This document shows, piece after piece, positions 1 to 4,114 of a stretch of 4,114 nucleotides of DNA; positions within the stretch are counted from its first letter, which is position 1, and every line of letters starts with the position of its first letter. The notes beneath the pieces are model-generated. The model saw only the letters and a program-made list of their open reading frames with translations. It was not told where the DNA came from and made no database searches. The stretch lies in IMG/VR virus record IMGVR_UViG_2529292871_000019; one strand, written 5' to 3'. The translations under genes were made by a program, and so were the position numbers. Origin of the DNA: a virus (taxonomy: Duplodnaviria > Heunggongvirae > Uroviricota > Caudoviricetes).

Positions 1-341
1 GTAAATCTTCACACCCAGCCGTCCACCAGATACTGGCTGACCACGTACAATATTGATTTCATCAAACTGCTCATCGTCCATTAACACTCCCGCATGCGTC
101 AGCGCATCCAGCGGTGCTTTCAGAATATTGTCCAGGTCACGACGACGCTTATCCGGTGGCTCTGCAATAATTTTTATGCCAGCCGTCCGGACAGGCTTAA
201 TTTCAGTCGCTGCTGGCGAACAATAAGCACCACTGCCCGGCGATAACGCTCCCCGGCTTTTGATACAAAATATGTGCTGCCACGGCGTCGCCAGTAAGTG
301 TTCACCGTCGGCGGGTAAGGTAAAACCAAATCTATGAGCAT
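1..341 (-). pseudogene. rusA: rusA-like Holliday junction resolvase, frameshifted and 3'-truncated by the window edge
   Basis: Minus-strand ATG at 341 preceded by GAGGTG; N-terminus MLIDLVLPYPPTVNTYWRRRGSTYF has the RusA-type LPxPPxxN motif and ends at TAA 174-176. The C-terminal part IKIIAEPPDKRRRDLDNILKAPLDALTHAGVLMDDEQF...GGRLGVKIY continues in a different frame from about 180 to position 1. The frame switch coincides with a T5/A5 run at 171-175. Confidence 0.6.
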
Positions 342-353
342 CAGTCACCTCTT

Positions 354-611
354 TTACCCGAGCACGCCAGTCGCAAAGGCGTGATCAAGAAAACGAAAAA
401 TTAAATCAACCTGGGAACCATGCTTTTCTTCGAACGCCAGCGGATCCGCATGAAGCTCGTTGTGATGCTCCCGACACAGCGGTAGCGTGAAAATATCGTG
501 GGATTTTGTTCCCATTCCGCCCTGACCATGACCAATCAGATGATGAGGATCGTCCGCTGGCTTACCACAACACGCACACGGCTGTGTCTTTACCCAGCGT
601 GTGTATTTCTC
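354..611 (-). pseudogene. HNH nuclease-motif segment, apparent C-terminal part of the YdfU/DUF968-like gene, no start codon of its own
   Basis: Same frame as the 630..1397 ORF; translates as EKYTRWVKTQPCACCGKPADDPHHLIGHGQGGMGTKSHDIFTLPLCREHHNELHADPLAFEEKHG... (CxCC, HH, HD and CxxHHxxxH motifs); stop TAA 354-356 is followed 12 nt later by the rusA start with its own SD. Separated from the upstream ORF by TAA 630-632 and TAA 612-614. Confidence 0.5.
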
Positions 612-629
612 TTAACCCAACGGCAACGT

Positions 630-1397
630 TTAGGCCGCCTCATGAACGATTCGGTGACTCCGGATCAACGGCAATGCTGACCACCGTCTTTTCCTGTGGC
701 GGGTTTGCTGGTGGGCGTGAGGCAGCGGCGCAAGATTTTTTGTGCGCTGCTTCAGTATGCTGGTGGCTGTCTGTTCTCCCGGTACGATGTCACTCTCACG
801 GTATACGGAGCGGATTTTTTCCGCTGGTAATCCCAGCGAACGACGCGCTACTGCCTCAGGTAGTGCATCCACCACCTGATTGCAGGCCGCCCACCAGGAT
901 AATTCAGCCAGCGATAATTCACGCTCCTGTGTGCCATTCATTGCGTGACGAATGACGTCAATCATCCATGCTGACAAGTTTTGGTGAGCAAGTTGCTCAA
1001 GTGATTCGGAGGTCTGGTCACGCAACTGGTTGTCGCAGTGCCAGCACAACACCATTGCGCCGGTACCATAACGGTGAATGACGGTTTCACTGTGGTGATA
1101 ATCGCCGTGTGGCCACTGGCAGGATTTAACATGGCGCAGTAACCAGTCAGACAATGCGCCAGCGCCACCAGCAGCACGAATCACTCGTTCGTCGCTGAAA
1201 AATGGCAGTAATGATTTATCCTCCGCCAGCGGCTGGCGAACGGCAGGAACGACCCCGGACGGCAGATTACGCATGCTTTTCGGTTCCGGCTCCACCAGTA
1301 CCCGGGTATTGTGGAATACCGGCATGGATTCACGGCCCGGCTTAACGATCACCAGCCCGAGTTCCGGTACCAGAACAGGTCGAAGTAATACCCGCAC
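630..1397 (-). CDS. YdfU/DUF968-like prophage protein, N-terminal 255-aa ORF as it stands
   Basis: 255-aa ORF in the track. Start is GTG at 1397 (plus 1395-1397 is cac) with GGAGGT 5 nt upstream, overlapping the stop of the rem-like gene, which suggests translational coupling. Family assignment rests on synteny (downstream of hok and rem, upstream of rusA) and recalled length of about 349 aa for the full reading frame 354..1397. Confidence 0.6.
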   Translation of the reverse strand: MRVLLRPVLVPELGLVIVKPGRESMPVFHNTRVLVEPEPKSMRNLPSGVVPAVRQPLAEDKSLLPFFSDERVIRAAGGAGALSDWLLRHVKSCQWPHGDYHHSETVIHRYGTGAMVLCWHCDNQLRDQTSESLEQLAHQNLSAWMIDVIRHAMNGTQERELSLAELSWWAACNQVVDALPEAVARRSLGLPAEKIRSVYRESDIVPGEQTATSILKQRTKNLAPLPHAHQQTRHRKRRWSALPLIRSHRIVHEAA

Positions 1398-1398
1398 G

Positions 1399-1677
1399 TT
1401 ACCTCCAGATGCGTTGCTGGAATGTGCGGGACGGACGCGGTGGCCGTTCGGAGTAAGGAAGCCTGACGGAGATTATCCAGTGACGGTAGTCGAGGCTGAG
1501 GGCTTTCTTAATCTCGTATCCGCGCCTGCGGTAACACTGAATCAGCCATTCAGCCTGTTCTTCGGTGCAGGGGTCGTGCTGATACCAGTCAGATTTGAAT
1601 GCATGAGAACGCCGCCCGTGCCTGCTGGCAGGGGCGGCAGAGTTATCCGAATTGTAAAATTTGGTATCGTGCGCCAT
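1399..1677 (-). CDS. small prophage protein, rem-like by position immediately downstream of hok
   Basis: The 135-aa ORF in the track (1399..1806) contains the hok terminator in its 5' part, so the start is taken as the internal ATG at 1677 (92 aa, MAHDTKFYNSDNSAAP...). Only a weak SD (AGAGAAA); may be expressed by readthrough. Confidence 0.5.
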   Translation of the reverse strand: MAHDTKFYNSDNSAAPASRHGRRSHAFKSDWYQHDPCTEEQAEWLIQCYRRRGYEIKKALSLDYRHWIISVRLPYSERPPRPSRTFQQRIWR

Positions 1678-1749
1678 CTGTTTTCTCTGCTGGCGCAGCA
1701 GGTGCCAGTTGTTCAGGCTGACGGATGGATTGTAAACCAGAACGACCAG

Positions 1750-1774
1750 AAAAAACAAAACCCGCCGAAGCGGG
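1750..1774 (-). terminator. Rho-independent terminator at the 3' end of the hok mRNA
   Basis: Minus strand reads CCCGC-UUCG-GCGGG followed by UUUUGUUUUUU (plus-strand stem 1761-1765/1770-1774, A-run 1750-1760). Confidence 0.8.
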
Positions 1775-1779
1775 TTAAG

Positions 1780-1795
1780 TGCGGGTGCGTTGAGG
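1780..1795 (-). promoter_or_regulatory. fbi-like 3' element of the hok mRNA, complementary to the mRNA 5' end
   Basis: mRNA 3' segment CCUCAACGCACCCGCA can pair with the 5' segment UGCGGGUGCUUGAGG (2158-2172) over 15 bp with one bulge. Confidence 0.65.
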
Positions 1796-1844
1796 ATGCC
1801 TGACACATCAGCGGTGGCGAGGGATTTCTCCCCCGCCTGGTCTC

Positions 1845-2000
1845 TTACTCCTCAGGTTCGTAAGCTGTGAAGACAGCGACCTCCGTCTGGCCGGTTCGGA
1901 TTCGTACCTCGCAGAGGTCTTTCCTCGTTACCAGTGCCGTCACTATGACGGTTAAACAGATGACGATCAGGGCGATTAACATCGCCTTTTGCTGCTTCAT
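1845..2000 (-). CDS. hokD: Hok/Gef-family type I toxin, 51 aa
   Basis: MKQQKAMLIALIVICLTVIVTALVTRKDLCEVRIRTGQTEVAVFTAYEPEE; ATG at 2000 with AGGAGA 7 nt upstream; single transmembrane segment and the conserved Hok C-terminal region. The hokD assignment is from recalled sequence and the adjacent rem-like gene, not from a search. Confidence 0.9.
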   Translation of the reverse strand: MKQQKAMLIALIVICLTVIVTALVTRKDLCEVRIRTGQTEVAVFTAYEPEE

Positions 2001-2057
2001 AACCTGCTTCTCCTTGCCTTTCGGCGCGTAAGAGGCTAACCTACGTTTGTGAAGCAT
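1845..2057 (-). CDS. mok: mok-like upstream reading frame, in frame with hok (70 codons)
   Basis: ATG at 2057 with GAGG 9 nt upstream, 19 codons before the hok ATG and in the same frame; occupies the position of mok in hok/sok loci. Confidence 0.45.
   Translation of the reverse strand: MLHKRRLASYAPKGKEKQVMKQQKAMLIALIVICLTVIVTALVTRKDLCEVRIRTGQTEVAVFTAYEPEE
2014..2042 (+). promoter_or_regulatory. putative sok promoter on the antisense strand inside the mok-hok overlap
   Basis: TTGCCT (2014-2019), 17-bp spacer, TAACCT (2037-2042); same placement as the sok promoter in the plasmid R1 locus as I recall it. Confidence 0.45.
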
Positions 2058-2122
2058 AGATTGGGCCTCAGATTAATGTTAAGCGTCTTGCAGGACGCGT
2101 AATGTTAACTGGGGCTTTTCTC
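2050..2122 (+). ncRNA. sok: Sok-like antisense RNA (antitoxin), ends approximate
   Basis: Antisense to the hok leader and mok start; long imperfect hairpin TTAATGTTAAGCGTC-TTGCAG-GACGCGTAATGTTAA (2073-2108) followed by GGGGCUUUUCUCU (U-run 2116-2123). Confidence 0.5.
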
Positions 2123-2157
2123 TGTCTGCCTTACGGTGGCATGCCCGAGGCAGACAG

Positions 2158-2172
2158 CCTCAAGCACCCGCA
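2158..2172 (-). promoter_or_regulatory. tac-like 5' end of the hok mRNA
   Basis: UGCGGGUGCUUGAGG at the predicted mRNA 5' end, complementary to the fbi-like element at 1780-1795; followed by a leader hairpin with 9-bp stem (2122-2130/2150-2158). Confidence 0.6.
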
Positions 2173-2175
2173 GCA

Positions 2176-2205
2176 ATTCTACTTAACTCTCGCTTTACCG
2201 CAAAC
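2176..2205 (-). promoter_or_regulatory. putative hok promoter
   Basis: Minus-strand -10 TAGAAT (2176-2181) and -35 TTGCGG (2198-2203, 16-bp spacer); predicted start near 2168-2172 gives an mRNA of about 420 nt ending at the terminator. Confidence 0.5.
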
Positions 2206-2214
2206 CGTTTTGCC

Positions 2215-2236
2215 CGATATGGGAATTCCCATATCG
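2215..2236. repeat. 22-bp perfect palindrome CGATATGGGAATTCCCATATCG
   Basis: Exact reverse-complement symmetry read directly from the sequence; lies between the micro-ORF stop (2245) and the hok -35 element. Confidence 0.9.
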
Positions 2237-2244
2237 TAATGAAT

Positions 2245-2349
2245 TCAGTTCCCTAGTCGATCCATCAAAAACACAACCAGGCAGTAAACGCCCACAACAG
2301 CAACAACAGCCAGCGCACCTTCCATTGCCAGTGATATATCATCCGACAT
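2245..2349 (-). CDS. candidate 34-aa hydrophobic membrane micro-protein
   Basis: ATG at 2349 preceded by AAGGAGGG; MSDDISLAMEGALAVVAVVGVYCLVVFLMDRLGN, one predicted transmembrane helix; stop TGA 2245-2247. Below the 60-aa cutoff of the ORF track. Confidence 0.35.
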   Translation of the reverse strand: MSDDISLAMEGALAVVAVVGVYCLVVFLMDRLGN

Positions 2350-2464
2350 ATTCCCTCCTTTGGTGTTAATCCCGGCGAACGTTTTTACCCTCACCGACAA
2401 ATAACATATACTAAAAAAGCGATAGCCATAGCAACGCCTGTAATTGCAAATGCTTCAGGCCAGT

Positions 2465-3334
2465 TCATTGGCGCACCTCCTGCGGCGGTTCTGGTAGAGG
2501 CATCCAGTGTGATGGTATCCACGACGCACCAGGTATTATCCACCCATCATTAGCGTCAGGATGCCCCGGGATGTAAGTCGCCCATTTCATTCGCCAGTCA
2601 CCTTTCCTGCCAAAATCCCTGGCAACAAGAACGGCTGTTTTGGTATCCGGCATTCGCTCACTACAGCTTATCCAACTATCCGGAGTTACCGGATAGTTGC
2701 CCGATAGTGCATTCTGCTCCAGTGATGCTTTTACAAACCACGCTGCCTGAACTATAACGCCATGAATCCAGCGCAAATCAGCATCGCGATCTTTCTTTTT
2801 CATCTTTTCGCCACTTAAGGCCTTGCTTATGTGGCTGCGTGCCAGGTCTTCATGTAATTCCTTCGCCTCCTCAATGGTGAAACCACCAGGCAGAAGAGCC
2901 GGAGTTACCGGAGAGCTGGTTGACGCTTCCGGGATTTTCCGAAAATTATTGGTTGACGAATCTTTATTTTCCCGAAAGTTTCCGGACTGAAACATGGCTT
3001 CGCGGCAATCGTTCCAGCCTGTAGCGTATGCAGCCGCTTTGCTGCTGCCTTCAACTGGCGCATCCTGCCAATACATTTCTTCCGGCACTATCGGCGCTGG
3101 AGGGGCGGCAAATAGATATCCGCCAAAGTCAGGAAGCTCTCTAATGGCCTGTACAAATTTTTGTTTGCCTACGTCAACCCCTAATGGGTAATGAGCTATA
3201 ATCTTTGCCACCGGCTCTGCTTCCAGCGATGCCAGCGCAATCCGTGCCAGTTCCATTTGTTCACCACGGGTAAGCCCGTTTTCAAGCGGATTTTTAATGA
3301 ACAATTCAATACGTTCTTTGGTAATAGTGGTCAT
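2465..3334 (-). CDS. prophage protein with C-terminal DUF551-type domain, 289 aa
   Basis: C-terminus WISCSERMPDTKTAVLVARDFGRKGDWRMKWATYIPGHPDANDGWIIPGASWIPSHWMPLPEPP matches the DUF551 pattern; ATG at 3334 with AAGGAG upstream that overlaps the stop of the 88-aa gene. Confidence 0.85.
   Translation of the reverse strand: MTTITKERIELFIKNPLENGLTRGEQMELARIALASLEAEPVAKIIAHYPLGVDVGKQKFVQAIRELPDFGGYLFAAPPAPIVPEEMYWQDAPVEGSSKAAAYATGWNDCREAMFQSGNFRENKDSSTNNFRKIPEASTSSPVTPALLPGGFTIEEAKELHEDLARSHISKALSGEKMKKKDRDADLRWIHGVIVQAAWFVKASLEQNALSGNYPVTPDSWISCSERMPDTKTAVLVARDFGRKGDWRMKWATYIPGHPDANDGWIIPGASWIPSHWMPLPEPPQEVRQ
2663..2689. repeat. 11-bp perfect inverted repeat CAACTATCCGG-AGTTA-CCGGATAGTTG inside the DUF551 gene
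   Basis: Arms at 2663-2673 and 2679-2689; encodes NYPVTPDSW on the minus strand. Confidence 0.8.
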
Positions 3335-3344
3335 GTGTTACTCC

Positions 3345-3608
3345 TTAACCCGCAGTGCTTTCAACTGATGAGGGGAACAAAATCTTTTCATCAAACCCTG
3401 CATTCATATCATGAACAGCAACACACCAATCCATCGACGAACGATTATCAAGAGCCTCCATGATTTCATCCATGCGGCGTAGGTCATACAGGTAAATGCT
3501 TTTATCGCCAATGGTGTAAAAGCCAATTTTTTTCGGTGATGGACAGCGATCAAGAACTTCCTGTAATTCGTTCAACCATGCCCGTTCTTTTTTTGTCAAA
3601 GTTGCCAT
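3345..3608 (-). CDS. small prophage protein of unknown function, 87 aa
   Basis: Start taken as the internal ATG at 3608 (MATLTKKERAWLNELQEVL...) because it has AAGGAAAA upstream; the track ORF start at 3698 has no RBS. Stop TAA 3345-3347 overlaps the SD of the DUF551 gene. Confidence 0.7.
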   Translation of the reverse strand: MATLTKKERAWLNELQEVLDRCPSPKKIGFYTIGDKSIYLYDLRRMDEIMEALDNRSSMDWCVAVHDMNAGFDEKILFPSSVESTAG

Positions 3609-3757
3609 ATCAGTTTTCCTTATACGGATTAATTTTATTGTGCAGTGTGTTGAATGACGCCCATACCACGTCGTTATACAATTCAATAACTGGCTCAATT
3701 ATTTTTCCGATTATCCATACTAGGATTAACGGGGATATCGGTATCATCAACACGATA

Positions 3758-3784
3758 AACAGAATGAGAAACAGAAATTCTGTT
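3758..3784. repeat. heptamer cluster: AACAGAA twice direct plus one inverted copy in an AT-rich intergenic region
   Basis: AACAGAA at 3758-3764 and 3770-3776, TTCTGTT at 3778-3784; the last two form the palindrome AACAGAAATTCTGTT. Confidence 0.6.
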
Positions 3785-3833
3785 GTTCTACTCTTTCGCG
3801 GATATTTTTTCTAAATAATGTGACCATTCATTA

Positions 3834-3850
3834 CCGCCCTTTCGGGCGGC
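3834..3850 (-). terminator. GC hairpin just after the 70-aa gene stop, possible weak terminator
   Basis: Minus strand GCCGCCC-GAAA-GGGCGG about 10 nt after the stop at 3860-3862, but followed by UAAUGAAUGG rather than a U-tract. Confidence 0.25.
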
Positions 3851-3859
3851 CTCCTGACA

Positions 3860-4072
3860 TTAATCGTTGTGATAACTCATAGCTTCATTTGCAGCATCAA
3901 CTGGATTAACCTCCCACCAGCAATAATTTGGTTCGCCCCCTTCAGGCGTCCATGGTTCTAATTCATTTTTTGCCACATTCTCGTCGCCAGTGATTTTAAG
4001 AATCTGCTCAGAAAATTTTTTCACCCACTCGTTATATTTTTCCGCGTTAATGTTTTTTTGTGTATTTAACAT
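3860..4072 (-). CDS. small prophage protein of unknown function, 70 aa
   Basis: ATG at 4072 with GGAGGAG 5 nt upstream; MLNTQKNINAEKYNEWVKKFSEQILKITGDENVAKNELEPWTPEGGEPNYCWWEVNPVDAANEAMSYHND. Confidence 0.7.
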   Translation of the reverse strand: MLNTQKNINAEKYNEWVKKFSEQILKITGDENVAKNELEPWTPEGGEPNYCWWEVNPVDAANEAMSYHND

Positions 4073-4114
4073 AGATACTCCTCCGGTTAAGGATTAAATT
4101 TTATTTACAGTGCT

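What the first reader, a model, noticed from the sequence alone, without database searches (positions are those of the whole stretch)
1..341. rusA-like resolvase gene frameshifted at a homopolymer run
The RusA N-terminal and C-terminal motifs are in different frames, and the switch falls at the T5/A5 run at 171-175, where the first frame hits TAA. This is either a real inactivating slip in a cryptic prophage or a homopolymer sequencing error. Together with the YdfU-like disruption, it suggests the recombination and nuclease genes have decayed while the hok locus stayed intact.
Basis: seen in the sequence. Interest (0 to 1): 0.4.

Follow-up and report, generated by a model that had tools for sequence, protein, structure and literature searches.

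The report
rusA frameshift is an assembly artefact
The broken rusA gene is a one-base error in a short, chimeric contig of an old draft genome; the finished genome of the same E. coli strain has the gene intact, so this is an ordinary prophage Holliday-junction resolvase.

Summary
On the minus strand of 1-341, the N-terminal and C-terminal halves of a RusA resolvase lie in different frames, and the first frame stops at TAA (176-174). The cause is one missing base. It is not in the T5 run at 171-175, which has the same length as in intact alleles. It is in the adjacent TT, which reads T at 177/178. The window is the whole 4114-bp contig AEUB01000140.1 from the draft genome of E. coli O55:H7 str. 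USDA 5905. The finished genome of that strain (NZ_CP039837.1) shows the contig joins two lambdoid prophages. Positions 656-4114 follow the prophage at 3.48 Mb; within that span, 2240-4114 match at 100.0%. Positions 1-650 follow the prophage at 3.185 Mb with no substitutions and two one-base deletions, at 178 and 611. One base is also lost at the join (651/652). Both rusA copies are annotated intact in the finished genome. Adding one A back reproduces the first 342 nt of the 3.185-Mb copy exactly. The frameshift allele occurs in none of 2518 matching complete E. coli records, nor in the genome, viral or metagenome collections. Verdict: a sequencing or assembly artefact in a collapsed prophage repeat, not gene decay. 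Interest is very low.

The parts
1..341 (-). rusA (RusA-family Holliday-junction resolvase). It is the allele of the USDA 5905 prophage at 3.185 Mb ('copy B'), minus one base, and is truncated by the contig end (last 18 nt missing).
   Evidence: adding one A back makes the 342 nt identical to the start of the 360-nt intact gene L001:4361-4720.
177..178 (.). Site of the missing base. The intact copies have TT on the + strand here (minus strand GCAATA in copy B, GCGATA in copy A). The window has a single T (minus strand GCATA).
174..176 (-). Premature TAA that ends the 55-aa N-terminal frame. It is created by the lost base.
171..175 (.). T5 run (A5 on the coding strand). It has the same length as in intact alleles and is not the site of the indel.
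1..650 (-). Part of the contig that follows prophage copy B (NZ_CP039837.1, about 3.185 Mb). Over 650 nt it has 0 substitutions and two one-base deletions, at 178 and 611.
   Evidence: blastn 1-650 against L001: 0 mismatches, 2 gaps
651..652 (.). Chimeric join between copy A and copy B, with one base lost. Copy A reads CACCGGCTCAG, copy B reads CTCCTGAATCG, and the window reads CACCGAATCG.
354..1397 (-). DUF968 (YdfU-like) gene. Its 5' part follows copy A and its 3' part follows copy B. It is disrupted by contig-private one-base losses at 707 (A4 to A3), 651/652 (the join) and 611.
656..2240 (-). hok to DUF968 segment, a repeat with 7 places in the finished genome. The window is a mixed consensus here: 26 discriminating sites are A-type and 4 are B-type (2212 twice, 2002, 982).
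2240..4114 (-). Segment that matches prophage copy A (NZ_CP039837.1 3483039-3484913) at 100.0%. The next best genome reaches 98.7%.

Best explanation
The frameshift is not a feature of the organism. The window is a short contig of the draft genome of E. coli O55:H7 str. USDA 5905. It lies in a region that occurs several times in that genome, in different lambdoid prophages. The assembler built a chimeric consensus. It starts in the prophage at 3.48 Mb, runs through the shared hok-DUF968 repeat, and ends in the rusA of the prophage at 3.185 Mb. Single bases were dropped along the way, including one A of the GCA-ATA codon pair in rusA. In the real genome this rusA is a continuous 119-codon gene. 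It encodes an ordinary RusA-family Holliday-junction resolvase with the catalytic Asp/Asp/Lys/Asp set, and it sits between a DUF968 gene and a DUF1133 gene in the late-regulatory region of the prophage.

Shown by tool results: the strain identity, the chimerism, the absence of the deletion from the finished genome and from every other genome searched, and the exact restoration by one base. Inferred: that the base was lost during base-calling or consensus building. I recall the draft being 454/Newbler data but could not verify that here.
For: Source of the window. The 255-aa truncated DUF968 product of the window exists on exactly one contig, AEUB01000140.1 (4114 bp), of GCA_000187365.2. NCBI names it ECO5905_23051 [Escherichia coli O55:H7 str. 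USDA 5905].

Same strain, finished genome. Window 2240-4114 matches NZ_CP039837.1 (USDA5905) at 100.0% over 1875 nt, and the next best genome reaches 98.7%. Window 656-4114 against that prophage shows 3 mismatches and 2 gaps in 3459 nt. Window 1-650 against the other prophage shows 0 mismatches and 2 one-base gaps. The switch at 651/652 loses a base.

Intact genes. Both rusA genes (WP_000904166.1, WP_000140023.1) and both DUF968 genes carry no pseudogene flag in the finished genome. Adding one A back gives exact identity to the first 342 nt of the copy B gene.

Allele frequency. None of the 2518 matching complete E. coli records has the 81-nt stretch without a gap; the best is 98.8%. That set includes every copy in USDA5905 itself. 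An exact 43-mer spanning the deletion has 0 matches in genome contigs, viral contigs and metagenome contigs. The companion deletion at 611 is likewise in none of 623 records.

Distribution of discrepancies. All 8 differences from the finished genome fall in the 2239 nt that are repeated or B-derived. None falls in the 1875 nt specific to copy A (Fisher p about 0.009).

Literature. O157/O55 drafts are known to break up inside near-identical lambdoid prophages (PMC7175801).
Against: No reads were available, so the error was not observed directly. The draft and the finished genome could come from different laboratory stocks, so a stock-specific mutation cannot be formally excluded. The lost base is in a 2-mer, and the one at 611 is in a 1-mer. 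Neither is in a long homopolymer, so they are not the most typical pyrosequencing errors. The sequencing platform of the draft could not be verified, because the genome announcement (Rump et al. 2011, J Bacteriol 193:2058) is not in the held library.
Confidence: 0.93

Rival explanations
1. A real, very recent one-base deletion inactivated this rusA copy in the particular USDA 5905 culture used for the draft. It is absent from the culture used for the finished genome.
For: Only that the draft sequence says so. Prophage accessory genes with several redundant copies can be lost without cost. At least 2 rusA copies were read in this genome, and the 700-nt query found 4 places in it.
Against: This would require four independent one-base losses within 530 nt (178, 611, 651/652, 707) with no substitutions. 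It would also require a prophage A/B hybrid that is missing from the finished genome. The allele is in none of 2518 records and in no public contig collection. The discrepancies are confined to the repeated part of the contig.
Confidence: 0.04
2. The contig reflects a true recombinant prophage, formed by A x B exchange inside the DUF968 gene and present in the draft culture. Its genes then began to decay.
For: Lambdoid prophages do recombine in homologous modules. The contig switches parent inside a gene that both copies share.
Against: Homologous exchange does not remove a base at the crossover, yet the join is one base short. Around the join the two parents share only about 25 nt of similarity followed by strong divergence. 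No place in the finished genome carries such a hybrid: the best place for window 1-700 is copy B at 98.7%. Scattered B-type sites inside the A-type part (2212, 2002, 982) look like a mixed consensus rather than a single crossover.
Confidence: 0.02
3. Programmed -1 ribosomal frameshifting produces full-length RusA from the two frames.
For: The C-terminal frame is open over the whole 348 nt, and an A-rich stretch lies at the shift point.
Against: The shift would have to occur on CUG-GCA before UAA, where there is no X XXY YYZ slippery heptamer (by inspection). Every homologue examined, 3400 places in 2518 records, has the extra base, and the rusA copies whose annotation was read are single continuous ORFs. 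There is therefore no conservation of a recoding site.
Confidence: 0.005

Closest known systems
E. coli RusA (DLP12 prophage; PDB 1Q8R, 2H8C/2H8E) and the RusA family PF05866
   Same: The intact copy B protein (119 aa) aligns to 1Q8R over residues 5-116 at E=3.5e-21. The PDRRRRDLDN motif, the Lys and the DD motif are conserved; these correspond to D70, D72, K76 and D91 of E. coli RusA (residue roles from my knowledge of Bolt et al. 1999 and Rafferty et al. 2003). It has the same small size and the same position near the late-gene regulator of a lambdoid prophage.
   Different: Nothing of substance. It is a different allele, with roughly 45-50% identical residues by eye in the alignment. Its upstream neighbour is a DUF968/YdfU gene rather than the DLP12 neighbours.
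RusA WP_000904166.1 of the E. coli O55:H7 USDA5905 finished genome (NZ_CP039837.1 3184931-3185290)
   Same: Identical nucleotide for nucleotide to the window's gene once the missing A is restored.
   Different: The window lacks one base and the last 18 nt.
Collapsed or chimeric prophage contigs in draft EHEC/EPEC assemblies
   Same: A short contig in a region present in several near-identical lambdoid prophages, with a mixed consensus and private indels. The general problem is described in PMC7175801.
   Different: No difference in kind.

Membership tests
RusA Holliday-junction resolvase (Pfam PF05866) | Match to the RusA profile above the gathering score (22.8 bits) over the full domain | tested here: met
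   As the window is written, the N-terminal fragment scores 19.3 bits (below the cut-off) and the C-terminal fragment scores 36.1 bits.
RusA Holliday-junction resolvase (Pfam PF05866) | Catalytic acidic residues and lysine (E. coli RusA D70, D72, K76, D91) | tested here: met
   alignment to 1Q8R. RRRDLDN, K and DD are conserved. All of them lie downstream of the shift point, which falls at codon 55/56.
RusA Holliday-junction resolvase (Pfam PF05866) | A single continuous ORF of about 120 codons | tested here: met
   This is not met in the window as written. It is met in the finished genome of the same strain, where the CDS is 360 nt and is not flagged as a pseudogene.
RusA Holliday-junction resolvase (Pfam PF05866) | Cleavage of Holliday junctions | not testable with these tools
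   This is a biochemical property and is inferred from homology only.
Genuine frameshift pseudogene (prophage decay) | The lesion is reproduced in an independent assembly of the same strain | tested here: not met
   No copy in NZ_CP039837.1 carries it.
Genuine frameshift pseudogene (prophage decay) | The lesion is shared by related strains or present in other public sequences | tested here: not met
   None of 2518 complete-genome records has it. Genome, viral and metagenome contigs give 0 matches. The single 55-aa 'hit' (L002) is an intact allele cut off by a contig end.
Genuine frameshift pseudogene (prophage decay) | Support from reads at the site | not testable with these tools
   No reads were available.
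Assembly artefact (chimeric or collapsed repeat contig) | The contig switches between paralogous copies of one genome | tested here: met
   Positions 656-4114 follow copy A and 1-650 follow copy B. The join is one base short.
Assembly artefact (chimeric or collapsed repeat contig) | Discrepancies are concentrated in the repeated part of the contig | tested here: met
   There are 8 discrepancies in 2239 nt of repeated or B-derived sequence and 0 in 1875 nt specific to copy A, p about 0.009. The repeat has 7 places in the genome.
Programmed ribosomal frameshift | A slippery site, and conservation of the two-frame arrangement in homologues | tested here: not met
   there is no slippery heptamer before the UAA; all homologues examined have the extra base.

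The most novel reading that the evidence does not exclude
The one-base deletion and the A/B hybrid prophage were really present in the USDA 5905 culture sequenced for the draft. That would be a very recent prophage-prophage recombination followed by rapid loss of one redundant rusA copy and one DUF968 copy during laboratory storage.
Probability: 0.04. Interest if true: 0.12.

Novelty: not a real feature. Interest (0 to 1): 0.03.

Why it matters
It matters only as a caution. Short contigs from early draft assemblies of prophage-rich E. coli can be chimeras of paralogous prophages with private indels. Apparent pseudogenes on such contigs, here rusA and the YdfU-like gene, should not be read as gene decay. 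The GenBank annotation of this contig carries the error forward: RusA is called as a 116-aa partial protein whose first 57 or so residues are out of frame. The underlying biology is a standard lambdoid-prophage RusA resolvase present in several intact copies.

Tried and rejected
Exact look-up of the 55-aa N-terminal product gave one contig (L002, 230 bp). Reading it showed the intact allele (…GGCTGGCAAT) cut off by the contig end, so it is not a second occurrence of the frameshift.

I considered that the deletion arose from flow-space averaging of reads from the two paralogues (CAAT plus CGAT giving CAT, and CTGA plus CGGA giving CGA). For site 178 this needs close to a 50:50 read mix. In that case the neighbouring discriminating sites (172, 185, 196) should also be mixed, but they are all B-type. 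The idea is therefore not supported over a simple under-call. The event at 652/653 turned out to be the chimeric join itself.

I tried to locate the other rusA and DUF968 copies of USDA5905 by querying with the RM12579 allele. USDA5905 was not among the listed rows, so the remaining copies were not read. One search already excludes the frameshift allele from all of them.

Literature look-ups for AEUB00000000, AEUB01000000 and the genome announcement (DOI 10.1128/JB.00118-11, PMC3133052) found nothing held. The strain identity was obtained instead from NCBI's protein name. The sequencing platform remains my unverified recollection.

The phage collection holds only relatives at 90% identity or less over half the window, and none with the allele.

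Full report
**What is in the sequence.** The gene lies on the minus strand. From ATG 341-339, one frame reads MLIDLVLPYPPTVNTYWRRRGSTYFVSKAGERYRRAVVLIVRQQRLKLSLSGRLA and stops at TAA (176-174). The frame one base back reads …GIKIIAEPPDKRRRDLDNILKAPLDALTHAGVLMDDEQFDEINIVRGQPVSGGRLGVKIY and runs off the window at position 1. Both pieces match Pfam RusA (PF05866). The N-terminal piece covers profile positions 1-50 (E=0.0018) and the C-terminal piece covers positions 76-123 (E=1.2e-8). Joined, they cover positions 1-123 of 124 at E=4.3e-16.

**Where the lesion is.** I aligned the window to the closest intact allele, L001, from the complete genome of E. coli O55:H7 USDA5905. From the rusA start codon to the end of the window there are no substitutions and one gap. 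The intact allele reads GGCTGGCAATAAAAATT and the window reads GGCTGGC-ATAAAAATT. On the + strand the window is CAATAATTTTTATGCCAGCCG and the intact copy is CAATAATTTTTATTGCCAGCCG. The T5 run at 171-175 is unchanged. The lost base is one T of the TT at 177/178. Three further relatives also have a base there, a G on the coding strand. Putting one A back makes the 342 nt identical to the first 342 nt of the 360-nt intact gene. The contig end removes the last 18 nt (KIESE plus the stop).

**How common the allele is.** An 81-nt query centred on the deletion found 2518 complete-genome E. coli records (3400 places). None matched at 99% or better, and the best was 98.8%, which corresponds to the one gap. 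An exact 43-mer across the deletion has no match in the species-representative genomes, the viral contigs or the metagenome contigs. The exact 55-aa product is on record for one 230-bp contig only. On reading, that contig ends in …GGCTGGCAAT, so it is the intact allele truncated by a contig end. The frameshift allele is private to this window.

**Where the window comes from.** The window's truncated 255-aa DUF968 product is on record for exactly one contig, AEUB01000140.1. That contig is 4114 bp, the same length as the window, and belongs to assembly GCA_000187365.2. NCBI names the protein ECO5905_23051 [Escherichia coli O55:H7 str. USDA 5905]. The neighbouring accession prefixes AETY, AETZ and AEUA belong to the same set of early drafts of 'stepwise model' strains. 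From memory, this is the project of Rump et al. 2011 and was sequenced on 454. The paper is not in the held library, so the platform is unverified.

**Comparison with the finished genome of the same strain.** NZ_CP039837.1 is the complete chromosome of USDA5905. Window 2240-4114 matches it at 100.0% over 1875 nt at 3,483,039-3,484,913 ('copy A', L017). Every other genome is at 98.7% or lower. A three-way alignment of the window, copy A and the prophage at 3.185 Mb ('copy B', L001) gives the following picture.
- Positions 656-4114 follow copy A, with 3 mismatches and 2 gaps in 3459 nt.
- Positions 1-650 follow copy B, with 0 mismatches and two one-base gaps, at 178 and 611.
- The switch is at 651/652. 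Copy A reads CACCGGCTCAG, copy B reads CTCCTGAATCG, and the window reads CACCGAATCG, which is one base short of either parent.
- At 707 an A4 run in copy A is A3 in the window.
- In the shared hok-DUF968 stretch (656-2240), which has 7 places in that genome, the window is A-type at 26 discriminating sites and B-type at 4 (2212 twice, 2002, 982). No complete genome matches this stretch better than 99.7%.
- All 8 discrepancies lie in the 2239 nt that are repeated or B-derived. None lies in the 1875 nt specific to copy A (Fisher p about 0.009).
- The deletion at 611 is also absent from all 623 matching records.

**What is really there.** In the finished genome both prophages carry rusA and DUF968 genes with no pseudogene flag. 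Copy B has DUF968 (1050 nt) and RusA WP_000904166.1 (360 nt), followed by a DUF1133 gene. Copy A has DUF968 (1056 nt) and RusA WP_000140023.1 (366 nt). Copy B RusA aligns to the crystal-structure sequence of E. coli RusA (1Q8R) at E=3.5e-21 over residues 5-116. The residues equivalent to D70, D72, K76 and D91 are conserved (their catalytic roles are from my knowledge of the RusA literature). All of them lie downstream of codon 55/56, so a real frameshift would have inactivated the enzyme. It is not real. The gene is an ordinary lambdoid-prophage Holliday-junction resolvase.

**Interpretation.** The most economical reading is a chimeric, collapsed-repeat contig with dropped bases. O157/O55 draft assemblies are known to break up and misbehave within their near-identical lambdoid prophages (PMC7175801). 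The rival readings each need several coincidences:
- A stock-specific real mutation requires four one-base losses in 530 nt with no substitutions, plus a hybrid prophage missing from the finished genome.
- A real A x B recombinant would not lose a base at the crossover.
- Programmed frameshifting has no slippery site and no conservation.

I tested one specific artefact mechanism, flow-space averaging of paralogous reads. It does not explain site 178 better than a plain under-call of AA, because the neighbouring discriminating sites are all B-type.

**Verdict.** The 'sequencing error' alternative is supported and the 'gene decay while hok stays intact' inference is not. The frameshift is not a real feature, and the underlying gene is already known. 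Reads were not available, so a small residual probability (about 5-7%) remains that some of the lesions were real in the sequenced culture. Mapping the public reads of USDA 5905, or a single PCR with Sanger sequencing, would settle it.

Noticed in passing
window 3805-3810 (T6 on the + strand, A6 on the coding minus strand), in the DUF4014 gene at about 3610-3827: This is a reproducible homopolymer-length frameshift. The run is A6 in the window, in the finished USDA5905 genome (annotated 'frameshifted') and in 6 other fetched genomes. It is A7 in RM12579, where the 72-aa DUF4014 ORF is intact. It is A5 in strain 14EC007, also annotated 'frameshifted'. The window therefore does hold a genuine homopolymer frameshift, but in a different gene.
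   Followed up: partly
The three losses sum to 3 nt, so the start and stop codons are in the same frame, with a stop at 630-632 in between. Both parental genes are intact in the finished genome.
   Followed up: yes
L006 3767-4114 (= window 1-348, minus strand): The draft's own annotation calls RusA as a 116-aa partial CDS in the C-terminal frame, which happens to be open over the whole 348 nt. The first 57 or so residues of that database protein are out-of-frame sequence.
   Followed up: no
window 2465-3334 (minus strand); L017 6781-7650: A continuous 289-aa DUF551 ORF is recorded with exactly this sequence in 3836 blocks of the collection. In the finished USDA5905 genome, PGAP annotates it as three separate partial or pseudo features, although the DNA is 100% identical.
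   Followed up: no
window 1845-2057 (minus strand), mok/hok (HokD-type) locus; site 2002: The hok reading frame is intact. The base just upstream of the hok ATG (window 2002) carries the copy B allele inside otherwise copy-A-type sequence. It is one of the mixed-consensus sites.
   Followed up: partly

Follow-up and report, generated by a model that had tools for sequence, protein, structure and literature searches.

An interrupted DUF968/YdfU-like frame on a draft contig of Escherichia coli O55:H7, a probable collapsed-repeat chimera of two intact prophage genes

The proteins of the DUF968/YdfU type are predicted to begin with a Cys/His-rich domain, followed by an Orf-like middle part and, at the C-terminus, a zinc-finger HNH (His-Me finger) domain. 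A role as recombination or DNA-processing nucleases is presumed from their annotation and their nin-region context upstream of rusA. DUF968 has been placed together with DUF1364/YbcO (PDB 3g27) in group 7 of the His-Me fingers, with neighbors that include RusA and Q (PMC5714182), and its members have been described as joining an Orf-like DNA-binding domain to a zinc-finger HNH motif, for which the role of a single-strand-specific nuclease was proposed (PMC4118853). No biochemical data on YdfU/DUF968 nuclease activity were found in the literature searched, and a phmmer search of the PDB sequences gave no chain matching the intact protein at E<=1.

YdfU, from the Qin prophage of E. coli K-12, belongs to the family of the genes studied here: the two parental genes described below likewise encode full-length PF06147 proteins of ~349 aa beside rusA and an antiterminator (PMC5714182), whereas the copy in our window combines two alleles and has 95 nt that are read out of frame. 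YbcO, from the DLP12 prophage (DUF1364; PDB 3g27), shares with them the assignment to His-Me finger group 7 (PMC5714182) and the nin-region position upstream of rusA, but is a small, single-domain protein. The likening of DUF968 to lambda Orf and to Orf-HNH fusions was drawn in PMC4118853 from members in Gram-positive phages, and in the protein considered here the Orf-like part, at residues ~160-250, is putative. At the level of the contig, the comparison is with collapsed-repeat contigs in early drafts of prophage-rich E. coli (O157/O55 lineage). Like these, the window is a small repeat-bounded contig with its ends in different prophages, and its mixed consensus and single-base deletions give rise to apparent pseudogenes; its sole oddity is that the deletions sum to -3.

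The interrupted frame in the window

The window, that is, the whole stretch of 4,114 nt that was analyzed, is the entire 4114-bp contig AEUB01000140.1 of the draft GCA_000187365.2 of E. coli O55:H7 str. USDA 5905, and its features are collected in Table 1. Reading of its open reading frames confirmed what an earlier note on this DNA had described, namely a minus-strand frame of 348 codons, from GTG 1395-1397 to TAA 354-356, in which the only internal stops are two TAA triplets 18 nt apart. In 348 random codons some 16 stops would arise by chance, far more than the 2 in this frame, which is clearly non-random.

Table 1. Coordinates of the features of the window and their counterparts in the closed genome (L009 and L001, prophages at 3.48 and 3.19 Mb of CP039837.1)
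Feature	Position	Strand	Remarks
DUF968/YdfU-like frame, chimeric	354..1397	-	348 codons, two internal TAAs
5' three-quarters of the frame	653..1397	-	from the L009 gene (WP_053893804.1, 351 aa, intact)
3' quarter of the frame, HNH-type domain	354..652	-	from the L001 gene (WP_001265076.1, 349 aa, intact)
Deletion site 1	704..706	-	A-run of 3; parental L009 has 4; L001 longer: CAACAAAA
Deletion site 2, equal to the chimera junction	652..653	-	window CACC/GAATCG; L009 CACCGGCTCAG; L001 CTCCTGAATCG
First in-frame TAA	630..632	-	CCT AAA CGT read out of frame; intact homologs have Pro-Lys-Arg
Second in-frame TAA	612..614	-	GTT AA(T) with its T lost; intact homologs have Val-Asn
Deletion site 3	611..612	-	window GTTAA/GAG; L001 GTTAATGAG; the deletion creates the second TAA
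Stretch common to both prophages	652..2448	-	hokD/sok, rem-like gene, 5' part of DUF968; consensus alternates
Single-copy part of the contig	2449..4114	-	100% to CP039837.1 3483248-3484913, the sole such place in that genome
rusA (Holliday-junction resolvase)	1..341	-	cut by the contig end; 1-nt deletion between +178/+177

The assignment of the frame to the YdfU/DUF968 family, with a length of ~349 aa and a C-terminal HNH-type motif, was also supported, by matches to PF06147 and PHROG 96. The Pfam DUF968 profile matched the frame in two fragments, residues 160-222 (profile positions 1-62; 1.3e-13, 51.8 bits) and the last 85 residues (positions 90-171; 4.5e-44, 150.9 bits), both above the PF06147 gathering score of 27.8 bits, and the profile positions left unmatched between them (63-89) correspond to the stretch that is read out of frame. 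The C-terminal zinc-finger HNH / His-Me finger motif that was sought, CxxC ... HH ... CxxHH-N-xxH, was present at the end of the frame as CACCGKPADDPHHLIGHG...PLCREHHNELH. The deposited annotation of the window derives separate products of 255 and 53 aa from the frame. Compared with the intact 1050-nt DUF968 gene (349 aa) of the same strain, the frame was 98.0% identical.

Residues 1-160 of the frame (window 918-1397, minus strand) lie outside the Pfam DUF968 model and match PHROG 11007 (134 aa). They contain a Cys/His cluster (CQWPHGDYHH...CWHCDN) that may represent a second zinc-binding module.

Alignment to the closed USDA 5905 genome and searches of other genomes

As a reference we used CP039837.1, the closed genome of USDA 5905 obtained by PacBio RS II sequencing and Illumina polishing (PMC9413875); the laboratory stock of USDA 5905 behind the draft may have differed from the one that was closed, a caveat that attaches to the same-strain comparison throughout. 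Two loci are relevant, the prophage at 3.48 Mb (L009) and that at 3.19 Mb (L001), and the parental comparison took in the DUF968 genes at both, two of the five DUF968 places of CP039837.1. A query with the DUF968-rusA-Q block of RM12579 did not return USDA 5905, which is without that prophage. The reverse-complemented window was 99.86% identical to L009 along positions 1-3463 (+652-4114), with the match ending at +652, and the remainder, window 1-651, was identical to L001 apart from two 1-nt deletions. Within the frame, the 5' three-quarters equal L009 with two exceptions, a base of L001 type at +982 and an A4 to A3 deletion, and the 3' quarter equals L001 save for a 1-nt deletion at 612/611, L009 being only ~70% alike there. 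The join at +652 coincides exactly with deletion site 2 and with the point from which L009 and L001 diverge strongly.

Both parental DUF968 genes are annotated as intact in CP039837.1 (1056 nt in L009, 1050 nt in L001), and that of L009 ends there in a quite different HNH-domain allele. Their products matched PF06147 with 255.2 bits (positions 1-171) and 216.6 bits (positions 1-169) along the 171 positions of the profile, and PHROG 96, 'HNH endonuclease', from end to end (7e-176); HNHc_6 was matched by the L009 protein with 31.9 bits, and fell below the cut-off for the L001 protein and for the window. The C-terminus of the parental proteins reads CACCGKPADDPHH...CREHHNELH. They are ordinary full-length DUF968/YdfU-type prophage proteins that were already known, and the window adds nothing new on this family.

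Alignments of the window frame with the intact alleles revealed three 1-nt deletions, which put 95 nt out of frame and sum to -3, so that the frame looks 'unshifted' as long as it is not aligned with homologs. The homologous peptide crosses all three frames, from ...HAHQQ in frame 0 through NPPQEKTVVSIAVDPESP and ESFMRRPKRCRWV to EKYTRWVK..., again in frame 0. Restoring the three bases yielded an open frame of 348 aa, whereas with any one or two of them restored the frame was not open. The 95 nt read out of frame lie in the linker between the Orf-like and the HNH modules. The earlier note had seen no frameshift, only two nonsense codons, and had proposed an alignment with intact homologs to find the sense codons that they replace; the alignments show the three deletions instead and not a single substituted sense codon, and nonsense substitutions were therefore rejected. 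A combination of one 4-nt deletion with two 1-nt deletions, as read from the alignment with the 1050-nt allele, was also rejected, since the parent L009 shows that the first event is the loss of a single A.

In the stretch common to both prophages the consensus is of L001 type at 2212, L009 at 2199, L001 at 2002, L009 from 1535 to 1444, L001 at 982 and L009 from 763 to 655, which amounts to at least six copy switches within 1.6 kb, and from 651 to 1 it is purely L001. The window agrees with neither copy in four columns only (707, 653, 612 and 178), and all four are 1-nt deletions located at or beside sites where L009 and L001 differ. The fourth of these falls in rusA, where L001 has GGCAATAAAAA, L009 has GGCGATAAAG and the window has GGC-ATAAAAA; it produces a premature TAA at 174-176, and both copies in the closed genome are without it.

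The same strain having been sequenced again, the lesion of the DUF968 frame was found to be absent from CP039837.1, in which the best match to the window frame is 98.0% identical. A different picture emerged for the DUF4014 gene of the contig (window ~3810, minus strand; L009 4788-5005), which, compared with RM12579, has lost 1 nt from an A-run: its frameshift is present also in the closed USDA5905 genome, where PGAP flags the gene as 'frameshifted', and in O26 RM10386. Judging from these sequences, DUF4014 is a real pseudogene, unlike DUF968 and rusA, and it serves as an internal control, because it shows that genuine lesions of the contig are reproduced in the closed genome, whereas those of DUF968 and rusA are not.

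The search was extended by megablast to 5,426 complete E. coli genomes, 4,545 of which carry the gene, the best identity being 98.0% and the matched stretches being 1050 nt long versus the 1044 nt of the query. None of the 3,536 records that covered >=80% of the 1044-nt query (from 3,529 of the 5,426 complete E. coli genomes) exceeded 98.0% identity, and no complete E. coli genome among the matches listed carried the deletions. For the 181 nt around the stops, each full-length match listed from the complete E. coli genomes measured 184 nt. The homologs inspected are single uninterrupted ORFs of 348-351 aa, including L001-L007 and L009, which are annotated as intact; in the complete genomes listed the annotation is DUF968 protein, and the interrupted arrangement is not conserved among these homologs and the listed complete genomes. 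A 32-mer across the join was absent from the metagenome contigs, in which the 32-mer of the intact L001 version occurs three times; it was absent as well from the genome contig collection, which is uninformative because the control with the intact version was also empty there.

Origin of the interruption

The comparisons of sequence make it very probable that the interrupted frame is an assembly artifact, a collapsed-repeat chimera with added indel errors, and not a biological lesion. USDA 5905 has several lambdoid prophages, and their hokD - rem-like - DUF968 - rusA segments are near-identical over ~1.8 kb. The assembly would have begun in sequence unique to the 3.48 Mb prophage, and in the common segment reads of two or more copies would have been piled together, making the consensus flip from site to site; once the copies diverge, the contig would have carried on into the 3.19 Mb prophage. 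Three single-base under-calls within 95 nt, one in the A-run beside a place where the copies differ in length, a second at the join and a third 41 nt further on, would then throw the frame out and back, exposing the two out-of-frame TAA triplets. The ends of the contig do map to different loci of CP039837.1, with the breakpoint at the edge of the shared repeat, as is sought for a collapsed repeat, and the alternation between copies at individual sites inside the repeat is what is sought for a mixed consensus. In particular, at least six switches in 1.6 kb point to a column-wise consensus of a two-copy read pile and not to a history of recombination.

With respect to the deletions, pyrosequencing errors or consensus errors on the mixed read pile may account for them. 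The draft that contains this contig is reportedly a 454/Newbler assembly, as are all six draft genomes published by Rump et al. 2011 (J Bacteriol 193:2058). That work is cited in PMC3271280. According to the authors of the closed genome, prophage repeats confound short-read assemblies of these genomes (PMC9413875). A plain homopolymer under-call is found in just one of the three deletions (A4 to A3); the junction represents a change of GG to G only relative to L009, and the loss of T in GTTAATGAG at 612/611 is atypical of pyrosequencing error. Averaging of the two alleles 1:1 in flow space, worked through by hand, did not hold as the exact cause of each one of the deletions: it fits the A-run (4 and 2 giving 3) and the junction, but not the deletion in rusA, downstream of which the A5 is entirely of L001 type. 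Such averaging is kept only as a possibility.

A reading in which the 2011 stock contained a genuine hybrid pseudogene, produced by recombination between prophages and then hit by three 1-nt deletions plus one in rusA, is quite unlikely. Recombination between lambdoid prophages does occur, and alleles of hybrid type are frequent across strains; moreover, the true frameshift in the neighboring DUF4014 gene indicates a prophage that has partly decayed. However, the closed genome of the same strain lacks both the hybrid and all four deletions, and the unique flank, which occurs there once, leads into the different HNH allele. Recombination would also need at least six crossovers in 1.6 kb to generate the alternation at single sites, and the join combines a missing base with the end of a shared repeat. 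In addition, the exact 255-aa product (ECO5905_23051) was found on AEUB01000140.1 as the sole contig among the indexed gene positions. Many coincidences would be needed for the 2011 stock truly to have had a hybrid DUF968 gene inactivated by three deletions, with a fourth in rusA, none of which is in the closed stock. Were this so, the window would offer a snapshot of very rapid decay of nin-region nuclease genes, and even a real lesion would still be a routine prophage pseudogene.

Two further explanations were considered. A naturally split gene, encoding a 255-aa N-terminal protein and a separate C-terminal HNH protein, would be in line with the deposited products of 255 and 53 aa and with the existence of N-terminal-only (phrog_11007, 134 aa) and C-terminal-only (phrog_1588, phrog_23141) families among the PHROGs. 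This explanation is very improbable, given that the last ~24 residues of the 255-aa product are an out-of-frame translation with no homology, that the 53-aa ORF begins inside the HNH motif after CxxC and so is without half of the zinc site, and that no split at the same position is seen in other genomes among the complete E. coli matches listed. Programmed recoding, by readthrough or ribosomal frameshifting, could give a full-length nuclease from a frame of full length with its two stops close together, but the homologous protein needs three separate +1 shifts and not readthrough, the inspected homologs (L001-L007, L009 and the listed complete genomes) have one plain ORF, and the arrangement is unique to one draft contig; its probability is next to negligible.

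Returning to the assembly artifact, it agrees in spirit with one of the two outcomes that the earlier note had left open, recent inactivation or sequence error: the error is very probable, and inactivation is made unlikely by the intact state of both parents in the closed genome. Sense codons at both sites, which that note would have taken as refutation if seen in reads, are in effect present in the closed PacBio and Illumina genome. The case calls for caution: where an early draft, here of a prophage-rich O55:H7 strain, has small contigs derived from repeats, the pseudogenes seen on them can be consensus artifacts and are not to be counted as instances of inactivation. It also illustrates how compensating frameshifts can escape notice in a frame of full length that has in-frame stops, becoming visible only by alignment with homologs.

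Neighboring genes

On the minus strand the gene order of the window is a DUF551 protein, hokD with the sok antisense RNA, a 92-aa rem-like ORF, the DUF968 frame and rusA, and at related loci antiterminator or DUF1133 genes follow downstream; these neighbors are those of a typical lambdoid nin region. In the deposited annotation rusA appears as a 116-aa product from GTG 348 in the C-terminal frame.

The DUF551 region contains an uninterrupted ORF of 289 aa with a terminal DUF551 domain (window 2465-3334, minus strand; L009 5281-6150). The sequence of this ORF is identical in the closed genome, where PGAP has two partial pseudogene fragments and a 112-aa DUF551 gene, so that the mismatch is a discrepancy of annotation and not a difference of sequence. 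A 107-bp unit with a 34-aa ORF (WP_001278454.1) is present as a single copy in the window (~2240-2350, minus strand; L007 3267-3478), and it is tandemly duplicated in O55:H7 RM12579, DEC5D and TB182A.

The type I toxin-antitoxin module hokD/sok is complete (window 1845-2169, minus strand). It comprises the Hok ORF (Pfam HOK_GEF, 1.3e-23), an overlapping mok-like ORF of 70 aa, and the sok RNA at 1995-2169 (Rfam RF01794, 114.9 bits). The window has the L001-type T and not the L009-type C at +2002, a position two bases 5' of the hok ATG.

The rem-like ORF (1399-1680, minus strand) encodes 92 aa that match PHROG 1212, a family of unknown function, with no Pfam match. Its TAA lies 1 nt before the GTG of the DUF968 frame, and a GGAGG is found within its last codons, which suggests that the rem-like ORF and DUF968 may be translationally coupled.

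Follow-up and report, generated by a model that had tools for sequence, protein, structure and literature searches.

The 4,114-nt stretch of viral DNA analyzed here, hereafter the window, carries a complete hok/mok/sok type I toxin-antitoxin locus (Table 1). This locus is very probably an intact member of the hokD/hokW subgroup that resides in the nin/Q region of a lambdoid prophage and acts through a mechanism like that of plasmid R1. A first-pass annotation of the sequence had described a complete module; each part that it listed is present, with small corrections given below, and Pfam, Rfam and PHROG matches, covariation among homologues and predicted folds all agree with that description. 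The module itself is already known and routinely annotated: annotations of hokW, mokW and sokW in 933W and VT2-Sakai date back decades, the family is covered by Pfam, Rfam and PHROG models, and the NCBI pipeline labels the gene hokD. The locus thus carries little weight as a discovery, and a close relative (about 93% identical) has been shown to work and to aid phage release (PMC8621323). The only mildly new point is a hypervariable segment in the region recognized by the Sok antisense RNA. The locus is also useful as a worked example, since it gives a base-by-base view of what K-12 hokD lost on becoming the third gene of relBEF.

Table 1 Positions of the hok/mok/sok elements in the window
Feature	Position	Strand	Description
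hok/mok/sok locus	2203-1750	minus (sok on plus)	complete type I toxin-antitoxin set
hok/mok promoter	2176-2203	minus	-35 TTGCGG (2203-2198), 16-nt spacer, -10 TAGAAT (2181-2176); read from sequence
Full-length hok mRNA	2169-1752	minus	predicted, about 418 nt
tac	2158-2169	minus	5'-terminal GGGUGCUUGAGG; predicted partner is fbi (full-length) or ucb (3'-trimmed)
5' hairpin	2122-2157	minus	directly follows tac; in MFE and centroid folds and in the Rfam RF01794 consensus
ucb / anti-SD box	2109-2117	minus	AAGCCCCAG; predicted partner is the mok SD region (full-length) or tac (truncated)
mok Shine-Dalgarno	2066-2069	minus	GAGG, 8 nt 5' of the mok AUG
Hypervariable segment	2042-2065	minus	surrounds the mok AUG; complementary to the Sok 5' tail
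mok start	2057-2055	minus	ATG, in frame with hok
mok ORF	1845-2057	minus	70 aa, in frame with hok, shared stop codon (ORF list)
dcb	2032-2036	minus	GCCUC; pairs with the mok SD region in the 3'-trimmed fold only
hok toxin ORF	1845-2000	minus	51 aa, stop included in coordinates; SD AAGGAG at 2015-2010
fbi	1783-1795	minus	CCUCAACGCACCC; tac partner; retained in K-12 hokD and hokW
Intrinsic terminator of hok mRNA	1750-1776	minus	stem 1776-1759, then T-run (terminator scan)
Sok promoter	2014-2042	plus	-35 TTGCCT, 17-nt spacer, -10 TAACCT
Sok antisense RNA	2049-2119	plus	predicted, about 71 nt; 5' tail single-stranded, then a long imperfect hairpin and UUUU

The locus, its neighbours and its relatives

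The Hok toxin gene named in the first-pass annotation is borne out by family models. Its peptide scores 81.6 bits against Pfam HOK_GEF (PF01848, cutoff 22) and 114.7 bits against PHROG 251, 'MokW-like host killing', and is 100% identical to K-12 HokD. NCBIfam Hok HMMs gave matches below cutoff only (48.5 versus 73) and were therefore left out of the membership evidence. The proposed mok-like start upstream of hok also holds, as the ATG at 2057 opens a 70-aa frame in phase with hok and is conserved across homologues; among 87 aligned sequences its A and T are invariant and its G is present in at least 90%. An in-frame mok/hok layout is common to an R1-type IncFII locus and to annotated mokW/hokW. 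The mok Shine-Dalgarno GAGG is invariant in 87/87 sequences and is the mok Shine-Dalgarno in R1 as well (PMC9841398). Two plus-strand ORFs that overlap the module (1867-2031 and 2102-2239) matched no family and were set aside.

Rfam RF01794 ('sok') matches window positions 2169-1995 across its entire length (model 1-157 of 157). The score is 114.9 bits, where the gathering score is 59 (E = 1.4e-26). Because the model runs from GGGUGCUUGAG to the hok AUG and aligns to the hok-mRNA strand, the match identifies the locus and its leader and not the antisense Sok RNA. Sub-threshold Rfam matches (isrK with 27 bits versus 50, rsmX, snoRNAs) were set aside as noise or terminator similarity.

All sizeable ORFs in the window lie on the minus strand. 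Pfam assigns RusA (fragmentary), DUF968/YdfU, the Hok/Gef peptide and DUF551, with the module located between DUF551 and DUF968/rusA. A near-identical stretch is found in E. coli O55:H7 USDA5905 (99.5% identity over window 1700-2260), where it is annotated hokD. That copy lies in a lambdoid prophage and is flanked by replication genes on one side and by rusA, a DUF1133 gene and a lysis cassette on the other. The resulting gene order, with hok between the replication genes and rusA/Q on a single strand, places the module in the nin/Q region of a lambdoid prophage. The flanking genes had been described as rem-like and YdfU-like, and the module as one without relBE. The first of these descriptions fails: tblastn with K-12 Rem as query returned no homologue in the window, and the downstream 92-aa ORF (1402-1677) corresponds to PHROG 1212. 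The YdfU/DUF968 homologue is real, with 78% amino acid identity to K-12 YdfU, but is frameshifted here. Neither RelE nor RelB homologues were found in the window, as expected from that description.

Comparison with K-12 hokD (relF, in the relBEF operon of the Qin prophage) locates the point at which the two loci part. The 51-aa peptides are identical, and homology begins only at AGGAGAAGCAGG, near window position 2014 at the hok Shine-Dalgarno; from there the DNA is about 98% identical as far as the terminator, ORF and fbi included. In contrast to the window, which has all of these elements, K-12 hokD lacks the hok promoter, tac, 5' hairpin, ucb, sok with its promoter, mok start and dcb. The upstream part is replaced in K-12 by the 3' end of relE, which abuts the hok gene 14 nt upstream of its ATG. 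These observations agree with the first-pass annotation, which had hokD behind relBE in Qin with its regulatory region lost. Both loci have a YdfU/DUF968 gene downstream of hok, whereas rem lies downstream in K-12 only. The window copy, with its full leader, does not have the K-12-type arrangement of relB-relE upstream and no leader or sok.

The window copy was also taken to be the unrearranged form of the K-12 locus. It is indeed the intact counterpart of K-12 hokD; the rarity that this implied is wrong, as in E. coli prophages the complete form is the usual one. Among viral contigs encoding an identical Hok, 71/80 carry the full leader and 2/80 carry the relE junction. At least 80% of window 1700-2260 is held by 2801 of 5426 complete E. 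coli genomes.

The closest studied relative is hokW-sokW/mokW of the Stx2 phages Sp5, VT2-Sakai and 933W, which is about 93% identical in nucleotide sequence to the window from the -35 to fbi. The promoter hexamers and their spacing, tac, ucb, dcb, fbi and the Sok -35 and -10 are all identical between the two loci. MokW is 87% identical to the window Mok and HokW shares 47/51 residues with the window Hok, where four C-terminal residues differ (TAYEPEE versus VDYESEK). Further differences comprise seven positions in the 24-nt target of the Sok tail and the 3' flank past fbi, such that the terminator is different. In VT2-Sakai, hokW lies away from the nin region, unlike the window copy. A 2021 study established hokW-sokW as a working type I toxin-antitoxin pair in which HokW arrests growth and sokW gives protection when its own promoter drives it, an effect that depends in part on RNase III and Hfq (PMC8621323). 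Under mitomycin C, the sokW of Sp5 is lost and HokW is induced in a RecA-dependent manner, and deletion of hokW-sokW halves phage release (PMC8621323).

The R1-type hok/sok locus (parB; R1 and IncF plasmids) is more distant. It shares with the window the order of elements, the in-frame mok and the predicted tac/fbi closure, together with the conserved boxes GCUUGAGGCU, AGCCCC, GAGGC, AGCCUCUUAC and GCAAGGAGAAG; the ucb AGCCCC is invariant between the two. In contrast, R1-type Mok/Hok is only 45% identical to that of the window over the aligned region, the leader has other hairpin lengths, and the locus is carried by plasmids as opposed to a prophage. The IncFII locus used for this comparison is one that we take to be R1-type, its Hok being 100% identical to the R1 peptide. 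Only R1 has been shown to mediate post-segregational killing.

The condition of the neighbouring genes bears on whether the module is still active. One frameshift is found in rusA and two in the DUF968/ydfU gene, which raises the possibility of a decaying prophage and of a module that selection no longer maintains. That is to say, the locus might be an intact-looking but functionally silent relic, carried passively and no longer killing, and the chromosomal precedents point in the same direction: the K-12 loci are stated to be inactive (PMC1635323), and hokA, hokB and hokC gave no post-segregational killing in the work of Pedersen and Gerdes, as summarized in bioRxiv 10.1101/2025.08.07.668861. 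We nonetheless consider a silent relic unlikely. The ORF and every regulatory element are undamaged and agree with the consensus of the family, and the hok ORF differs by only 0.006 per site among 66 loci, which argues for purifying selection. The hokW-sokW pair, about 93% identical, is active (PMC8621323), and the frameshifts could be assembly errors.

Transcripts, predicted folds and their conservation

Both the hok and the Sok promoter have weak hexamers and were therefore missed by a consensus sigma-70 scan; the hok -35 has 3/6 consensus matches. Promoters were instead assigned by position, conservation and the published sokW mutant. One minus-strand site that the scan did return inside the leader (2082-2053) occurs at the chance rate (1 found, 0.8 expected) and was rejected. 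The +1 of the hok mRNA is placed at about G2169, a position suggested by where the Rfam model and family conservation both start. At the other end of the transcript, the terminator named in the first-pass annotation is seen as an intrinsic one on the minus strand (1776-1759 plus T-run).

The antisense promoter and Sok-like hairpin with U-run described earlier are likewise recovered. The promoter match at 2014-2042 is unique, with 0 expected by chance, and the plus strand at 2050-2123 folds into a long imperfect hairpin followed by UUUUCUCU (-30.7 kcal/mol, z = -5.4). A 'pro-less' sokW mutant made with primers YO-421/422 lost antitoxin activity (PMC8621323), and our own alignment indicates that these primers would change exactly the TAACCT -10 on the sok strand. 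The ends predicted for Sok were transferred from the misc_RNA sokW (71 nt) of VT2-Sakai by gap-free alignment; the first-pass annotation had placed it at 2050-2122, and homology to SokW gives 2049-2119. Probe YO-592, published for sokW northern blots, aligns to 2049-2078 with 4 mismatches. At the level of sequence, the candidate RNA thus has its own promoter, a terminator hairpin and complementarity to the mok initiation region.

Folding of the full-length hok transcript, whose length had been put at roughly 420 nt, was used to examine closure of the mRNA ends. The 418-nt fold (-174.9 kcal/mol, z = -6.6) shows tac/fbi pairing in both the MFE and the centroid, consisting of 12 bp plus one bulged C between nt 1-12 and 375-387. 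This complementary motif occurs at only these two sites and in 0 of 200 shuffles. The first-pass annotation had given tac/fbi as 15 bp; the pairing itself stands, and since a gapless extension to about 18 bp is possible through one mismatch, that length is roughly right and not exact. In the same fold, ucb pairs with the mok Shine-Dalgarno region (nt 99-105), which sequesters the mok Shine-Dalgarno.

Deletion in silico of the last 46 nt (nt 373-418, fbi included) changes the predicted fold. In the 3'-trimmed RNA, tac pairs with AAGCCCC in ucb (nt 53-59), and the mok Shine-Dalgarno region (101-105) pairs with GCCUC in dcb (134-138). The dcb sequence GCCTCTTAC is conserved in 87/87 sequences and in the R1 type. 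A rearrangement from tac/fbi to tac/ucb plus SD/dcb has been described for R1 (PMC9841398), and the switch predicted here matches it. Folding of the R1-type mRNA likewise predicts an overall architecture like that of the window transcript.

Conservation of the fold was assessed with 80 viral and 53 genomic loci containing Hok relatives, from which 87 distinct full-length mRNAs (69-98% identity; Escherichia, Shigella, Kluyvera, Erwinia and others) were aligned. When the window MFE is projected on these homologues, 91.3% of cells are paired versus 36-42% in controls with pairing partners slid by 1-3 columns, a fraction inflated by the source of the structure, which is itself a member of the alignment. 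This bias weighs less on the compensatory counts: 37 pairs have changes on both sides versus 17-24 in the slid controls, and the covariation score is 0.095 versus about 0.03. Compensatory pairs are present in helix 2, the 5' hairpin (3), in helix 3, the Sok/target hairpin (6), and in helix 20, the terminator (8). For tac/fbi, 98.3% of cells are paired across the 87 sequences, and four Kluyvera-type sequences carry the single compensatory change, from G-C to A-U; because this helix is almost invariant, its support comes mainly from conservation and thermodynamics and its covariation is thin.

These results also bear on whether a small hydrophobic ORF and some hairpins could have come together by chance, with no toxin-antitoxin function. 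The weakness of both promoters in the consensus scan is the only point that speaks for such a mix. Pfam, Rfam and PHROG scores far above their thresholds, the covariation, the alignment with hokW-sokW and the conservation of the ~450-nt unit in thousands of genomes and phages refute it, and we give it practically no chance. A 22-bp palindrome at 2215-2236 was considered as a further part of the module and rejected, being found in only 10/136 loci.

Proposed mechanism and role in the prophage

The mechanism that we propose for the intact module is modelled on the plasmid R1 paradigm. A weak constitutive promoter would produce a stable 418-nt mRNA in which tac/fbi pairing, together with ucb over the mok Shine-Dalgarno, leaves the full-length molecule neither translated nor bound by Sok. 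Slow trimming at the 3' end would then remove fbi, allowing tac to re-pair with ucb and the mok Shine-Dalgarno region with dcb. In this trimmed form mok would become translatable, and hok with it through translational coupling, unless Sok intervenes. The short-lived, cis-encoded Sok is expected to pair over the mok Shine-Dalgarno and AUG and thereby to commit the mRNA to decay by RNase III. Once the supply of Sok stops, Hok would be made, and this 51-aa inner-membrane peptide would depolarize the membrane and kill or lyse the cell. A killer function of the window copy is plausible because the ~93%-identical hokW-sokW works (PMC8621323), and the HokD peptide is reported to be toxic when overexpressed (bioRxiv 10.1101/2025.08.07.668861).

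For a copy carried by a prophage, killing would most likely be triggered by loss of the element or by induction. Upon induction, antiterminated read-through could both oppose transcription of Sok and supply hok-containing RNA, an idea that we infer from the co-orientation of hok with the early-right operon. Such read-through would be in keeping with the behaviour of Sp5, in which sokW disappears and HokW appears in a RecA-dependent manner. Counting against the favoured account of an intact module with an R1-like mechanism are both promoters falling below the threshold of the consensus scan, the frameshifts in neighbouring rusA and DUF968, and the chromosomal loci without killing.

The same module may have as its main role the stabilization of the prophage or defence by abortive infection, as opposed to assisting lysis or release at induction. 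We consider a maintenance or defence role of this kind quite possible. The VT2-Sakai annotation reads 'prophage maintenance', and R1 hok/sok reduces T4 plating, as cited in PMC8621323. Hok is found in thousands of prophages and phages, and hok genes are about four-fold enriched in prophages; against a defensive role, hok is not enriched beside defence systems (bioRxiv 10.1101/2025.08.07.668861). A prophage copy has been the subject of a single direct experiment, which showed a two-fold gain in phage release and covered neither maintenance nor defence (PMC8621323). The sequence does not discriminate between these roles.

Variation in the Sok-recognition segment

Inspection of 66 loci with identical Hok reveals that the variation of the mRNA is concentrated where the Sok tail would bind. 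Pairwise differences in the segment 2042-2065 amount to 0.29 per site, compared with 0.006 for the hok ORF. With a mean entropy of 0.71 and 17 haplotypes, it is the most diverse 24-nt stretch of the mRNA. Since Sok is cis-encoded, any change in this segment preserves self-complementarity and lowers cross-pairing with other copies. Drift alone could produce this pattern of variability, because self-complementarity is always kept; selection for orthogonality among co-resident copies is possible.

Tentatively, and with more doubt than confidence, the segment may be a specificity determinant with many alleles, such that co-resident copies are mutually orthogonal and each Sok protects only against its own hok mRNA. 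If selected for orthogonality, the segment would explain the coexistence of many hok/sok copies in prophage-rich genomes such as O157:H7. Among pairs of copies from the same genome, 9/10 differ in the Sok-tail allele, in a sample that lacks power given that random pairs share an allele in only 5.5% of cases. E. coli genomes with any match contain the locus in a median of 2 places, and in up to 10.

Variability of the Sok target and strand of the Rfam match

Inspection of the 66 loci that encode an identical Hok peptide reveals that the mRNA segment targeted by the Sok 5' tail (window 2042-2065) is more variable than any other 24-nt stretch of the module. Differences per site reach 0.29 in this segment versus 0.006 in the hok ORF, and the segment occurs as 17 haplotypes across these loci. 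The segment also contains the mok ATG, which is conserved. Such variability could represent diversification of Sok/hok specificity, or simply a cis-antisense pair that drifts freely.

RF01794, which Rfam calls 'sok', covers tac through the hok AUG (window 1995-2169) on the strand of the hok mRNA; the strand that encodes Sok is not the one to which the family aligns. As a guide to strand, the name 'sok' misleads.

Features within and around the hok/mok/sok module (window coordinates)
Feature	Position	Strand	Remarks
rusA	1-341	minus	two reading frames, split near 165-180
DUF968/ydfU	354-1397	minus	two compensating frameshifts, ~515-700
Tyr47 codon UAC, followed by G1859	1860-1862	minus	UACG in predicted hairpin loop
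Sok 5' tail target	2042-2065	minus (mRNA nt 105-128); plus strand is the Sok 5' tail	variable segment
Perfect 22-bp palindrome CGATATGGGAATTCCCATATCG	2215-2236		directly upstream of hok promoter -35
Small hydrophobic ORF, 34 aa	2248-2349	minus	directly upstream of module
Small hydrophobic ORF, 50 aa	2391-2543	minus	directly upstream of module

The Tyr47 codon and 3' UTR of the hok mRNA

The predicted loop that holds the UACG of the Tyr47 codon is 9 nt long (CUUACGAAC), and CUUACGAA is near-invariant in the 87 full-length homologues aligned. TadA-mediated A-to-I editing of hok mRNAs, with recoding of Tyr to Cys, is reported, with mention of hokD, in a preprint (bioRxiv 10.1101/2025.08.07.668861). 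The Tyr47 UACG is the type of site reported as edited by TadA, and we infer that this exact codon would be the one edited.

Further downstream, the hairpin and terminator of the hok 3' UTR are covered by a minus-strand match that falls below the Rfam threshold (window 1755-1836; 27.2 bits versus a cutoff of 50, E = 0.005). The matching family is isrK, an sRNA associated with prophages in Salmonella, and the match probably reflects terminator-like similarity only.

Module boundaries and flanking genes

The validated hokW-sokW module of the Stx2 phage VT2-Sakai (2553-2827) occupies a phage location unlike that of the window module, adjoining a YgiW/YdeI-like gene and outside the nin region. Divergence between the two starts directly after fbi, such that hokW-sokW lacks the terminator present in the window. 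It appears that the module, of ~420 nt, moves as a cassette and that the cassette ends on its 3' side directly after fbi. On the opposite side, the palindrome is found at an equal offset in 10 of the 136 fetched loci and could be a protein-binding site or a module boundary. In the O55:H7 prophage, which is near-identical, the annotation gives the 34-aa ORF as a hypothetical protein (WP_001278454.1); neither this ORF nor the 50-aa one returned a family match.

Downstream of the module, about 25 out-of-frame codons, stop codons among them, lie between the DUF968 frameshifts. The rusA and DUF968 frameshifts point to either a decaying prophage or assembly indel errors.

Copies on plasmids and small contigs

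The plasmid matches include hundreds of plasmids of ~90-100 kb, for the most part non-mobilizable E. coli plasmids, with a copy that is annotated as hokD and about 88% identical; on a single 438-kb plasmid the copy is 99.6% identical. The hokD-bearing plasmids may be phage-plasmids. Hok is also found at 96-100% identity on a 275-nt contig of Acinetobacter idrijaensis and a 431-nt contig of Xanthomonas pisi; both belong to assemblies of non-enterobacterial species, where they most likely represent E. coli or phage contamination.

Follow-up and report, generated by a model that had tools for sequence, protein, structure and literature searches.

The closest described relatives of the locus analyzed here are the hok/mok/sok (parB) system of plasmid R1, the hok loci of E. 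coli K-12 and the mokW/hokW/sokW locus of phage VT2-Sakai. The coupling of hok translation to that of mok and the action of the antisense RNA Sok are known for R1 (reviewed in PMC4147584; see also PMC1635323). In the K-12 RefSeq record (NC_000913.3), mokC (16751..16960) and hokC (16751..16903) are co-terminal, mokC having a 57-nt extension. The K-12 mokA, which is interrupted by IS150, is likewise co-terminal with hokA. The start of mokB is 58 nt upstream of hokB and out of frame, and hokD has lost its leader to relBE. The 69-aa MokC is the UniProt entry MOKC_ECOLI and carries the name "toxin" at NCBI.

The VT2-Sakai record (AP000422.1, Sp5) contains a 213-nt mokW, described as "similar to Gef leader protein", and a 156-nt hokW with the same stop codon. 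A 71-nt antisense RNA, sokW, lies over the first 9 nt of mokW. The mokW start, the hokW start and the stop are at positions 453, 510 and 665 of the VT2-Sakai locus in our collection (L165), and the record AP012529.1 has the same two coding sequences. The hokW-sokW pair is a working toxin-antitoxin system of type I that relies on RNase III and Hfq and has a role in lysis and phage release following prophage induction (PMC8621323). A full-text literature search, outside which the early hok papers lie, turned up no passage saying in so many words that mok and hok share a frame, and the precedent is therefore taken from database annotation. A 2026 survey preprint on Hok left Mok out of its analysis, by its own account.

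The DNA analyzed here, called the window, is a 4,114-nt stretch of a Caudoviricetes virus (IMG/VR record IMGVR_UViG_2529292871_000019). The 601 bases around its hok gene share 98.8-99.5% identity with lambdoid prophages from strains of O55:H7, O157:H7 and O26. Of 5426 complete E. coli genomes, 4739 contain matches to this region, at a median of 2 and a maximum of 10 places per genome. A DUF551 gene lies upstream of hok, and a small hypothetical gene, a DUF968 gene and a RusA gene lie downstream, a setting typical of the nin-like region of a lambdoid prophage. The homology to the O55:H7 prophage (99.86% over 4114..652) ends at position 652, within the DUF968 gene. Past this point the DUF968 frame has two in-frame stops, at about 630 and 612, and the RusA-like gene (about 1-340, minus strand) is apparently split over two frames near 180-190. 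These disrupted genes are possibly pseudogenes or the sign of a mosaic junction.

The coding part of the locus consists of two overlapping reading frames, each preceded by a ribosome-binding sequence:

1845..2000, minus strand: hok toxin gene, 51 aa, Pfam HOK_GEF, identical to K-12 HokD

2010..2015, minus strand: Shine-Dalgarno sequence of hok, AAGGAG, recognized by sequence, 9 nt before the hok ATG

1845..2057, minus strand: mok reading frame, 70 codons and a stop, in frame and co-terminal with hok, the equivalent of mokW and mokC

2066..2069, minus strand: Shine-Dalgarno-like GAGG of mok, recognized by sequence, 8 nt ahead of the ATG and within the region that Sok covers

Proteins of the Hok/Gef toxin family (PF01848) have about 50 residues, match the HOK_GEF profile, and possess an N-terminal transmembrane helix and a C-terminal part with conserved Cys and Glu residues. 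The window Hok is a member of this family. The profile matches residues 25-66 of the longer frame with 81.6 bits (E = 3e-23, cut-off 22), and over the final 51 residues the identity to K-12 HokD is 100%. At the O55:H7 locus, which is 99.5% identical to the window, the RefSeq name is hokD and the 51-aa hokD alone is annotated by PGAP. The annotated start codon of hok varies between records. The same type of locus appears elsewhere as 51 aa (hokD) or 70 aa ("Hok family toxin"), and in pETEC_74 (L003 534-659) the 41-aa "Hok family toxin" of PLSDB/RefSeq begins inside the 52-aa R1 Hok.

The first-pass annotation had placed an ATG at position 2057, exactly 57 nt before the hok ATG, and predicted that translation from it would give an N-terminally extended Hok of 70 aa. 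Both statements are borne out by the open reading frame listing, in which the ATGs at 2057-2055 and 2000-1998 are in one frame with a common stop at 1845-1847. The 70-aa product consists of MLHKRRLASYAPKGKEKQV followed by MKQQKAMLIALIVICLTVIVTALVTRKDLCEVRIRTGQTEVAVFTAYEPEE, the latter being the Hok part (MKQQKAM...EPEE). The window locus (2057/2000/1845) thus belongs to the class in which mok begins 57 nt upstream of hok, in the same frame and with a shared stop. Starting at ATG 2057 with its Shine-Dalgarno sequence, the mok frame reads through the hok start. The upstream ATG falls within a full-length match to the Rfam family "sok" (RF01794) at 2169..1995 on the minus strand. Between the 5' end of the mRNA and the stop codon the window and VT2-Sakai align with zero gaps, and in this alignment the upstream ATG is the annotated mokW start, base for base. 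The prior for an in-frame relation is one third, so the frame by itself carries no statistical weight.

The exact 70-aa protein of the window is already public as "Hok family toxin" on at least 1000 contigs. Compared with NCBIfam NF010277 (modulator of post-segregation killing protein), a 71-position Mok profile, it gives no match, and only Hok models are found, over residues 23-67. An R1-type Mok matches the same profile with 150.7 bits (cut-off 110). Judged from the sequence, the window mok is a positional and functional analogue of R1 Mok and not a protein homologue. The 19-codon extension is basic (4 K, 2 R and 1 E), which would fit a location of the N-terminus in the cytoplasm and normal insertion into the membrane.

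The mRNA that would carry both frames is delimited by the following elements:

2158..2169, minus strand: 5' end of the hok mRNA, tac-like GGGUGCUUGAGG; position 1 of the Rfam model is 2169; pairs with the 3' end

1783..1795, minus strand: fbi-like element of the 3' region, CCUCAACGCACCC, which can pair with the 5' end of the mRNA, from sequence complementarity and the minimum free energy (MFE) fold

1759..1776, minus strand: intrinsic terminator of the hok mRNA, a hairpin with a U run behind it, from a terminator scan

2176..2203, minus strand: weak promoter-like site for hok, with TTGCGG and TAGAAT separated by 16 nt and a further 6 nt to G2169, proposed from the sequence alone

Folding back of the 5' end onto the 3' end is a known arrangement of hok mRNAs. 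In the predicted mRNA, 2169 to 1755, the first 12-13 nt are paired with CCUCAACGCACCC in both the MFE and the centroid fold (z = -8.0), and the tac/fbi fold-back is thus present in the modeled structure. Both elements are nearly invariant among close relatives. The match to the RF01794 covariance model (hok-leader/Sok) scores 114.9 bits, above the gathering score of 59, and covers model positions 1-157 of 157, showing that the window has a structured hok leader. The -35 of the putative hok promoter fits at three of six bases, and the site scores under the threshold of the consensus scan. At that threshold the scan picked up neither the hok nor the Sok promoter. The single site that it reported, on the minus strand inside the leader at 2082..2053, is regarded as a chance find (one found, 0.8 expected). 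Weak Rfam matches to isrK, SNORD65, rsmX and ceN48, all under their gathering scores, were set aside. The isrK match (RF01394, 27.2 bits, gathering score 50) occupies 1755-1836 on the minus strand and spans the 3' UTR of the hok mRNA, including the fbi-like element and the terminator; isrK is an Hfq-binding sRNA encoded by a Salmonella prophage.

The opposite strand of the leader carries the antisense gene:

2049..2119, plus strand: Sok antisense RNA of about 71 nt, predicted, with coordinates carried over from the sokW misc_RNA of AP000422.1 through the gap-free alignment

2014..2042, plus strand: Sok promoter, -35 TTGCCT at 2014-2019, 17-nt spacer, -10 TAACCT at 2037-2042, start at G2049

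The predicted RNA has a single-stranded 5' tail, a long hairpin and a U run, and the fold of 2049-2124 has an energy of -31.1 kcal/mol (z = -5.4). Its 5' tail is complementary to mok nucleotides 1-9 and to the mok ribosome-binding region. Having its own promoter and complementarity to the mok initiation region, the predicted Sok would be a cis-encoded antisense RNA. In all frame classes described below, it is the same mok start that Sok controls. The promoter was read from the sequence and scored under the consensus-scan threshold. Its -10 corresponds to the bases mutated in a promoter-less sokW construct, for which the primers YO-421/422 turn TAGGTTAG into CCGGCTCG (PMC8621323). By our own derivation, none of the four changes alters an amino acid when mok is read in frame with hok, which suggests that the authors of PMC8621323 treated this frame as coding.

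The relation of mok to hok was surveyed in 157 loci from 80 IMG/VR prophage contigs, 77 GTDB loci, the window, and K-12 and R1-type references. The GTDB set has one genome per species, and some of its 77 loci are without a scorable hok. A mok-like start is an ATG or GTG that has a Shine-Dalgarno-like motif and reads across the hok start, and its distance to the hok ATG was measured. The mok frame is in frame with hok in 89 loci, +1 in 30 and +2 in 18; 19 loci have no recognizable mok, and one falls elsewhere. Across the clades, a mok-like start is situated 56-59 nt upstream of hok in 137 of the 157 loci, with the following distances:

HokD type, genomes: 56 nt in 1, 57 nt in 9, 58 nt in 3

HokC type, genomes: 56 nt in 4, 57 nt in 7

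R1 type, genomes: 57 nt in 5 (Leclercia, Kosakonia, Dryocola and others), 58 nt in 20

HokB type, genomes: 58 nt in 5, 59 nt in 2

Identical HokD, 80 prophage contigs: 56 nt in 11, 57 nt in 66

Each Hok clade contains two or three frame classes, and all three occur in the HokD type. The R1-type loci with 58 nt have a long +1-frame mok in 19 of 20 cases, and in the remaining one the mok frame closes 14 nt inside hok. The mok of the +2 class is an upstream frame of 19-20 codons whose UGA overlaps the hok AUG (AUGA), the classic layout for termination-reinitiation. The AUGA loci are L009, L019, L045, L085, L102, L103, L105, L113 and L114 at 56 nt, and L155 and L157 at 59 nt; the layout arises through indels of 1-2 nt in otherwise near-identical leaders. 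Whatever the frame class, AGGAG and the hok ATG are invariant columns in an alignment of 11 loci, in which the GAGG of mok is also kept. The hok Shine-Dalgarno motif is found in 155 of the 157 loci and in every frame class. Within the HokD clade, 28 of the 35 unique leaders with a mok-like start are in frame, a majority for which either selection or shared descent might in principle be responsible.

Several hok genes of the E. coli or R1 type (L097, L106, L112, L117-L119, L133 and L151) are on mostly short contigs of assemblies labeled Veillonella, Acinetobacter, Xanthomonas, Ferruginibacter, Streptomyces, Oscillibacter, Dysgonomonas and Vagococcus. Such occurrences are probably due to contamination or mis-binning in public genomes.

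The Hok of the plasmid locus L003 matches the R1 Hok sequence. In this locus the start codon of mok precedes that of hok by 58 nt and lies in the +1 frame, and the 70-aa mok frame closes 4 nt ahead of the hok stop. L117-L119 and L124, whose leader GAGGCATCCCTATGTCTAGTC is the reverse complement of a published R1 sok primer (PMC1635323), have this spacing and frame as well. The first-pass annotation was therefore right that mok of R1 is out of frame with hok, and the alignment it had proposed as a check shows a 1-nt indel just after the ATGC of mok. Its further claim, that the window locus differs, holds relative to R1, on account of this indel, but fails relative to the reference loci mokC/hokC, mokA/hokA and mokW/hokW, which are co-terminal. 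It had itself named reference hok loci with the same in-frame arrangement as evidence against that claim, and such loci are present in the K-12 RefSeq record and in AP000422.1. The in-frame layout is the common and already annotated state of the HokC/HokD/HokW clade, R1 being off by one nucleotide. The reading of the locus as unusual is thus refuted, and the locus is an ordinary prophage member of the hok/mok/sok group.

A locus on a Klebsiella michiganensis plasmid contig (L145) has an R1-like Hok (MKLPRNTLLGCV...) behind a relE-3' leader of the K-12 hokD type. Upon comparison with L006, L091, L096 and L039, the junction is found right at the hok Shine-Dalgarno sequence (CAGGAGAAG), suggesting recombination between hok clades at this conserved site.

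The variation of the 19-codon extension was analyzed in 24 unique in-frame HokD-type leaders. The mean entropies at codon positions 1, 2 and 3 are 0.37, 0.49 and 0.36, showing no third-position excess within these leaders. Variation instead peaks at mok nucleotides 4-15 (entropy 0.95, as against 0.26 elsewhere), which are the Sok 5' tail and its target. Codons 2-5 accordingly read LHKR, LYTR, LDTC, LNTC, NGKS, SHKC and others. Among the prophage loci with identical HokD (L008-L087), the 12 nt after the mok ATG (2043-2054 in the window) are hypervariable and the other leader bases are nearly fixed. This hypervariability may be a diversification of the specificity of Sok/hok pairing between the several copies within one genome.

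The conserved bases GCCTCTTAC...AAGG are read as A-S-Y...K-G-K in the window and as P-L-T...K-V-K in hokC and in some of the identical-HokD loci, owing to a pair of compensating 1-nt indels between which the frame is shifted. The conserved bases of the extension coincide with the -10 and -35 of Sok on the other strand and with the hok Shine-Dalgarno sequence. On the evidence of these leaders, the extension peptide shows no protein-level constraint. As the conservation is independent of frame and there is no codon bias, it is the translation of mok that appears to matter and not its peptide. The free frame and the unconstrained peptide together support the idea that mok works through the act of being translated.

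There is little doubt that the window contains a complete type I toxin-antitoxin locus of the mokW/hokW/sokW kind, in which the frame of mok is not conserved and what counts is translation across the hok start. This interpretation is based on the anatomy of the locus, its homology, the annotation precedent and the observed variability of the frame, with the mok-hok coupling and the Sok mechanism extrapolated from published work on R1 and hokW. The hok mRNA, stable and highly folded, would be transcribed from about 2169 to 1755 on the minus strand, and pairing of its 5' end with the 3' fbi-like element would keep it inert. The short-lived Sok (2049-2119, plus strand) would pair with the mok ribosome-binding site and first codons, blocking translation of mok. 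If hok translation needs ribosomes that began at mok, as in R1, Sok would indirectly stop toxin synthesis. The window has the layout for such coupling, mok extending across the hok start, and by analogy hok would depend on translation of mok. Upon decay of Sok the toxin would be made and would damage the inner membrane. In an in-frame locus, a ribosome coming from mok would necessarily yield the 70-aa extended Hok, and the conserved hok Shine-Dalgarno sequence and AUG would also permit the 51-aa Hok.

The longer product could be thought of as a selected, distinct toxin isoform, a Mok-Hok fusion differing in potency, targeting or regulation, with selection holding the frame in the HokC, HokD and HokW loci. 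The in-frame state is indeed that of the majority in the HokD and HokC clades, two compensating indels restore 57 nt in some of their leaders, the basic extension would suit a cytoplasmic N-terminus, and MokC is called a toxin by NCBI. However, loci with identical HokD switch between 56, 57 and 58 nt, the variation lacks a third-position excess, and wholly different peptides (ASY and PLT) are read from conserved nucleotides. The hok Shine-Dalgarno sequence and AUG are moreover invariant in all frame classes, and the compensating indels are situated in the Sok -35 and -10, so that promoter spacing would explain the restored length equally well. Selection for a fusion toxin is accordingly improbable. 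A weaker form of the idea, that the 70-aa Hok of in-frame loci (mokC, mokW and the window) really exists as a second, toxic isoform and that killing is tuned by its ratio to the 51-aa form, is somewhat more plausible but still rather unlikely. The papers searched apparently contain no explicit treatment of this idea, and the question is generic to the mokC/mokW class rather than particular to the window.

At the other extreme, the upstream ATG might be a chance in-frame ATG in an untranslated 5' region. One in three such ATGs would be in frame, and PGAP has the 51-aa hokD alone at the nearly identical RefSeq locus. Against this, the ATG has a properly spaced GAGG, occupies the mok position of the Rfam model and is kept 56-59 nt upstream of hok in most of the surveyed loci. 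It is also the exact site under the Sok 5' tail and is annotated as mokW or mokC in reference records. A chance origin is therefore scarcely credible. The locus is best described as a hok/mok/sok system in which mok would be translated across the hok start, in whichever frame.

The window contains a textbook prophage module and offers little in the way of discovery. Its kind of in-frame mok has been present in GenBank and RefSeq annotation for decades. That the mok frame switches freely between 56, 57, 58 and 59 nt within Hok clades is a modest but useful generalization. Annotators should be warned that the 70-aa "Hok family toxin" and the 51-aa "HokD" are one and the same locus.

Among the known systems, R1 hok/mok/sok has the same order of elements as the window, the leader motifs AGCCTCTTAC and AAGGAG, a 70-codon mok, and a Sok that is antisense to the mok start. 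It differs in its mok, whose start precedes that of hok by 58 nt in the +1 frame and whose end falls 4 nt short of the hok stop. Its Mok is in NCBIfam NF010277, unlike the window protein, and the two Hok proteins are only about 41% identical. The K-12 mokC/hokC/sokC locus (gef) resembles the window in its mok start, which precedes that of hok by 57 nt in the same frame, and its Hok part shares 82% identity with that of the window. However, it is chromosomal and not prophage-borne, its Sok-target hairpin is another one, and the middle of its extension is read in a different frame as a result of two compensating indels (RVPLTDRKVKEK compared with RLASYAPKGKEK). The hokD gene (relF) of the K-12 Qin prophage encodes a 51-aa Hok identical to that of the window. 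It lies directly downstream of relBE, without mok, Sok target or Sok promoter, whereas the window leader is intact.

The mokW/hokW/sokW locus of VT2-Sakai and 933W has the same architecture as the window, the same 57-nt in-frame extension and the same lambdoid prophage background. The Hok proteins differ at the C-terminus, which is ...TAYEPEE in the window HokD and ...VDYESEK in HokW. Codons 2-5 of mok, at the Sok 5' tail, read LHKR in the window and LNTC in VT2-Sakai. The 5' hairpin is GGCUGUCUGCC...GGCAGACAG in the window (2149 and 2118, minus strand) and GGCUAUCUGCC...GGCAGAUAG in VT2-Sakai (L165). This change is a single compensatory exchange of a G-C for an A-U pair, by which the stem is preserved.

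Follow-up and report, generated by a model that had tools for sequence, protein, structure and literature searches.

Toxin loci of the hok type are regulated post-transcriptionally via Sok RNA, and the elements described in them are tac, ucb, fbi and sokT. KilA-N is a widespread, poorly understood DNA-binding domain that is found in phage antirepressor-like proteins and in BstA-type abortive infection proteins and has fungal APSES relatives. Phage sites can lie inside the gene of their own protein, as do the lambda ori in O, the P2 ori in A, the phiX174 origin in gene A and the P1 oriL in repL. A described system close to the one analyzed here is that of prophage BTP1, in which a 63-bp DNA element, aba, spans the bstA start codon and neutralizes BstA (Owen et al. 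2021, PMC8585504). This element acts as DNA and not as RNA or peptide, is reported to be variant-specific ("cognate"), and has terminal CCCGCC direct repeats; no palindrome is mentioned in that paper (PMC8585504).

The window, by which we mean the whole 4,114-nucleotide stretch of viral DNA that was analyzed, matches a lambdoid prophage of E. coli E2855 with 95.6% identity and represents the nin region, which separates the replication genes from Q. On the minus strand one reads in turn a DUF551 gene, a small ORF, the palindrome that is the subject of this report, hok, a hypothetical gene, DUF968, RusA and Q (coordinates in Table 1). The putative hok promoter fits the transcription start given by the Rfam model at 2169, and the same hexamers are found in hok loci that have no palindrome; a consensus promoter scan of the window did not list it.

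Table 1. Positions of the palindrome and its neighbours in the window, and of palindrome arrays in other loci (named by locus)
Feature	Position	Strand	Remarks
Orphan palindrome CGATATGGGAATTCCCATATCG	2215-2236	.	22 bp, perfect 11+11, own reverse complement
Putative hok promoter	2176-2203	-	-35 TTGCGG 2203-2198, 16-nt spacer, -10 TAGAAT 2181-2176; read by eye
hok mRNA 5' leader and Sok antisense region	1995-2169	-	Rfam RF01794 "sok", 114.9 bits, E 1.4e-26, full-length model match
mok frame (70 aa) enclosing hok (51 aa, 1845-2000)	1845-2057	-	hok annotated hokD in E. coli E2855
Intrinsic terminator stem, 3' end of hok transcript	1759-1776	-	followed by T-run; terminator scan
Small hydrophobic ORF	2245-2349	-	34 aa as annotated in E. 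coli E2855; TTG-start version to 2400
Spacer from palindrome to hok -35 box	2204-2214	.	11 nt; 11, 12 or 30 nt by lineage
TAATGAATTCAGTTC, probable decayed KilA-N coding remnant	2237-2251	+	stop codons now present
Array, L139	2527-2705		four sites within 160 nt, spaced 78, 37 and 40 nt
Array, L183	1935-1996		
Array, L164	7830-8000		tandem units of about 44 nt
Array, L175	4440-4500		directly adjacent sites
Array, L055	13856-13915		sites 36 nt apart

Several other features of the window were recorded. Downstream of hok the prophage looks defective from its sequence. Relative to the E2855 prophage, RusA (174-341) and DUF968 (354-1397) carry 1-nt deletions near positions 176 (RusA), 612 and 653, and DUF968 also has a 4-nt deletion near 705; DUF968 is split into ORFs of 255 and 53 aa, and RusA ends after 55 aa. 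On the minus strand, 1755-1836 weakly matches the Rfam model of isrK, an sRNA that binds Hfq and belongs to Salmonella prophage islands; the match (27.2 bits, E 0.005) is below the gathering score of 50 and overlaps the 3' end and terminator of the hok transcript. The DUF551 gene contains two 31-nt direct repeats that are 33 nt apart and 71% identical (2917-2980; TGGTTGACGCTTCCGGGATTTTCCGAAAATT and TGGTTGACGAATCTTTATTTTCCCGAAAGTT).

A first-pass annotation of this DNA had described the palindrome as an exact 22-bp dyad, very unlikely by chance, upstream of the hok start and near the stop codon of the small ORF, and all of this agrees with our measurements. The stretch equals its own reverse complement, with a GGA/ATT CC centre (GGGAATTCCC), and its arms end at exactly 11 nt, the outer bases C2214 and T2237 being unpaired. 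The runner-up perfect palindrome in the window has arms of only 5 nt, and of 5000 random windows of equal length from a first-order Markov model, 5 had 11-nt arms (about 0.001). The palindrome is real and far from chance. It occupies positions -46 to -67 relative to the 5' end of the hok mRNA (start at about 2169, from the Rfam model), with its centre about 56 bp upstream of that start, and is separated by 8 nt from the stop codon of the small ORF at 2245-2247. As a single strand it would fold into a hairpin of 9 bp around an AAUU loop (-14.5 kcal/mol as RNA, -8.2 as DNA), and the z score of the RNA hairpin is -4.6 on either strand. There is no T-run after it on either strand (TAATGAATTC on the plus strand, GGCAAAACGG on the minus strand), and a terminator scan of the window did not call it. 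An intrinsic (Rho-independent) terminator was rejected on both grounds, in line with the earlier annotation, and the terminator of hok itself lies at 1776-1759. The Rfam 15 covariance models gave no match at 2215-2236, nor at the corresponding palindrome in an intact gene of phage vB_EcoS-613R10, described below. A sequencing adaptor or an assembly artefact was also rejected, because hundreds of complete E. coli genomes have the palindrome in this position.

The same 22-mer is found, letter for letter, far beyond hok loci. Exact copies are present in at least 120 IMG/VR viral contigs and at 63 places in a bacterial collection with one genome per species, against about 0.03 chance matches expected in 596 Gb. 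Its hosts belong to the Cyanobacteria, Bacteroidota, Proteobacteria, Chloroflexota, Spirochaetota and Bacillota and range in GC content from 0.29 to 0.70; the places include Nostocales, Saprospiraceae, Rhizobiales, Betaproteobacteria, Dehalococcoidia, Brachyspira, Bacillota and enterobacteria. About half of the 93 distinct contexts are intact Pfam KilA-N genes (E values down to 4e-27), and others are KilA-N fragments or bare copies. Within the KilA-N genes the palindrome has one domain position, between the "F-L-x-x-L" helix and "GG...QGTWVHP", where its codons read D-M-G-I-P-I-S around a Gly-Ile-Pro turn. Comparison with the intact KilA-N versions of E. coli phages, Rhizobiales, Dehalococcoidia, Brachyspira, Nostocales and others shows the window palindrome to be identical to the KilA-N element. 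A Saprospiraceae-type clade has the same 22-mer at the homologous position in another frame (R-Y-G-N-S-H-I), and the use of two reading frames at a homologous position shows that the nucleotides, and not the peptide, are conserved. The carriers in this other frame (L126, L131, L143, L163, L167 and L185; Saprospiraceae, Aureispira and Haliscomenobacter) have three extra residues after the 22-mer.

The E. coli carrier protein (257 aa), in which the palindrome covers codons 58-64 (57-78 in the other carriers of the family), matches Pfam KilA-N and PHROG 6287, "BstA abortive infection system, replication inhibitor" (E 2.7e-89). The PADLOC BstA model matched over the C-terminal half only, NCBIfam gave no match for this protein, and a sequence search of the PDB returned only weak matches to Mbp1 (APSES). 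KilA-N genes whose C-terminal parts are unrelated (the Nostoc, Saprospiraceae and Calothrix types) carry the palindrome as well, which indicates that it goes with the KilA-N module. We found no literature description of a KilA-N palindrome in searchable full text, using the core sequence, KilA-N dyad or hairpin, and BstA follow-ups, and the dyad is apparently previously undescribed.

We then examined KilA-N genes from metagenomes that had been picked by peptide patterns outside the palindrome, DGY[VI]NATA and [QR]GTWVHP[DQ], which gave 58 unique genes. Perfect palindromes of 22-28 bp centred on GGA/ATT CC were present in 26 of the 58, with many different arms (for example GGTCCATGGGAATTCCCATGGACC, CGAAACGGGAATTCCCGTTTCG, CGATGCCGGAATTCCGGCATCG, TCCGATATGGGGATCCCCATATCGGA and GAGGTCTGCGGGAATTCCCGCAGACCTC). 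Among 55 aligned KilA-N genes, 92.1% of cells paired, compared with 71.8% after shuffling (0/500) and 31-51% with slid partners; the covariation score was 0.514 compared with 0.168, both sides had changed in 9 of 12 dyad pairs, and the symmetry ended at +/-12. Third codon positions pair with third codon positions in the DMGIPIS frame, and the third base of the Pro codon (C/G) follows the third base of the pre-Gly codon (G/C) in 52 of the 55 genes. Watson-Crick pairs made up 187 of 220 third-third pairs, whereas synonymous-codon resampling yielded 62.3 +/- 6.5, with a maximum of 88 in 2000 draws. Gene pairs whose flanks are 44-54% identical are 71-76% identical in the 22-mer. The alignments show the dyad to be conserved at the DNA level by compensatory changes in KilA-N genes. 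G-T mismatches were no commoner than single-step mismatches predict, as estimated from counts, and the innermost variable pair (columns 23-26) was the least constrained, from which the signal looks less like an RNA helix than like symmetry of the DNA type, in the form of a symmetric duplex site or of a hairpin or cruciform whose loop has 4 nt.

The reading that we favour, with a probability of roughly 0.7, takes the window palindrome for an orphaned copy, and most likely for a relic, of a dyad that normally lies inside KilA-N coding sequence. The parent would be a palindrome of 22-28 bp, centred on the GGA/ATT CC of the Gly-Ile-Pro codons, within a KilA-N gene that the lambdoid prophage has since lost, so that the palindrome and about 15 flanking bases would remain at the upstream edge of the hok/mok/sok module, between the small ORF and the hok promoter, as a mosaic joint. 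Deletions and illegitimate recombination preferentially end at sequences that form hairpins, and such an event could have placed the joint at the foot of the palindrome. Should the copy retain any activity, it would be the parent element's, as a hairpin- or cruciform-prone site or as a dimer-binding site for the KilA-N-type proteins of other prophages; we infer that the window copy is neither operator nor terminator of hok.

The boundaries of homology lie close to the palindrome. In megablast comparisons with phages, homology to the hok module ends in most cases (for example Stx2-phage hokW) at 2211, 3 nt short of the palindrome. In the PPompW prophages the palindrome is exact and a further 15 nt are kept before the sequences diverge at about 2252-2254. 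In register with the palindrome, the right flank reads TAATGAATTCAGTTC in the window and GAATGAATTCAGTTC in PPompW, compared with GAATTAATTCAATC (S-E-L-I-Q-S) in the intact gene. The in-register similarity of the right flank to KilA-N has p values of 0.001-0.016 in three other hok-linked loci (L001, L016 and L105) and is borderline in the window (p = 0.02 for the mean, 0.07 for the maximum). On the left, the in-register similarity is not significant in the window and has p values of 0.006-0.03 in L001; the 11-nt spacer may hold a few bases of the KilA-N left flank, which is uncertain. Free local alignment of the hok-linked flanks with 105 KilA-N genes was no better than with shuffled sequences, and neither a KilA-N ORF nor a tblastn remnant was found around 2215-2236, where stop codons directly follow. 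With no in-frame KilA-N ORF at this position, we filed the window copy as an orphan and not as an intragenic member; given its borderline flank and the lack of a tblastn remnant, its origin as a relic is argued mainly from the sister loci and from the identity of the 22-mer.

Among the sister loci, phage vB_EcoS-613R10 (ON470590.1; L269, 2109-3560) has kept its KilA-N/BstA-like gene intact; this gene encodes the 257-aa protein URE76544.1, includes the exact palindrome at codon 58 and lies divergent from hok and about 340 bp from it, in the same relative orientation as the window relic. Neighbouring hok and KilA-N/BstA-like genes were seen in several prophage lineages, intact in this phage and as stumps in the window, L001, L016 and L105. 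Stand-alone copies elsewhere grade from KilA-N fragments (L154, E 7e-11; L166, E 4e-7) to bare palindromes, and several have KilA-N-like bases on one side only, which suggests that unrelated DNA was joined at the foot of the palindrome. A mosaic breakpoint test across the palindrome gave 19 discordant pairs compared with 0 in the control, a result on which we do not rely, the right segment being short and conserved.

A target-site duplication or mobile mini-element was rejected, as the immediate flanks have no consistent duplication. Repeats around the palindrome were seen at two loci: in L011 (6840-6930) it lies between imperfect direct repeats of about 30 nt (GCAACCAATGCGCGCA...), and in L150 (around 1818) between two copies of GAAAGCGTTGTTGTTTTTTCTC. 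These could be either insertion duplications or iterated coding repeats.

It is conceivable, if unlikely, that the orphan copies are functional sites kept by the binding of KilA-N/BstA-like proteins from other prophages, which would be compatible with an origin as relics; by analogy with aba, such a site could act as a decoy or a self-immunity tag, or it could be a roadblock in the pR-to-Q transcription unit. The genes that carry the parent element code for predicted DNA binders, and in them the element is constrained at the DNA level; BstA systems are neutralized by a short DNA element in their own locus (PMC8585504). A 30-nt probe around the palindrome matched 978 of 5426 complete E. coli genomes, orphan and intragenic copies together, compared with 137 of 5426 for the intact-gene allele tested. 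Palindrome loci number about 1-5 per E. coli genome (median about 2, with places counted on both strands) and 4-5 in O157:H7, and the features under the E. coli matches were, among the matches listed, unannotated DNA or a KilA-N gene. In window-type haplotypes the palindrome varied less (score 2) than the 22 nt on its right side (score 20), in a set partly ascertained on exact copies, which could reflect residual constraint. Arrays of different GGAATTCC-centred palindromes outside recognizable genes occur in five loci (Table 1) and, from their layout, look like functional or binding-site arrays rather than gene debris. Against a function of the orphans, perfect symmetry has been lost in 12 of 38 hok-linked copies, the published aba differs in sequence and place, and BTP1 bstA has no palindrome. 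A second copy of a gene's own site was present nearby in only 2 of 193 KilA-N loci, which gives no sign of a multi-site operator system, and a multi-operator hypothesis was rejected on this count. In addition to the exact 22-mer, three loci (L003, 5710-5733; L024, 4052-4075; L078, 12386-12409) have another perfect palindrome at a distance of 335 nt, TAAAAACGGGAATTCCCGTTTTTA, which has the core in common with it and, from its A and T runs, looks like a bidirectional terminator.

A related proposal, which we advance only tentatively and consider doubtful, is that the KilA-N dyad, as a portable DNA element at the Gly-Ile-Pro turn of the helix-turn-helix, is the cognate site of the protein encoded around it, serving autoregulation or aba-like self-immunity, with the orphans as decoys or immunity tags. 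If this were true, the orphans would let lambdoid prophages, including Stx prophages, escape defence proteins of the KilA-N type encoded by rival prophages, or come under the control of those proteins, and such orphans would be present in up to about 18% of E. coli genomes, a figure in which intragenic copies are counted too.

The symmetry could also perpetuate itself without any function. Quasipalindrome correction by template switching is an established mutational process in E. coli, and in both KilA-N genes and orphans it might keep the arms symmetric without selection. The occurrence of many different perfect palindromes with few intermediates would suit such a process, as would the exemption of the loop pair (columns 23-26) from pairing. 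It leaves unexplained, however, why the GGAATTCC centre is near-invariant at synonymous sites in hosts with GC contents of 0.29-0.70, why the palindrome keeps to one domain position in many phyla, and why there are arrays; moreover, hok-linked copies with a 1-nt deletion have gone uncorrected in seven loci. We consider this explanation improbable.

The first-pass annotation had favoured an operator that binds a dimeric protein, and the corresponding rival here is a site at which a dimeric regulator would act on the hok promoter as operator or activator. Perfect dyad symmetry is what such a site would show, and a centre about 56 bp upstream of the mRNA start is a position used by class I activators. 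For a survey of hok loci, viral contigs were scanned with a 21-mer of the hok leader and kept to the part of the collection that was covered, which gave 113 loci. The palindrome was absent from 75 of these orthologous loci, exact in 26 and mutated in 12; thus 12 of the 38 palindrome-bearing loci have a mutated copy, and 7 of the 12 share a common 1-nt deletion. Absence from orthologous loci, coupled with no effect on expression, was one refutation proposed in the first-pass annotation, and the survey bears out its part on absence. The promoter hexamers are unchanged with or without the palindrome, which is therefore not conserved along with hok promoters and leaders. Nor does it keep a fixed distance or helical phase to the promoter: its distance from the -35 box is 11 nt in the window, whereas two other lineages have 12 nt and a fourth has 30 nt. 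Phage Evi has kept both the small ORF and hok, which abut directly, and lacks about 34 nt including the palindrome; the Stx2-phage hokW locus also has no palindrome. The absence, mutation and variable spacing of the palindrome argue against an operator or activator site, as do the presence of the same 22-mer in unrelated hok-free contexts of many phyla and the established control of hok by Sok RNA after transcription. The survey shows the palindrome to be dispensable for hok loci, and a hok operator is very unlikely. What may survive of the earlier suggestion is the symmetric protein-binding site itself, which may be true of the parent KilA-N element. A separate observation concerns L125, a variant of the Punavirus P1 from infant faeces (MH422554.1), in which a hok module (MokW) adjoins repL and kilA (1561-3412) and has no palindrome upstream.

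An RNA hairpin in a read-through transcript of the upstream early operon, serving as a stabilizer, a processing site or a weak terminator that insulates hok, would fit the stable fold of either strand and the location between two transcription units. The lack of a U-tract, the silence of the terminator scan and the absence of any covering Rfam family speak against it; the mismatches in the parent genes show no G-U wobble preference, as estimated from counts, and exact conservation across phyla exceeds what a hairpin needs, so that this explanation appears highly improbable. A chance palindrome, in favour of which only the short length can be cited, is dismissed at about 0.001 per window and with exact copies in hundreds of unrelated contigs where about 0.03 matches are expected.

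For hok biology the outcome is deflationary, the palindrome being very probably no hidden regulator of the type I toxin. Read as a probable relic, it would mark a mosaic joint at which the hok module meets the stump of a defence-type gene. The larger lead is the dyad itself, which is kept by compensatory and partly synonymous changes from Brachyspira (GC 0.29) to Dehalococcoidia (GC 0.65) and in two frames. It offers a candidate cognate site inside the domain's own coding sequence, through which DNA recognition by BstA and its DNA "antidote" would become directly testable, and which would also make remnants of KilA-N genes and the joints between modules easy to recognize in prophages by a simple sequence.

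Compared with known systems, the palindrome abuts a complete hok/mok/sok module of the kind found in R1 parB, hokW and hokD, with the RF01794 match, the Hok ORF and the terminator; it differs from the elements of those loci in lying outside the hok transcript, in being absent from most hok loci and in not being among the described tac, ucb, fbi and sokT. Like quasipalindrome hotspots and deletion end points, it belongs to perfect short palindromes that are symmetric and have unrelated DNA joined at the foot; there the sequences are arbitrary, whereas here one sequence family occupies one gene position across phyla. REP and BIME elements are also short palindromes, sometimes in small extragenic arrays, and the first-pass annotation had raised membership of a known repeat element as a way in which an operator might be refuted. 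This has come about in spirit only, the palindrome being a copy of an element that normally lies inside KilA-N genes. REPs reach tens to hundreds of copies per genome and carry GTAG or CGTC tags (PMC3733652), whereas the KilA-N dyad has about 1-5 loci per E. coli genome and is elsewhere mostly intragenic. Neither its copy number (in 978 of 5426 E. coli genomes, median about 2 loci) nor its context suits a REP-like repeat, and this reading was rejected.

What is shared with aba is a short DNA element lodged in the locus of a prophage protein whose N-terminal domain is of the KilA-N type, and the carrier protein here has the BstA C-terminal domain. The aba element, however, has no dyad and lies over the start codon, whereas the palindrome lies inside a canonical KilA-N domain and also occurs where the KilA-N domain is joined to other C-terminal domains; BTP1 bstA diverges in its N-terminal domain. 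We rejected identity with aba on sequence, place, symmetry and the absence of the palindrome from BTP1 bstA. The published 63-bp aba contains AGGTCCATATCACC, which recalls arm variants of the KilA-N dyad (GGTCCAT..., ...CCATATCAC), a resemblance noticed post hoc that may be due to chance. The origins of lambda, P2, phiX174 and P1 have shown functions and belong to replication initiators, whereas KilA-N and the palindrome are linked only by co-location and covariation. As in those phages, the site is embedded in the gene of a DNA-binding phage protein and moves along with that gene, and synonymous positions are constrained.

What the first reader, a model, noticed from the sequence alone, without database searches (positions are those of the whole stretch)
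2245..2349. Unannotated 34-aa hydrophobic micro-ORF with a strong RBS next to hok
A near-consensus SD (AAGGAGGG) precedes an ORF encoding a single-helix membrane peptide, in the same orientation as hok and directly upstream of its promoter. Small hydrophobic peptides with strong ribosome sites are typical of type I toxins and phage membrane factors, and this one would be missed by length cutoffs.
Basis: partly seen in the sequence, partly recalled or inferred. Interest (0 to 1): 0.5.

Follow-up and report, generated by a model that had tools for sequence, protein, structure and literature searches.

The report
Small prophage membrane-protein gene beside hok
The 34-codon reading frame is a real, conserved and translated gene for a one-helix membrane peptide in E. 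coli lambda-like prophages, but databases and one ribosome-profiling catalogue already list it, and nothing marks it as a toxin like its neighbour hok.

Summary
The ORF exists exactly as described, on the minus strand: ATG at 2349, TGA ending at 2245, and a perfect AAGGAGG(G) Shine-Dalgarno at 2360-2353. It lies about 40 nt upstream of the hok promoter and in the same orientation.

It is not unannotated. RefSeq calls it a hypothetical protein (WP_001278454.1; ECs_5710 in Sakai prophage Sp6). Hücker et al. 2017 list it as the translated small gene XECs145 (RIBOseq RPKM 346, RCV 4.35 in LB).

- **Distribution:** about 740 of 5,426 complete E. coli genomes carry it, with a median of 3 matching places per genome. 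I found it nowhere outside Escherichia.
- **Integrity:** the frame has no indels in 68 haplotypes.
- **Selection:** synonymous changes are in excess (13 of 24 against 7.7 expected, p about 0.02).
- **Structure:** AlphaFold2 predicts one helix.
- **Independence from hok:** it occurs without hok, and hok occurs without it.
- **No toxin hallmarks:** there is no antisense-RNA architecture, the SD is exposed, and it is well translated in growing cells.

Best reading: an accessory small inner-membrane protein of the phage early-right (nin) operon, with unknown function. This is an ordinary finding and is already catalogued.

A second conserved hydrophobic micro-ORF sits just upstream (25 aa here, 27 aa in relatives). 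RefSeq does not annotate it in the loci I checked.

The parts
2245..2349 (-). 34-aa micro-ORF (MSDDISLAMEGALAVVAVVGVYCLVVFLMDRLGN), including the TGA stop. Identical to RefSeq WP_001278454.1 and one residue (V16I) from Sakai ECs_5710 / XECs145.
   Evidence: sequence; annotation; conservation, synonymous excess; hydrophobic helix; RIBOseq in the literature.
2353..2360 (-). Shine-Dalgarno AAGGAGGG, three nt before the ATG.
   Evidence: the only AAGGAGG in the window. It is unpaired in the predicted fold. Related loci keep it as AAGGAGGG or GGGAGGG.
2361..2390 (-). Most of the short 5' untranslated spacer between the upstream micro-ORF and the SD. A predicted hairpin lies upstream of the SD. Together with the SD and the 3-nt gap before the ATG, this 42-nt spacer is the best conserved segment of the region (5 of 42 columns vary).
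2215..2236 (.). Perfect 22-bp palindrome CGATATGGGAATTCCCATATCG, starting 9 nt after the stop. As RNA it forms a 9-bp hairpin with no U tract. It stays with the ORF when hok is absent and with hok when the ORF is absent, so it is a likely module boundary.
   Evidence: -14.5 kcal/mol, z = -4.1.
2391..2468 (-). Neighbouring second hydrophobic micro-ORF. It is 25 aa here (MNWPEAFAITGVAMAIAFLVYVICR) and 27 aa (...CRWG) in most relatives. Its ATG overlaps the stop of the DUF551 gene (ATGA). PGAP does not annotate it in the loci inspected.
2465..3334 (-). Upstream DUF551-domain gene (289 aa), same strand. This is context only.
   Evidence: (PF04448, E=7e-19).
2176..2204 (-). Inferred hok promoter: -35 TTTGCG 2204..2199, 17-nt spacer, -10 TAGAAT 2181..2176, start near G2169.
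   Evidence: Read from the sequence and positioned against the 5' end of the Rfam match. It was not reported by the consensus scan, so it is an inference.
1845..2169 (-). hok/mok/sok locus: leader and Sok target 2169..1995, mok ORF 2057..1845, hokD CDS 2000..1845. This is a neighbour, not part of the micro-ORF unit.
   Evidence: searches (RF01794, 114.9 bits; HOK_GEF), and annotations.

Best explanation
The ORF is a genuine protein-coding gene for a 34-residue single-pass inner-membrane peptide. It belongs to a narrow family restricted to Escherichia lambdoid prophages.

It sits in the nin-like segment of the early-right operon. The gene order, all on one strand, is replication genes, DUF551, a 27-aa ORF, this ORF, hok, DUF968, RusA, Q.

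Its strong, structurally exposed Shine-Dalgarno lets it be translated efficiently whenever the region is transcribed. The peptide has an acidic 10-residue N-terminal tail, a roughly 19-residue hydrophobic helix, and its only basic residue (R31) at the C-terminus. From this I infer that it inserts N-out/C-in.

Like other bacterial and phage proteins under 50 aa, it most likely acts as a non-essential accessory factor that binds and modulates a larger membrane protein. I do not think it is the toxin of a type I toxin-antitoxin pair. It is an independent mosaic module (ORF plus palindrome) that merely lies next to hok.

- Shown: the ORF and SD, conservation, the coding signature, helix propensity, genomic context, and independence from hok.
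- Taken from the literature: translation.
- Inferred: membrane insertion, topology, co-transcription with the early operon, and the modulatory function.

My confidence is about 0.85 that it is a real translated gene. It is about 0.5 for the accessory-membrane-factor mechanism as stated, and the overall figure given reflects both.
For: **Gene reality**
- The frame is intact in all 113 related loci that could be analysed (68 haplotypes), with no indel columns in the ORF. There are 7 indel columns in the 88 nt upstream and 4 in the 75 nt downstream.
- 13 of 24 substitutions are synonymous, against 7.7 expected by permutation (p=0.019). Among common polymorphisms, 8 of 11 are synonymous (p=0.009). 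The other two forward frames give 3-4 synonymous changes.
- All common amino-acid replacements are conservative: A/V, V/I and D/E.
- As an internal control, the adjacent 27-aa ORF in the same loci shows no such excess (6 of 22, p=0.49).

**Translation**
- XECs145 in Sakai has RIBOseq RPKM 346.1, RNA RPKM 79.1, RCV 4.35 and coverage 0.99 in LB, and RCV 1.14 in BHI. It was classed as 'real' and predicted to be inner membrane with 1 TM helix (PMC5597208, S2, S3, S8 and S10 Tables).
- The SD is perfect and predicted to be unpaired.

**Membrane helix:**

**Operon context:**

**Independence from hok**
- PPompW phages keep the palindrome and hok but have paa/adfO in place of the ORF.
- Loci L069, L108 and L112 keep the ORF and palindrome but have no hok.
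- hok-locus DNA is in 4,763 of 5,426 genomes, whereas the ORF region is in about 741.

**Narrow family**
- Only 7 near-identical hits turned up among 1.84 billion representative proteins.
- Two degenerate back-translated patterns found no match in 185,579 species-representative genomes.
- All plasmid hits are E. coli.
Against: - No function has been tested anywhere, and I found no mention of it in the main text of any paper.
- The selection signal rests on only about 25 mutational events in a shallow family that is at least 90% identical.
- The ribosome-profiling evidence comes from a high-throughput catalogue. That catalogue used an arbitrary upstream start. The ORF is also multi-copy in Sakai, so read assignment is uncertain.
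- No promoter for the ORF was identified, so what drives the transcription seen in uninduced lysogens is unknown.
- The family's absence from deposited phage genomes and its presence mainly in prophages, some visibly decayed, are compatible with a dispensable or drifting gene.
- Topology and membrane insertion are inference only.
Confidence: 0.6

Rival explanations
1. It is the toxin of a new type I toxin-antitoxin system: a membrane-depolarising peptide kept silent by an antisense RNA.
For: - It is a small hydrophobic single-helix peptide with a strong SD, next to a bona fide type I toxin in a prophage.
- Two weak sigma-70-like matches lie on the opposite strand, at 2325-2352 and 2384-2412.
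- Many hydrophobic micro-peptides are toxic when overproduced (general knowledge).
Against: - No toxin family matches in Pfam, NCBIfam, PHROGs or PADLOC.
- No Rfam RNA lies over the ORF.
- No terminator-like site was found on the opposite strand, and the antisense promoter-like hits are only 9-of-12 consensus matches. One of them is weakened by the common A8V allele.
- The ORF is packed operon-style, 41 nt after one ORF and about 40 nt before the hok promoter. That leaves no room for its own promoter with a long 5' UTR.
- The SD is predicted to be open.
- It was translated above average in exponentially growing cells (RCV 4.35), the opposite of a silenced toxin.
- Its net charge is -3, with no basic C-terminal tail.
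Confidence: 0.1
2. It is a translated but functionless young ORF. On this view a strong SD-like sequence and an open frame arose by chance in a prophage spacer. Its conservation would then reflect recent spread of the prophages rather than selection on the peptide.
For: - The family is confined to Escherichia and is at least 90% identical throughout.
- No homologue of known function exists.
- It resides mostly in prophages, at least some of them decayed. The DUF968 gene in this window carries in-frame stops.
- Rare disrupted or extended variants exist (P0047, P0050 and P0051; a DRM* truncation).
Against: - Synonymous changes are in excess specifically in this frame (p about 0.01-0.02), and replacements are conservative.
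- There are no indels in 68 haplotypes, while the flanks have some.
- The SD and start codon are kept (ATG or GTG) in all copies.
- The ORF is kept in three different genomic contexts.
- The neighbouring ORF, under the same demographic history, shows no synonymous excess.
Confidence: 0.2
3. It is a regulatory leader ORF. Ribosomes terminating at its stop, 8 nt before the palindromic hairpin, would control formation of that hairpin. That in turn would control read-through, processing or stability of transcripts entering hok and the late-gene regulator region. The peptide itself would be irrelevant.
For: - The stop codon lies 8 nt from a stable hairpin (-14.5 kcal/mol, z=-4.1), so a terminating ribosome would cover its left arm.
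- The ORF and palindrome always travel together.
- The 5' spacer and SD are the best conserved part of the region.
Against: - The hairpin has no U tract and was not called as a terminator.
- It is imperfect in about a quarter of the loci.
- A leader mechanism does not explain the synonymous excess or the conservative, hydrophobicity-preserving replacements along the whole peptide.
- The palindrome also occurs without the ORF, in PPompW phages.
Confidence: 0.06

Closest known systems
XECs145 (Hücker et al. 2017, PLoS One, PMC5597208) = ECs_5710 / YP_009502606.1 of E. coli O157:H7 Sakai prophage Sp6; RefSeq WP_001278454.1 and WP_001278450.1 'hypothetical protein'
   Same: This is the same gene. 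The window peptide is identical to WP_001278454.1 and differs from the Sakai allele by V16I. The context is the same: DUF551, ORF, hok, DUF968, RusA, Q.
   Different: The paper lists a 54-codon version from an arbitrary upstream non-ATG start, so it predicted no SD. RefSeq and this analysis favour the 34-codon ATG preceded by AAGGAGGG. Neither source assigns a function.
Hok/Gef family type I toxins (Pfam PF01848), e.g. the adjacent hokD with its mok/sok elements
   Same: Both are small single-helix hydrophobic peptides carried by a prophage. They share strand and neighbourhood.
   Different: - No sequence match to HOK_GEF.
- No mok-like overlapping frame, no Sok-like antisense RNA and no folded leader.
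- It is acidic rather than basic.
- It is translated in growing cells.
- It occurs independently of hok.
E. coli small inner-membrane proteins under 50 aa, found by ribosome-binding-site models and ribosome profiling (Hemm et al. 2008; examples from my own knowledge: AcrZ, MgtS/YneM, YohP, CydX)
   Same: Similar size, a single TM helix, a strong SD and frequent absence from older annotation. The expected mode of action is binding to a larger membrane protein.
   Different: No sequence similarity. It is prophage-borne, multi-copy and restricted to a subset of E. coli. Its partner and function are unknown.
Other enterobacterial type I toxins (Ibs, Ldr, ShoB, TisB, DinQ, ZorO), recalled from knowledge
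   Same: Peptides of 18-50 aa with one hydrophobic helix.
   Different: Those sit in free-standing intergenic loci with a dedicated promoter, a long 5' UTR and a cognate antisense sRNA, and they are poorly translated in normal growth. None of these features was found here.

Membership tests
Hok/Gef toxin family (PF01848) | Significant match to the HOK_GEF profile | tested here: not met
   the 34-aa peptide matches no Pfam family at E<=1, while the neighbouring hokD scores E=1.2e-23. NCBIfam and PHROGs also give nothing.
Type I toxin-antitoxin system | Small hydrophobic membrane-active peptide ORF | tested here: met
   34 aa; best 19-aa window has mean Kyte-Doolittle 2.70; AlphaFold2 predicts a single helix over residues 3-33, pLDDT 90.6.
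Type I toxin-antitoxin system | Cognate antisense RNA with its own promoter and terminator, overlapping or adjacent to the toxin mRNA | tested here: not met
   No Rfam family lies over 2200-2470. No terminator-like site lies on the + strand in 1700-2700, and there are only two 9-of-12 promoter-like matches. There is only a 41-nt gap to the upstream ORF. This is computational evidence only; a novel RNA cannot be excluded without TSS mapping.
Type I toxin-antitoxin system | Toxin translation repressed in normal growth (sequestered SD or structured leader) | tested here: not met
   The SD is unpaired in both the MFE and centroid folds. Published RIBOseq gives RCV 4.35 in LB and 1.14 in BHI, above the paper's group means.
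Type I toxin-antitoxin system | Growth arrest or membrane damage on expression | not testable with these tools
   Needs an inducible-expression experiment.
Protein-coding gene under purifying selection | Frame conserved; synonymous changes in excess in the proposed frame only | tested here: met
   There are no indel columns in 68 haplotypes. 13 of 24 substitutions are synonymous against 7.7 expected (p=0.019). Among common variants 8 of 11 are synonymous (p=0.009). The other forward frames give 3-4. The sample is shallow.
Translated small ORF | Ribosome footprints over the ORF | not testable with these tools
   From the literature only: XECs145 has RIBOseq RPKM 346.1 and coverage 0.99 in LB (PMC5597208 S2 Table). 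Caveats are that the gene is multi-copy and no start-site mapping was done.
Small single-pass inner-membrane proteins | Membrane localisation and defined topology | not testable with these tools
   The published predictor says inner membrane with 1 TMH (S8 Table). The N-out/C-in topology is my inference from the charge distribution (D3, D4 and E10 against R31).
Lambdoid early-right (nin-region) operon gene | Lies between replication genes and the Q antiterminator, co-oriented with them | tested here: met
   In some searches the order is DUF1627/DUF977/DUF551, ORF, hokD, DUF968, RusA, antiterminator Q, all on one strand. Sakai Sp6 is annotated as a lambda-like phage. Co-transcription itself was not tested.

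The most novel reading that the evidence does not exclude
The two tandem micro-ORFs form a previously unrecognised two-peptide membrane module of lambdoid early operons, with a specific job. The pair consists of the 27-aa peptide coupled to the DUF551/Ea22-like gene and this 34-aa peptide. Possible jobs are neutralising or timing Hok-type membrane damage during induction, excluding superinfecting phage, or acting as a new kind of membrane toxin. The evidence does not exclude this. Both ORFs are kept together in 111 of 113 loci, and the 34-aa peptide shows a coding signature and is translated. No partner or phenotype is known.
Probability: 0.12. Interest if true: 0.55.

Novelty: already known. 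Interest (0 to 1): 0.25.

Why it matters
If its function were found, it would add one more example of how prophages in pathogenic E. coli (EHEC/STEC carry several copies) use tiny membrane peptides, a class that is still largely uncharacterised. As it stands, the gene is already in RefSeq and in a published translatome catalogue. This check therefore adds four things:
- The correct start codon with its SD.
- A modest signature of purifying selection.
- Evidence that the ORF is independent of hok.
- Evidence against the type I toxin reading.

The better lead for annotation is the neighbouring 27-aa ORF, which RefSeq does not call in the loci I checked.

Tried and rejected
- **tblastn against phages.** The peptide gave no match, probably because of low-complexity masking. 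A DNA search then showed that the ORF really is absent from the 50,697 phage records; only flanking pieces matched.
- **Species-representative genomes.** Two degenerate back-translated patterns, one N-terminal and one C-terminal, found nothing in the 185,579 genomes. No divergent homologues were therefore available for a deeper selection test.
- **Exhaustive phmmer.** A search of 1.84 billion representative proteins gave only near-identical variants.
- **Family libraries.** Pfam, PHROGs, NCBIfam and PADLOC gave nothing meaningful. The PADLOC Cmr5 hit at E=0.04 is noise.
- **Rfam.** Nothing lies over the ORF.
- **Literature.** Searches by sequence, accession or locus tag found no main-text mention. 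The only record is in the supplements of PMC5597208.
- **Is the ORF part of the hok/sok module?** I considered this and rejected it because each occurs without the other.
- **Is the 51-aa TTG-start or 54-aa version the real product?** I considered this and rejected it because neither has an SD, while the ATG has a perfect one.
- **Is the palindrome an intrinsic terminator?** I considered this and rejected it because it has no U tract and the scan did not call it.

Full report
**1. What is there**

The feature lies on the minus strand. An ATG at 2349..2347 opens a 34-codon frame that ends with TGA at 2247..2245. It encodes MSDDISLAMEGALAVVAVVGVYCLVVFLMDRLGN.

AAGGAGGG occupies 2360..2353, three nt before the ATG. 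AAGGAGG occurs only once in the 4,114-bp window, against 0.47 expected on both strands.

The peptide has an acidic N-terminal tail (D3, D4, E10) and a 19-residue hydrophobic core with mean Kyte-Doolittle 2.70. Its only basic residue, R31, is near the C-terminus. AlphaFold2 gives one continuous helix over residues 3-33 with mean pLDDT 90.6.

Downstream on the same strand:
- A perfect 22-bp palindrome at 2236..2215.
- A hok promoter that I read from the sequence: TTTGCG at 2204..2199, a 17-nt spacer, and TAGAAT at 2181..2176.
- The hok leader and Sok target, which Rfam matches at 2169..1995 with 114.9 bits.
- hokD itself at 2000..1845 (HOK_GEF, E=1e-23).

**2. It is not unannotated**

In every RefSeq E. 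coli locus I opened, PGAP annotates this exact 105-nt ORF as 'hypothetical protein'. The window's peptide is identical to WP_001278454.1.

In O157:H7 Sakai it is ECs_5710 / YP_009502606.1, inside the feature 'prophage Sp6; lambda-like phage'. The exact sequence and its commonest variants sit in the protein collection on about 1,000 contigs each, with NCBI and UniRef names.

**3. Distribution and context**

DNA matching the ORF region is in 741 of 5,426 complete E. coli genomes, with a median of 3 matching places per genome. These are largely O157, O55, O26, O111, O145 and O104 strains.

The neighbourhood is always a lambdoid early-right segment on one strand. The order is DUF1627/DUF977/DUF551, ORF, hokD, a small hypothetical gene, DUF968, RusA, antiterminator Q.

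The ORF is absent from the 50,697 deposited phage genomes. All plasmid hits are E. coli.

The family has no detectable distant relatives:
- An exhaustive phmmer search of 1.84 billion representative proteins returned 7 hits, all variants at least 76% identical.
- Two degenerate patterns found nothing in 185,579 species-representative genomes.
- Pfam, PHROGs, NCBIfam and PADLOC give no family.

**4. Is it a gene?**

A degenerate-pattern scan of IMG/VR returned at least 120 prophage loci. With the RefSeq loci and the window itself, 113 sequences had enough flanking DNA to analyse, giving 68 haplotypes.
- The ORF has no indel columns. The 88 nt upstream have 7 and the 75 nt downstream have 4.
- The start is ATG or GTG and the stop is TGA or TAA. 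One variant ends two codons early.
- Counting each variant state once, 13 of 24 substitutions are synonymous in this frame, against 7.7 expected when the same changes are placed at random (p=0.019).
- Among polymorphisms seen in at least 3 haplotypes, 8 of 11 are synonymous (p=0.009). The other two forward frames give only 3-4 synonymous changes.
- Common replacements are A8V, V16I and D30E, all conservative.
- As an internal control, the neighbouring 27-aa ORF in the same loci shows no synonymous excess (6 of 22, p=0.49).

The signal is modest because the family is shallow, but it points to selection on the peptide.

**5. Translation, from the literature**

Hücker et al. 2017 (PLoS One, PMC5597208) list the Sakai copy as novel translated gene XECs145.

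| Condition | RNA RPKM | RIBOseq RPKM | RCV | Coverage |
|---|---|---|---|---|
| LB | 79.1 | 346.1 | 4.35 | 0.99 |
| BHI control | 121.3 | 150.1 | 1.14 | 0.84 |
| BHI cold and osmotic stress | 73.3 | 1.1 | 0.01 | 0.37 |

- Mean RCV in LB for the paper's gene groups is 1.55-2.04.
- They classed it as 'real' and noted a hypothetical-protein homologue in another EHEC strain. They found 2,033 intact homologues in E. coli and none outside Escherichia and Shigella.
- They predicted an inner-membrane protein with one TM helix.
- They used a 54-codon version starting at a non-ATG codon and therefore predicted no SD. The ATG with AAGGAGGG, as in RefSeq, is the credible start.

Three caveats apply. This is a high-throughput catalogue. 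The gene is multi-copy. No start-site mapping was done.

Neither is met, so the ORF stands.

**6. Relation to hok**

In 106 of 113 loci my motif search found a Hok ORF starting 243-263 nt after the ORF's stop (243-247 in all but two). Four more have a hok leader whose Hok variant escaped the motif. The two genes are nevertheless separable.
- PPompW phages have the last two codons of the ORF, the palindrome and hok, but paa/adfO upstream instead of the ORF.
- Loci L069, L108 and L112 carry the ...VLLMDRLGS variant, which occurs on 653 contigs. They keep the DUF551 gene, the 27-aa ORF, the 34-aa ORF and the palindrome, but diverge immediately afterwards into convergent genes with no hok.
- hok-locus DNA is in 4,763 genomes, whereas the ORF region is in about 741.

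The ORF with its palindrome is therefore an independent mosaic module. The palindrome region looks like a module boundary.

**7. Type I toxin?**

I found none of the hallmarks beyond 'small and hydrophobic'.
- No toxin family matches.
- No Rfam RNA lies over the ORF.
- No terminator-like site lies on the opposite strand, and there are only two 9-of-12 antisense promoter-like matches. One of these is weakened by the common A8V allele.
- The ORF is packed 41 nt after the preceding ORF and about 40 nt before the hok promoter. That is operon-style packing, not a free-standing locus with a long leader.
- The SD is predicted to be single-stranded between two small hairpins.
- Above-average ribosome occupancy in exponentially growing cells is the opposite of a silenced toxin.
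- The peptide has a net charge of -3.

Toxicity on overexpression cannot be judged here.

**8. Most likely mechanism**

This is a genuine accessory small inner-membrane protein of the prophage early-right operon. It is translated efficiently whenever the region is transcribed.

I infer that it inserts N-out/C-in from its acidic tail and its single C-terminal arginine. It probably acts by binding a larger membrane protein, as characterised proteins under 50 aa do. Membrane insertion, topology, co-transcription and the modulatory role are all inferences.

The promoter responsible for expression in uninduced cultures is unknown. None was found by the scan, and the paper's prediction is a low-scoring site about 230 nt upstream, inside the DUF551 gene.

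Rivals and my confidence in each:
- A translated but functionless young ORF (0.2).
- A type I toxin (0.1).
- A leader ORF acting on the adjacent hairpin (0.06).

**9. Verdict**

Its function remains unknown. The toxin interpretation is not supported.

The by-product worth noting is the neighbouring micro-ORF, which is 25 aa here and 27 aa in relatives.
- Its start is coupled by an ATGA overlap to the conserved C-terminus of DUF551/Ea22-like genes.
- It is kept in 111 of 113 loci, including a clade with an in-frame 6-nt deletion.
- A copy 26% diverged at the DNA level, with only conservative replacements, sits in a different operon of Stx2a phage WGPS2.
- PGAP does not annotate it in the loci inspected. 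Only a handful of GenBank records call it.

Noticed in passing
window 2391-2468 (-); L131 1203-1286; L132-L136: There is a second hydrophobic micro-ORF directly upstream of the flagged one. It is MNWPEAFAITGVAMAIAFLVYVICR here (25 aa, cut short by TGG->TGA) and 27 aa (...CRWG) in most relatives. Its ATG overlaps the stop of the DUF551 gene (ATGA), and its SD (GGAGGTG) lies within the conserved ...PPQEV codons. It is kept in 111 of 113 loci, including a clade with an in-frame 6-nt deletion. A 26%-diverged copy (MTWPDAFAIVGVAMSIALIVFAICRWG) follows Ea22-like genes near xis/int in Stx2a phage WGPS2. There is no synonymous excess within the close family (6 of 22, p=0.49), and a common A17D variant exists, so its coding status is likely but not settled. 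PGAP does not annotate it in L001-L007, and only a few GenBank records call it.
   Followed up: partly
window 2215-2236: A perfect 22-bp palindrome, CGATATGGGAATTCCCATATCG, contains an EcoRI site. As RNA it forms a hairpin of -14.5 kcal/mol with no U tract. Three different mosaic junctions fall within about 15 nt of it: ORF|palindrome|hok, paa|palindrome|hok in PPompW phages, and ORF|palindrome|other genes in L069. It may therefore be a module-boundary or recombination sequence, or a protein-binding site. It is imperfect in about a quarter of the loci.
   Followed up: partly
window 345-1397 (-): The DUF968 (HNH-like) gene of this window is broken. There are in-frame TAA stops at 632..630 and six codons later, inside a roughly 35-residue patch unlike the intact 351-aa homologue of L001. 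The frame then resumes through the C-terminal HNH-like part. This suggests the window comes from a decaying prophage copy. PGAP marks a similar 'internal stop' in L002.
   Followed up: partly
L069 2877-4732 (also L108, L112): The hok-less context of the ORF variant ...VLLMDRLGS has two convergent genes right after the palindrome, of 408 aa and 214 aa. From memory they look like a PAPS-reductase-like and ParB-like (IbrA/IbrB-type) pair. I did not test this against any profile library.
   Followed up: no
window 1755-1836 (-): There is a sub-threshold Rfam match to isrK, an Hfq-binding sRNA of Salmonella prophage islands (27.2 bits against a gathering score of 50, E=0.005). It covers the 3' end of the hok transcript and its terminator, AACCCGCTTCGGCGGGTT followed by a T run at 1776..1759.
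   Followed up: no
window 2102-2239 (+): A 45-aa plus-strand ORF lies antisense to the hok leader and promoter. It resembles XECs166 of Hücker et al. 2017 (shared ...MPEADSLKHPQQ.YLTL...). Because this is the region where I would expect the Sok antisense RNA, that 'novel gene' may reflect RNA signal rather than a protein.
   Followed up: no
window 2325-2352 and 2384-2412 (+): Two weak sigma-70-like matches (9 of 12) lie antisense to the micro-ORF start and its 5' spacer. The region has 3 such sites against 0.7 expected from shuffles. No matching terminator was found, and the -35 of the first is weakened by the common A8V allele. I did not pursue this experimentally.
   Followed up: partly
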